In this document: piece by piece, positions 1 to 64,000 of the stretch | How the letters are laid out: the number at the start of each line of letters is the position of its first letter | How positions within the stretch are numbered: position 1 is the stretch's first letter | Source: Adineta vaga | Taxonomy: Eukaryota > Animalia > Rotifera | NCBI GenBank assembly: GCA_021613535.1 | Contig: CP075492.1 | Coordinates: 12,586,001-12,650,000, forward strand | Reading direction: 5' to 3' | DNA length: 64,000 bases | Notes under the pieces: generated by a model | Told to the model about the DNA's origin: nothing | Seen by the model: the letters and a program-made list of their open reading frames with translations, nothing else | The model's database searches: none | Program-made: the position numbers and the translations under genes

Positions 1-169
1 TAATTAAATCACTGGTAAGACTATCGACTAGTGCTTTATTTTGTTTGAATTGTTCCACATGTTCAATTAAATGATTGAGGCAAACTAAACGTGAACAACA
101 ATGGCATTCGTATAGATGTTGAATTTCTTGATTACACATTAAATCAGCGCAAAAACCAGTTTGAGGCAT
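1..169 (-). CDS. 5' part of a Cys/His-rich (B-box-like zinc-binding) protein, runs off the window edge
   Basis: Hand translation from ATG at 169: MPQTGFCADLMCNQEIQHLYECHCCSRLVCLNHLIEHVEQFKQNKALVDSLTSDLI, open to the edge. C-x4-C...CxCC-x4-C-xx-H-xxx-H spacing; acceptor AG just upstream of the ATG. Confidence 0.6.
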   Translation of the reverse strand, partial: MPQTGFCADLMCNQEIQHLYECHCCSRLVCLNHLIEHVEQFKQNKALVDSLTSDLI

Positions 170-1375
170 TTCTGAAATAGAGAAAGGATACTTTTTTTCT
201 CGTATGGTTATCTTCGCATAGAGAAGGAATTTATTTACGTGTGTGTGTAGATCGTTCTATCAGCTCGAAAAGACGAATAAGATTATAGAAAGTACAACGT
301 TTTTCAGCTATTTATATGGAATAAAAATACACTGCACAGACTACATTGTAAAAAATAATCTAGATCGGTGAAAAAACTGATTAAATATCTAGGGAAAGCA
401 CTTAAGTGCATTTTGTTAACAATACTTTAGACAGTCGAATGTTCGAATACATATAATGTATTCTCTTTCGTCGCGCCGCTGATTATGCCTAGATCGGGTG
501 ACATGGACCGAATTTATTTATTTCACTATCTATAGAATGATTCACTACGCATGAAGAACAGTAAAATTCCACTTACGTAATAAATAATTGAACATAAAAC
601 AAATCGTTTACAGTGTAACAGTATTAAAATCAAATTATCCGATAAAATTCAATATTTCATTCTCGCGTTAGCACATCAATATATTCTTGTTATCCACGAT
701 AGCGAAAAATTCATTTGTCTTGTTTTGAGTTACATTTATCAGTAATGAGAAATTAGAACAAAGCACGTTTAGATCATTAATATGAAATGTATTGACTTTC
801 TATTTGAAATCTTTAAACATATATTTTATTAATTTTATCCATGATTATATGCATTACACATAACTCTTTTGTAGAATGAACGTTCTTTATAGTCTATATC
901 GAAGTATGATTTATGATGTGAACATCATAGTTGCATGATAATTCAAAGTGTTCAATTTATATACTATTGTATATATTTTAAAGAAGATAATTAGTATTAA
1001 CAATGCATTTATTATTATAATCATACATATGATTTCAAATAGAATTATATTGAAGTTATCAAGATGATGAAAATCCATTTGAATTTGAATTAATAAGTTA
1101 TAAAGAAAAGAAGAAATATTTTTTACTGGTTTCTTTGTATAGCCAATAGTAAACTAGTGAAAAGTATTGTATTGTAACTAAAATATCAATGAAATAATTC
1201 GAAATTTATCATTTCATTTTCTTTTCTCCGAGATTTCACATTGAGAATGATGCAATGTTTGAAATTTAATTCATATTAATATAACGAAAGATCATTTTCG
1301 ATTTAGTTAATTAATCGATCAATCATTGGAAATACAACATTGAAAACATTTCGTACTATTCAACAGCGAATTAGT

Positions 1376-2029
<654 letters not shown>

Positions 2030-2346
2030 CTGATTTTTGTTTTTCAATAAAAAAGAAATATTAGATCAATAATTCCTTAGAGATTTCGAAATTATTTCAC
2101 TTCTGTACAAAAATCGGGGAACATAAAAATATGATTAAATCTATTTATATACTATTTTATTCTTGATTTTCAAAGAGTAACTATTTAACAACATAAATAC
2201 AAATACATTAAGCGTTTGAAACCTCTTCAATACTGTTAACAGACAAGTAATGAACTTAGAAGGTATTCCTTATTGACATGACAATAAAAGGTGCATGGAC
2301 AAAAAATTAATTCTTACCATTTTTCTATAGACTAAAAAAAGCGACG

Positions 2347-3654
2347 ATGGTGGATGTAATCGAATTTTTGCCACCTATATCAGGTTTATTTAATAAGAAT
2401 ATTCATCAAAAAGATACGAAACAAGTTATTTTACCAATAATACTCACGACTGTCAAAAATCTTCCTTCGAATGATAGAGTTAATAATTTTCAAAATACAA
2501 CACAATGGATTGCACGTTGTCCTAGTGATACACTTCGACAAATTAATACTTCTCATGTTGCATATGATATTCATCGAAAGACAATCTCTCATGAATTATC
2601 TCAATTTTATCCAGCAGACACGACTGATAAGTTTTCAATGGTAAAAATAAAACAGCAACAGCAACCGACGAATGATACTAAAGACTCGTTAAAAGTAACC
2701 GTAGGAACAACAACAACAACTGTTACATCGCTGCCGAACGTATCAAGTGTTGACACTCGAAGTACGCGTCTATTCAACACACTTTCAAAACATGTTACAA
2801 TTAAAACAGAACCTCTTAGACAAACCAATTATTTACTAAATAATTCAAAGAAAACTTCCTCATCTTGGCAAAAATATTGGACATCAAGATTTACACAAAG
2901 ACGAAGGTAAAATTCGAATTTAATTCAATCAATTCTCGATTCTATTTATTGTAGAAGAGAATCAATTGATTCTGACTTTGCTTCATATCGTTCAAAACGT
3001 GATCGTGAACCTCTTTTAGCTACAACAGATCTTGTTCCTATTCAAGATTCTATTACAGATACCAATGTTGATGAAAAATCCCCAACACTATCCAGTTGTT
3101 CTACTCCATCAAAATTTCCATCCCCGATAGTTTCCGACGATGAACCATCATTCATAAACGAAGAAAATCATCTAAATTTACCTGCAATTATTTCATCACG
3201 AGAAAAACTTCCAAAAATGGATCGATTGAAATCATCTGAAGAAAAAATTTTTACACCAGTTCAAAGTAAACCTTCTATTATTGAAAATAAAAAACCAATT
3301 TCTGTGAAAACAAAACTCTATAAACTTCCATTACCTTCAAATAAAGCACAAATTGATAAACCATTAATCAAACGAAAACCCCAAAATAAATTTATTGAAC
3401 CTTCAACAACTCCTGTGAGTTCAAATACAAAAGAACAAACATCTTCCAATAAGCCACATCGAACAACCACAACTACAATTAAAAACCAAAATCCATTATC
3501 AACGATGATAACAACAACACCACGATCAAAATATGAACAAATCAGTTGGGAAGAACCGTATGTTGGCGTTCGATTTGATCCACCCACACCACCATGTTCC
3601 CCATTCCTCTATGTTTGGCCTCAAGATCATGATCAAGAACATAAAGAAATATAA
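2347..3654 (+). CDS. Uncharacterised S/T/P/K-rich, largely disordered protein, at least 2 exons
   Basis: ORF 2347-2906 joins across a short GT-AG intron to an open frame 2955-3654; C-terminal motif WEEPYVGVRFDPPTPPCSP. No family recognised; start uncertain. Confidence 0.6.
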
Positions 3655-3720
3655 TCGAAAAACCGAAAGTTTTATAATTTAACCAATTAATTTTTATTTT
3701 CAAAAATCATTTGAATAAAA

Positions 3721-4684
3721 TCATGATATTTCAGAATTGATAACAGTTTGTGCTAAATCTAACGCTGATTGTATACCAATCAAATTTCCAAGTATAGATG
3801 GACAAATATATTCATCAATATTTTGTATAATTGCAGGTACATTAATATATCCATTCAACATTTGTTGAACATATTTTCTTATATATTTAAATAGACTTTG
3901 TTTTTTTGCTAATCCTCCTCCAATAACAATACGTTGAACTGATGTTAAACAAATAATTGCGACACATAACTGAGCAATATAATATGCTTGAATATTACAT
4001 ATAGAATGATCATCATCAGATATCGTATTCAAAAGGCTAGGTGAAATATTCAAACGATCAGCAACAGCTTTCGCATTCGACATGCCTTCAACACAAGAAC
4101 CATGAAACGGACAACAACCAGAATAATTATCATCAGGAAAACGTTCGGTTCGTATATGAGCACCTTCAGGATGCATTAAACCATGAATTGGTTGTGATCC
4201 AAGAACAAGACCAACACCTACACCTATATCCAAATATTCTAGAATAATTTCACTAAAGAAAACTAATTTTAATAATACCTGTTCCAATAGTAATATAAGC
4301 TACTGATGTGTCACTTCGAAGTGAAGCTTCGGTCATTGCTGGTGCATTGACATCTGTTTCAAATGCAATAGGAACATTGAAATCTTGAAAAGTGCCAACA
4401 ATATTTACATATTGCCATCCAGATTTGGGTGTTGTAGTAATATATCCATAAGTTTTACTCATTTTATCTAAATCAATGGGTACAAAACAAGCAATACCAA
4501 TTGCTCGGAATGGTCTGTATGATTTTCTGGCAGCTAACCAATCATGTATTTGACGAAGGGTATTTTCAGCAGTTGTAGTTATAATTTGTAAAGAATCTTG
4601 TTCAATAAATCGACCGTTACTATCACTTATAGCCACTTTACATCCTGTACCTCCCATTTCTATTCCAGCTACAATCGAAGGCAT
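3721..4684 (-). CDS. ROK-family fructokinase (bacterial ScrK/YdhR type), 2 exons; horizontal-transfer candidate
   Basis: GIEMGGT, YGYITTTPKSGW, FETDVNAPA, YITIGTG|VGVG, HGLMHPEGAH, CPFHGSCVEG zinc site, IVIGGG. Intron 4224-4278 (GT-AG). Confidence 0.9.
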
Positions 4685-5305
4685 GGTTACCATTAATAGA
4701 ATGACCTTCTTCAAAAATATGTTTCAATTTTTCTATATGAATATAGATCCCGTAAAAGAACAAAAGAGTTTGAATGACACATAGAGCATCTGATATTTTC
4801 CAGATAATGAATTCAGCATGTCACCATACGTGCTTATAATAATAAAAAAATCGTATGTTAATATAGTCTTTATGCTTCCACTTCGCATTCTTCTCTATTA
4901 TCATGTCTTTTGTTTTATACATATACATAAAATATGAAGTACACAGTTCTCTTCTCTGTAACGATATTTGATGTCATCATGGTGTTATTTTTGGAATTTT
5001 TATTTAAGGAAGAAATGAAAACTGTAAAAATACTTGAAGAAGAAAATCATGACAACTATACACAGAAATAGATTTCTATACGTTATCGACCTACGATGTC
5101 TCGGTGGAAGATTTGTATCGTCCAACAAACCACTAGCGACCTCAACTATATAAAGTCTGTCATTTTTGCTCTTATATGATTTGTTAAAATATCAACGAAT
5201 CCTGTTCTTCATTTCAATTGCACTTGCATTCAACTCTATTCTATTGCTTTCTTTGTTTATGTATTGAATCATACTGGAAAAATTTCCTGATATTGAACAA
5301 TAATC

Positions 5306-6257
5306 ATGAGCAATGAACCAGTTATCATCACTATTGAAACAGTCAAAAAGAAACTTAAAAAGTACACAGCTCTCAAAGAACATGCCAAAGTAATAATCAT
5401 TATTTCTGAAAAAGATTGTCTTTCATTTCTATTTCAATTGCTTTTAGGTAAAAGAATATCTTCGAAAATTATATCATACATCTGTGACGTCTTCGTTAAT
5501 CGAAGTAAAATCATCGAGAAGAATTCTCCATTAAGACCAATTGATTATTGGTTTTTCATTTTCTAGGAAACAAGAATTGATAGTCTTCTTCGTCGACTTG
5601 CATCTCATAAAACAGCTAATTATAGTTCATCAGCAAGAAAAATTCTAAAGAAATGGCATCATAAACGATTATTATCATCAAAGTCGAAGACAGATATAAA
5701 TCCAATAGTTATTGAAAAGAAATCTGAAGAATCCAGGTTTGATATTTTACATTGAATCAATCAATCAACGAAAGTCTTCTATCTTCTTCAGTGAATCTCC
5801 AATATTTGATGATAGTAAGAAACGAAAAGTTCTTTCTCTTGCTCAATATCTGGAAACTAAGAAGCATGTGTTACCATCTTCTTCCTCTTCATTGTCATTA
5901 TCGAGGAGCAATTCAACTAGACAAAATCAATTAACCGATACTCAAATCGAAGTTATCAATGCACAATTTAAAGCCACAACAGAAAAATTAACCGCTAGTG
6001 TACCTGATCTAGCCAAGATTGTCAACAAAACACTGATCGAAACCGATAAAAAAAGTGACAATCGACTTGATTCGATTGTTAAGAAGATGTCTGTTGAACA
6101 ACCCGAATCAAAAGTCAAAGATCTTTGGGCTGAAGACGATGATGACGACGATGATGATGATAATAATAATAGTGATGACATCAATGTTCAATCAGAAATG
6201 CTTGAGTCCAAAACAGTGAATAGTAATGATCGTTTTCATATTCAAAAAGTTCGATAG
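5306..6257 (+). CDS. TFIIS N-terminal (LW) domain protein, Elongin-A-like N terminus with low-complexity tail, 4 exons
   Basis: Spliced N terminus ...EYLRKLYHTSVTSSLIE|ETRIDSLLRRL...ARKILKKW matches the TFIIS-N pattern L..L....VT...L.ET.IG..V..L...AK.L..KW. Confidence 0.65.
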
Positions 6258-8369
6258 ACATAATGTATAGTAGACGTTCGTTTTTTCTTCTTCTCTCTAT
6301 CTCTGTACGTGTATGATGAAATCGATGCGAAAGTATGTGTGTTTTGTTTTTCGTTTCTCTGAACAAATAAAGATTATTTTTGACTCCAGTTAATTTTGCT
6401 ATTTTATGCAAAATCAAAACCAGCGAAAGATGAAATAGTGTATACATATATATATATATATAACTAAAGTCAATCGTATCAACAACATCTGATCTAAAAT
6501 GTAAACAAAAATTCTATCATGCATGACTCAATCACATATACTTGGCACATGACATGAGATTGAGCCGACTTATTTTAAAGCAGAACGATGGAAGAAAAAT
6601 CAAACATACGCACATATGTCATTGATAAGGAGATTAAAAAAGAAAGGTTTCATCTTTCTTCATACTTCCACTTCAAGGTGACACTTGAGTAGAGAATACG
6701 GATAATAGGCAATAAATAGTTAACATCATCAAAGTTGAATTCAATAAGTCAGAAGAAAAAAACGACAGACAGATCACTATTCATTATAAGTATGTACTTT
6801 CTTAACAGCTGTGATCAGAATACATCGAATTATGGATCGAAAAAGTTCAAAAGATATTCAAATGAATGCAGAGCGTCTGCTATCGATGAACGTATAGTAA
6901 TAAAACAAAACGACAGAATTGAACAATTTTCAAACTTTCTGATAAGAGATAATAATCTATTTTAAACATTGTTTTGTCTACGGTTCATTTGTAACAGGCA
7001 ACAATCGTTTATCATTCGAACGAAAACATTTTTCACAATGTGTGAAAAGAAAGAGAACAGTTAAGTCTTGCTTATAACGTTGTTCAATCAAGTTGAAATA
7101 ATATATTTCATGATTTGGTGAGTTTCTTTGACGTAATTTTTTCGAATGAATAACACCTGTTACCACCAAATGGACACTATTGCTTGATGAACCATTCGAT
7201 TGAATTAGTTGTTTTCTTGATTAGAATAGCTGTCGTCATCGAATGAAAATGCTTAATCATATTTTCTGTTCATTCCATTCGCCAGGGGGGAAACACTTGC
7301 GTCTGCTCTCCGTACTCTCAAGATATTACCTTCTATCTTTTCTTTTCTTTTCTTTTATTGCTCATTAATCATGATCAATGTTCAATTAGGATCGTCTGTT
7401 TGATCGATGCTTATGATGATCCTGACATTTTCGTATTTGTTTGTTTTTCTTTTCTATAAACAAGAATCTACTATTCATTCATGTTAAATTCTTCGTATAA
7501 AAAAATCACGAACAACACAAACGCGAAGACGAGACAGAGTAATATATATATGTATGTATTAAAAGAAAAGTTCAGCAACAAGAACATAGACAGATATCCG
7601 GACACGCGACAATTAGTATTAGATTTTTGTCCGCGTCTGCGCACAATGATGATATATAACAACTTTTTTTTTAGGTCAAAATCTGTTTCCGGTATGTAGA
7701 AATAAATGATGACATTCATAAACTAACCCGAAACATCGACGAGATGAACTTGACTTTGTCGTTCGAGCTTTTATCATAAGTAATCTGATTATTCTATCTC
7801 TTTTTCGAATGATTAGAAGATCAGAAGAAACATAAACGACATGTCAATCTTCGCACTAAATGGTCTACTAGTAGATGCAAACAGGTCATCTTCCTTGTTG
7901 TATTAACAAGACTATCCATGTCTCGACATTCTTCATCAATCATGCTCTTGCTTTTTCTTTCTCGCTCTCGTTCTCTCTCCCTCTCTTTTTCTCTCGCTTT
8001 TCTTTTTATGATTCAAGATTGTCCACTTTTTCTCTTTCTCTTCCTTTTCGATCACTCCATACAATCTAGTCTGATTGACCCTGGCATAAACTGATTGAGC
8101 GTATTGTCTTTTCTTACAAAAATTGACGCAAAAGAAAATGCTCCATCAATTTTTAACACGTCAAAGTCAGAGTAAGTTCTCTTCAGTTACTCTATCTATC
8201 GATAATACAAGTTATATATGTACCATTTTGAATCATTATCTCTATTTATTTATATTCTTATAGATTCTAAAAGAAAATGAACTTTTAATAGGCAACAACT
8301 GTATTTGAATAGAAAAGAAAGAGAATCAACAGCCATTTTCTTTTGTTACTATATCATCAATCTTACAAA

Positions 8370-9434
8370 ATGATTCGAATCTATTCTTGTCAACGTTGTT
8401 CACAACTACCTCCACCGCCACCAATATTTACTCTCGATCCACCACCAAATATCTTGTCTATTGATATTCGTTGTTCGTCTCGTTCTTTATCATCACCAAC
8501 GATGCACCATCAAAAATATACGTATTCATCATCAGCAGCATCATTATTTCTATCGGTTTCTCTGGGAATTATGATCGTTTTACTTATCTCAACTAGTACT
8601 ATTTTTCTTATCAAGTAAATAACATATTCTTCTTTGCTATTCAATCATTAAAGTTTCTCCAGTGTCAAAATACGAGATTTAATTTATATAATGAGCAAAT
8701 GATAATCACATTCATTTGTCTTTCACAGTGGGATATAACGAGTCATGATTTGTTCTTCTTCGTTTCGTACTGTCTAGCACAGCATGCCTATCGAATTATT
8801 GATGGTAACGAAAATATTGATCTAATTTGTTCGACATGCGTACATGCTGAATAAACAAAAGAGATATGTACATGTGATAGAACATATATATATATTTATA
8901 TCTAATTTTAGAAATCGAATGATCAAACGACGACAAGAACGTCAAAAAAGATATGTTCAAAGTTCTTCATCGGATAAATTCAATGGACATAATCATCGTC
9001 ATCATCATCATAATTGGACAGTAAGTCTTTACTTTACATGATATTTAACACGCAAGGATAATCGAATAGACAGTTAATTCATTCATTCATGATTTCTTTT
9101 TCTCTCTCTCTCTCTATTTCAGAAATTAAGTGATAGTTGCAGTAGTGATCAAACGTTAAGTACACCTCCAAGTGAATATCCGTGTGCTGTCATTGAACCA
9201 CTTCTATCAAATGATCATCAACATGAATATGAACAAATCAAATATGACAGTTCATTACAAAACTATTGTCTTGTTTATTGTCGTCAATGTGCAAATTATC
9301 ATCAAACAAATCTAATTCAATCGAATTATCAACATCCATGTACATGTCATAAACATCTTTTTGAATTACAACCAATGTTACGAACAACAACAACAATGAC
9401 TGATGATTCAACTCATCAACTACCTTCAATTTAA
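8370..9434 (+). CDS. Single-pass membrane protein with Pro-rich N terminus and Tyr-motif cytoplasmic tail, 3 coding exons
   Basis: Exons ~8370-8614, ~8912-9020 and 9123-9434 join in frame: LPPPPPIFTLDPPP, hydrophobic LFLSVSLGIMIVLLISTSTIFLI, basic KRRQERQKR, then HEYEQI and Cys/His clusters. Confidence 0.6.
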
Positions 9435-9812
9435 ATTTTTCATTTGTTCTTCTTTCTTTTTGTGGTTTAACCCTGTGATTATTTATTTGTTTTTGTATAT
9501 ATATATATATTATTCTATGTTGTGTTGTTGGACTTTTCTTTTTCGAAAAAAACAAATCGAAGTGACAGTCAATGAATTACTAATCTTGAAATTGTTTTGA
9601 TCTTTCGATTTAATCGAGAACGTAATGAATAGTGAAGATTAATATCTTATAAATTTTTCAAGACAAAATGTTCATATCGATAGTGCGTGACATCTATGCC
9701 ATTGTTAGATTCGTTCGTTTTCAGTAAGCCAATAAGAATTCAAGTTACTCAATCATAAAAGAATCGGTTTTGTTCTATAATTCCTTCATTTTCATTAGAA
9801 AATATCGTAAGT

Positions 9813-12800
9813 ATGGCTGAACCAAGTCATCGTTCGATTGAAATCCCATTACATTCCGGTGACGAAGTACGTTTATTTCGATTTATTCGTCACTTACATT
9901 ATTTTGATTTATCTATAGGTTATCGAAGTAAGTCTCGATCAATTACCCGATGGACAAGAAGTTCTTGCTATTCTTCAACAAGAAAATTGCCCATTACATA
10001 TTTGGGTGACACTTGCTGTGAGTCATTTTAATTTGAATATTTTCTTCACTAAAATCCATTCGACTATATAGTTGGAATATTATCGGCAAGATAAAGAAAA
10101 AGATTTTGTTGAAATTCTTAAATCAGCATGTAATGAAATCAATAATCAACGTCAACAACAAACAACTGGTCATCGTGCACAAGAAACAGATCAAATGCGT
10201 TGTTTAGATACTTTAGCTGCTTATTATGTTAAACGTGGTCATCGTGAAAAAGCGAAAGAGAAAAAACGTGAATATTTTACTCAAGCAACTTTACTTTATA
10301 CTCATGCTGATAAAATTCTTATGTACGATCTTAATCATTTACTTGGTCGTGCTTATATTTGTTTACTCGAAGGTGATAAAATGGATCAAGCTGAACAACA
10401 ATTTAATTTCGTACTTAATCAAATGCAAAATAATATTCCTGCATTATTAGGTCGAGCTTGTATTGCATTTAATAAGAAAGATTATCGACAAGCATTGAAT
10501 TTATATAAACGTGCATTGAAATATTCACCGGAAAATTCTGCAAGTATTCGAGTTGGTTTAGCAAACGCTTTTGCAAAATCTAATAAATTAGATAAAGCTG
10601 AGTAAGCAAAAGATTATTTTGATTTTTTTTTTTCATTGTAATATTTAAAATGAAATAGATTAGCATTCAATCGTGCCATTGAAGTGGATTCGAAATGTGT
10701 CGGTGCATTAGTTGGTTTAGCTATATTGGAATTAAATATGAAAACACCGGATTCCATTAAACATGGTGTAATTAAACTTTCTCGAGCTTATCAATATGAT
10801 CCACAAAATCCAATGGTTTTAAATCATTTAGCTAATCATTTCTTTTTTAAAAAAGTATGATTTCGTGTTCGTTTCGAATTATGAAAACTTTCCTGTTGTT
10901 TAGGATTATGTTCGTGTTCGTCAATTAGCAATGCATGCATTGAATTATACGGAAAATGAAGCAATGCGTGCAGAAAGCTGTTATCATTTAGCTCGAGCTC
11001 ATCATGCTGAACGAGATTATGAAGAAGCCTTTCGTTATTATTATCAAGCAACTCATTTAGCACCGGAAAAATTTGTTTTACCTTTATTTGGTCTTGGACA
11101 AATGTATTTACAACGAGAAGATACTACTAATGTTTGTATTAGAAGAACAGTTTTATTAATATAGTTCTCGATTGTTTTAGGCCAGTGATTGTTTTGAAAA
11201 GATTTTAAAAATTCATCCTAATGATCATGAATCAATGAAAATTTTAGCAAGTATCTATGCTGAATCATCTGATCAAGATAGACGTGATAAAGCAAGAGAA
11301 TTTTTGAAAAAAGTAACACAACATGATGAACATGATATTGATTCATGGATTCAATTAGCTGAAATTCTTGAAGGTGTTGATTTACAAGGTAAGAAGAAAG
11401 ATTTTGTTTTAACAGACAATAGAATATGTACGATATTGTTTAGGTTCATTGGATGCTTATTTGACAGCATCAAGATTAATTCGTGAAGTTCATAGTAGAG
11501 ATACTCCAATGGAAATGTTAAATAATATGGGTTCATTACATTATCGTTTGAATAATTATGAAGAAAGTCGAAAATGTTTCGAAAAGGGTATATCATATGC
11601 TGAACAAGCACGAGAAGTTGAACCGGCCTATGCCAATTCTATTCTTGTTACGATGCGATATAATTTAGCACGTGTATGTGAAGCATCATTTGAATTTGAT
11701 AAAGCTGAAACATTATATAAAGAAATTTTACGTGAACATCCCAAATATGTCGATTGTGTACTTCGACTGGGTTGTATGGCACGTGATCGTGGTCAAATTT
11801 ATAGTGCATCAGATTGGTTTAAAGATGCATTAGAAATTAATAATAATTCTCCTGATGCATGGACAATGATTGGAAATTTACATGCTGCTAAACAAGAATG
11901 GCGACCAGGTCAAAGAAAATTTGAGCGAATTCTACATAATCCACAAACAGCAAATGATTCATATGCATTAATTTCATTGGGAAATATTTGGTTACAAACT
12001 TTATATATGCCATCACGTGATAAAGAAAGAGTAAGATTATGTGTTCTCTTATTTTAAATCATTACATGCGATTAAATACATTAATAACATCTATTGTCTC
12101 CTTTCCTATATATAGTTCTATGAATTTCTTTATTTAGGAAAAACGTCATCAAGCACGTGCTCTTCAAGTCTATAAAGTCGTTCTTAAAAATGACAATCGA
12201 AATATCTGGGCTGCTAATGGTGTTGGTTGTGTTTTAGCTCACAAAGGTTATTTAAATGAAGCTCGTGATATCTTTGCTCAAGTTCGTGAAGCTACTGCTG
12301 ATATGCCTGATGTTTGGCTAAATATTGCACATATTTATGTCGAACAAAAACAATATATTCCTGCCGTACAAATGTATGAAAATTGTCTAAAGAAATTCTA
12401 TAAACACAATAATGTCGAAGTATTAACTTATTTGGCTCGTGCACTTGTGAAAGGCAATCGTTTACATGAAGCTCATAATGCTTTACTAAATGCTCGACGT
12501 GTAGCACCACATGATTTAACATTGATGTATAATGGTGCATTAGTTCAACAAAAATTAGCACAAGAAATATTAAAAGATGAAAATTCAACGTTAACATCGG
12601 TTCTTCAAGCAATTGATCAACTTCGAATTGCTCAAAAGTAAGTAAACAATTGTCGATAGAAGAACGAAAACAAATGACATAATTTATTTGTATTTATAGA
12701 ACATTTTCATGGCTCGGTGAACATGGTGATCCACATCGATTAGATTTAAGTCAAGCTCAACAAGAAGCACAACAATGTTCCGATTTATTATCTCAGTCAA

Positions 12801-14107
12801 CTTATCATGAAATTCGTGCTCGAAAGAAAGATGAAGAGGAACAAGTTGCACGACGAAAACAAGATGAAGAACGACGAAAATTACGTGAAAAACAAGTTCA
12901 AGAAGAGGTCAATATTATTATATTTATGAATTCTAGTTTTTTGAAGAAAACAATTTCGTTTCTTTTTTTTTCAGGAAGAACGACGTCGACAAGAAGATGA
13001 ACGTCGCCGAATGGAACGTGAAAAACGTCAGGAATTTGTTGAACGTACAAAGAATTTATTGACTACTTCTGAATCTCAAGTTACATCTGAGAAAAGTCAA
13101 CGATCAGGTGGTGGAACGAAAAAAGTACGTCGTGTTATATCTAACATATATTCCTTATAATAATCTTAATCACTATTTCGAATAGAGACATAAACATGAA
13201 GATGAAGAAGAATTTATCAATGATACAACTGATCTTATTAACAATACTGATAAAATTCAGAAAAAACGAGTACGAAAATCCAATGAAAATGACGATCGAC
13301 GTGAACGAAAATCTTCGAAGTGAGTTGTACAATTACTATCTTGATAATAAAAGAAATATGGTTTGCTTTATTTGAATAGAAAACGTAAAACTATTGCTCG
13401 AAGTGATAGTGATAATGAAAATGGTGAAAATATTAAACGTAAAAAGAAATCAAGTCATAAAAAACGATCCAGTCGTATAACGACAAATGATGACGAAGTA
13501 TCACAAGATAATGATGAACAATTATCTGCTGATGAACCAAATGAAAGTGATGATGAAGAAAAACCTATACGAAAATTATCATCGAAAAAATCAGTAAGAG
13601 GAAATGATTTTCATTCGAATTTAATCGTCGTGTTTTGTTTTAGACAAATCGATCGAAACGTCCATCAAAAGTATGTATTTTATTTGTGTTTGACTTTAAA
13701 AAAATTGATTGTTTAGACATCTCATCGACAATCGGAATCTTCTGGTCGATACAAATCAAAAGCGACGATTTCAAGTAGTGATGATGAGTCGGATAACGAG
13801 CCATCTCGACCAACAATTCCATCAGCTGAAGACCAGGAAGAAGAGGACGAGGAGGAGGAAGAACAAGAAGATGATGATGAAGAAGGGTAAATAATTAATT
13901 TCAAAATAAATCAAATTGCTCATGTTTATCTGCATATTTCAATCTCAACGAATTTATATTTTTCTATTTAGATCACCAGCTGCTGAAGGCGAAGAACAAG
14001 AAGAACAAGAAGGAGAAGAGGAGGAAGAAGAAGAAGAAGAAGCACCAGCTGCTGAAAATGATGAAGAACAAGCACCTGAAGATTTGGAAGTTAGCGATGA
14101 AGATTAG
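9813..14107 (+). CDS. CTR9: RNA polymerase-associated protein CTR9 (PAF1 complex TPR subunit), multi-exon
   Basis: [11 protein letters not shown]|[96 protein letters not shown], acidic tail with [15 protein letters not shown]. Confidence 0.97.
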
Positions 14108-14261
14108 CATTGTTTCAATCAGACTCCTATATATTAATTGTTTGTTGTACATTTTTTTTTCGTATTTAAAAACAATATATTGTGTGGAAAGAAGAAAAAA
14201 CATTCATTTTTCTTTCAAATATATTTCAGATTAGATTAGAATAAGATTTATTTTCTTAACA

Positions 14262-16471
14262 ATGGCTAATGCCGATGTACTTGATATTCTTTCGGATTCA
14301 ATAATACCAGCAAATCGTGGATCTGCAAATAAAGATGAAATCATACGAGAAAAAGTATGCATTTAAAATTCTTCGTTCAATATTTTATATCATTTCATTG
14401 AACTCATAGAAAAAAGGTCCAAAGAAAAGTATTCGTCGTCCAGAAGGTATGAAACGCGAAGTGTGGAGTCTCATCAACCAAGACGATCGGTATAGTACAA
14501 TAAACTTTTGTATCAAAGAAAACCATTTCAAGACATTTTATTTTTATTCTAGTGAAAGCGTTCCAATCGTTCCGACAGATACAAAATCCGGTGGTAATTC
14601 TTATACGAAATGGATCAAACATTCTGCTATGAAAGTTCGTCCATGGCAATGGACACCATTTACTAATTCAGCTCGCGGTTCGAATGATACATTTGTTCTC
14701 TATCATTGGCAACATAAAATAGATTCCAATGAACCAACACCAGAATATCCCTTTGCTAAATTTAATAAACATGTGGATGTACCAACATATACAGATATTG
14801 AATATGAACAATATTTACAAGATAAAGATTGGACTCGAACAGAAACCGATGTTTTATTAGATTTGTGTCGACAATTTGAATTGAAATTTTTACTTATACA
14901 TGATCGGTGGAACAATATTCTTTATCCGGATCGATCCGTCGAAGATTTAAAAGAAAGATATTATACAATATGTACTTCACTTGAATATGCTCGAACAAAA
15001 CGACATACGGATAAATATAATTTTGATGCTGCACATGAACGACGACGTAAAGAACAATTAAATAAATTATTAAGTCGAACAAAAGCTGAGGTAAGAAACA
15101 TTTCAGATGTAAATTCATGAATATCGACTCTTTTTCTATTTTAAGGAAGAAGAAGAATTATATTTGATGAACGAATTAAAACGTATCGAGAGTGAACGTA
15201 AAGAACGTGAGCGTATTATCTCACAAGATGTTCAAAAATTTGTTCAACAACAAGATTCAAATGTTTTAACTACAACAGTAACTACTCCAATACAACGTAC
15301 AGTCTCATCCTCATCACGACGATCATCAGTCAATCAAGATTATCTTCAACGTCTTAATAGTTCAACAAATCGAACACCAACAACACAACGAATCGTAAGT
15401 GAAATGAACGATGTAATGAATTGAAAATGATTCGGAAGGTTTTAGACTACATTTGAACCTCCAGTGGGAATCAAATTTCCTGAATTTAAACGTCCCGGTG
15501 TTTTTCTACGTAGTCAACGTGTAAGTACATTTTAAATTCAAGTCACACACGCAGAATTCTTTTCATTTAGATGATATTACCGTCTTCAATTCCAAATAAA
15601 AAATTAGCGGTTATCGATCAAGTTTTAAAACAATGTCAATTAGGTATGAAATTTAAATTCTGATTTGTCATAACAATGTATTTTTACTTTTAGATCGTAA
15701 TCCAATGGCAACGGAAGAAATCGTCGACGAATTTAATGATTTACGTTCGGATATTGTCCTTTTATTTGATTTGAAGAACGCTCTCAATTCAGCTGAATAT
15801 GAATTACAAACATCATTACATCGTTTAAAAAGTGAAAATGGACCTGTGAGCGTTGGTATTCCATCAGCACTACCATTGAGTGCTAGCAGCACTTCATCAA
15901 CCGATAATTCCAAAACAGTAATTGATTAATTTAATCTTAATTTAGTTATTATTGTTTCTTTTCATTAGTTTGATTTTCTCCTATCACAACCAAATACACC
16001 TGTTGATAATGTAACATCACCTCGACTATCAGATTCATTTGAACCATCCAATAATGTTCGTTCCAGTACTAGTGTAAGATTTCTTATGAGTCTGTTACTT
16101 AAGTCGAGAAATATAAAGTTCTTCATATTGAAAGTTCCTATGTACCTCGATTCATCATTATAACGAAGGGTGTGGCAATGTAATTACCATTGATTAAATG
16201 ATGTTTCTTTATTTGATGTAAAAAGAATATAAGTTATAGCGTATAAAATATTAAAGATAACATTACATGTTTGTCTGTGATTTCGTTATGAAAGAGAACT
16301 GAAATTTGATATGCATACTATGTTCGATGAGTGATTGGTCGAACATTTTCATGTACTCTTGTGACTCAATTTTAAATTTTTACGTTTTATTATTTTTACT
16401 TGCAGGAACGAAAACGTCGTGCACTTTCGTCACAAACATCGACGATAAAAAAGCGTGATCGACAAGCATAA
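14262..16471 (+). CDS. DMAP1: DNA methyltransferase 1-associated protein 1 (Swc4/Eaf2; NuA4/SWR1 subunit), multi-exon
   Basis: ADVLDIL, RRPEGMKREVWSL, VRPWQWTPFTNSAR, YPFAKFNK, SANT domain WTRTETDVLLDLCRQFELKF, RSVEDLKERYY, FDAAHERRRKEQL, GIKFPEFK, FNDLRSDIVLL; last exon 16407-16471. Confidence 0.95.
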
Positions 16472-16641
16472 TATCATTTGTATGTTTTCTGTTTCTACTG
16501 CACCGAAAGGTATTTTTCTTCGATTTTTCGGTTGGATATTATTGTTTGTCCTTGTTATGTTTTTTTTTCTCTTTACTATCAATGAATTCACTTGTAAATA
16601 TTAACTTGTCCTCTCAGTTATTCATTTTGTAGATATAAACG

Positions 16642-17397
16642 ATGAAATATATTGTGAATTGTGTTCTACTGATTTCCATTGCCATTTACTCTTCTGGTCG
16701 ACCTTTGTCTGAATGGACTCCGACAGCTGATGTAACATTGATCGATGAATGTTTAAAAAAGTCTTTACATCGTATCAATAATGATCAAAATGTTGAGTAC
16801 TCACAAAGTGACGCCAAAGATATTGTTTGTGCTACACATATTGAAGATGGTCTCCATATTAAATTATCCTTTACTCTTGAAAGACAAAGATGGGAATGTG
16901 CATTATATAAATTAAATGTTGAAACACTCAGTATTCAGACTGATAAATGTGAACAAGTCGAAGATGACAATCAACAGAAAAATCAACCATCATCCGATAA
17001 TGATCAAGAAGTCGATGATGAAGCTGAAATTGATAAAATGAATCAACAAAATCAAAATACAAATGACGATAATGAGGAACATGATGATGAAGCTGAATTT
17101 GATAAGACAAATCAACAAATTCAAAACACAAATGATGACGAAGAGCACGACGATGAAGCGGATTTCGAAAAAGAGTCCAATAGTAATGCACAAAATGTTG
17201 AGAATGATCATGAAAAAGACTCGAATAAAAGTAATGATAATGAAAACAATGATCAAGTTTCGGAACAAAAGACAGCGATTGAAGAAAAGAATACGGAAGT
17301 AAATAATGAAGGTGAAGATAATAATAATACTAACAAAGAAGGTGAAGAGACCAATAATAGCAATGAAGGTGAAGACACAAATACGAACAATGAATAA
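16642..17397 (+). CDS. Secreted protein: signal peptide, divergent cystatin-like domain, long D/E/N/Q-rich repeat tail
   Basis: Intronless 251-aa ORF; hydrophobic residues 4-16; G..SEW, helix, THIEDG at the position of the cystatin QxVxG loop, 4 Cys in the mature domain. Fold assignment is by pattern only. Confidence 0.6.
   Translation: MKYIVNCVLLISIAIYSSGRPLSEWTPTADVTLIDECLKKSLHRINNDQNVEYSQSDAKDIVCATHIEDGLHIKLSFTLERQRWECALYKLNVETLSIQTDKCEQVEDDNQQKNQPSSDNDQEVDDEAEIDKMNQQNQNTNDDNEEHDDEAEFDKTNQQIQNTNDDEEHDDEADFEKESNSNAQNVENDHEKDSNKSNDNENNDQVSEQKTAIEEKNTEVNNEGEDNNNTNKEGEETNNSNEGEDTNTNNE
16981..17394 (+). repeat. Coding tandem repeats: 3 x ~20-23 aa (NQQ..NTNDD.EEHDDEAEFDK) and 3 x 10 aa (NEGED/E...)
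   Basis: Directly visible in both the DNA and the translation. Confidence 0.85.
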
Positions 17398-18276
17398 GAA
17401 TCTTTTTCAATCATTTATAACAGTGATTTTGATCGATAGAAACGAATCAATATCTTTGTTTTTTTGTGTTTTTCTTTATGAATACTCATTCATTCATATT
17501 TGTTTTTAATCTTAAGTGAAAAATGATCTTTGTAACATAATGTTTTATTTGAATTTTTTTCATTTATCTTCAATCAATAGAAGAAAATCTTGAAAAGTAA
17601 TTGACAATTATTTATTGGAAGGTTATGTGATAACAAAACGTATTGAAAAGAAATCTTGAAGGCTACTGCAACTATTTCTTATATAAATTATCAATATGAT
17701 TTGTTTATTTTATCGGTTAAGTAATAAATCTTCGTACGATCATATTTCTGCTTTAAATCACCAATGATAGTGTTCTAATGATTATTGAAAGAGATAAAGT
17801 TTTCATAGAAATGCCATTGCTGACTATCTACTTCTATTTAAAGATCATCAACATCCGCATACATATAGAAGACAATTTTGTGGTAATCATTATCCATTCT
17901 TTTGATGACTTTTTTCCGGTTAACATATAGAATAATAGAATGGTTGTCCGATGAGTTCGTAGTCTATGATGAAACACGAGAAATTATCATTGCAATGAGT
18001 TTAATCACATTGTGCTTCACCGACGCACAATTACAGCTGGAATATGCATGTCATTTTTGTCTTATAGTAATGGTATTCCCTTTGGGGGGAAAGAGAAAAA
18101 ACCGATATAGCAATTGACAAGCGAACTAACTATCTTTTTTTCCTCTTTTTCTTTTTTTTGTCATCCTATTTCTCTGATCTTACCATCAATGGCGTCCTTC
18201 TTTGATCCATCAGAATGCCAAAAAAATAACTAATCATTCATCGATATATATATATACACGCGCCAAGTTATATGCA

Positions 18277-18657
18277 ATGAGCGAGTCTACAATGAAGATT
18301 GATCGTCTTATGACACGTCTACATCGTGGAATCCAACAATGTGAACATATCGAACAACGTGTCTGTCATACTGAAGAACGCTTTGGAAAACTTAATCAAT
18401 CTCTACAAACACTTTCTCATTTAATCGATGTTAGTTTCTTGATCTTGATTTCATCCGAGAAAGAAAAACTGACATGGTTACAATTAATCAAGACAAAAAA
18501 TGTGGATTTCAATAATCCCATATTTGAACAATTTATCTATCGTTTGGAATTATATTTGAATCGAACGATTACGGATAATAATGAAAAACGAGAATATGTT
18601 CAAACATTATTTCTTCTACAATCACCATCGATTATTTCATCCGATTTATTTGAATAA
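18277..18657 (+). CDS. Uncharacterised coiled-coil-like protein, copy A (N terminus intact)
   Basis: MSESTMKIDRLMTRLHRGIQQCEHIEQRV...; 3' three-quarters nearly identical to 22921-23209. Confidence 0.55.
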   Translation: MSESTMKIDRLMTRLHRGIQQCEHIEQRVCHTEERFGKLNQSLQTLSHLIDVSFLILISSEKEKLTWLQLIKTKNVDFNNPIFEQFIYRLELYLNRTITDNNEKREYVQTLFLLQSPSIISSDLFE

Positions 18658-18659
18658 TT

Positions 18660-18906
18660 GATTATTTGTTATCATCTGTTCCGATGTGGTTCTTGATCCA
18701 TTGGTAACTCCGAACGTAGCTGAAATTCCATCATCGGATAGCTCACCTTGGATATTATTCTCTAAAAAAACGATGCTTTATCGATATTATCTCGTTTAAA
18801 ATGACCATATGAACCTTCTTCTTGTTCCATTTGTTCCTAAGAATGCTTTATTGAGATAAAATCTACTTTGTTCAATTTCAATCGAATTACTCTAAGTGCT
18901 CTTTCA
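18660..18906 (-). pseudogene. Decayed remnant of the 3' exons and introns of the eIF2-alpha gene
   Basis: Aligns to 23282-23585 with many substitutions and a 54-nt deletion; no 5' exons follow. Confidence 0.85.
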
Positions 18907-19328
18907 AGAATAAAAACTAGAAGTAAAACTTTTCGATCAGTAAGGATACGTTTCGCTGTGATACATATTGGTAATCGTAGCATCAATGAGAGTTTTATTT
19001 GCAATAATTATACTGCATCCTGTTTATATGTGTATTATGGTGCATTTCAATTGGAAGTTTTTTATCACAATATATTCATCATTATGTGTATTGTAATTCT
19101 TAAGTCGACGAAAATATTGTTATGCTCTTGTTTAAAATAAAAACATTTCATCAGTTGATAATCCAATAATGTTAAATTTAAACGAATTAGTCGGTAAGTG
19201 AAAAAGATAAAAAATAATTTCTTCTGTTTCTCTTCAATCATTATCAGAACAAAGTCAGAATAAGCAACATATGATTGACTGAATTCATCTTGTTTTCATA
19301 AATATATAATCTTATCATGATTGTTTAG

Positions 19329-19698
19329 TGAACCAATTCGAAGTCAAACATTGGATATATTTGGTCATCCAGAAAAATTAAAATGTAGTTTAGCATCACC
19401 AAATCATTTGCTTTCACTCTACGATTCTCGTCTTTCCAAAATCAAAATTTATGATTTTCGTTATTTAACTGTACGTTTTTTGTTTCTCCCTCTGTCTTTG
19501 ATATTTGTTTACATTTGATGAAAATTATACTTTTAGATGAGACAAGTTGAATCCTTTGATAATCTATCATCATCATTTCTTGACTATCACTGGAGTATCG
19601 ATCAAATGGCGATTGTTGTTGCTACACATCAAGGCTTAATACATTGGATCGATATAAATGTACCATTAAATTCGAAAATTCTAACTAAAAGACAATGA
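19329..19698 (+). pseudogene. Orphan 3' exons of a probable WD40/beta-propeller gene
   Basis: Exons 19329-19470 and 19537-19698 join in phase 0 (..SKIKIYDFRYLT|MRQVESF..FLDYHWSIDQMAIVVATHQGLIHWIDI). The upstream candidate exon has stops in the required frame. Confidence 0.5.
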
Positions 19699-20934
19699 GT
19701 GAACAATGTGACTCTCTCTCTCTCTGTATATGTATGTTTTTTTAATAGTTTAATTGATTTAATTTAAAATATTTATTTTTGTATGGATACTTTGTTATTG
19801 TTCCTTTTCTTTTTTTTTCTTATTTGTATTTTCGATAATCTATGATGAAAATAAACGACATAGTACTGATCAAGATCTCAATCCAGCTCACGATGATTGA
19901 AAATGAATTCAATCAGAATAGGTCGGTTGAGTAGGGTGAGGGTGGATCTATGAGCAATCTTGCAAGATAATTGAACTATTTTTAGTTTTGTACGCAAATG
20001 TATGAGTACAATATTAACACACTAATACAAGCTGTTCAGTAAAATAATTGACACCGTGTATATTATTGATCTATGAAGAGTCGTCTATATATACTGATCT
20101 CATGTGTTCATACATTTTTTTTTAAACCTCGCTTAGAAGTAGCGACTTATCGATTGCGTCTATAGGTAACATGGTCAAACTATCTTTGAATACGGTGGGG
20201 GTTTGAAGCCGAAATATTTAGTCCACTAGACTCTAAAGGTACCAAGGATGCAAGAGAGCGTCGAGCATTAATATTGATATATAACAACTGGGCTACTCTT
20301 GCTTCGATTGCCTCTAGTGATGCATCAAAATTTGATTCTACTTCTCCATATATAGTATATTTTGGTTCATAGTGACATCTCTGCAGACGTTAGCATCCGA
20401 AATAGCGATAGCAGCAGCAATACTACAGATACGTATTACTTCCATAGAAAATGCAAATATTATATTAAGAAAACGAGAAACAATTATACTTTTCTGTTAC
20501 TGTTAATCTTCGTCAAATATATTCTCTACTGTACGAGAGAAATTATTCGACGCACAATACATGCTTTTAATTTCAATATATTTATCATTATACGATCGGT
20601 TGAGCTCATACAATAATCAACATTGTTCTGAATGGCAAATTGCAGCATCCGCTTTGTCTCTCTCACATTCATGTATATATATATATATATGCATACACAG
20701 CGTTAAATAATAATCTGTTCATGTAGTTCAACACTATAATTGTTTCGATTGGAAACTGATGAACAAAGTAATATTATCCTTATTAATGTATTATTTAATC
20801 TTTTTAATTCATGCTAGTTCCCTCAAAAGTAAGAAGCACATTATCAAGAATCTATTTTTTGTTTACTTATTCACAAATATATTATTCAACAAATGAGAGA
20901 CATTATCACAAATAACTATCCATGACAAAAGAAG

Positions 20935-22677
20935 ATGACTGATTATTTCAGCGATTTACCAATCGAACTAATTCACAAGATTTTCGACTACATTCCATCA
21001 TCTGATATTCTTACCTCTTTGTGCTACGTAAACGAACATTTTTGTGTACTTTCTCTTAGTTACTCTCGCTTTCAAATTGACTTTAGTGATGTAAAAAACA
21101 AGAAGCATTTCGATAACTTCTGTAGTCAATTATTTTCTATATCGTCTCAAATTATTTCAATATCATTTTCCGAGCAACTCGATCTAATGTTACCTCACAA
21201 GATTGAACGGTTCTTTTCCAGCTCTGACATCTTCAAAAATTCATTTTCGAACCTACGTTCACTTCGTTTATCTCATGTTGATGATAATTTGTGGATGGTA
21301 ATGAAAAATTATATTAAATCGCTCGAATCGCTCGTATCACTTTCTGTATATTCGGCCGATAACTTTTATACCAACAAATCAGAGAAGTTTATTACACAAT
21401 TATTAAATGATTTATCATTTATATCGTCGTCGCTTAAGTCTCTTTGTTTACGAACAATTAATTCCTATAATTGTTGAGATTGCAGTTGTAATGAAGGACA
21501 AATTTCTTCAATTGAAGACTTGGTTTTAGATAATATATCTATCGATGTTTCTTATATACATGCTGTAGCTCCTGCTTTACGTGTATTAGAGACAAGAACC
21601 GAGTTATTTGACTGGACTGCCATTGAACGTTCGTTTTCACCTCAACATTTAACAAAGTTATTTCTCGATGGCTTAAACAGTTTTTATTTTTCGACAATAG
21701 AAAAGTTACTTCATCAAATGATAAAACTAACTCATTTGACTATTGACGCTTATTATATGGGCTTTGACATAATCGATGGTGCTGCATGGGAACGAGTACT
21801 ACATAATATAACTACATTTAAATTCTCATTTAGTTTTCACAAAAGCACCTGGACACAAGAATCGGTTGAGCTCGAATCGTTTAGTACACCATTCTGGCTC
21901 GAAGAGAAACGCTGGTATGTTACGTACGATAGATGCACTGTTAGTGGATTCTCGTTACTTTATTCAACTCCTTATTTTAAAAATATATACTCATGGACAT
22001 ATGTAAAAGGACCTATCATGACAAAATCAACTAAACCACAAGTACTTTCATACAGTAACATCAATTATCTATATGTCAATTTGAAGTTTCCAATAAATAC
22101 TGAAATTCTACGCCGATTCACAAATATCCAGACATTAAACATTCGATATATAGATAGATATTTTTCAATATTGATTCGTGATATTGTTCCGTATCTTGAT
22201 CTATCGAAAATCACTATGTTTTTTATACAACCATGTTGTTTCACATTGGATCTAAATGTTCTTGTACGATTACTATCCAGTATGTCTCGGTTACGTTCTT
22301 TTGCTGCTCCAGTTACTTTTCTTAAGTTTCTTTCCGCTTACCTCTGGCCGAATATCAATCGATTACGAATAATGTTTAGTTTTCCGTCTGCTCCTCTGCA
22401 AGAAAAACAACTGACATCAAACGAGATTAATACATTGTACCACTCATTTGATCATGTCGAACATATCAGTTTCTTTCACGATACTGACTTTAATCTTGCC
22501 GATTATATAAATAATATGCCGAGCTCAATATTTAGTATAGTGATTCATCAACCTATCAACGTAACTGACTCTTCTTTCGATGAATATATTACATGTGCTT
22601 GGCTTGAGCGAAAGACACGATTGCGTAACTTTTCTTATTCATGCAACAAATTAAATATCGTAACTGTGTGGCTTTAA
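20935..22677 (+). pseudogene. F-box + leucine-rich-repeat gene interrupted by one in-frame TGA (21475-21477)
   Basis: FSDLPIELIHKIFDYI F-box; LxxLxL repeats; IIDGAAWE and SFSTPFWLEEKRWYV family motifs; the two ORFs are in the same frame with a single stop between. Confidence 0.8.
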
Positions 22678-22914
22678 TCCTATCTTTTGTTTTGACATCT
22701 TGGCTGTGTTTGAATATGTTAACTTTTTGTGTACATCTTATTGTTTTTTTTCTCTTTTTCGACAGTCATTATCTAATAAAACGTAGTTGTGAAATTCATC
22801 TTTGATAAACAATATCAGCTTGTTTAGGAGAAATAAATGACAATAGTGTATGTGTGGGTGTGGATGTGGGTGATGGCGGAGAGAAGATATACACACTCTC
22901 GCTATTACCCACGC

Positions 22915-23226
22915 GTTTTTCATACTGAAGAACTCTTTGGAAAACTTAATCAATCTGTACAAACACTTTCTCGTTTAATCGACGTTAGTTTCTTGGTCTT
23001 AATCTCATCCGAGAGAGAAAAACTGACATGGTTACAATTAATCAAGACAGAAAATGTGGATTTCAATAATCCCATATTTGAACAATTTATCTATCGTTTG
23101 GAATTATATTTGAATCGAACGATTACGGATAATAATGAAAAACGAGAATATGTTCAAACATTATTTCTTCTACAATTACCATCGATTATTTCATCTAGTT
23201 TATTTGATCAATTGAAAACAAAATAA
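22915..23226 (+). pseudogene. Copy B of the 18277-18657 gene, 5' end missing or replaced
   Basis: Similarity to copy A starts abruptly near 22921 (HTEE.FGKLNQS); the upstream in-frame sequence is a GT-rich low-complexity tract. Confidence 0.6.
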
Positions 23227-23254
23227 AACAAACAATTTATATTTCTATATAACG

Positions 23255-24765
23255 TCATTCTTTCTCTTCTTCAGCATCATCATTATTTATTATCACCATT
23301 TGGGATGTGATTCTCGATCCATTGGTAATTCCAAACGTAGCTGAAAGTTCATGATCGTCCAGTTCACCTTGGATACTATTCTCTAGAAGAAAAACGATGT
23401 TTTATTGATATAATCTCGTTTAAAATGACTATATGAACCTTCTTCTTCCTCTGAGCCATCAGTATCATCGCCAGGTTTCTGAGTCTTGTCCAATTCTTCT
23501 TGTTCCAATTGTTCCTAAGAATGTTTTATTCAAATAAAAATATAATTTGCTCAATTTCAATCGAATTACTTGAAGTGCTCTTTCATGAGCATCAGTGATC
23601 ACTTGTGGTTCCATTTTAACTTTAAATATTCCTCGATATTTTTCAATACTTTCTTTGATTCTTTCCATAACTTTTTTTAATGCATTGATACCTTTATTGC
23701 CATCCAAACATGTTGCTGTGACAACATAAAGTGGTGGAGTAATGAGGTTGATCTTTTCGGAAAATGCAAAAGTGAAAAATATATTTTCATAATTGGGATG
23801 ATTGTTTACTTTGACTGGCATTTCTTCAGTAGATTCTTTCAAACCATCTCTAAGTGCTGCTTTAACTGCGTCGATACCTTCATAATTAAAGCATGCTACT
23901 TCAACATCTATGAAATGAATGAAATGAATGAAATAGAAATTTCGAAAGATGGATAAAAAGGATGTTCTTTACCAGCTCGACATTTCACCGCTTGAGTAGC
24001 AAGATGACGATGAATGTTACTAATTAAAATTGTTCTGGTATTTTCATCAATCGGACAATCGTCGAGTTCTTTTTCATTACTAAAATATAATTATGTATGT
24101 GATATACTATCATGTTGAATAACATTTACTTCATAACTCGATGAAAAACATCATAAGCAGCACCCTGTTTTTTATCTCTTTGATCGTAAAACCAAGCAGT
24201 TTTCTCATATAATTCTTCAAATTCGTCATTTGTTTGTAATTCTAATTTTTCAGCTGTTTGGCGAAGAATGGTATTCACCTAAAAGACAAACTGTTTAGTC
24301 TTTTTTCTTCATTTTTCGTACAAATCAAACGAACTATTTTGCTTCGAAAGAACTTTTCTTCACATCTAGCGGCTTCTTCCGATGATGCACGACGTTTCGA
24401 TAAATCAATATAACCTTAGATGATAAGTTTTCATAATATCAAATTTATGCATTTCAAAAAGATTAATAATACCTTTCTCTTGATCAACACGAACAACAAC
24501 GACGACTTCATTTCGACCAACACGTACCAATTTATGAATCGAACGTATTCGACGAGGTGACAATTCTGTTAGTAGTATCATACCTTTTAGGAAAAATATC
24601 AATTTACAGAAAGAAAGAACGTATGAAAAATAATAAACCTTGTCTGTTATTATATTCGAAGAGATTTACATAAACACCTAATTCTTCGATTTGAGTGACA
24701 TTGACCATGACCAGATCTTCGACTCGCGGGAGCTGGTTTTTATAAAAACGACACGTGAGATGCAT
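23255..24765 (-). CDS. EIF2S1: Translation initiation factor eIF2-alpha, divergent copy, 9 exons
   Basis: [30 protein letters not shown]|[25 protein letters not shown]|[18 protein letters not shown]|[29 protein letters not shown], acidic tail; the exon joins I traced keep frame to TGA at 23255-23257. Confidence 0.93.
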
Positions 24766-25041
24766 TGTTTTGGATTTGTAAGATTTGATTTAATGTGCAG
24801 AGAGAAAATGTATTGAACTTATATACAAAATATCTGATGCAATTTTCAAAAAAATTTGCCTAGATTAGGTAAGCCTGTCAATATTGATCATGACGAAGAC
24901 AAATCGAGTAAATGATGTCTCTACTATCGCGTCATTGGATTGGAGAATCGTTTCTCTTTCCGTTGTATAACAATCAGCTGTGGTTTTTTTTCTTTTCGTA
25001 ATCTATTATACGAGTTACTGTTTTATTATAAGAAGTTGTAA

Positions 25042-27117
25042 ATGAAACAATTGCTCCTACTACGTCGTTCATTGATATCAGTACGATTTTCTTCGTATTC
25101 GGTATCACCAGGAGCAACTGTTAGTCATGATTGGCCAAATCCACCAGTACCAGCAGAAAATGTTGATATAACTATTGCAGGAGGTGGACTCGTTGGAAGT
25201 GCTATGGCACTTGCATTTGGTAAAATACTTATATTATCTGTTTCGTTTATGTATAAATATTTTTTTAGCGGCATCTCCATTGTTTAAAAATCATAAAATA
25301 ATTCTTCTGGAATCTCAATCCAAACTACCAAAAGTTTCAAAAAATCAACCATATAGTAATCGTGTTTGTGCTTTAAATAATCAATCGATTAGTCTCTTTC
25401 AAAGTAATAATTCAAATTGAACTCTTCTATTAAAACCCAAAACTCTGTTTGTTTTCTATTGTTTAGAACTTGGTGCATGGGATTTAATGAAATCAATTCG
25501 TATACAAAAAGTCTCTCGAATGCAGGTAGAATTCATCAGATAATATCTAAATGATATATTCCTATTATTTAATTTATAGGTTTGGGATGCTTGTTCTGAA
25601 TCATTGATTGCGTTTGATCCAACAAATCAAACTGACGATAATTCTCTTGCTTATATTGTTGAAAATGATGTCATACAATCCTGTTTACTTGAACGTTTAA
25701 AAGAATTCAATGTTGAATTAAGATTAAATTCTAAAGTTAAAAAATTTGAATATGATGAAAATTCTATTCGCATACAATTACAAGATGAAAAAGTGAATCT
25801 TCGAACAGGATTATTAGTATGTTTGATTTTAATAAAAATTTCGAACAATCATGTGTTTTTATTCAGATTGCAGCTGATGGATATCAATCAAGTATACGTG
25901 AAATGGCTGGTATTTCCACAATTCAATGGAATTATGATCAATTTGGAGTTGTTGCAACATTACAATTAGCAGATAATGTTTGTCAAATTTATAGAAAAAC
26001 AAAAACGAACAGATAATTCATTATCGAACAATTTTTAGATGCCAGACAATGTTGTTGCTTGGCAAAGATTTTTACCGACTGGTCCAATTGCTTGTCTACC
26101 GGTAAAACGAATTCATTTATTTTGAACGATGATGTATTTTTTCTTCGTTTAGTTGAGCAATACACATAGTTCATTGGTATGGACAGTGCCAAAATCAATG
26201 CATAAAACGATCATGAAACTATCTGATGAACAGTTTGTTAATGAAATCAATAAAGCTTTTGTAAGAAAATGAAAAGAATAATCCAATTGAATTGATTGGT
26301 ATTTCATTTAGACATCTGATGTTTACAAACAAAATGTTGTTGTTTCAATAACAGAACGTTTACGATCCTATTGGCAACAGATCATACCAGGTATTCATCG
26401 AAATTTTCTTCTCATCAATAGATTTCTCTATCATTTTGATCTTCAACTAGCTTCACCAACAATTCCTCAATATCCACCTACAATAATCAACGTCGAACCA
26501 AGATCACGAGCAGCATTTCCATTATCGGTAAAACAGCTAAGCATTTAACTTTTTTTTTAAATATGTTCGACATATTTGTAGCTTCTAAATGCTAATCAAT
26601 ATGTTCGTCCACGTTTAGCACTTGTTGGGTAAGATTAAATCTTCTGAAATCAAAAATTAAAGTGAAAATTCTTAATTGTCTTCAGAGATTCAGCACATCG
26701 TATTCATCCAATGGCTGGTCAAGGAGTAAATATGGGTTTTGGTGATGTTGAATGTCTTGTTAAAGTACTTGAGCAAGCTGTTCGAGACGGTGCTGATTTT
26801 AGTAAGAAATTCTTTAGTTAAACATTCGGTTTTCTTCAAAAGATTCGATATAGATTCGTTAACTTATCTTGTGGATTATGAACGACAACGTCAAGCTCAA
26901 TGCTTAGCACGATTATTATCAATCGATTCATTAAATCGTCTTTATTCAACGAAATTTTTACCAATTGTTGCACTTCGTAGTGTTGGTCTCAGTTTTGTAA
27001 ATGAATTTTCACCATTCAAAGTAAATTTATCTTTCGACTGAATTGATCACAGGAGTTTCTTTCTCTGATATTTTTTTCTAGAACTTTTTTGCGAAACAAG
27101 CATCGTCAAGTTCTTGA
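25042..27117 (+). CDS. COQ6: Ubiquinone biosynthesis monooxygenase COQ6, mitochondrial, multi-exon
   Basis: Presequence-like N terminus; DITIAGGGLVG, YSNRVCAL, MQ|VWDACS, AYIVEND, AADG, AWQRFLPTGPIACLP, DSAHRIHPMAGQGVNMGFGDV. Confidence 0.95.
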
Positions 27118-27402
27118 TGACATATTACGAAAAATTTTGTTTGTATTTTTGTAATCATTAAATAAAACAAAAACTATATCGGTGGTTGCCGAGTATCAAA
27201 CCAAAAAAGTGTAGAAATGTTTTATAGACTTTGCATTGGAAGTCATTTTAGAATAACAAATATGTAGTTCTTTTTTCACTCTATCACCATTTGCTACTTA
27301 TTATCGCCAATTCTTTTTTTCATCGTCATTGCTGACGAAGTAAAATTCTCCTGTTCTCTTTATATTTACAACGCGTGGCAGTTTTACTTGCATTCGTATA
27401 CA

Positions 27403-28366
27403 ATGACTGATTCTACTGATTTATCAATAGCTGCAAATTGGATTCAACAATCTTCTTCTATATTAATTGCTGCCGGTGCTGGTCTTTCTGCTTCAGCAAT
27501 TAATCCACACTACAATGTTGGTCTTGATTATACATCCGTGGCTGCATTTCGTCAATTATATCCTCGCATGACTCAAATTTCATCCATGCGTTGTATGTAT
27601 GACGCCATTGGTAAACATGACTGGTCTCCCGAATTAATGTGGGGATACCTTTTTACACATGTAAATAAATGTCGTTACAATTGGGGTGCTACAACTGTTT
27701 ATCAAGACCTCAAACAGATCATATCAAATCAATCAATTGATTCATTTGCTGTTACAACCAATGCAGATGGAATGTTTGAACAGAATAAATTTGTAAGTTC
27801 ATGAAATAAAAATTGAGATCGAATACTTTTTTTAACGTGATTCTTTGATATAGGATATGACTCGTTTCTTAAGTACACAAGGTGATTATTCTGTTCTTCA
27901 ATGTTTAAAACCTTGTTCACGTGAATCGGTATATGATGCTCGTCCATTTATTGAACATGCACTTCCTCATGTTGATCCACAAACAATGGAAATACCTTCA
28001 AAATATATTCCACGATGTCCTCGTTGTCATGGACCGATGTTTTTCTGTGTCCGTGGCGGAGATTGGTTCATTGAATCAGCGTTTGATGAACAACGAAAAC
28101 GTTATCATGATTTTCTTCATCGTGCAATCGGTCGAAAAAATGAATTGTTTACAATTATTGAAATTGGTGTCGGTTTTAATACTCCAAGTGTTCTTCGTTG
28201 GCCAATGGATCAATTAGTTAGTAAATTTCCCAATGTAAGATTGATTCGTATCAATATGCATGCACCGGATGTACCCGTTGATGCGCGTAAAGAAAAACGT
28301 GCAATTGGTTTTGATGGAAATGCATCAAACGTTATTCATCAACTAAAAGAGATGTCTCGAACATAA
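27403..28366 (+). CDS. Class M sirtuin (SirTM-type NAD+-dependent protein ADP-ribosyltransferase), 2 exons; horizontal-transfer candidate
   Basis: LIAAGAGLSASA..GLDYT, WGY, TTNADGMF, TQGDYSVLQC-x3-C (Gln where deacylase sirtuins have the catalytic His), PRCPRCHGPM..CVRG, EIGVGFNTPSVLRWP, LIRIN. Phase-0 intron 27793-27853. Confidence 0.88.
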
Positions 28367-29042
28367 ATACTAAACAATAGAGCAAAAAAACGTTATGAAT
28401 AAATAAATAAATATAAATAAAGAGAAAAATCAATTATCGATTTTTATCGATATAATAAACAAAAGTATTTGACAGATGAACTTTTGTTTTATTTCTTTGT
28501 TAATTAACAAAATTCAAGCGTTATTTATATGATAGGCTGAAGAATAACTTTTACAAGGATGATGTTGTTATTACATGTGTATAATGATAATTGGATTCCA
28601 TTATCAGTTTGTCTTCTTCGGTCAGGGATATATACTTTCTCTAACTATTTTCCAATGATTTTTTATCGTTGCTGAAAAGAAAAAAAATGCAGAATGGAAG
28701 AACAAAAAAAAGTTGGAATCAGAGAAAAAATATATTTATTAGTCCTGTTACTTGAGTTAGTTAGTTGGACGTCAATGTTTGGATGCATTTATATTATTTT
28801 CTCTGATTCTATTCTCTCTCTCTCTCTTCACTTTCTTATATAGATACATATCGATACAATTTGGTTAACATTACATGAACATCAACTATCATGATGTTGT
28901 AATTATTGTTAGCAACAAAGTTTATTCGATCCTTATCATTCAATGTGGAATGATTTGCATACTGCTCAAATTGATACGATCTCTTCGTTTATAACTAAAT
29001 AAATTTCATCAATTTATTTTCTTAATATCGTTCAAAATAATA

Positions 29043-29081
29043 ATGCCAGCATATGGTATGGACATTGCTCTCAATCGGAAG
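29043..29081 (+). CDS. Alternative first coding exon of Mp20 copy 1 (MPAYGMDIALNRK)
   Basis: PAYG motif typical of calponin/transgelin N termini; phase-0 GT donor compatible with the exon at 30066. Confidence 0.7.
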
Positions 29082-29640
29082 GTAACAGAAAACTATGTCA
29101 TGCTGCATGTTTGTCGTGTTTGATGGAAAAGTATTTATGCATGAGATGTAATGATCAGATTTAGACAGAAAAGAAAGAAAGTGATTAGTGTTTGTATAAT
29201 CATCATTCGATGTTATTCATCATTGTTGACGAAGATTAATAATACTCTTTCATAATAACTATGCCTATGCATACAGTCATCAAAAGTGTACTATTACAGA
29301 TAATATTCTTGCATATAATTAGAGAAAGAATACAGTAAGCACCCTATGCTATACCCGCCTACATAACGATGACTAATAACTTCAATCGTTTGTACACAGA
29401 AATATGATTGATATTCTCATGTTTTGATTATGGAAAAACGTCTGTTTATATTTTATGTTTTTCTTTTTCTTTTTCTGAATATCTATGACATTAGAAATTG
29501 TAGAATAGTTTCGTCTTACAGGAAGCATTAATTTCTATGCGTTCACATTAGCTGAAGTAGAAGAGAAAAATTATACATACTAATGTTTTTCCCTCTTTTT
29601 TTCTCTTCTCTCTTTCTGTATCTGATGATCCTCCTATGGA

Positions 29641-29648
29641 TATAAATA
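29641..29648 (+). promoter_or_regulatory. TATA box of the proximal Mp20 promoter
   Basis: TATAAATA about 80 nt upstream of ATG 29723. Confidence 0.5.
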
Positions 29649-29722
29649 CATAGTTGTATTGCTTAGTATTCTCATTCTCCTTTTCTTGGATAGTGGTGAT
29701 TGCGTACATTCAGCTCTAGAAT

Positions 29723-30746
29723 ATGTCGTTCGTTGGACCTGCTTATGGATCATTGGCTGCTAATCAAGCAAAGGTGAAATATAGAGATCATATGATATCG
29801 TTGATTTCTACATTAGATGTATTAGTTTAGAATGACTAGTTGAATTATTTCCATATGTATCTTCGAAAATACTTTCTTAGAATGAGAAATAGTTGTTGTT
29901 GTTATTTGTTATTTGAGTAACGTATTGTCGGATCGATATCTTTATGTTTGAGAAAGAGACAGAGAGAGACTCTTCCGGATATGACTAAATAGATCTTTTG
30001 ATATCTATTAATATCTTTTATTTTTCGTCCTTGGAATGGCGTCTGACTGATAGTTGACTGTTTAGATCGCAGCAAAACGTGATCCAAACCTTGATCGAGA
30101 AGCACAAGAATGGGTAGAAGCAGTAATCGGAGAGAAATTTCCAAGTGGATCCTATGAAGATGCACTCAAGGACGGTGTCATCTTATGCAAGTATGTTTTC
30201 ATCTAATTTTTCCACTGATTATTAATTATATCTAAATAAATATCTATCAGATTGATAAACAAACTTCAACCGGGTGCAATTCCTAAATATGCGACATCAG
30301 GTGGCGCATTTAAATTACGCGAAAATATTTCACTCTTTCGTAAGTGTTATCTTCTACGTTGATTTCGTATTCTATATTGTTGAACATATTCTTATAGAAA
30401 ATGCTGCGCGTGCTTATGGTTTAGGCGATTCGGAACTTTTTCAAACGATTGATCTTTTTGAAAAGCATAATATTCCTCAAGTCACTCAGTGTATCTTTGC
30501 ACTCGGTCGAAATGTGAGTGGCATATTTTGTTGAAATCTTCATGCATGTTTTTTGTTTTTCTCCAGGCACAAAAAAAGAAATTTAATGGACCAACACTTG
30601 GTCCGAAAATGTCTGATGCGAATGTGCGAGAATTTTCCGAAGATCAATTACGTGCTGGACAAAATTCACTTGGTTTACTCAATGAAGGCATGAATAAAGG
30701 TGCGAATCAATCAGGCCAAAATTTTGGTCTCTCACGCCATATTTAA
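29723..30746 (+). CDS. Muscle protein 20/myophilin/transgelin-like calponin-homology protein, copy 1
   Basis: GPAYG..K|IAAKRDPNLDREAQEWVEAVIGE, YEDALKDGVILCK|LINKLQPG, FQTIDLFEKHNIPQV, GPTLGPK, REFSEDQLRAG, NKGANQSGQNFGLSRHI. Confidence 0.93.
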
Positions 30747-31249
30747 TCATCAAATATAATCTAGGAAAACGATATCTCCTTTTTCTTTCTCAGATGCTTT
30801 TTGTAATTCACGAACTAAAAATTTTAACCATTGTTTTAATAAAGAATAAACAATCATTGGTGATGAGATTAATCAATAGAATCTAACTAAATATACAACA
30901 GGTTTCATTTTCCTCTTGAAATCATATGGCGGATTGTTGAATTGTATGGCAAATATATTCATTAATAATTTTGACGATAAAACGATGCATGACTTAATTT
31001 GATGAGATCATGTTTATTCTAGCGAAAGTGATTATTATCTCATCCATGATAATTCATAGAGTTCTAATGAATGAAGAAGATACATACGATGTATGTACAT
31101 TGCCTATAAAAAATGGTTCATATCGTTTGTTGTATAACAATCCGTCATTATATTTCAAACGTAAAACAAAACTCGAAAATTGAATCTTCTCTCGTTCTCC
31201 TACTTTCACGAAAACAGTTCGAATGATCGGTTTGTTTTTTGTAGGTACA

Positions 31250-31872
31250 ATGGAAGGATCTAGAAATATTGCTTCAACTGTTGATAATCAATATCTAACA
31301 GAAAAAGTAATTTGTTCTTAGATGTAAATATGTTGATTCCTCCTTTCGATTTGTTTTAGCTACAAACTTCAATGAGAAATGTTGGTCGACCGGCTCGTAG
31401 TGAAACATTTTCGGCTTCATCGGAAATGTCCGAAAGTTCACTTTTATCCAACGATTATCAACGATCTCTTAATTCTCGACGTCTCTCACAACGAAAATTA
31501 AGTAGCTCATCTATTACCAATCTTCTCAGCAATTTACAAAACATACGCGTACCATTAACATCTCCACATACATATATGGATGACCAACGGCAGCAACGCG
31601 AAGAAGAAGAAGATGAGGATGAAGAAGATAACGAACATCATCTTCAAACACTTATTGATCTTGCACGCGATACTAATTCAAGTCGATCAGATAAACTTCA
31701 TCGTCTTCATGCTTCACTTGAAGATTCTATTGGAATGGTTGAACTACTTAGTTTACTTCGTTTCCTTAAATCTTCTTCATCTGATGTAAACATTAATGAA
31801 CCTCCACTCAATCTTTATTCATCAATTTTACCTACCCTTAGTGCTTTACTCTTGCTTGAAAATGATATTTAA
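31250..31872 (+). CDS. Uncharacterised Ser-rich/acidic protein, 2 coding exons
   Basis: MEGSRNIASTVDNQYLTEK (31250-31306) splices in phase 0 to the open frame 31361-31872; AATAAA at ~31915. Confidence 0.55.
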
Positions 31873-31984
31873 CCAATATATATATATATATACATTTCCT
31901 TAGTTTGTTTACACAATAAAGATCTCAAAATAATTTCTCTCAATTTGTTCATAAATGAAAAGATATTACTAAATTCTATTCTAT

Positions 31985-32900
31985 AGAAAGAAACGTTATT
32001 TATCTATGTCATAGTCAAGCAAACAGCTCTTTTAACCAAAAAATCATATCTAGGGAATAATATAGATGACGTAATTGTTTATACGAAAAGTAGATGTTAA
32101 TAGTAGTAATGATTGCTTCTATGCGTGATAAAATGTACAGATAGCGAGATGAATACTTTTCTATTTATTTCTCCTACACATCCAGGCTATCCGAAACCAT
32201 GCTTCTACGAGAACTTCGTTTGTATGAAATTAAATTGAATTTGTTGAAATTTCAATCGTGCTTGTTGTATTTGATGAGGAAATGTGTCACGTTTCTCCTT
32301 TTACTAATGTCTCTCAAAACGATACAAAAATATGTAAGATAGAAATATGTCAAGTGAATACTATTTGATTTTTCGTTATTGAGATAATCGAAACGTAAAG
32401 AGAAATTTCGTCAATTTATGATGGTTTTCATTCAATCATCGTGTCTCAAACAGTATCTAGAATAATGAGACGAGAGTATGGTGATTTTTCGCATACATAT
32501 GTATGTAACCATTTTATCAATTAGATAGTCAAAAATATCAATAGATTCATGCTTTTAAATAATCTGATTGATACAGCATTGCAGCTCATTTCAAAAGATT
32601 ACTGTTTGAATCGATTGTAGAAGAAACTTTAGGTCGAAGTGCTTGTTTTAGCCGATAACATCACTCTATTTCAATCTCATCGACATCCATACTTGATTTC
32701 TCTCGTTTTTTTCATAGATGAATAGTGATTACCACATCTTCCAGAAGAGAACAACATTATTAACTTATGTCATAGAAAAGTAAACAACTGTTTTGAACAA
32801 AATTATATCTAGGGACGAGTGTAGTTGACGTAACTGTTTACAGTAAGAATATATGTTCATAGTAACAGTAATGATCGTTTATATTCATGATGAGTTAGCA
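31985..32900. repeat. Diverged non-coding direct repeat pair (~31985-32135 and ~32745-32895)
   Basis: Collinear blocks TATGTCATAG, AAACA.CT, TATCTAGGGA, TGACGTAA.TGTTTA, ATGTT.ATAGTA, AGTAATGAT in both copies. Confidence 0.75.
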
Positions 32901-33725
32901 GATGTTTCAGTATGACTCATAACAATGTCAAGAGTACTACGATTGAATCGTATACATCGAAAGTGTTTTTCATCAACAGTCAAAACACTAGAAAACCTGA
33001 TATTTCTCTCGTTTATAGTGGGAGAAAAAGAAAGATGAAGATTAGATAGTTCCAACAACACAAACCCCGCTTACTGTTTGTATGTAGATGATATTTTTCT
33101 TGCTTTGTTTTCCTTTCCTTCTACGTCGTTCTTTTTTTTCTTCTTCTACGCCTACTAATACGTAAATACATATACTATTGGCTTTGTGCTAATACTCTGA
33201 TAATTCTTCAGTGGCACTCGTTGATATTTCTTCGTTAGTTTTATCTTATTAGTTGCCTTTCCTAGATATCTTCAGATCGAAGCAGAAAACAATAACGACT
33301 GAGAAGCATGTACAATATGAAATTGAAATACATTTCCTTCGCTAAAGATCGACATTATTCTTAAATACGACTATATTGTATATAAACGTTCGTTGTTGTA
33401 TCTTATATTGGAGAGGAGATAAACGAGTAGCGAACATCTACATTCCATCATCGGAGACTAGTAAAAATACCAATGATGATATTTTGTAAGTGAATACATA
33501 CGAGAGAAAACGCGTGCTTTCACTCTATCCACCATATTTTTCTTCTAGCCAACCATGAACTGAATCGTCTCTAGAGATATTGACAAAAAGGTCTTTTTTC
33601 TTTCCCTTTATCTTAGTCGTTATCATTCATTTGTCTATTTCTTTTTATCCTTGCGTTCTCTCATTTATACATAGTTCTATTGAATACTTGTTTGGTATTT
33701 ATAGATACATAGTGAGATTGTTTAG

Positions 33726-34412
33726 ATGTCAGGAGGAAAACGTAACCCAGAACTTGATAAAGAAGCTCAACAATGGATTGAAGCTGTTATTGGAGAAAAA
33801 TTCCCAGGTGGTTCGTATGATGATGCACTTAAAGATGGAATACTTTTATGCAAGTAGGTCATCGAATTAATTTTCTCGATTGTTTTTTTCTAAAACATAT
33901 CTTTATTTACAAAAGATTAATGAATAAACTTCAACCTGGTTCTGTTGCAAAGATCTGTACACAAGGTGGAGGATTTAAATTACGTGAAAATGTTTCTGCT
34001 TTTCGTATGTATTTCAAATAATTATTCTTGTTATTTTTGTTTTATTCAATAATAATCAAATAGAAAATGCTGCTCGAGCTTATGGTCTACCTGATGCTGA
34101 ACTATTTCAAACAGTAGATCTTTTTGAAAAACGAAATATTGCACAAGTTACTCAATGTATCCATGCACTTGGTCGACAAGTAAATACTAACATCGAGATT
34201 CTTATAAATACTCAATCTATTGCTTCTTTTAGGCACAAAAAAAGAACTTCAACGGACCAATACTTGGACCAAAAATGTCTGATGCTAATGTTCGAGAATT
34301 TACTGATGAACAATTACGTGCCGGACAAAATACGGTTGGTTTACTCAACGATGGAATGAATAAAGGTGCAAGTCAAGCTGGTCAAAATTTTGGCTTATCA
34401 CGTCATATATAA
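33726..34412 (+). CDS. Mp20/myophilin/transgelin-like protein, copy 2
   Basis: MSGGKRNPELDKEAQQWIEAVIGEKF...NKGASQAGQNFGLSRHI; same intron positions as copy 1. Confidence 0.92.
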
Positions 34413-34665
34413 AAAAACCGAACAAATCTTCTTCTTATTTGCTTTTCTATTATATACATGACCATTCATTAATCTAGTATTTATAGACACATTTGTATTT
34501 CTTTTCTTAAATAGAATGAATATTTGATAGCAAACAAAACATGCGAGAATAATTCAAAACTGAAAATGCATTGTCTTTTGAATTATATTTATGAAATACA
34601 GAACAACAAAACGTTTGAGAAATGTTCTATAGACAAATTTTAAAAGAAAAACAAGAAATGAAGTT

Positions 34666-36369
34666 TTACGATGAAGCTGAATATTGATAATAAGGTGAAG
34701 AAAATGAATAAGGTGAAGAATATCGACTTGCAGCAGCGGCTGCTAATGAAAATGCATTTGTTGAAGGTGTCGATGCCATTGGCGTGTAAGAGAATGGATA
34801 TGGTGGAGTAAACCGCGCGTATGGTGATGTATATAAATTAGGATCATAGAAATGAGATTGAAATGGATTTTCATAGAAATCTGTAAATGAAGTCGTGGAA
34901 TCCGGTACATCGACTGTATGATTAGCAGAAATAAGTTGGGTGGGTGTTGTTTGATTATCTTCACATGAACTTGATTTACATCGTTTTGATGATTCAGATG
35001 TAGGATATATATCATCCAGACAACGTTTAACTGGTTTAACTTCTCTGAAATAAAAGAGAACATCAACGTTTACCAAAACATTAAAATAATATTTAAATTC
35101 ATCATACTTTCGATTGGCGTGTCCATTATTTTCACGAAATCCTTTTGCAAACTATAACATCATATATAAATAAGATTTTGAATCGTTTCAATTACTTACT
35201 GGATTATGATCAATTTTCAATTTAGTGACCTAAAATATGAATAAACGTTCGTATAAGAAAAAAACACATGTTTTTTTTTCTTCTTCATCTATATTTACGT
35301 TTTCATTTTGATAAGCTGTTACAGCAATAAATTGAGTTTCGGGAAAGATAAATAGATTAACATTATCTAAAGGTGCCATGGATAGTTTATTATCAGTATT
35401 TATGGAATTATAAGTTTGAATAATATGAAGACGAGGAATGTATTTATGCATGGAATTGAGAATAATCTGAAATAAAAAGTTTGTTTGATCAAAACAGAAG
35501 AAAAATGAAATTTACATGTCCATTTTGATCAGCTGTATTATTTGTTAATTTGAGTTTACTAAATGATAAGGGTTGTTTCATTAATTGTGCACCCGTTGAA
35601 TTACTATCTGGATGAGGATAAAATCGACCTGACACTAATAGAAAGAAAATAAATCTTTCATTTTCTCTTCGAATGAAATCAAAAAATAAAATATTTACTG
35701 TGTGGTTCAGCAGCACCAGTAATCATCCATTGTGAACCATGATATTTATATCGATGATTATCAACAGGAACAACATCCATATAGACAATATATTTACTTG
35801 CTGGATCAAGTCCAGTTATCGATACTTTATATGTTGGAAACATACGTCTAAACATAGATAAGTAATAATAACTCATTAAGCAAAACACAGAATAGAAATA
35901 TGAACTTACCTTCCATTTTTTGTTATGATCATTTCTAAATTCATGTCAGCAAAACGTTTCCATAGATCGATATTCTCCAATTTCACATCAATATTTGGAT
36001 CAGAACGTTTTGTTGTATGAACATATGTATACGATGATCGAGTGGCATCTATTCAGAAAAGAAACATTACTATTTCTTTGCGCGATAGAAAAGTCTGAAT
36101 AAATTCTTACCTGTGAATGGTGACATTTCATCATAAAAATTAAAACCAAATCCATATGCTGATGTTGGTGACTGACCATAAACAAAAGACATGGGTGCTT
36201 TCGAAGGATGTGAGTATGATAGATGTGGTGAATTAAACAAACCAAGGCTCTGATCTTCATTTGTAAATAAAGATTTTTCTCCTTCATCTGATGACGTGGA
36301 ACAAATAACAAGTCCAGAATCAGATGATGACAATTGAGGATGCATTGCTGATGTCAAATAGGATAACAT
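34666..36369 (-). CDS. T-box transcription factor A (Tbx6/Dorsocross-like or Tbx2-subfamily; unresolved)
   Basis: [13 protein letters not shown]|[18 protein letters not shown]|[54 protein letters not shown]|FAKGFRE; P/S/Y-rich tail. Confidence 0.93.
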
Positions 36370-36831
36370 ATGTGACGCAATACAATCAATTTGAATATGT
36401 ATCTATATATTCAAGTTAAAAATAAAATATATGTCAACAAAAAAGGAGACGACAGAAAGAGAGAAAAGAAAAGGAGAGAAATATTTTTCGTCCAATCGAT
36501 TCATTCATCCAATAGAATTTGTTAAACAAACCGTGTCTTCTTCTTCTTCTTCGTCTTCGTCTTCATCAGCAATAGACATTTAGACCATTTATATTTATGG
36601 CAATAGCAAACTATTACTTCGTTTACTTTTTACGATGTGTGACTATAATCATTTATGAATAGAGAAAACGGCAGTCATTCAAAATTCGTCTTATTACTTT
36701 GTGATGATGTGATCGAATCTCAAGAGTATCTATCATAACTACTAGTGTGAAAATCCCATTTAAGATAAACATATATGAAAGCAATATTTTTATTTTAAAT
36801 AGAAACATATACATGAAAATTTTCGATAGAA

Positions 36832-38231
36832 TCAGAAAAATGGGCCTGAATAATTGTTTGTTGGATAGTAACCATAAGGAGAAAAAGGCATGGATGAACG
36901 TGATGTTGATGCAATATATGGATTGTAAATCATCGATGATGAATCATTTGGATAGGGATTGTATGAAAATTGATGATGATACATTGGTGAAAAGTTGAAA
37001 TTTGTTGGATCTGTTTCCGGTTCAGCATTGATATATGTTGGAGTTGATGAGTCAACAATAGTTTGGTGTATGGGTGGAGAAATTGAATTTGGAGAAATTA
37101 ATGATGAATCACTTTTACATAATCGAGGATAAGTTTCTTCATATTTTGTTGATTTATCTAATGGAAGACTGGATTGAAGACGTTTCAAAGATTTTGAACT
37201 ATTTCTAAATAATGAAATCGTTATTTAATAGAACACTTCAAATCGTATTTTGACATACTTTTTGCCATGTGTTGGTTCACGAAAACCTTTTGCGAATGGA
37301 TTATTATCAATTTTCAAGTTTTTTATTTTATCATTTTGATAAGCAGTAACAGCAATAAATACTGTTTCATTAAAAGTAAAGGTACCCAAAGGACCTGTTC
37401 GAATAGAATAATCATCCGATGCTTGAATGATATGTAACCGAATGACATATCGATGCATCGAATTCAAAAGAATCTACAGAAAAGAAACATATGATTTAGC
37501 AATGATATTTGATAGAAATTGGAATTATCTACTTGATTATGATTTTGCATAGGATTATTGGTAATTTTAACTTTATTGAATAGAACGGATTGTTTCATCC
37601 ATTGTTCACCAGTTTGAGGACCATCAGGATGAATGAAGTATCTATAAAAAAAAAGATTCACAATTGGAAATAAATACAAAATAAGTAAATATCTTTCGTA
37701 CCGTCCGTAGGCATGAGGTTCAGCTTTACCGGAAACAACCCATGTGGATTCTTGATATTTATAACGATTATCATCCACTGGCACGATATCAAGTAAGAAC
37801 ATATACTTTGTATTTGGATCTAATTCACTGACAGAAACACGAAAAGTTGGAAATAATCGTCGACCATTTCTGTGATACAAAAATAAATATACGAATGCAT
37901 AGAGAATAGTTTCTTCACATACTTTGTAATAATCATTTCAGTACCAAACGAATGAAACTGTTGCCAAAGATCGACTCCTTCTAATTTAACACGTATTTTT
38001 GGATTAAGTGGTTCTCGTTTCATTTCTAAACAATGAAATAATTTCGATTTTCAAATTATCATCATATTATTGTCACGTACCATTACAACCAAAATAATTG
38101 ATTGGATCGGAATTTGTATTTGTTGGATAGAATGAATTATACATATTTGCTGCAGCAGTAAATGCAGCCATCGAAGCATAAGCTGAAGATGTAACAGCAG
38201 CATGTTGAAATAGATTATTATCGTCAAGCAT
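36832..38231 (-). CDS. T-box transcription factor B (Tbx6/Dorsocross-like or Tbx2/3-like; unresolved)
   Basis: [16 protein letters not shown]|[69 protein letters not shown]. Confidence 0.93.
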
Positions 38232-40330
38232 CTTTTCGGTTAACAACTATCTGTGTAAGTGATGATCAACTTTCTCGTTTGTTTCCGATTAATATTTTTG
38301 AAAGAAATTCGTTTCTCTTGCGCTTTTTACACGATCAACGACCAATCAAATTCGAGAGAATAATCCATATTGTTGTTTATGCAATCAGACAGCTACCTAT
38401 TTGAGTTAATTTTCGACGAGATGATTGTCTCTATATTTCACTTGTTGATCTAATCATCTATCGAATTAATATTCAATTAGACCAGCTGTATCTTTCAATT
38501 TCAATTTAATAAGTATAAACAAGCTGGACATATATATATATATATATATTGTCTATTGATAAACGAATGATGAGCTCATTAACCAGTAAAGTGAGATCGT
38601 GAGAGAAAAAGAAATGATTTCTTTGAATCTTTCATCGAGTTCGGAAGACTTTGGAGGTTTTTTTTTGAAACAATTGTCAGTTTGTCTTTTTATCACCTTT
38701 TAACTTGTCGCATGTAGGACAAACAAAACAAGATTAAAAGGATGAGTCGATTTGACAGCATTACATAACAATTTGATGAGAAGAAGAAGAAATAGGATGC
38801 TTGTCGATTTACATCTATAAATTAATTTGTTTTAATAATCATATGTCCGATATACAACCGAATTTAGTCAATGAGAAAAACGTTCGAGGGCATTTGTTTT
38901 TTAGCTTGATCAGTCATTAATGAATCGATTATCTGATGCGACTTGATATAGATAGAGATCATCATACAACACCTAATTATAGACGATAGTCATTCGTATT
39001 TGTTAACAATAAGTGTAAGATTCGAAAAAACAAAAGTCACACGAAAATAAGTGTAAGTGCAAAGAGCGAAGACCAATTTTCCAGAATTATAGTTTCAATG
39101 TGCTAAGAGAATGATGATGTTTTAGTTGAATCAAAACGAAATCAATAGAAGAAGATTCTCGAAATTTGTTTAATTCAATTTTTGTTATCAATCGATCAAT
39201 ATTAATGCCGCATTTCTTTGACAAAAAGTGTGTGTGTGTGTATATTGCTGAAATTGGAATCAACAAGTTACTTGCTGCTTTAAGCTCTCTTCACCTTTTT
39301 TCTTCGATCAGTTACCGTTGCTGCTGTTTTTAACACTACTTATTGCTTTGATCTTGTCGGATATTAAAGTTGTCTTGAAAGAGAAAAGAAAACCTAAAAG
39401 TTGGAAAATGTGTCAATTTAATCGTTCATTATATCACATGAATAACAGAAACGACAAAATGTTTACACGTGCTTTGAACAAGGAAAGATTCTTTGGAACG
39501 ATAGATTCTGCTTGATTTCATTGTGTTTAATCAATAATCTTAAATCCTATAAATTAAAAGAAATGAATGATGCATTTTACGCACAATCACATTCACTGCA
39601 TGTTCATGGTTATTACGTTTTGTAAATACATCAGGCGAATGATTGATCTTTCAATATCGTCTGTTCTCTATTAAATTTACAGAATGAATATAAGTCAATC
39701 TTATTATGATCGGTTTAACACCTTCGAAGAATAGTACTTGAGAAGAAAAACGATTATTAGTCTATTAACAGAAAAAGGGTCATCCTAAAGAGAGTGAATA
39801 TAAATAATTTCTCATCTGCACACCTTTATTATCTGGTTCGTTTATAGACATGAGATCATTGCCTAAAGATAGATATGAACATTACTAAGAAAAATTCATG
39901 GATCGATGCATTTTATTCGACCACCTACCGATACACATATCAACTTATTCTTGACTATTGAATAAATCATTAATAAGCTAAAATATTCAATTATTCTTTC
40001 TTTTTTCCAACATTTTTAACACTACATATCGTTTTCATTTGCTTCTGAAACTTGCCGTTTCATGTATGTACATTATGAGGTGTTGATATCAGTTAGATGA
40101 CCAGTGTGTTAAGTTAAATGTCGATAGAAATATATTTCTTTGATCTTTAAATGTTCAATGTGCGAATATACATAGAAGAATTTGTGTGAATAGATTTTAC
40201 GCCTCATGGAAATAAAATGTCGTTACAATACAGTTGAGTCTTTTATTTGCATATTTTTATTCAAGGAAAACAGTAAGATACTTTTTGTAGATATATATTT
40301 TCAATGTAATATTCGGTATTTAAGTCGATT

Positions 40331-42361
40331 TTACCACCATAGATACAATTTATGTTTAATAAGGTTTATAGAATAATCACGTAAAAGTTGTTCTTTATCG
40401 ATTAAAGTTGTTAATCTTTTCAATGAATCGAAGCATTGTTTTCGAATACATAATATACATAAAGGACGAATGTTTCTAATAGAATTCCAAAGAATATATT
40501 GTGTTATTATTTCCAGGTCTTGTTTATTTGTATGAATTGCAAGAGAAAAATACTGTAATCGAGGAAAAAGTGCTATGACTAATTCAATTTTGTCCAATGT
40601 AATGGTTTTTTGAATTGTCAAGCTAGAGATAACGTTTGTGCGAGATACTTTTTCAAAGATTTCATTTCTTTCAAATATAGTCGAATTCTTTCCAAAAAAT
40701 AAAATGGAATCAAGTTGTAGTGTACGAACATTCGGTATTAAATGTAATATTTCCATCACATACATGAAATAGAGGCGTGGACATTGAAGGTTTAATTTTG
40801 TTAGTTGTTTAAAAGTAGCCATACGATTTAGAATTGTTGTAACAGAAGATCTAGATATGCCCAAAGATTTCGTAAGAGTCAATTCATTTACATGTGGTAG
40901 ATGACCAGAAAATTGCTCTAATGCACTTGTGACATGTATAAAAACATGATGATCTGACACTTCAGTCAAAGTAGTACGAAGTTCGTGCCAATATTTTAAT
41001 GGCTTTTGACATAACATGTAATAATCTTGTCTTAAAAAAGAAAGAAGATAAATACTTTTTATCAAAGAAATTTGATTGTTTTTACCTATGCGGTTTTCTT
41101 GAATAGAGAACGGCGGTATCAGAACGCGCCCATTCAAAATATTGATGCTCAAAGAACCATTGATGTTGATTCCAAAATTTTGAATTGAATTTGTTCACTT
41201 TCATTTCATATGACTGACGATTTCTTTCGTACGACCAAGCACAATGTCGATGTTGATAGTCAAAGATCTGTAAATTGGGCATATAAGTTGTAATCAATTT
41301 CTCCCATCGATCAGCATCCAAATATATCATTGCAATGTGAAAATAATCCAAACACTCTACATAAACACTCAAGCATCGAATCGAACGAAAGAATTTTGTA
41401 GCTAGTGCTTCAAAATCATTGAAAGGAATAGATTTTATTTTCAGAGAAACACGTATCAGATTATTCATTGGTATTGCAGACGCATAAGATGAAATATTGC
41501 CGGTATTAGTCAAACAATCAAGTGATAGACGATGTAGATGTGGAACATAGGACAATAAGCCATTAAGTTGGCCGATTGATACTTCATGTTTAATACTAAG
41601 GTGTTCAATAGTACTGTGTTGATTCATGCACACAGGTAGTAGGAGTGGAAATCGTGCTGATGCAATCAACAATTGACAATATTTCAAAGTAGGTAAACGG
41701 AATATTTTCTGATAAATATGATTTTGATGTTTTGTATTCTCCGCAGATGTAATCACTAATGTAGATAGAACAGGTAAAGAAAATAATTGGTTGATAAGTG
41801 TTACAATATAATGAGATTGAATATTATGAATAATTAATGTTTCAAGTTCAGTCATTTGTTCTATCGCTGGATATATTAATATACTCATATCAGTAGAAAG
41901 TTGATTTGATAATTGAAATGATTGAATTTTATTAGCATATGGTGTGATCATCTGTGTTGAATAATCTTGAAATGAAGATTTTGAGATCGATGATATATGA
42001 ATACGAATTGGATTATTTGAAGGAATGAGAAGATTTCGAAAGCGTATGTTTAAATTATAGAAGCTATCAAAAGCCTGATGAGATTCAAGATGTTCGAATA
42101 TCTCATAAATAAGTTCATTTGGAAGATCTTCGAGAACGCTAATATACTCATTTATGGAACTAAAAAATCGAATAAAAATATGAGTAGAATGATATCGTAT
42201 TTTATTTTACTTACGAATTTGTTTCAACTGTCGCTACTAAATAAAAGCAAATGATTAATGAATAAAAATGAAGATGTGATTTTTTTACTATTTAATTTTT
42301 GTCTTTTATTGGTAATATTTTCATCGAACGAATTATTTCGTAATCGTTTAGTTTCTTCCAT
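40331..42361 (-). CDS. F-box + leucine-rich-repeat protein, 4 exons
   Basis: LEDLPNELIYEIFEHL (~42100-42135), IFRLPTLKYCQL, LLSYVPHLHRL, YLDADRWEKLI, FNSKFWNQHQWFF, terminal LYLWW; intron ~41033-41086. Confidence 0.85.
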
Positions 42362-42817
42362 ATGAACAGTCGCTTACAAATGATAAGATTTGAAATGAAA
42401 TATATTTAGAAAAAAAGACTATACACGTGCATTTCGTTTACCATGGTTTTTTCCAACATATACTTACGGACGGAAGGAAGAAAGAACGAAAGGGATTGCT
42501 TGAAGAACAAATATGAAATATTTGACTCATTTTGGCGACAAAATCATTCTTTTTGATATAGCTACATCGGGAATGGACTCGTTTTGAAGAAATATACACA
42601 TATTTACATTCTTCAATTATAAGACGTTCTGAATTCGTTGGAAACATCATGTACATATTTCTACGATCATTTATGTCTTTTTGGAACGACAAATATCAAC
42701 TAACTGCCAATTCTAATCTGATTTCATCAACAGAAGAATGACCTTTTGAATTAAGTTAGTAGAAAAACTTCAATTTATTTTTATGAAAAGAATATAAAAA
42801 GAAAAAGGCCGAAAACA

Positions 42818-44837
42818 TCAAACTTGACTAACAAGTAGTGTTGTTGATCGATGATTCTGTAGAAAATCTGATGCTCTTTGTTGTTGAAGAATCATCTGTT
42901 GTGCTCGTAATCTTGCTGCTTCTACTTGTTCTTGTGAAAAACGTTTGATAGGTGGTACAGGTGGTGGATTTTTATTTGGTAAAGCAATTTCTTTCGAAGG
43001 TGTATCTTCCTGATGATCGAGAGGAAATTTATAAAGATTTGATACCGTTTTTCTTATTGCATCACGATATTGAACTTCATTTGTTGGATAAGTAGTTGAA
43101 CGTACAACGATATCATTTCCATCGACACCACCATCATCATTATCATCATCATGATCAAATGTTGCCATCATTGTTGATTGTTGATTCAATGGTAAACTCC
43201 AATTTTTTGGACGATTTCGATAATAAATCTCTGATTGAAATATTCGAATTTTTTCATAAGGTTTTTGATAAAGATTATCGGATAATCTTCGTGATGTTTT
43301 TTCCATCGATGGATAATTACCATTCAAATCTGGCAATGATATTGCAGTTGGTTGTATAGGAGTATTTTTTACTGTTAAACCATGATTCATCATTGATGAG
43401 AAATGTCCTTGTTTATGTGACTTTCTAACATGCCAATCGATTTTTGTTGTTAAATAAATCCAGAGAGCAAGAATCAATAAAACATGAACAATTTCAAAGA
43501 CAAATGTTAAAAATAAGATTTGCAAATGTGTTTGAAGATAAAGTAAAAATATATCATGAACCAATGGCATTTTACATGATGTATATAATAATAGGATAAT
43601 AATAGCAATTAAACTTGGACAATAATGTGAACAACGATCGTAACATGACGATTTACAATTGAAAGTTTCGCCTGATTTAAAACGATTGAAACCATAATAA
43701 TAAAATGTCATTGAAGATATGTAAATCAAAAATTCAAGTAAAAGATAAAGGAAAAATGTTGTGTATGGTTGATGAAGAAGTAGATAGCCGATATTTTGTT
43801 TCGATTCAATAGTATTAAAACAAATATTCTTCAATAATAATTGAAATGAACTATACATCAAACACCATTGAATAGCATTTAATGCAAGAGCAAGTGAATA
43901 GATCAATGAATAGATTTTTGATATTGACCAAAAAACATAAGGTTCACGAAAGATGCATATAAAGGAAGCAAATAGAAAATTGAATAGAGTTAAACGTGTA
44001 TAAGCATCGATAGAAAATGCATGAGATAATGAAGTTGTATTCGCGAGGTTAGGTCGTTTAATGGAAGAAATTACAAATGATGATGATGATGATGATGGAG
44101 ATGACCAATCAAACAAAAGATCAAAATCAGTACGCCAAAGTAATGCTAAATACAAGGTTAAATGAATTATTAGACAAAAAAAAATGGTTGAAATACATTT
44201 CGCATTATCTTATCCAATGTCTAACATCAATAATCTTATGTCTTCTATTACATGGCATAGAAGTCAATGTCCTTGGATAGACAATTTCTCATATCTATTG
44301 AATATAAATGATTTACTCGTGTGTTATCTTGATCGATTCTATTTTTCCTTGAAGTCAATCTATTAATCGTCTAATCCTCATTAAGTATATACCTGAATCT
44401 TTTAATCCGACCATAATTTGTTTTGCATCAATTAAAACAGTTGAAATAAGAAGAAGAAAACTCATGATTAAATGTAAAGTACTACTCAAGGAAAAACAAT
44501 GATGCCATAAACTTGTACATAATGATCGTTTCGATTTCGGTAAATGATTTCGATTAAAATCATGAATAGTTAATTGCTGATTATCGTTAGCAAGATTTCC
44601 AATACGAAATAAAGCTGGATAAATAAAAAGAAATAAGAGAATTAATGATGTTAAAACACAAATTTTTTGTATCAATAATTCAAATTTTGGTGATGATAAT
44701 AATGATGATTTAGGCCATGGTAATTGATCATTAAAATAGCAATATTTTATTCCAAAATAGATAAGAATTAAATGAATTAATACAACAATTATAGTGTACC
44801 AAATTCGAGAGAGGCTGATAAATTTAGCTTGTGCCAT
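42818..44837 (-). CDS. Tincar-like multipass membrane protein
   Basis: SLSRIWY, LPW, FRIGNLAND, WHH...TLHL...LLL..VLIDAKQI, LW.TDFD, FREPYVFW, LWIYLTTK.DW recall Drosophila tincar; about 8 hydrophobic segments; intron ~44158-44391. Confidence 0.75.
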
Positions 44838-46329
44838 TTCTTCACTAAATCAATCACTTGACTGATAACATTATTCTGATATGCCCGCTTCTATTCTCTT
44901 CTTCTTTCTCCTCTTCCTCTTCTTCGTCTTCTTTTTTTCTCATATATCAGTACCAACGCTGATGAAGAAATACATCGACCAAGTGCAACACATCTGGATT
45001 GATCGTCGAGTCGAGTCGATCGACCTATCGTTCGTCATCTTCTCTTTCTTCTTCTTCTTCTTTCTGCGATTGTATTTCGCTCATCAGACGTATACAGGAT
45101 TTATAAGTTGATCGATTGAGCAGACTAGCTAATTACATATCAGATTGACTGAATGCTTGTGAACTAGTCTAGAATACGAATGTCCGACAAAAAGGAAACA
45201 CGCTTTCCATATTCATGTTGTATATTTAGATAGAAATCAAATCATGAATGTATATGTATTATTTCTCATTTATTTAACCTTTAAAATGTGTTCAATAGAT
45301 ATATATATCAATGAAACAATTTTCATATTTTATACATGAATGTCGAACGAGATGATATGAGACATCTTGATCCCTTTGGATGAAGAAACAATGATAACAT
45401 TTAACATTGATATGTTTTCTATTTAGTATATCGAACTAGTACATGAAATTGTACTTGACCTTTAAAGAAAAATAAATGATTAGACTACGTGACAGTTCAA
45501 GTATAATGATTATGTTCTTAAATCATATTTATTGCTATATTTTGTTCACTTCAAGTCATACCTTACAAGTTCAAGTTGTCTGTTATTATACAATCAATAC
45601 AAATGACATGCAGCAACAACAAGACATGATCATGATGTTTTTGTTTTGAGTAAAATGTAGGAAAAAAGTCATTTCGATAAATAAATATTGATATACTGTA
45701 ACAGTAAGTTGAAATTGTTTCCGTTTGATTTTCTAGAGTTCTGTTTTGTATAAATATATATGTTAAACGAGCAGAATAATGATTGGTAACATAGATATCT
45801 ACCAAAATGTGCAAGTAGTCAGAGAAATAATATTAAGGCGTCCCGTGGAGAAGCATGACAGTTGATTGCTATCATCTAGGGAATAAGACTTAATTTCTTT
45901 TCTATTGTTCATAGGTTAAGAAATATCACAGAAGACGATCTAGGAGTATTTCTTATCTGGAAAATCATCAGATTTCAATTGCTAAGAGCATTTTCAATAA
46001 ATGATAGTGCTCTAAAGAACAAAGAAAACTCAATGAAATATCTTTCAATTCATTTATCTCCTTCCGTTACCATCTTATATACTTCTACATAACAATGATT
46101 ATCATTCAAGTAAAGAATTTTCGAAATAGTTCAGTGATAAATGATTCGGTTTCATTTTAGCTGGGTCAAACCTCGAATAAGGATGATTTATTTTCATTTT
46201 TAAACGAAGCTAATGTCAATCTTCGCGCTTCAAGAGAGATAGTGAAGTATATCTATTCAGTAGTACTAGCTTTTACTCTTAAAAATACATACGAAGTAGA
46301 AAGATGAAGCAAAGAGAACAAATGATATT

Positions 46330-46450
46330 TCATGATGTTGTATCAACATCCTAAAACCAAACAGAATCAGATAAATAAATAAATATAAGAAAATTAAACA
46401 AAATAAGATTTCGGCAAAAGAGACATAAGCAATTAATCAAAGATGATAAC
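46330..46450 (-). repeat. Diverged duplicate of the CEP135 last intron and terminal exon (candidate alternative last exon DVDTTS*)
   Basis: Collinear with 47184-47330; AG acceptor retained; 21-nt in-frame exon 46330-46350 ending in TGA. Confidence 0.6.
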
Positions 46451-47183
46451 TGAACGGTATGAATTAGAAAATTATTTTATCAAAAACGCTGATGTTTATA
46501 GTAAATCAGATATGTTATTTTCACTGATATTATTTACAAATAACATAAATATTCATGGATATTCTGTTAGTTTATTATCCTTCACTCAAAATAGAAGCGG
46601 ATGTTTTTTCATTTTCAGTAATTTAATCGTATGTCTCATTGTCGAAAAACATATCGTCGAATTCCTAAATAAATGAAGATTTGATTTTCTGAATTAATTT
46701 TTTATTCCAAAAAAAAAGAAAAGATAAAGAAAGAGGTAATAAGAAAAGAGAGAAAGAGAGAAGTTTTCCTTCATCAACAAGACGAAGAAGGAAAGTAGAG
46801 AGAAAATTAATTATATATGTATAATATATTCTTCTTTCACAAATCTACATAGACAAAAAAAGAAAAGAAAAGAGCGATTTTGTGAGGAAAATATTATTCA
46901 AAACTGAGTTTATTTGTGTTTTTTTTTTCAATTTAAAATTGAGCTTTTTTTCTATGCTTGCTTGCTGCTGCTGCTGCTGTTGTTCTCTAAAAAATACACC
47001 CAGAGAAAGAGAGAAGTACAAGTATTCAGGAAAACCAACACTTGTTCTTAAATAATCATAGAAAAAGAACTGCTAAGAGACACACACGCACAAATACATA
47101 ACGAATAAAAGAGAAAGGTTTTAGAATAAGAAGAACTTTTGTATGATGATATGATTAAGACAAGGCAATGAATAAACGAATTT

Positions 47184-50100
47184 TTATGGTGTTGTATCAA
47201 CACATAAACTGCACGAACGATCAACACCCTAAAAACAAAGAAATTAGATAAATAAATGAAAGAAACATCAAATGAAGCAAGAGGAAAGCAAAAGAGAAAG
47301 AATCAATCAATCAATCAAAGATGATAACGTACAATATCATCAATAGAATTGTTATTATTGGTACTGGAATTATCAATAGTCTCTGCAAGAGTTTCACGAC
47401 TTCTACTAACTTCGGAAACTTTCAGCGACACGGAGATCTTTACAGATATAGATACACACAGTTAATTGGTACGAAATCACACTAAATTTAGTGTCAATCA
47501 AACTGATATACCTTCGTTGGTGATGTTTGAGAAAGTTCAGTTCGTGATGGAGAATAATTTCTTGTTGATGAACGATGTGTATTTGTGCTAAAATAGATTA
47601 AATTTCATTTAGAAACGAATTCTTCGATCAATAAAACAATTTCTTACGCTGTTACATTTGATGTTAATTTAGGTGATATACTACGATATCGAGAATCATA
47701 ATCAATATTTGATGTTAGATCGGTTAATTTTCGTAAATCTTGTGCTGCTTTTTCTCTTGAAGAAAAGAAAAGAATGTTGATATTTTATATTTGAACAAAT
47801 GTTACTCTTTTTCTTCTATCATACCTTTCAAACCTTTCGCTTGTTAATTGACGTTTAAGACGATCATTATCCGATTCTAATCCAATAATTTGTGCACGCA
47901 ATGCAGCAATTTCTTTACCTTGACTTTGTCTTAAAAGAAAACATATCGATTATTTTAACTAGAAAAATCTTTCTTCTCTCATCATACATTTTCACATCAT
48001 TTATATTTGCTCGTTCTCTTGCTAATTGTAAATCGGAATCTTTTTCTTGTGTTTGCATTTGTGATTGAAATTCTTTTTCTCTTGATGAACCTATGATTTC
48101 TTCTAAACTTCGTACCATCGCTTTTTCATTATTGATTTGTGTATGTAACATATCGATTTCTAATTTCATATCACTAACGGCTGCTTGTAACTGTTCATTT
48201 TCAATTTCTCGTCCAGTTAATTCTCGAATAATCTGTTCTTTTTTGGTTTCAACGGTGGAATTAAGATCACGAATATTTGATATTTCACTTGCATAATTTT
48301 GTTTATCAGCTTGTAATCGTTTGATAATTTCTTCATTACGTTGTAATGAACGATTCATGTTTGATAATTGAATTTCATATTCATGTCCAACTGAGATATG
48401 CTAAAAAGAAGAAGAAAAATATGAAGAGGAAAAGCATTTTTTCATAATAATTACTTGTTGAAGTTCACGTTCAAGATAATCAATACGTTCCGTGAAACGT
48501 TTCATATCAGATGATTTTATTTGTAATTCTTGTCTAAGACCCGCAGCTTGAGATTCGATATCAGCGAGAGTTAATTTTGCACGACTTAATTCATTTGTAG
48601 CTTCACGATATTGTTCAAATAATGTTGTTCGATCGTTTTCCTAGAACAAAAATAAATCATCATGAGTTTATTTATGAAAAACTTCTACTCATCAACGATT
48701 GAACGTACCTTTTGTGTGATAACATTTTCACATTTTGATACTTCTTTGATGTATTCTTGAACTTGTAGTTTAAGATTTTCTTTATCATCAATGGCATGTT
48801 CAAGTTCTTGATGGATTGTCTAGAAAATGAATATATCGTAGAGATACTTTCGCAAGAATATAAATCGTCTTTCGTACTTGATTTTCTCGTGTAACTGTTA
48901 GAAGATCATCTTGTAATCGTTTATTTTCTCGTGCACTAAGATCAAGTTTTCGTCGATATTCATTTAATTCTTCTAAATTTCGATCTAATTGCATTCTCAT
49001 ACTGGTTATTTCTTTTAATTTTTGTTTGGTATCATCTTTTGAACGACTAGAAATCCAAAACAAATTTATCATTTGTTTTTTTGTGCTGAAAGAAAAATCT
49101 TACTCTAATGCTGCTTCTAATTCTGCTATCATCATTGTTAATTCTTCGATTCTTCGTGCTTTAGAATTGATTTCTTGTATTAAATGAAGATTTTCTTCAG
49201 CTTTTAGATCAAGTTCACCGCATAGACGATCTTTTTCTTTATCCAACGTTTGAACAGTTGAACGAACAACATGAAAATCATCTTTAATGCCTTTGTTTGC
49301 TTCTTGTAAATCATCTAAAGATACAAATTGTAAAATATTTGAATTGATTTTCAGACTGAGAAAAAAACGATATCATACAAAGTTTCTTTTCTAATCGAAA
49401 AGTTTTATCTTCTTGTGCACGAAGTTCTTCTTTTTTCAAACTTAATTGTCGTTGATTTTCTTGAACAAGTCGTTCAGCTTCTTCGGAAAGAAATCGTAAT
49501 TGTGATGAAGTCGTTTTTTGATCATTTAATTCTTGATTTAATTGAGAAATTGTAAATGATTGTTCATCAAGTTTTATTTCGTAATCTTTAATTTGTTCAC
49601 GTAATAAATGATTTTGTTGAAGAATTTCTTCTCGATCATTATCAAGCTAAAGCCGTGTAGAGAAAAATGTATATTTCCTGATAAAGTCCTGTTTCATACT
49701 TTGCGTATTTCAATTTGAAGATCTTCAATACGTTGTTCTAATCGAGCACGTTCCGTCAGATTTGTATCCGTAGCAACCTAATAAATAAATAAATAAATTA
49801 ATAACGAATGAAAATGAAAGATTTATCAAGTTTAGCTTTACTCGTAGACGTTCTCGTAATGTATCACGTTCATTGGCACTCGTACGTGCTTCGACAAGTG
49901 CTAGAGAGCGAGAGAACAAATTATTCAAGAGATTTCCTTTTTCTTTCAATAAAACGAACCGGTATCACGTTCATTTTCAACTTTACGTAAAATAGCTTGA
50001 GCAGCAAGAGATACTTTTGGTGTTTGAGCACTTTGAAGAAGATCATGACGTGTTCTTTGTAGTTCTTCTTTCGCCTACAATTCAAAATATCAATTTAGAT

Positions 50101-53100
50101 ATATTTTATTGAAGAATCAAATGATTTACTTGTTCATAAAGTACACTTAGATTATCTCTTTCATTGGTGAGAACTTTTATATTGCCTTGAATCTAAATGA
50201 AAATGATTGAAAAACAGAAATTAAGAAGAACAGAATTTCATACTTCTCCCATATGACGCTCAAATTTGTTTAATAGCAATTGTAAATCCTCTTTTTCTCG
50301 TATAACTCGAGCCAATTGAGATTCGTCCCCATCCTAAAGATATTAGAATGTTATCAAATAAGGATTTTTTCGTCTGGCAAAGTAATATAAGCGATATTTC
50401 AAATTTATGAATAATCAATCTACAGGATTTATTGATTCTTTTCTCGATAGTAGTAAGATCGTCTCATATTCGATAATGGCTTACTTTATCTCTTGATGAA
50501 TGTTTATATTTATTAAGTTCCTTTCGAAAACGATCACGTTCTTCTTCCACATTTCTTAGTTGACTGTCATATGCAGTCAAATCCTTCAAACGCATAAAAT
50601 CATTCGTAACACATTCATTACCATCATTCTATCTCTTACTCGTGTTGGCGAAGATCGATTTCGATGAATTCCACATACAGTACAACGTGTTGGTGATGCA
50701 CTACCATTACTGCCTGACCGACGACCATATTGTGTGACAGGTGATGTGGCAATATCACGACGAGCTGCTGTACGTGAGCCAGGTGTTGGTGATAATGAGC
50801 GACCACGTAAACGCGAATTTGTTGGTGATGTAGCACCAGTACGTGAGCGTTCGTTAAGTAATTTTTGTAGAATTTCAGCTTCATTTTTATACATATCACG
50901 TTCATCTTCGACATTTTTTAGATGAATATCAAGTCGTGCTGGAAGAGACAATTTTTTCGTTGAAGAAGCACTAGATGCAGTCGGAGTTGGAGCTTTTGTT
51001 GTACGACGACATTTTTGTAATTCTTGTAGAAGATCTTTTTCTATAAAGTTATAAAAAAAACATGAAAATATCAATGATTTATTTACTATTTACCATTGAG
51101 AACTAATTTCGAAACTCGTCGACTTAATTTTGATTTCTCAGTTTGTGTACGTTCAAGAAGTTCTTGTAAATGATTCACTTCATTAATACGTTCAGAACAC
51201 TGATTTCGTAATGTATCCAATTCTTCACATAAATTCTTTTTTTCCTACAAGAAAAAAAAGAACGTCGCAATTGAAGTACCCATCAATGTAAGTTTAGATC
51301 ATGAGTTTGTGATACAAAAGAATAAGATTTACTAGATTGTCGAGTGTCGCCTTGGAACAAGAAAAAGTAACACATTATGAGAAAAACATCTAAGTACTAT
51401 CGAACAAAGACATTTTTGTTATTTTAAGAGTAAGTAAAAATAGTTAACAATCTCTTTTTCACTTTACAACAAAATGTCCTTGTTAAAATCCTGACTTTAA
51501 CAAAGATGTCTACCATCAAGTCTCAACTACAGAACAATCCTTGAATATCTTTTCTATGCAGATCAATTGTGAAATAATAGGAAAGCCTTCTTTTTTCATT
51601 GGAAGTGTTGGTACTTGAATCACTCAATTCTGTTCACGTTACTATCAAAGAAGATCAGTCAAGCTGACAAAAAATGACACATTCCGGATTCTGTTTATAT
51701 GAGCATGTTATCCATAGTTGAATGTCAACAAATGCCATTTATTTTGTTGTTCTTTTTAGCATATGGCTTCAGATCAAATTGTTATTATATCCTTCAAAAT
51801 GATTAGATAATCAATCTGTTTCCTTATATCTTTCTTACGAATAAAAATTTAACTTAAATATATATATATATATATATATATACATACAGTCGTTAAAGAG
51901 GCAACTCTGGTATCAAGTGATTGCATTTCTCGATGATTATGTTGGATTTCAATCTTAAAATAGAAAATAGTAGTTTCATTTAGGAAAAGATAAACAGATT
52001 AATTATACTTTAGCTTCGTTTAATTCTCGATCGGCTGTTTCAACAGTAAAATCTTTATCGGCTTGAACTTTTCGTGCTAAACGATCAATATCTTTAAGAT
52101 CTCGAAGAAGATCACTATTTCGAAGACGTTCATCAAATTGTTTGTCGGATAGATTACGTTTTAATTCAGTTATTTCTTGTAAACGTCGTTCTAATGCACG
52201 ATTTGTTTCATGAAGAAAATCGATCTAAATATTTCGAAATAAAATCGATTGTAAGTTTTAGCTAAAGATTTTACTTGAGCACTTTGATTAGCAATGACTT
52301 TTTCATTACTTTTCAATCTTGATTCGAGTGAAAGAGCATCTGCTGATCGGCCACCATCAAGTACGCGATGAAGTCGTTCAATTTCTCGATCACGATTTTC
52401 AACCTAGAGAAAGAAAAATTATAACATAAAGTTCAAATTTAACAAAAGAAAATGGTCTATGTCTATATGTATCAAATTACATTTCTATGTTTTCTTCTCA
52501 TTTGTCAATAAATCATTGGTAGAAATATTATACAAACCTTGTGCGTACTAGGCGAACGAAATGAATATGTTGCATTCAAATTCGTTTTTGATCTTGATTT
52601 ATGACGATTAGATTGCTGAGGATAATGTGATAATGCTGATCTTGCTGTCGCTCTCATTAATGTCGAAACAGTATGATTATTGTGTAGATCAGATACAGAA
52701 CCATGACGTCGAGAGGAGTACATGTCTAAATTTCTCTTGGTATTTCTTCACAGACAGTTCGATGCTGATGAATGACAAACTCTCATCCGAAAAACTTTTC
52801 TAGAGGGATTTATTGTGTGTCTTCTTTTTTTTTGTTCACTTTCACTTTCTTTTCTTTTTCTAGGTATAAATGAAAGAAAACAATAGCAGAGAGAGGGAGA
52901 GCGACAAATCAAACTGAAGTCGTTTTTTTCTTCTATTTTCTTTGCTTCTCACTAACAGTATTATAAACATAGAGATTTGTAGCATAAAGAAAATAGTAAA
53001 GTGAAAAAGAATATGTTTGAAAAAAAGATTGCGAGTTGAAAAAAAAATGACATTGTTAAACAAAACAACGTTTTCATTTTTAGTAAAATAATACATATAT

Positions 53101-54773
53101 ATATGCGAATACTCTTATCACTATTGGTTAAGGAAAATGGTGACCATGAAAGACACGAAAAATTGTGGCTTGCGGTAACATAACAAAGAGAAAAAAAAGC
53201 ATTGTGCAAATCAATAAATCAAAAGATGAATCACTAAAACTCTCATATTCAAGAAATATATATGGTTATTCGAGCATATTGATCATCGAAAAAATACAGA
53301 TGATTGAAATATATAAAGAAAAAAAGTCTTTACATCGGGATCGAAAGAAAAACACAAATGGTTGATGATGATGATGATGATGATGTACTTATACAAACTG
53401 TCTGCGGCTCAGATGGTAGCTAATAGAGAATTTTTGTTCTTTTAACTATGCATTCAATCAAGATTTACAACATTCTTCTACACTTGAAACGAATGACGAA
53501 GTACAGATTGGTGTATTGTTAAAAGACGAGATTGGCTTCTTTCGTTCTTTTTCTCGCTCTTCTCTCCTTTCTCTTCGTTCTTTGCTTTTCATCGTATACA
53601 CGCATAATACTCATTACTCGCCTTCTCATTGCGGTTTTTCTCTCATTAGAAACAATCATTTAAAAGATAATCTCATCTATGATACAACGAAATATTATTT
53701 TTGATATATGCACTTGATTTCATAATATAGATCAATATTGTCCTATTTTATCTTTTCGTACAAGTATTTACTTATGATATCAGTATGATTAAAAAAAAGA
53801 AAAGAAAAACATGTTGTTGATAAATATGGTCAATATAACTTCGATGAAATTCTTTTGTAAACTAATGATATCTCACCTGATATTTAAGATTAGCCATTTT
53901 TGTTTCGACTTCATCTGTATGTTGTTTTTGTTGTTGTATTTCTAATTCAAGTTCGGCAACACGATCTTCAGTTACTTTAACAATATCGATGATATATGGA
54001 TCATTAACATAAGGTAATTGATGATTAAATGTTCGTTGCGATGAAGATGATTCTGGTAGCATTTCATCGATATCTAAACGTTGACGACGAAATGGAATTG
54101 TATGTTTATTTCCACCTAAACAGAGAGATTCGATAAGAAAAGTGTCGCGATTGTTTCCTTTTTCAAATCTACCTGGTGTTTGAACAACAGCTTGAAAATT
54201 TTTCTCTTGTAATTCTAAGATTTTATTGTCTTTTTGACGAGATTCTTTTTCTAATGATCGTAACCGATGAATATATTGAGTATTTAAGAATCGAAGATCG
54301 GCATTTTCATGTTCTAATTTTCTCAATTGACTTCTCAGATCTATGGTTGATTGAAAAGAGTGTATAAAAACTTCATAGGAATATTTTTCATACCTTTTAC
54401 ATGGTGATCAAGTTGTTCTCGAGCTTTTAATAATTCTAAATGCAAATCATTATTTTCTTTTACTAATCGAGCATTATCATTCTTATATGGATGAGCTGAT
54501 GATGTTCCATTTGTTGCAGATGATGTGGGTGGCGGAACTGCAGCAGATATTGGTGCATTCTAAGAATAAGAAAAATAGAAAGTTCAATGAGACGAAAATT
54601 TCAAAACTTGATATTACTTCTTTTGCTTTTTTAAGTTCTTCAGTAGTTTGAATAAAGGCTTGGAAAAGTTTTTCTACCAATGGTAATGATTCAATTGCTA
54701 ACGGTTGTTTAAAACCAAATTGATCGAGACGTTTTCGCAATGTCGTATATTTCTGTTCGGATAATGAAGCCAT
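47184..54773 (-). CDS. CEP135: Centrosomal protein CEP135 (Bld10), many exons
   Basis: KYTTLRKRLDQFGFKQPLAIESLPLVEKLF, DNARLVKENNDLHLEL, LRKLEHENADLRFLNTQY, LQEKNFQAVVQTPG|GNKHTIPFRRQR, VENRDREIERL, RRQLTSERFE|REKAAQDLR; long coiled coil. Confidence 0.95.
51857..51882. repeat. (TA)n microsatellite (similar tracts near 6446, 20674, 31876, 38531)
   Basis: Direct reading. Confidence 0.9.
52538..52723 (-). CDS. Candidate internal alternative first exon of CEP135
   Basis: ATG-initiated 62-codon frame (MYSSRRHGSVSDL...SPSTHK) ending at a phase-0 GT donor, inside a ~1.5 kb intron and upstream of the phase-0 VENRDRE exon. Confidence 0.55.
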
Positions 54774-54960
54774 TGTTAACAATCAGATGCTTTCTTTCTT
54801 TTGTTAACTTATGATTTGTTTTTTAGACAACACTCCGAACGGAATTCATTTAAACTTATCTAAATATAAAGAAAACAAACAATTAGTAGATTTAACCATA
54901 TTTTATTTTTATTTTTTAACTAGCGGTTTGTGCAAAGATAGGAGAATGAAAAGAAATGAA

Positions 54961-55008
54961 CCAATGACGTCTTTGCTCTGCCATGGTTCAAGTTGTTCTC
55001 GTGGTAAC
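54961..55008. promoter_or_regulatory. CEP135 upstream region: CCAAT, CRE-like TGACGTC and X-box-like GTTCTCGTGGTAAC (54995-55008)
   Basis: The 14-mer matches the RFX X-box consensus RTHNYYWTRRNRAC with one mismatch, ~220 nt upstream of a basal-body gene. Confidence 0.5.
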
Positions 55009-55765
55009 GTCAACTAAACATGAAGATCCTACTATGAAACAAATGGCAGACCAAAATATAGATCTGCTTTATTGTAATATAGACAATATCGAAACAAATG
55101 TGATGTTGTCATAGATTATACAATGTTATATTCGATAGATGTCTCTGAGCATGAACTGTTATTACATATGATGATTTCAAAGATCTGTGATTTAGATTTC
55201 AGCACACTGTGATCTTCTGATGGATTGATCACTATAAAATATTTGAGATTATCGTTGATTTTTATTAAAAGACTAAAATTGGTGAAACAGTGCCCTTCAC
55301 TGTCAAGTTGCGATTATTAAAACATTGGTGTCGATCATTCTTTGTTGTTGTTCATATCGTTCAATCATTTTTTTCTTCTTCTGTTCATTGTTCCATTGTA
55401 CAATTATACAAAAAGAAAGTATTACATCATCTGATTTCTCTTTCTCTCGAGGAAATTCTCTTACGTAGTAAAAATAAAAGAACCAAACGTCTTCTCTTGT
55501 ATAAATATTCCAAAATTGATCTTTGGTCAAAATCAAGAAGAAAATCTAAGCTGGGTTATATATTTATTCAAATGAATGGCAACTACAAAAGAATGAAATA
55601 AACATTGCTGAGAACAATAACAAAGGCTGGATTTTAATGAGTGAAAAGAAGAAGAAGAAGAGAAATCATGACAGATCGTTTCTAGAGTTTTTACATGCTT
55701 TTATAAAACATCAAAGTGAATAGAGTTTGTTTTTCTTTCAATATATCATCCAATGATGGAATAAT

Positions 55766-57676
55766 TTAGTTTAAAATTTCATCAAGTGAAAACGTTTTCT
55801 GATTATGTTTCATTGTCGAATTTTTTGGTGAAACTGATTTAGCAAAACCAATACGATTATTGCCGAAATCAAATTCTGTATACCATATACCAATAAAAAC
55901 ATCACCAAGAATCCAAAGTGGACCGGCTGGTGGTGGGATATCCATGCCAGCAAAGCCGGATAAGCAAATACTCTTATTAAATTGATTAACAGTTAAAACA
56001 TATTCAGGTCCATCCAAATAGAAATCATTTCCATTAATAGTAAAATGAATACGTGGTAAATTAGGAACTAATTTACAATCAATCATATACTAAAAGAAAT
56101 GATTATCGAAGATGATTGAAACTTTTTTCATAGAACTTACTTCACCACCAGGAATGGGAATAGCACCTAATTTAGAATTGAGACTAGCAATTTCAGCTTT
56201 TGGACCAATTAAAAGACTAGTACCAGTATCAGCAATTCTTAATAGGAAAAGAAATAAACATAAAATATAAAACTCAACTTATTCTTAGTTTTTGTCTCTT
56301 ACGCTTGACAACCACCTTGACAATATTGATTTGAATTAACTGATATTCCATCAAGTTTAAATTGCCAATAATCTTTTCGTGTAACATCAACATATGTAAA
56401 TTCACCTTCATACAATTCAGGATCCGAACCACCTATGCAAAAACATCATAACATGTTCATTTCAATAATGAAATCCTACCGAAAATAATTTCACCACCAC
56501 GTGGATTTTCTGGGTCACTGAAAGCAACAGACACTCAATTTCATATCTCTCTTTTTGTTTCAATCTACTCGTACCGATCGAGCCAAAAGCTGAATACATT
56601 TTCAGGCACTAATTTTTGATCCCACATATTATTGAAAACAGGATAAATACCATCAACAGCAATAGCTGGATAAGCCAAACCAAGAATACCTTTGAAAAAT
56701 AATATATATTGGTAAGATAGAAGCGACAAGTGACAGCAGCTTTCTCTTACCGTCGAATTTTGCTGCAATAAAAGCAATACCAGGTTGTTTAATTGCTTCA
56801 GCAAATCCTTGATTTTGAATTTTAGCATCACCAATCTAAATTCAATAGATTCTAAGAACGAATCAAATTGAAGTTGGTATTCTTACCGTTACTGTATCAA
56901 TGCTAACATAGCCTTGAAGTGAACCAGTACCGTATTGAATCTATTCAATCCAGAAAAAAAACCTTCAGATCACATCATCTACGATGTCTCTTACTTTAAA
57001 TTCTGTTCCATTTGCTACATATGTTGATGATTTTGCACCATTATATTTTCGGTGTAATTCTAATGTAAGAAAAGAAAAACATTTTCTATCAATACCTATT
57101 GAATACATAAAACTTACGGCAAGCAATATCTAAAAGTGAACAATGGATACTAAAATAATCGAAAACATAAGATATATGAGATAGTCATTTGAAAATGAAT
57201 CTATACCTTGGTACCCAGAGATTCGATGAGCCAGTACTAATGAACACAAAAATAATCTTCTATTGTACTATGTATAATACAATCAAATCAACATACTCAA
57301 ATACGACACGAAATATTTGAGCTGGTGTGCCAATACCAATATCACCAAAATATTGAGCCTAGAGAATACAAATTCAATATTAAAAAGAAACTTATTTTTG
57401 TTTTATTTTACATTCATATAATCTTTTAATACTTCAGGAATTGGTCCACCAAGACCATATTTTCGTTCAAATGCATTTAATCGATGTGATTCAACTGAAA
57501 AAAGTTGATCATGAACCGATTCAAAATGATGTAATTTTACTCTGAAAATATTCAATCAAATTTTTCATTCAATTATTTCATTGAATAAAATATACAAACC
57601 GATGAAGACGAGCTTCGTTAGCACAAAAACTCGACAACACACAAATAACAATTGCAAGGCAAGCAAATCCTTGCAT
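55766..57676 (-). CDS. CTSD: Cathepsin D-like lysosomal aspartic protease, ~12 exons
   Basis: Signal peptide; PEVLKDYMN|[18 protein letters not shown]|[34 protein letters not shown]|[37 protein letters not shown]. Confidence 0.95.
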
Positions 57677-57973
57677 GATTTCAATTTCAGATTTGTATCT
57701 ATAAAAAGAAATAGAAGAGAAACGTATGTACGTATATGTATAGAAAAATATGCAGCTGTTTGAAAAGAGATAAGAGACGTTTTCGTACGATGTCTATTAT
57801 TATTTTTTCTATTCGTTCGTTAGACGCGAACGAAGCAAGGAGAAAAATGAACTAGACACAAAAGAAAGTAAAAAGTACACAGTTGCAAGATGAGTCATCC
57901 AATTAAGCATGAATCATTCGATGTTTTGTTTTTTTGTTTCTGATTTAATTAGATGACAGTCCAAGTCATGATT

Positions 57974-59307
57974 TTAGAGTGGTAATAGAATTTTTTTTGT
58001 TAAATGCTGGTTAATGCTCAATTGTTCAAGATTTTTGTGAATAACACTTTTCATTAGTTGACGAATTTTCCTTGTTGTAAGAAGTGTTAATGATACTGGA
58101 CTTTGTTGATATTTCACAATCAATTCATCTACGTGTAGATTTAATGTATCCAGTAAATTTTGTCGTATAGTTTGTGTGACTAACGTATTTTGAATAGGTG
58201 CTGTTATTATTTTCGAAAAATGATTGGTACGAATATTATGAATACTTTGTCTTGTTAAATAACCATAATGAAAAGACAGAGTTAGAAATATTTTCATGTT
58301 AGCCATGGATGGATAAGTAAATGGATCATTATTTGCTTCGAAACAAACACCTGGAATGTAGATTAATTCAAAGAATTTTTCGATACATAATGAATAATTG
58401 ACACAGGGTATTTGATGTAGAAGTATTTGATGTAGACATAAAACGAATGGATTTATGTAGGATATAGAACGACGTTCTTGAAAAAATGTTGAAGCTATTT
58501 GAGAAAAAAATGTGTGCAAAGAATCAATGGATTGAAATGCATCGAGTATAGCACCATGTTCCAAAAGATCCGTAACAATTGGAACACACCAATTGAAAAG
58601 AGCATTTTCAAGACCGGCATTTAATTCGGTTTGCACCTGATCGGGATGGACGGAATAAAGATAATCACGAAAGTAAATATAAATTGTTGGATAATTCGAT
58701 TCTGAATGTAAAGAGAAAGATATGAACAAACGAAATGTTGTATCATAAACTTACCCATTCCACATAGACGTTTGAATGGAGAAACATTATTTACATCTCG
58801 TAAGATTGGATTTGCACCATGTTCAATTAATAATCGAATATAATTTAATCGTTTTATTTGATCTAAATTCCCGGCGACAACAGCAATGGATAGCGGTGTT
58901 TTACAATCCGATAATAAATCATTTGGATTGAAGCCAGATATCAATAGTAATCGAAAAATATTTTCATAATCTTTCGAAATAGCATGATGAATTAATTGAC
59001 AGTTTTCTGTGCTGTTCGGGAACTGATTCGATTGTACATCATCATTGAGATGTAAACAATCGATTGATTTATCAAGGAATTTATTGAGTGTAGGTTTTTG
59101 TAATGAATTTGAATAAATACTCAAGATGGTTTCATGAACTGTTGACGATGGATGATAATCATCAAAGATTGCCTTTAAAATATTTGTTGATTGAGTTGAA
59201 TCTTTGAAATAATTATTTAATTGATCAGTTAAGTCTCGTATACGTTGATCAGTTAATGAAGATATGTTTTTAGCCTTTTTGCGAGCATTTCGTTGCCTTT
59301 TAAACAT
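57974..59307 (-). CDS. Ankyrin-repeat protein with C-terminal SOCS-box-like motif (ASB-like), 2 exons
   Basis: LIHHAI..LLLISGFNPN, TPLSIAV, LLIEHGANP, LLEHGA; C terminus PVSLTLLTTRKIRQLM...LEQLSINQHLTKKI; intron ~58668-58753. Confidence 0.7.
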
Positions 59308-59610
59308 TTGACGAGAAAAATGATTTTATTTTTGTGCAGAAAAACAATCGTAAAAGAAAGTCAACACGTATGACTCATCGGAGAAAAGATAAATATGTTT
59401 TTTCTTCACATAATTTACTAAATCTAAACAATCTAAAGGCAATAAATACTTCTGATCTTATTTCTTACGATACTCTCAAACTAAATTAGTATTAAATATG
59501 ATCTACTAGATGGTACTTTTCCTTTATTCTTCTTCTTTTTTTTTCACAAAAACAATAACAAGAGACGTGAAAACAATATGAGTGTCTTTGTTATCGTCAT
59601 TGATAATTGT

Positions 59611-59820
59611 TTATAATTTAAGTTTGGTACGACGAAAATGACGACGTTTAGAATTGTATCGAATTGTATTTCCTGTACGCATCCGAATCTAAGAAAACAA
59701 AGAAAAACAAAATTTTCAATTTCGAAATACTCATTGACTTACCCATTGTGGTACAGGTCGATTTTGTTTTTGTTTCTTAGCAAGAACCTTCTTGATTTTA
59801 AGAGTCTTATGTGATGCCAT
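59611..59820 (-). CDS. RPL39: 60S ribosomal protein L39 (eL39), 2 coding exons; missed by the ORF track
   Basis: MASHKTLKIKKVLAKKQKQNRPVPQW|IRMRTGNTIRYNSKRRHFRRTKLKL*. Confidence 0.96.
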
Positions 59821-60045
59821 CTAAAACAGCAAATGCAATCCACAAATTTCAATATATGTATATACACATTTCACAATGCTCTCAGGGAAAACTTGGTGAT
59901 TAGTCAACAAGAAAAAATCTTCTGTTGATATAGATTATCATCTTTGAGCATTGGATTTCTTTACAAAAAAACAAACATGCAGAACAAAAATTTCAATATT
60001 ATTATAAACAAAATGGCAGGATTAAGAAAAACTCGCAAAAAAATT

Positions 60046-60310
60046 TTAACCAATACGTGGTTCAACTGTAACAATATTTTTCTCATCAACAAAGACACGA
60101 ATTCGTGATGGATGAAAATCGAGTGTTACTGGTGAATTATCACGAACAGTTTGAATATCAGTAATATCTAAATTCACAAAAAGCAAACTGTAATTCGAAA
60201 GATGAAAATGTTGAGAATGATTTACCTGATTCTTTTTTGATAACTTTAATTGCAGAATCTGCATCTTTCCCAACTAATTCTGGCCAAACGCGTTTTTGTG
60301 CTGCAGACAT
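60046..60310 (-). CDS. Potato inhibitor I family (CI-2/eglin-type) serine protease inhibitor, 2 exons
   Basis: KRVWPELVGK.....IKKE, reactive loop PVTLDF, SRIRVFVD...V...PRIG. Confidence 0.92.
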
Positions 60311-60631
60311 TTTAGTTATCTGGAATAATGTAAACCTGACTGATGAAGAAAATGAAATACGAATATCTGTCGAATAAGACTTCACTACCAATGAATTCAT
60401 CCAACAAATATCTTCACCCTATGAAATAATAATCCAATCAATATTCAATTATTAGAAACAAATATTTCCTTTTTTTTATTGAAAATTAATTGATATCTAT
60501 TCGAAATTTTCTTATTGGTTAGAGGTCGCTAGTGTCTCTTGACATCACGCATTATCCTTCAAAGTTGTCATGTCGCATGACTAGACCAAAGTCCGATATT
60601 TATTTTTTCGATATTTTTAGAGTAGCAAAAC

Positions 60632-61046
60632 ATGACGAACGCCGATCATCATCATTCCTATGAAGATGTGTCTTCGCGAGATGTTGAAATTGATTCTGGT
60701 AGATATACAAAAGAAATGTTGTTGACATTTTTCATATTTCTTGATTGTAATAGAATTAGTGGAATTGGAATCTGCTTTGAACGATATTGAAAAAGCCATG
60801 GATAAAATAGAATCTCAAAATTCTAATATACAAACTAAACTTCGTGATTTACTCGAATCAAATAAAGTAATGGCTAAAGAGTTCAATGATATTCGTTGTG
60901 GAATGTCAAATAAATTTAAAGATGTTACACATGAATTAGAACAAACGCCAGGTACTGCACATGATCTTGCTGCTGTTACATCCAATACATTAAATAAAAT
61001 TGAACAAGAAATGGCTGCAACAAATGATCAAAAGAATATGAAATGA
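60632..61046 (+). CDS. BBLN: Bublin-like coiled-coil protein (UPF0184/C9orf16), 2 exons
   Basis: ELESALNDIEKAMDKIESQNSNIQTKLRDLLESNK resembles the family pattern L.S.LD.I...LD.LE.KN..I...L.ELLESNR. Confidence 0.7.
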
Positions 61047-61188
61047 TATTTTATTCGTTAGGAAAACAAAGACCAAAAACATTTTATTCACATTAGAAAC
61101 ATTCCTTTGCATGCATTTGTTTTCGTTTTTTTGTGTTTTGTTTGTAAGACAATAAACCAATCAGATAAATTTTCGTTTGTTTTAGATT

Positions 61189-61464
61189 ATGTCACTTCTT
61201 ACGCGGACAATTCTTTGTCGAGTATCACAACGTTTTGCAAGTACAGTTGGTGCTCATCCACAAGGTACTCAAGATGATCCATCATTAGCAGCTAATTTTT
61301 TACCCGATTTTACATTTCCACAAGGATTACAAGGTGATATTGTCGATGGATTGAATAAAGATGCTATTTGTCAAGTATGGTTAGAAAAATGTAAACTCTA
61401 TGGTTATAATAATTGTGAAGAGCGTCTTGAACAATTATTACAAAACAATTCAATAAAAAAATAA
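61189..61464 (+). CDS. Small uncharacterised protein with mitochondrial presequence-like N terminus
   Basis: MSLLTRTILCRVSQRFAST (Arg-rich, no acidic residues); host-like codon usage; acceptor AG 4 nt before the ATG. Confidence 0.65.
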   Translation: MSLLTRTILCRVSQRFASTVGAHPQGTQDDPSLAANFLPDFTFPQGLQGDIVDGLNKDAICQVWLEKCKLYGYNNCEERLEQLLQNNSIKK

Positions 61465-64000
61465 TCATTCTATTCGATCTGACTATTTATTTTCTTATAT
61501 ATATATTTCGAAAAAACAATGCTATTTAAAGATAGACTTACTGATGGTTCTATATGTAGTTTATGCCAATAATAAATACATTAACAATATACATATTAGA
61601 TCTCATTGAATTCGTAACCGTCAAAGTTTTGAAATGCTGAGATGTATGTGATGTAATATGTATCGAACAGAATCTGTTATTCGACTACCAAAGCAATTTG
61701 AAAAAAAATGATTTAATGGTTACAGATATCATTTCATTCCAAAGGTTTCTATTAAAAATTCGAAAGTAGATTTCATTTTTCGATTATATTTCAAGGAGAC
61801 ATATTCTAATGATAATTTTTCGATATTGACAAGATATCAATAGATTAAATTACTCTGATCAACCTTTAATTTGACATGATCTCACTTGTATATTATATAC
61901 TCAATTGTTATAAGTATATCCTTAATATATATTGAAATACTTTTGTTATGCTTTCATTTTTTTCTCTCTCTCGAAAAGTACAATATCAATTGAGACAATT
62001 GAATTAAGAATTAAAGTCTTAAAAAAGAAAAAGAAGATACATTGGTTCTTAGAAAAGATTAATAATTTGATCTGTCAATAATATGATGTAAGAATAAGTG
62101 TCATCTTAGTGATGACCTATGATATATCTCTTTCGAATGTCAATAGGATGTCTTACAAATACACAAAAAAAATTCTATTGTTTTCAATTGGAAACAAATG
62201 CCTTTTTTGTTGGTATAAGAAGAAATCAATAGATTTCTTATGTGTTAACAAATTTCCTTTGTTGGTCATTTTATGTTAACTGATATATGATATAGGTCGT
62301 TACATTGTCTGCTCATCTTTCATGAGGTTCAATGCTTATGCAAATGAGCCTTGAACTTCCTTTTAATTTAAATGGATTTAGGCGACAAAGCATTATGAAT
62401 AAGACTTGTAATAAACTGATGATGCAATCTCTAAGAATAAGTAAAAGCAATGACGCCAAACTAAATCTCAATTGACACCTCGATGATGAGAAAAGAAATG
62501 ACAGAAAGACGAACGAACATGTATGAAAAAAAGGAAAGAAAAGAAGAAAGAAAAGAAAGGAAATTTTTTTTCTTTCGAGCTATGAGATGTATTTTCATTA
62601 TTACCAGAGAAATACAAAATTTCATCATTTGACTGATTCTTGTTTTACTACATCTACGTACGTACATGTACAATATTTACACCAAATTACATCCAATTTT
62701 TTTCCTCTTTCCTTCGCAGCTTTTTTTCTTTTATCAATGAACAAAAGTCGGTAGATTGCCGTCCTCGAGAAATAAGATCTTGCCTATGGCGATGTCAACA
62801 ATCTCGTTCCTTTTACTAATATGTACGTATGTATGGATTTATGAGGATATTCATTATCAAACTCTTTTTTTTTTCTTCTTTACTAGAGTTGATTATCAAA
62901 TTTTATAATAGACAAGAATAAAACATACATATATAAGCACGTACACCTACATTCATATAACTACCAGACAAACATAAAGATCTTATATTCATACGCCTGA
63001 AAAAATAAAAGCTCGCTTTCTGTCCAGTATTCCAGTATGTATAAATATATTTATCTTATATTATTTCACACTTACTCTAATACTAAATTGCATTTCTCTG
63101 ATCTTAAAGTCTTACATTTATTCTTCGTCTTATTATTCAATCTGACTTTTAGGTAATACCTCTCATTTTTCTTTTTTTTTCATCGCTTATGAATAGCAGT
63201 TGACTAAATTATAACATCTGTATAAAAATGTTTCATTTTGCCTATCAATTGATTCAAATAACTTATTCCTTTTTTTTCTTCTTCTTCTTCTAATTCGAAA
63301 GAAGAAAAAGTCATCTTTCTAATTATATAGTTTAGTTGGCTAGGAAAGATTTCTTGAGATACATTCATGTACAAATTGGCTCATTAGATAGATATATACA
63401 TATATGTATGTAGATGTGATGCAATTTGAAAATAGTTTTTAATTGAAAAAAATTGAAGATGACCATTGCGAAGAAGAAGAAGAAGAAGAAAAAAATTGCT
63501 CATGCGATTCACATTATTGAACGATATATTTTGAAGATAAGTACATCGCGGCTGAAGATTGATCATAAATGATTCAAATGCATGATAAAAGAGAACGAGA
63601 AGGAGAGAAAGAATAAGTTTATCAATGTCTACACAAGCAATTATATTTTCTAATAGTTGTACATTTTCATTGTTTTATTTGATCAAATTCTCAATTGTCA
63701 CAACAAATAAAATTAAATGAACCGTAGAGAATGACAATGTAATGAGAATATGAAACAATTCAATTATAAGTTTCTTACATCATTAGTTTATTTTCGTCGA
63801 TATGTTCCGTTTTCAATCTTTTCTTTCGTACATCAGTAAATAAAACACCTTGATTATTTGAATATTTGTATAACATGTGTAAGGTTTCTCCAACGGTTGT
63901 TATTCATTATTCAAACATCCTGCCAGAGAAAGAGAGAGAGAGAAAAACATAGAGGTAAGCAAATGAAAAAAAAAGCAAAATCAATTGTTTTCTCTTTCTA

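Follow-up and report, generated by a model that had tools for sequence, protein, structure and literature searches.

A divergent eIF2-alpha ohnolog with proline directly after Ser51 in a bdelloid rotifer

Few regulatory sequences of eukaryotic translation are as conserved as the ELSRRRIRS loop around Ser51 of eIF2-alpha. In the bdelloid rotifer Adineta vaga, a stretch of 64,000 nucleotides (the window, C3:12586001-12650000; the genome amounts to 100.8 Mb in six pieces, with ca. 31% G+C) holds an eIF2-alpha gene in which the arginine following Ser51 is replaced by proline. This locus raises the question of whether such a gene encodes a maintained isoform with an altered stress switch, a spare copy adrift after duplication, or a canonical protein misread at one base.

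The window gene and its Ser51 loop

The window eIF2-alpha gene lies on the minus strand at 23255-24765 and comprises 9 exons encoding a protein of 352 aa with an acidic tail; its 8 introns (50-65 nt each) are all bounded by GT..AG, and frameshifts and stops are absent. Exon 1 (24639..24765, with the ATG at 24765) encodes residues 1-42 plus the first base of codon 43 and carries the clade markers C5, YVNL, and NNRQ described below as well as a private M29L. Exon 2 (24473..24583) contains Ser51, Pro52 (CCT), and two private changes in helix 58-63, N59H and I62V, while exon 3 (24335..24414) continues with (G)YIDLSKRR and contains a private V89A. The KGYID docking motif (K79-G80-Y81-I82-D83) spans the junction of exons 2 and 3, with the G80 codon split by the intron, and is intact, so the initial annotation was right about both this motif and the reading frame. 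Exon 4 (24130..24278; residues 107-155 plus 2 bases) and exon 5 (23973..24079) are followed by exon 6 (23810..23907), where the EIF_2_alpha C-terminal region begins, by exon 7 (23570..23752) with six derived residues common to a second species (listed below), by exon 8 (23439..23514) encoding an acidic linker, and by exon 9 (23255..23382) encoding a divergent acidic tail up to the TGA stop at 23255-23257. Alignments, trees, and rate estimates are based on joined CDS models, and database searches were run with single exons.

Read on the minus strand, positions 24547-24567 of the assembly sequence give ACA GAA TTG TCA CCT CGT CGA, that is, T48 E49 L50 S51 P52 R53 R54, with the Ser51 codon TCA at 24558-24560 and the Pro52 codon CCT at 24555-24557. 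This reading and a phmmer alignment agree with the codons and positions first reported for this locus: exon 2 aligns over 36 of 36 residues to human eIF2-alpha 44-79 (E ~1e-11, phmmer against the PDB), as well as to yeast and other eIF2-alpha chains in the PDB, and the loop differs from its human equivalent by S48T and R52P only. The complete loop is T48-E-L-S51-P52-R-R-I-R-S, so that R53, R54, I55, R56, and S57 are retained but the Arg-rich S-loop ELSRRRIRS fails to match, with ELSPRRIRS in its place. ELSRRRIRS is a conserved regulatory feature, and the eIF2-alpha fold is not defined by the S-loop. By S1/OB homology, the EIF_2_alpha domain PF07541 (29.2 bits against a cut-off of 22.8 in a six-frame genome scan), the combination of Ser51 with KGYID, and orthology to ORFs that carry the S1 domain PF00575, we assign the window gene to eIF2-alpha. 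Assembly of its product with eIF2-beta and eIF2-gamma and a role in the ternary complex are supported only indirectly, through purifying selection over exons 1-7. Canonical EIF2S1/SUI2 shares with the window copy the S1/OB domain, Ser51, the R53-R54-I55-R56-S57 stretch, KGYID, the EIF_2_alpha middle and C-terminal domains, and the acidic tail, but has a near-invariant Arg52 where the window copy has proline and lacks its N59H, I62V, V89A, M29L, and L36F changes and its fast branch.

Two old ohnologs and the lineage-specific origin of Pro52

Six-frame scans with exon 2 and PF07541 detected only 2 eIF2-alpha loci genome-wide, the window gene and a second one at C6:2400712-2402218 with the loop TELSRRRIRS and thus a canonical Ser51 switch. 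Exons 1-8 are equal in length between the two genes (127, 111, 80, 149, 107, 98, 183, and 76 nt), intron positions and phases in exons 1-8 are identical, and 16 of 16 introns are GT..AG; given the identical exon lengths and intron positions, neither copy is a retrocopy. Both genes sit in a block of ca. 50 kb that is collinear gene by gene, though inverted, between window 4000-52700 and C6 2421000-2371200 (tblastx), and over residues 1-275 the two proteins share 72% identity (NG86 dS ~1.0, dN ~0.18). The collinear duplicated block and the common intron positions identify the pair as old ohnologs with dS ~1. Bdelloids underwent an ancient genome duplication, and the pair fits this history. The initial annotation had taken the window gene for a specialised paralog and proposed to look for further copies in the genome; paralogy is borne out by the canonical gene in the duplicated block, and that gene on C6 is the only other copy. 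We refer to the C6 clade as type A and to the window clade as type B.

The two blocks differ in some of their other genes. The gene at window 29700-30750 is single in the window and has two tandem copies on C6 (C6:2394500-2395400 and 2397600-2398200; 65-83% identity, tblastx). Directly downstream of the window eIF2-alpha gene, a single-exon ORF of 385 aa (21520-22677, plus strand) is unmatched in the collinear C6 block, and the same is apparently true of a COQ6-like FAD monooxygenase gene on the other side (25042..27100, end approximate, plus strand). The latter is arranged head-to-head with eIF2-alpha, with 277 nt separating the two start codons, and served as a synteny anchor. A second and block-specific anchor is a SirTM-type gene of two exon ORFs (27388..28366, plus strand), of which an exon lies 3.3 kb from the window eIF2-alpha gene and the C6 block has no counterpart.

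A search with the SirTM exon matched more than 20 bdelloid ORFs, and the contigs of several of them (L012, L017-L019, and L020/L021) contain an eIF2-alpha gene in the same position and orientation as in the window; L012 also has a FAD_binding_3 ORF where the COQ6-like gene would be expected. The eIF2-alpha gene is not reached or is absent on the contig of the closest SirTM match (P0191, 85%) and on those of P0198 and P0200. An exon-4 scan of metagenomes, with a best identity of at most 69%, added the contigs L022-L027. The window copy, L012, and L017-L027 have in common the type-B markers C5, YVNL, and NNRQ in exon 1 and VN.ILR in exon 4, and the NNRQ site has the ancestral (N/D)IE in the C6 copy, in the canonical gene of Didymodactylos (L029), and in a non-bdelloid outgroup (L028). 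Some features of these contigs vary: exons 1-2-3 and 5-6 are fused by intron loss in L017/L018/L019/L023 (L017:2101-2418 and 1628-1831), exons 2-3-4 are fused in L020/L021/L024 (L020:3485-3820), and the window copy retains all eight introns. An LPMO_10 (PF03067) ORF directly upstream of SirTM (L020:6683-7447, L021:5303-6100, L014:4905-5405) is missing from the window interval between COQ6 and SirTM (27100-27388).

Three conservative syntenic type-B lineages (L012; L017-L019/L023; L020/L021/L024) have a canonical exon 2 with TELSRRRIRSINKLIRVG. The syntenic orthologs (L012, L017-L019, L020/L021) thus resemble the window gene in neighbourhood, orientation, and the markers C5, YVNL, NNRQ, and VN.ILR, but differ from it in keeping TELSRRRIRSINKLIRVG, in evolving slowly, and in having only 2-6 private changes. 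Codon 52 is CCT in the window, CGT or CGC in conservative type-B genes, CGA in the C6 copy, and AGA in Didymodactylos. Since no fewer than three other bdelloid lineages have Arg52 in their syntenic orthologs, R52P is, on this evidence, a one-base change (CGT>CCT) that arose within the window species' own lineage. The single-base origin suggested initially hence agrees with the CGT found in most orthologs, but the Ser-Pro pair is not conserved in relatives, as Pro52 is absent from those same lineages. S48T had been counted as part of the rewritten switch and has to be set aside, because T48 occurs in both paralogs and nearly all other bdelloid copies. The unusual N-terminal residues reported alongside it fare only partly better: M29L is private to the window copy, but most of IEE.GVYV is likewise found in both paralogs and nearly all other bdelloid copies.

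Accelerated change under constraint and Arg52 loss elsewhere

Of 281 aligned residues, 73-77 differ between the window copy and its type-B orthologs, compared to 17-28 among these orthologs themselves, and in the protein tree the window copy has a terminal branch of 0.37 against a median of 0.009. At 37 sites that are invariant in all other bdelloid copies it carries a private change, and 20 of these sites are conserved in the outgroup too; conservative bdelloid copies have 2-9 private changes. Those within the S1 domain are M29L, L36F, R52P, N59H, I62V, and V89A. We estimated omega with a branch model (our own GY94/F3x4 implementation; 281 codons of six sequences under two topologies, with L026/L027 represented by a composite of these two near-identical contigs) and obtained 0.077-0.099 for the window branch and 0.037 for the background, values to be read with a poorly resolved internal topology (bootstraps 28-58) and a dS near saturation. 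Two ratios fit better than one (p = 0.0045 and 0.026 for the two topologies), and a foreground omega of 1 is rejected (p = 2e-9 and 3e-21). The window copy is thus accelerated yet under purifying selection, and not decaying. The initial annotation had named absence of the proline from orthologs with a dN/dS near 1 as evidence that would speak against its proposal; the proline is indeed absent, but omega is ~0.08-0.10 and neutrality is rejected. The window copy shows a somewhat weaker codon bias than the C6 copy (ENC 45.8 versus 39.9), which hints at lower expression.

The accelerated lineage has a second member. When representatives were searched exhaustively with exon 7, no match exceeded 67% identity; among the matches were P0037, a 118-aa fragment from an ENA metagenome contig (L011, 679 nt), and P0042. 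P0037 forms a clade with the window copy (support 92/91 to 100/97), at a dS of 0.83 and with the exon 6/7 intron kept, and at six sites that are otherwise invariant both carry the same derived residue (R242G, G259S, I269V, K274Q, V279A, and D280H). The contig stops short of exon 2, so that the comparison covers exons 6-7, where 8 of 12 window changes fall on sites also changed in P0037, 6 of them to the identical residue, and 4 changes in 93 aa are private to the window copy. This large overlap suggests that the shared changes probably predate the split of the two species, and the pattern resembles a burst of change that later gave way to conservation. Judging from these two genes, the age of the accelerated lineage exceeds that of a single species, and it has survived at least one speciation. 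The first 45 positions of the contig (L011:1-45), directly before exon 6, are a Nextera-adapter-like string, and this contig end is an artefact.

Arg52 has also been lost in another branch of the type-B ohnolog. Two metagenome contigs with the NNRQ marker (L026:459-566 and L027:132-239, JGI contigs Ga0116229_10337007 and Ga0116231_10197356) encode TELSNRRIRS, i.e., R52N with the codon AAT, which is two steps away from CGT and likewise from CCT. They represent the only other accelerated type-B lineage, with ~26 private changes, and are thus like the window copy in belonging to the same ohnolog, in being accelerated, in lacking Arg52, and in the common changes D78E, D157N, V203I, E244K, and D281E, but unlike it in having Asn (AAT) and not Pro (CCT) at position 52. 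The two accelerated lineages changed at 11 common sites where 5.4 were expected (p = 0.007), and among outgroup-conserved sites only at 6 where 1.7 were expected (p = 0.0016), position 52 included. Neither a clade of the window copy, P0037, and L026/L027 (AU p = 0.16) nor one of the window copy, P0037, and L020 (support 69/84) is rejected, so that Arg52 may have been lost once or twice in the type-B ohnolog. Acceleration alone does not remove this residue, since two divergent rotifer copies, the second Didymodactylos gene (L037) and the G+C-rich L038, keep SRRRIRS. The former (L037:2867-5150; Didymodactylos carnosus, GCA_905250885.1 CAJNOQ010004055.1) is a very divergent eIF2-alpha gene with ~57% identity to both the window and the C6 copy and with SELSRRRIRS, that is, S48 and not T48; more than 1.2 kb separates its exon 5 from exon 6, and the annotation splits it into two genes (200 aa and 129 aa), of which the C-terminal gene model is P0042.

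Searches for further Ser-Pro sequences were negative within their scope. Pro52 was found in 0 of 33 exon-2 ORFs of the protein collection, all of them canonical, and an exon-7 ORF search of that collection gave canonical-type ORFs only; the window's own exon ORFs are not part of it. A back-translated degenerate Ser-Pro pattern had 0 matches in metagenome contigs and prokaryote genome contigs, and in the literature we found no paper that links eIF2-alpha variants to bdelloids and none that describes a natural R52P. As far as could be seen, Pro52 is confined to the window lineage, though records of close kin may be missing from the collections.

The divergence of the window copy could reflect tolerated drift in a redundant duplicate, with the C6 gene doing the essential and regulated work and the window gene persisting as a low-expressed spare; R52P would then be nearly neutral or mildly harmful and have no regulatory meaning. 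The many private changes, an omega 2-2.7 times that of the background, the weaker codon bias, and the restriction of Pro52 to the window lineage fit this explanation, as does the observation that phosphorylation tolerates R52K in the human protein (PMC6589776). However, omega is just ~0.1 with neutrality rejected at p <= 2e-9, and 9 of 9 exons and 16 of 16 splice sites are intact after a dS of ~1. Furthermore, the accelerated lineage outlived at least one speciation, after which exons 6-7 of the window copy changed little (4 private changes in 93 aa), and Arg52 is also gone in the other accelerated lineage of this ohnolog (L026/L027). We therefore regard drift as possible but somewhat unlikely.

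It is very improbable that Pro52 stems from faulty base calling or assembly, or from an allele private to the sequenced clone, and that the real or common codon is CGT. CCT is a single base away from CGT, and no second Ser-Pro sequence was found in the protein collection, metagenome, or prokaryote contigs. Yet the assembly is chromosome-scale, position 52 is replaced in two separate contigs (L026 and L027), and the odd residue is in character for a copy with 37 private substitutions including N59H, I62V, and V89A nearby; as the whole copy is divergent, the window gene is not a canonical one with one odd base.

Possible effects of Pro52 and what they would mean

The reading that we find best, and to which we give an even chance, is that selection maintains a divergent form of eIF2-alpha in which coupling of the Ser51 loop to eIF2B and the eIF2 kinases is reduced. 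According to this reading, the window copy is the type-B ohnolog left by the ancient bdelloid genome duplication, and the integrated stress response in its ordinary form presumably depends on the type-A ohnolog on C6 with its canonical loop. On the way to the window species, the type-B copy underwent a burst of amino-acid changes, partly common to at least one other species. Because the gene is intact and under purifying selection, its product is expected to be a working protein. The CGT>CCT change puts proline in place of Arg52 directly after the phospho-acceptor Ser51, at a position where most non-CMGC (non-proline-directed) Ser/Thr kinases disfavour it. Together with the nearby N59H, I62V (both in helix 58-63), and V89A, Pro52 may cause poorer phosphorylation of Ser51 by eIF2 kinases and/or an altered reading by eIF2B, so that the window loop is probably less coupled to both. 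The outcome would be a partly stress-uncoupled pool of eIF2 alongside the canonical one.

It speaks against this reading that eIF2 kinases recognise eIF2-alpha mainly through distal docking. The local change at Pro52 may thus matter little, all the more since human R52K is phosphorylated in cells under arsenite, unlike R54K (PMC6589776), and distal docking via KGYID could still permit phosphorylation of the window copy. For eIF2B, the structure of the productive human complex with eIF2 shows the unphosphorylated S-loop bound to eIF2B-beta, with a salt bridge between R53 and E135 and a potential hydrogen bond from R52 to N132, and the N132D variant designed for a stronger contact with R52 doubled exchange activity (bioRxiv 10.1101/504654). 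Upon phosphorylation, the S-loop refolds to a short helix and I55, I58, and L62 become exposed (bioRxiv 10.1101/504654), while helix 58-63 contacts eIF2B-delta and Met-tRNAi (PMC6572841). On the kinase side, PKR binding by the viral decoy K3 is influenced by the residue aligned to Arg52 (PMC11556786).

The S51-P52-R53-R54 sequence of the window copy fits the CDK/MAPK consensus S/T-P-x-K/R as a sequence match, and Ser51 might have been handed to proline-directed kinases, which would tie the isoform to cell-cycle or MAPK signalling. The S-loop shows only partial order in yeast eIF2B with eIF2(alpha-P) as solved by cryo-EM (PMC6572841), in keeping with this idea. We nevertheless give it little credence: its support is the motif match, and the parallel lineage L026/L027 went from Arg52 to Asn and not to Pro, which suggests loss of the arginine and not gain of a Ser-Pro site.

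Viral eIF2-alpha mimics offer another comparison. The poxvirus protein K3 is small and S1-only, without a phospho-acceptor serine. Poxvirus K3L and ranavirus vIF2-alpha are like the window copy in combining an S1 fold and KGYID with a residue other than Arg at the position aligned to Arg52 (His47 in K3), and the window copy keeps KGYID, G30, and Y32, but it is full-length with Ser51 and with constrained eIF2-gamma-binding C-terminal domains. That it is an endogenous pseudosubstrate decoy binding eIF2 kinases through KGYID as K3 does is extremely unlikely, since H47R, which restores Arg at the K3 position aligned to Arg52, strengthens PKR antagonism (PMC11556786) and loss of Arg52 should consequently weaken a decoy; we reject a K3L-type decoy on architecture (352 aa, Ser51 plus PF07541, not a stand-alone S1 domain).

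Two domain scans concern the partners of eIF2-alpha. The eIF2-beta/eIF5 domain PF01873 is found at ~9 loci genome-wide, including a tandem pair at C5:11109631-11110016 and C5:11114532-11114917, and several such loci beside a divergent alpha copy raise the idea of a variant eIF2 complex. A PF12745 scan for GCN2 had zero matches in the rotifer's own genome and zero in the controls as well.

A functional meaning of Pro52 in the candidate divergent isoform is plausible. The more far-reaching proposal, that some bdelloids have a selected second isoform with the Ser51 switch disabled or re-addressed (by Pro here and by Asn elsewhere), is tentative and in our view unlikely. If it is true, part of the eIF2 would go on initiating when the canonical isoform is in its phosphorylated state, and the animal would have a bypass of the integrated stress response built into its genes. 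To our knowledge, engineered S51A alleles and suppressor mutants of yeast are the main examples of eIF2-alpha insensitive to this response. An animal isoform that naturally has proline at Ser51 +1, with a canonical partner and under purifying selection, would test how much weight the local loop has for eIF2 kinases and eIF2B. Should R52P be neutral, the pair would still be a record of the asymmetric evolution of essential-gene ohnologs after the bdelloid genome duplication. Bdelloid rotifers survive desiccation and heavy radiation, and a maintained isoform of this kind would suggest how an extremely stress-tolerant animal divides stress-regulated from stress-resistant translation.

What the first reader, a model, noticed from the sequence alone, without database searches (positions are those of the whole stretch)
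27403..28366. Stand-alone, intron-containing class M sirtuin (SirTM-type ADP-ribosyltransferase) in an animal genome
Seen: an intact sirtuin with QGDY in place of the catalytic HG, GAGLSA, TTNADG, a Zn ribbon and E.GVGFNTP..LRWP, plus one clean spliceosomal intron, embedded between COQ6 and Mp20. Known: class M sirtuins lack the catalytic His and ADP-ribosylate lipoylated GcvH-L in Firmicute pathogens, where they are operon-linked to a Zn-macrodomain; fungi have macrodomain fusions; the system is tied to oxidative-stress response and is not among animal SIRT1-7. Inference: a domesticated horizontal acquisition giving an animal a microbial reversible ADP-ribosylation writer. No macrodomain or GcvH-L partner is in this window, so its target and eraser are open questions, which matters in a lineage tolerant of desiccation and ROS.
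Basis: partly seen in the sequence, partly recalled or inferred. Interest (0 to 1): 0.85.

Follow-up and report, generated by a model that had tools for sequence, protein, structure and literature searches.

The report
Rotifer split SirTM ADP-ribose switch
Bdelloid rotifers carry a microbial enzyme pair, so far described only in microbes, that should add and remove ADP-ribose tags on proteins; the two genes now sit on different chromosomes and both have gained the DNA motif that animals use to switch genes on under oxidative stress.

Summary
Window 27403-28366 is an intact two-exon gene (Adineta vaga, UJR10605.1) whose 61-nt intron is spliced in an RNA run. It has every SirTM signature: QG for HG, N120, R197, GVGFNTP and a zinc ribbon; its model matches Mfs1 and SpySirTM at TM 0.82. 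Orthologues occur in all sampled bdelloids, including Didymodactylos, under purifying selection; synteny holds across Adineta and Rotaria.

The 'missing' eraser exists: one intact zinc-macrodomain on chromosome 5 (UJR20603.1), conserved across Adineta and Rotaria. The SirTM nests among microbial-eukaryote macrodomain-SirTM fusions (Mfs1); grouping with Capsaspora is rejected (AU p=0.013). Best reading: a fusion gene acquired from a protist or fungus, later split; the macrodomain's origin is unresolved.

Both genes carry a conserved antioxidant-response-element-like motif upstream (6/6 out-of-sample SirTM loci; 0/18 neighbouring genes), though A. vaga's reference copies each have one mismatch. 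The GcvH-L target is not supported: there is no GcvH-L, and neither enzyme has a mitochondrial presequence. Activity, target and stress induction are untested. I found no paper and no earlier scan note on this system in animals.

The parts
27320..27341 (.). Conserved palindromic upstream element (GTCA-N4-TGAC core). In orthologues it reads as an antioxidant response element, RTGACnnnGC, on the minus strand; the A. vaga reference has T at 27320 where the others have G
   Evidence: Alignments of 12 bdelloid upstream regions; scans and controls
27403..27792 (+). SirTM exon 1 (aa 1-130): Rossmann GAGLSA loop, bdelloid-specific 7-aa insert, TTNADG with Asn120 (SpySirTM Asn118)
27793..27853 (+). 61-nt GT..AG phase-0 intron after codon 130; same position in A. 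steineri, two Rotaria species and seven metagenomic loci; absent in A. ricciae and D. carnosus
   Evidence: RNA joint 27791 to 27854 in run X16
27854..28366 (+). SirTM exon 2 (aa 131-300 plus stop)
27878..27889 (+). QGDY: Gln139-Gly140 in place of the catalytic His-Gly of deacylase sirtuins (SpySirTM Gln137)
   Evidence: invariant in 11 bdelloid and 160 fusion sequences
27902..28027 (+). Zinc-ribbon cysteines C147, C151, C185, C188
28052..28054 (+). Arg197 (SpySirTM Arg192, needed for ADP-ribosyl transfer)
28166..28186 (+). Class-specific GVGx[NT]TP pyrophosphate-binding motif (aa 235-241)
25042..27041 (+). Flanking host gene COQ6 (multi-intron; context only)
   Evidence: Spliced joints; FAD_binding_3/SE orthologues next to the SirTM in Rotaria and Adineta
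28775..30783 (+). Flanking host calponin-homology (Mp20-like) gene (context only)
   Evidence: Spliced contigs; CH/calponin orthologues

Best explanation
The gene is the writer of a two-part reversible mono-ADP-ribosylation switch. It binds NAD+ in a sirtuin fold and, lacking the catalytic His, transfers ADP-ribose to an acidic residue of a target protein instead of deacylating it (inferred from SpySirTM). The eraser is the single Zn-macrodomain at G000:C5:5847841-5848734 (pairing inferred). The writer came into the bdelloid stem lineage from a microbial eukaryote, most likely as an Mfs1 macrodomain-SirTM fusion that later split into two unlinked genes. Both genes then came under a host CNC/Nrf2-small-Maf-type antioxidant response element, so the pair is probably co-induced by oxidative or electrophile stress and acts outside mitochondria on an unidentified, possibly acylated or lipoylated, protein. 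Shown: gene structure, splicing, residues, fold, orthology, selection, the partner gene, motif conservation. Inferred: catalysis (about 0.8), pairing (about 0.8), eukaryotic donor (about 0.75), fission of one fusion (about 0.55), stress co-regulation (about 0.6), target (unknown).
For: Sequence and fold searches of solved structures give SirTMs first: 8RSN E=1e-50 and 5A3A E=6.5e-22; Foldseek TM 0.82 to both, against at most 0.67 for canonical sirtuins among the top 50. Catalytic N, Q, R and the zinc Cys are invariant in 11 bdelloid sequences and match the residues shown essential in PMC4518038. dN/dS is 0.09-0.20 for the SirTM and 0.22 for the macrodomain. One SirTM and one Zn-macrodomain per haploid genome, no fusion. 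The macrodomain has NAAN, Cx4HxC and Dx3H and passes the NCBIfam cut-off for protein-ADP-ribose hydrolase, 279.7 against 272 bits. Both genes co-occur in three Adineta and five Rotaria taxa. SirTM trees put the bdelloid clade (100/100) inside the eukaryotic fusion clade (99/95 and 100/96); 8 of 8 diagnostic columns side with fusions; a concatenated quick tree puts the pair inside a 97-supported fusion clade. ARE-like motif: 5/6 discovery loci, 6/6 out-of-sample loci, three species' macrodomain genes with ATGACTCAGC, 0/18 neighbouring genes, background 7% per 250 nt. CNC-like and small-Maf-like bZIP genes are present. Candida Mfs1 is induced by oxidative stress through the bZIP factor Cap1 (PMC13720257).
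Against: No activity, target or induction data. The macrodomain tree is unresolved at its base and the best BLAST hits of the macrodomain are prokaryotic stand-alone proteins. The AU test does not reject placing the bdelloid SirTM outside the fusion clade (p=0.093). No stand-alone Zn-macrodomain of D. carnosus came up, and its SirTM has no ARE match in 600 nt. The A. vaga reference has one mismatch to the ARE at both genes. The ARE pattern was first chosen after seeing the alignment, related loci are not independent, and the macrodomain site is also a plain AP-1 site. Two of three RNA-like runs gave no, or only a partial and loose-ended, contig over the gene.
Confidence: 0.6

Rival explanations
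1. Same writer/eraser function, but two separate acquisitions: the SirTM from a eukaryotic fusion-bearing donor and the Zn-macrodomain from a bacterial or archaeal two-gene operon (or both from an unsampled donor with an unfused pair).
For: Top BLAST hits of the macrodomain are stand-alone prokaryotic proteins; diagnostic columns are mixed and profile scores tie (340-344 bits). Stand-alone SirTM-length proteins are on record for Spironema and Colponema.
Against: The macrodomain does not fall inside the main prokaryotic clade (82/86) in the careful tree; the concatenated tree places the pair among fusions; one transfer is the simpler account of a matched pair.
Confidence: 0.3
2. One reading: the enzyme ADP-ribosylates a lipoylated H-protein or E2 lipoyl domain and shields lipoate from oxidation, as in the Staphylococcus/Streptococcus operon.
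For: This is the only demonstrated SirTM reaction (PMC4518038, PMC12440151). A. vaga also has an extra, E. coli LplA-type lipoate salvage ligase.
Against: Only two GcvH genes, both full-length canonical with presequence-like N-termini. SirTM and macrodomain start directly at the conserved domain with no presequence and no conserved upstream frame. Zn-macrodomains from fusions and two-gene operons do not demodify GcvH-L (PMC11490716). No ARE upstream of GcvH or LplA.
Confidence: 0.15
3. The protein is not a protein ADP-ribosyltransferase in rotifers: it is an NAD+ hydrolase, a small-molecule or nucleic-acid ADP-ribosylating enzyme, or a binder of acyl-lysine or ADP-ribose, and the macrodomain works independently.
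For: I found no report of a substrate for any Mfs1-type SirTM (PMC11490716 and PMC13720257 call it open). The genes are unlinked and the genome has many other macrodomains.
Against: All residues needed for protein MARylation in SpySirTM are invariant; both genes are retained together and share a cis-element class.
Confidence: 0.12
4. Vertical inheritance from the holozoan ancestor (Capsaspora has Mfs1) with loss in all other animals.
For: Mfs1 is spread over many eukaryotic groups, Capsaspora included.
Against: Grouping the bdelloid SirTM with the Capsaspora clade is rejected (AU p=0.013). No other named animal, monogonont rotifers included, is among the best hits of three searches. The gene has none or one intron where neighbouring COQ6 has 11 or more.
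Confidence: 0.05
5. Contaminant or assembly artefact.
For: None found.
Against: On a 20-Mb chromosome between host genes, same GC as the window, spliced in RNA, syntenic in five other bdelloid assemblies.
Confidence: 0.01

Closest known systems
Mfs1, macrodomain-fused SirTM of fungi, oomycetes and amoebae (Fusarium oxysporum Foc1Mfs1, PDB 8RSN; Candida albicans orf19.2285)
   Same: Both domains present with all signature residues; best structural match; SirTM nests among these fusions; no GcvH-L partner; likely stress control through a bZIP factor.
   Different: Two separate genes on different chromosomes instead of one polypeptide; in an animal; intron gained in the writer; animal ARE-type cis-element.
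SirTM/Zn-Macro/GcvH-L/LplA2 extended operon of Streptococcus pyogenes and Staphylococcus aureus (PDB 5A3A; PMC4518038)
   Same: QG, Asn, Arg and GVGx[NT]TP motifs; Zn-macrodomain eraser type; link to oxidative stress.
   Different: No operon, no GcvH-L, more distant in sequence (E=6.5e-22 against 1e-50 for Mfs1).
Minimal two-gene SirTM/Zn-Macro operons (e.g. Methanobrevibacter oralis MorMacro, PDB 8RSI)
   Same: Two stand-alone proteins without GcvH-L; MorMacro is the best solved match of the rotifer macrodomain (E=2e-62).
   Different: The rotifer genes are unlinked, and the writer groups with eukaryotic fusions.
Animal sirtuins SIRT1-7 (classes I-IV), including the weak ADP-ribosyltransferases SIRT4 and SIRT6
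   Same: Sirtuin fold with zinc ribbon; NAD+ use.
   Different: They keep the catalytic His; 12-18% identity and TM at most 0.67 to the model; A. vaga has its own HG-bearing sirtuins elsewhere.

Membership tests
SirTM protein clade (class M sirtuin, sequence and structure) | QG in place of the catalytic HG | tested here: met
   Q139-G140, aligned to SpySirTM Q137
SirTM protein clade (class M sirtuin, sequence and structure) | Catalytic Asn118 and Arg192 equivalents | tested here: met
   N120 and R197, invariant in 11 bdelloid sequences
SirTM protein clade (class M sirtuin, sequence and structure) | [quoted passage not shown] | tested here: met
   GVGFNTP 235-241
SirTM protein clade (class M sirtuin, sequence and structure) | Sirtuin fold with zinc domain, closest to solved SirTMs | tested here: met
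   Model pLDDT 95.9; Foldseek 8RSN and 5A3A E about 1e-23, TM 0.82; next hit E 3e-11
SirTM protein clade (class M sirtuin, sequence and structure) | Branches within class M rather than classes I-IV or U | tested here: met
   Nested among QG-bearing fusions. Canonical classes were not put in the tree; they are excluded by the sequence and fold searches
SirTM protein clade (class M sirtuin, sequence and structure) | Protein mono-ADP-ribosyltransferase activity, no deacylase activity | not testable with these tools
   Needs an enzyme assay
Macrodomain-linked SirTM system as defined in PMC4518038 (operon or Mfs1 fusion) | Zn-macrodomain adjacent in an operon or fused in one polypeptide | tested here: not met
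   SirTM on chromosome 3, Zn-macrodomain on chromosome 5; no fusion in the genome. Not filed under either described architecture
Extended SirTM operon (Firmicutes) | GcvH-L carrier and LplA2 ligase encoded with the pair | tested here: not met
   Only two canonical GcvH genes with presequence-like N-termini; an LplA-type ligase exists but is unlinked and presequence-bearing
Zn-Macro (partner gene on chromosome 5) | Cx4HxC zinc loop, NAAN motif, Dx3H dyad | tested here: met
   All present and conserved in the bdelloid sequences listed (NAGN variant in some); NCBIfam NF003163 above cut-off
Zn-Macro (partner gene on chromosome 5) | N-terminal three-helix bundle extension | tested here: inconclusive
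   About 110 residues precede the macro fold and align to MorMacro and Foc1Mfs1 from residue 52-58; no model was built
Zn-Macro (partner gene on chromosome 5) | Zinc-dependent removal of Asp/Glu-linked ADP-ribose | not testable with these tools
   Needs an enzyme assay
Antioxidant response element (CNC/Nrf2-small Maf) | Core TGACnnnGC (PMC11745349) in the 5' region | tested here: inconclusive
   Met in 11 of 12 Adineta/Rotaria-type SirTM loci and 3 of 5 macrodomain upstream regions; one mismatch in the A. vaga reference at both genes
Antioxidant response element (CNC/Nrf2-small Maf) | Bound by CNC-Maf and needed for stress induction | not testable with these tools
   Needs binding and reporter assays; public expression tables were cut short

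The most novel reading that the evidence does not exclude
An animal lineage took one microbial writer-eraser fusion gene, split it into two unlinked genes, and wired each separately into its own Nrf2/CNC oxidative-stress regulon, creating a PARP-independent, reversible ADP-ribosylation pathway with a new cytosolic target that contributes to bdelloid tolerance of reactive oxygen species.
Probability: 0.3. Interest if true: 0.85.

Novelty: new variant of a known kind. Interest (0 to 1): 0.66.

Why it matters
SirTM systems are described only in bacteria, archaea and microbial eukaryotes, as operons or fusions, and the target of the eukaryotic (Mfs1) form is an open question in the field (PMC11490716, PMC13720257). 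A single-copy, unfused writer and eraser in a laboratory animal lets each half be removed or assayed on its own, which the fusion makes hard. The shared ARE-like motif suggests that a transferred two-part signalling module was re-coordinated by host cis-elements after it lost physical linkage, a direct case of regulatory domestication. Against that, gene transfer is common in bdelloids (8.3% of genes, PMC10809525), so the transfer itself is not surprising.

Tried and rejected
Pfam and NCBIfam give no significant family for the SirTM, exon by exon or whole, which explains why SIR2 domain screens miss it. A second SirTM copy or a fusion in A. vaga: none. A hidden N-terminal extension or presequence: the upstream tblastn signal is a conserved non-coding element, with stops in frame in the other species. 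The GTCA-N4-TGAC palindrome as a general core-promoter motif: not enriched genome-wide, 363 against 311 for the reversed control. The D. carnosus fusion as the unsplit ancestor: not its sister in any careful tree, but not rejected either (AU p=0.088). Stress expression data: supplements of PMC10809525, PMC12220480 and PMC11258130 gave no hit; the tables are cut short and their gene ids may not match the NCBI tags. Paper searches for bdelloid plus sirtuin, macrodomain or SirTM found no description. The careful concatenated tree did not finish in two runs; only the quick tree is cited.

Full report
1. Observation. The window lies on a 100.8-Mb, six-contig genome; the database names the encoded protein as Adineta vaga UJR10605.1, locus I4U23_014802. 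The gene runs 27403-28366 on the plus strand: exon 1 of 130 codons, a 61-nt GT..AG phase-0 intron at 27793-27853, and exon 2 of 170 codons plus stop. Run X16, whose contigs skip the introns of the neighbouring genes, holds a contig joining 27791 to 27854 with one allelic base between; the DNA-like run X12 is unspliced. The gene is therefore transcribed and spliced. Two other RNA-like runs gave no, or only a partial, contig over it, which fits low or conditional expression but cannot measure it. Following the operators' note I searched the model exon by exon by reference and left the joined step out; later whole-protein steps used the stored database protein P0282 by its id. In scripts I located the introns of orthologous loci by testing which GT..AG removal reproduces the stored protein; nothing joined was printed or sent on.

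2. Protein family. Against solved structures the only significant sequence hits are the Fusarium macrodomain-SirTM fusion Mfs1 (8RSN, E=1e-50) and Streptococcus pyogenes SirTM (5A3A, E=6.5e-22) (exon-wise). The AlphaFold model (pLDDT 95.9) matches both at TM 0.82; canonical sirtuins follow at E of 3e-11 or weaker. The residues that PMC4518038 showed essential for ADP-ribosyl transfer (Asn118, Gln137, Arg192) and the class motif GVGx[NT]TP map to N120, Q139, R197 and 235-241, and are invariant in 11 bdelloid sequences, as are the four zinc cysteines. Pfam and NCBIfam do not recognise the protein, so domain-based sirtuin counts miss it.

3. Distribution and domestication. Stand-alone 300-304-aa orthologues, 69-86% identical, occur in A. 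ricciae, A. steineri, Rotaria sordida, R. socialis, R. magnacalcarata, R. sp. Silwood1 and Silwood2, and Didymodactylos carnosus, which marks the deepest known split in the class (PMC7943196). The order COQ6, SirTM, calponin-homology gene is kept in Adineta and Rotaria, with eIF2-alpha upstream where the loci reach it; the D. carnosus copy is intronless and not syntenic. The intron sits after codon 130 in A. vaga, A. steineri, two Rotaria and seven metagenomic loci, and is absent in A. ricciae; it was most simply gained after the Didymodactylos split and lost once. dN/dS against Rotaria is 0.09 (exon 1) and 0.20 (exon 2). No other named animal is among the best hits of three searches; each lists only its top 120, so this is not proof of absence. 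The gene is kept in the non-desiccating R. magnacalcarata and R. socialis, so its role is not confined to desiccation.

4. The eraser. A genome-wide macrodomain search gave 27 matches, exactly one with the zinc loop: an intronless 297-aa gene at G000:C5:5847841-5848734 (UJR20603.1). It has NAAN, Cx4HxC and Dx3H, the features that define Zn-Macros in PMC11490716, passes the NCBIfam cut-off for protein-ADP-ribose hydrolase, and its five best solved matches are Zn-Macros. Orthologues exist in the same Adineta and Rotaria species and in many metagenomic contigs, with dN/dS 0.22 and partly conserved neighbours. Searching the genome with a full fusion protein finds the macrodomain half on chromosome 5 and the SirTM half on chromosome 3, one each. 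D. carnosus has, besides its stand-alone SirTM, an intronless 647-aa Mfs1-type fusion in two assemblies, on contigs of host-like GC; no stand-alone Zn-macrodomain of that species came up.

5. Origin. In two careful trees the bdelloid SirTMs form a clade (100/100) inside a clade of eukaryotic fusions (99/95 and 100/96), apart from prokaryotic stand-alone SirTMs; the sister group changes between trees and is weakly supported. All eight columns that separate fusions from stand-alone proteins and are fixed in bdelloids side with the fusions; the best non-bdelloid BLAST hits are Acrasis, Soliformovum and Ceratiomyxa fusions at 44-49%. AU tests: grouping with the Capsaspora clade, the vertical-inheritance case, is rejected (p=0.013; two of its rows were chosen from the tree); a position outside the fusion clade is disfavoured but not rejected (p=0.093); grouping with the D. 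carnosus fusion is not rejected (p=0.088). The macrodomain tree is a polytomy at the relevant level, outside the main prokaryotic clade, and its sequence signal is mixed. A quick tree of both domains side by side places the bdelloid pair inside a 97-supported fusion clade, next to Dermamoeba at 89; this assumes a shared history. Transfer of the writer from a microbial eukaryote is likely; fission of a single fusion is the simplest but unproven account of the pair.

6. A shared upstream element. The tblastn signal upstream of the start codon is non-coding. It is a palindrome, GTCA-N4-TGAC, about 65-85 nt before the ATG, and in five of six species its left arm reads RTGACnnnGC on the minus strand, with a variable middle and fixed ends. 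That is the core of the antioxidant response element bound by CNC/Nrf2-small Maf (TGACNNNGC; PMC11745349). Because I noticed this after the fact, I fetched six new loci: all six carry the pattern within 131 nt of the ATG, five at a second, more distal site, against shuffle probabilities of 0.014-0.078 each (the loci are related, so these do not multiply). The macrodomain gene has ATGACTCAGC, the full NF-E2/ARE site by my knowledge of the consensus and also an AP-1 site, 191-221 nt upstream in A. steineri, Rotaria Silwood1 and R. socialis. Controls: 0 of 18 neighbouring genes have the pattern within 250 nt; background is 7% of 250-nt windows, and 0 of 1015 for TGACTCAGC. A. vaga has CNC-like and small-Maf-like bZIP genes. 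The A. vaga reference departs by one base at both genes. At the SirTM, contigs of two runs begin at 27321 and a half-depth contig ends at 27350, which implies that the second haplotype differs at 27320, the mismatched position; which base it has I could not read. Candida Mfs1 is induced by oxidative stress through the bZIP factor Cap1 (PMC13720257), a parallel. I found no usable expression data.

7. Target. The genome has two GcvH genes, both full-length with presequence-like N-termini. Writer and eraser start at the conserved domain boundary with no presequence, which points to the cytosol or nucleus, whereas lipoylated proteins of animals are mitochondrial (own knowledge). Zn-macrodomains from fusions and two-gene operons do not demodify GcvH-L but do remove Asp/Glu-linked ADP-ribose from another substrate (PMC11490716). 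The likeliest target is a non-mitochondrial protein modified on Asp or Glu, perhaps next to an acylated lysine as in the bacterial case. In Candida, loss of Mfs1 improved growth in peroxide, so the mark may hold a response off rather than switch it on.

8. Comparison and verdict. As a protein it belongs to the SirTM clade by every sequence and structure test. As a system it fails the defining linkage test: it is neither an operon nor a fusion, but an unlinked pair, an architecture I did not find described. The papers on SirTM list bacteria, archaea, fungi, oomycetes and Entamoeba, and no animals; searches for bdelloid sirtuins or macrodomains found no description, and the scan's own notes hold none. 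Verdict: real, new variant of a known kind, interest 0.66.

Noticed in passing
G000:C5:9544894-9546129 (L080:1399-2634): An intron-containing, E. coli LplA-type lipoate-protein ligase with the bacterial C-terminal domain and a presequence-like N-terminus, in addition to LIPT1-like and LIPT2-like genes (E=1e-47 to E. coli LplA, 1e-9 to bovine LIPT1). It could give rotifer mitochondria a lipoate salvage route that animals normally lack.
   Followed up: partly
L067:1641-3584 and L068:1397-3340 (Didymodactylos carnosus): An intronless 647-aa Mfs1-type macrodomain-SirTM fusion in two D. carnosus assemblies, 46% identical to the A. vaga SirTM; either a second transfer or the unsplit ancestral form.
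   Followed up: partly
G000:C1:612271-613113, C6:1873563-1874483, C3:14419648-14420217: Three sirtuins in long open frames that keep the HG motif; two of them are weak hits of the SirTM domain. They look unlike SIRT1-7 and may be further horizontal acquisitions.
   Followed up: no
window 27621-27792: The second allele seen in runs X12 and X16 differs at V87A, T98S and A116V, each toward a residue found in other bdelloids, plus silent changes.
   Followed up: partly
window 30066-30746 and 33726-34409: Two tandem calponin-homology paralogues follow the SirTM; the tandem is kept in Rotaria Silwood1 and in L065.
   Followed up: no
window 18178-18654 and 22837-23223: Two open frames that both match one unannotated 126-aa gene of Rotaria Silwood1 (L071:486-866); local paralogues of unknown function.
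   Followed up: no
genome-wide: At least 27 macrodomain matches and 30 SIR2 matches (exon-level, not gene counts); in the PMC10809525 tables several SIRT6/SRT1-like Sir2 genes show log2 fold changes of 4-5 in some stress conditions.
   Followed up: no
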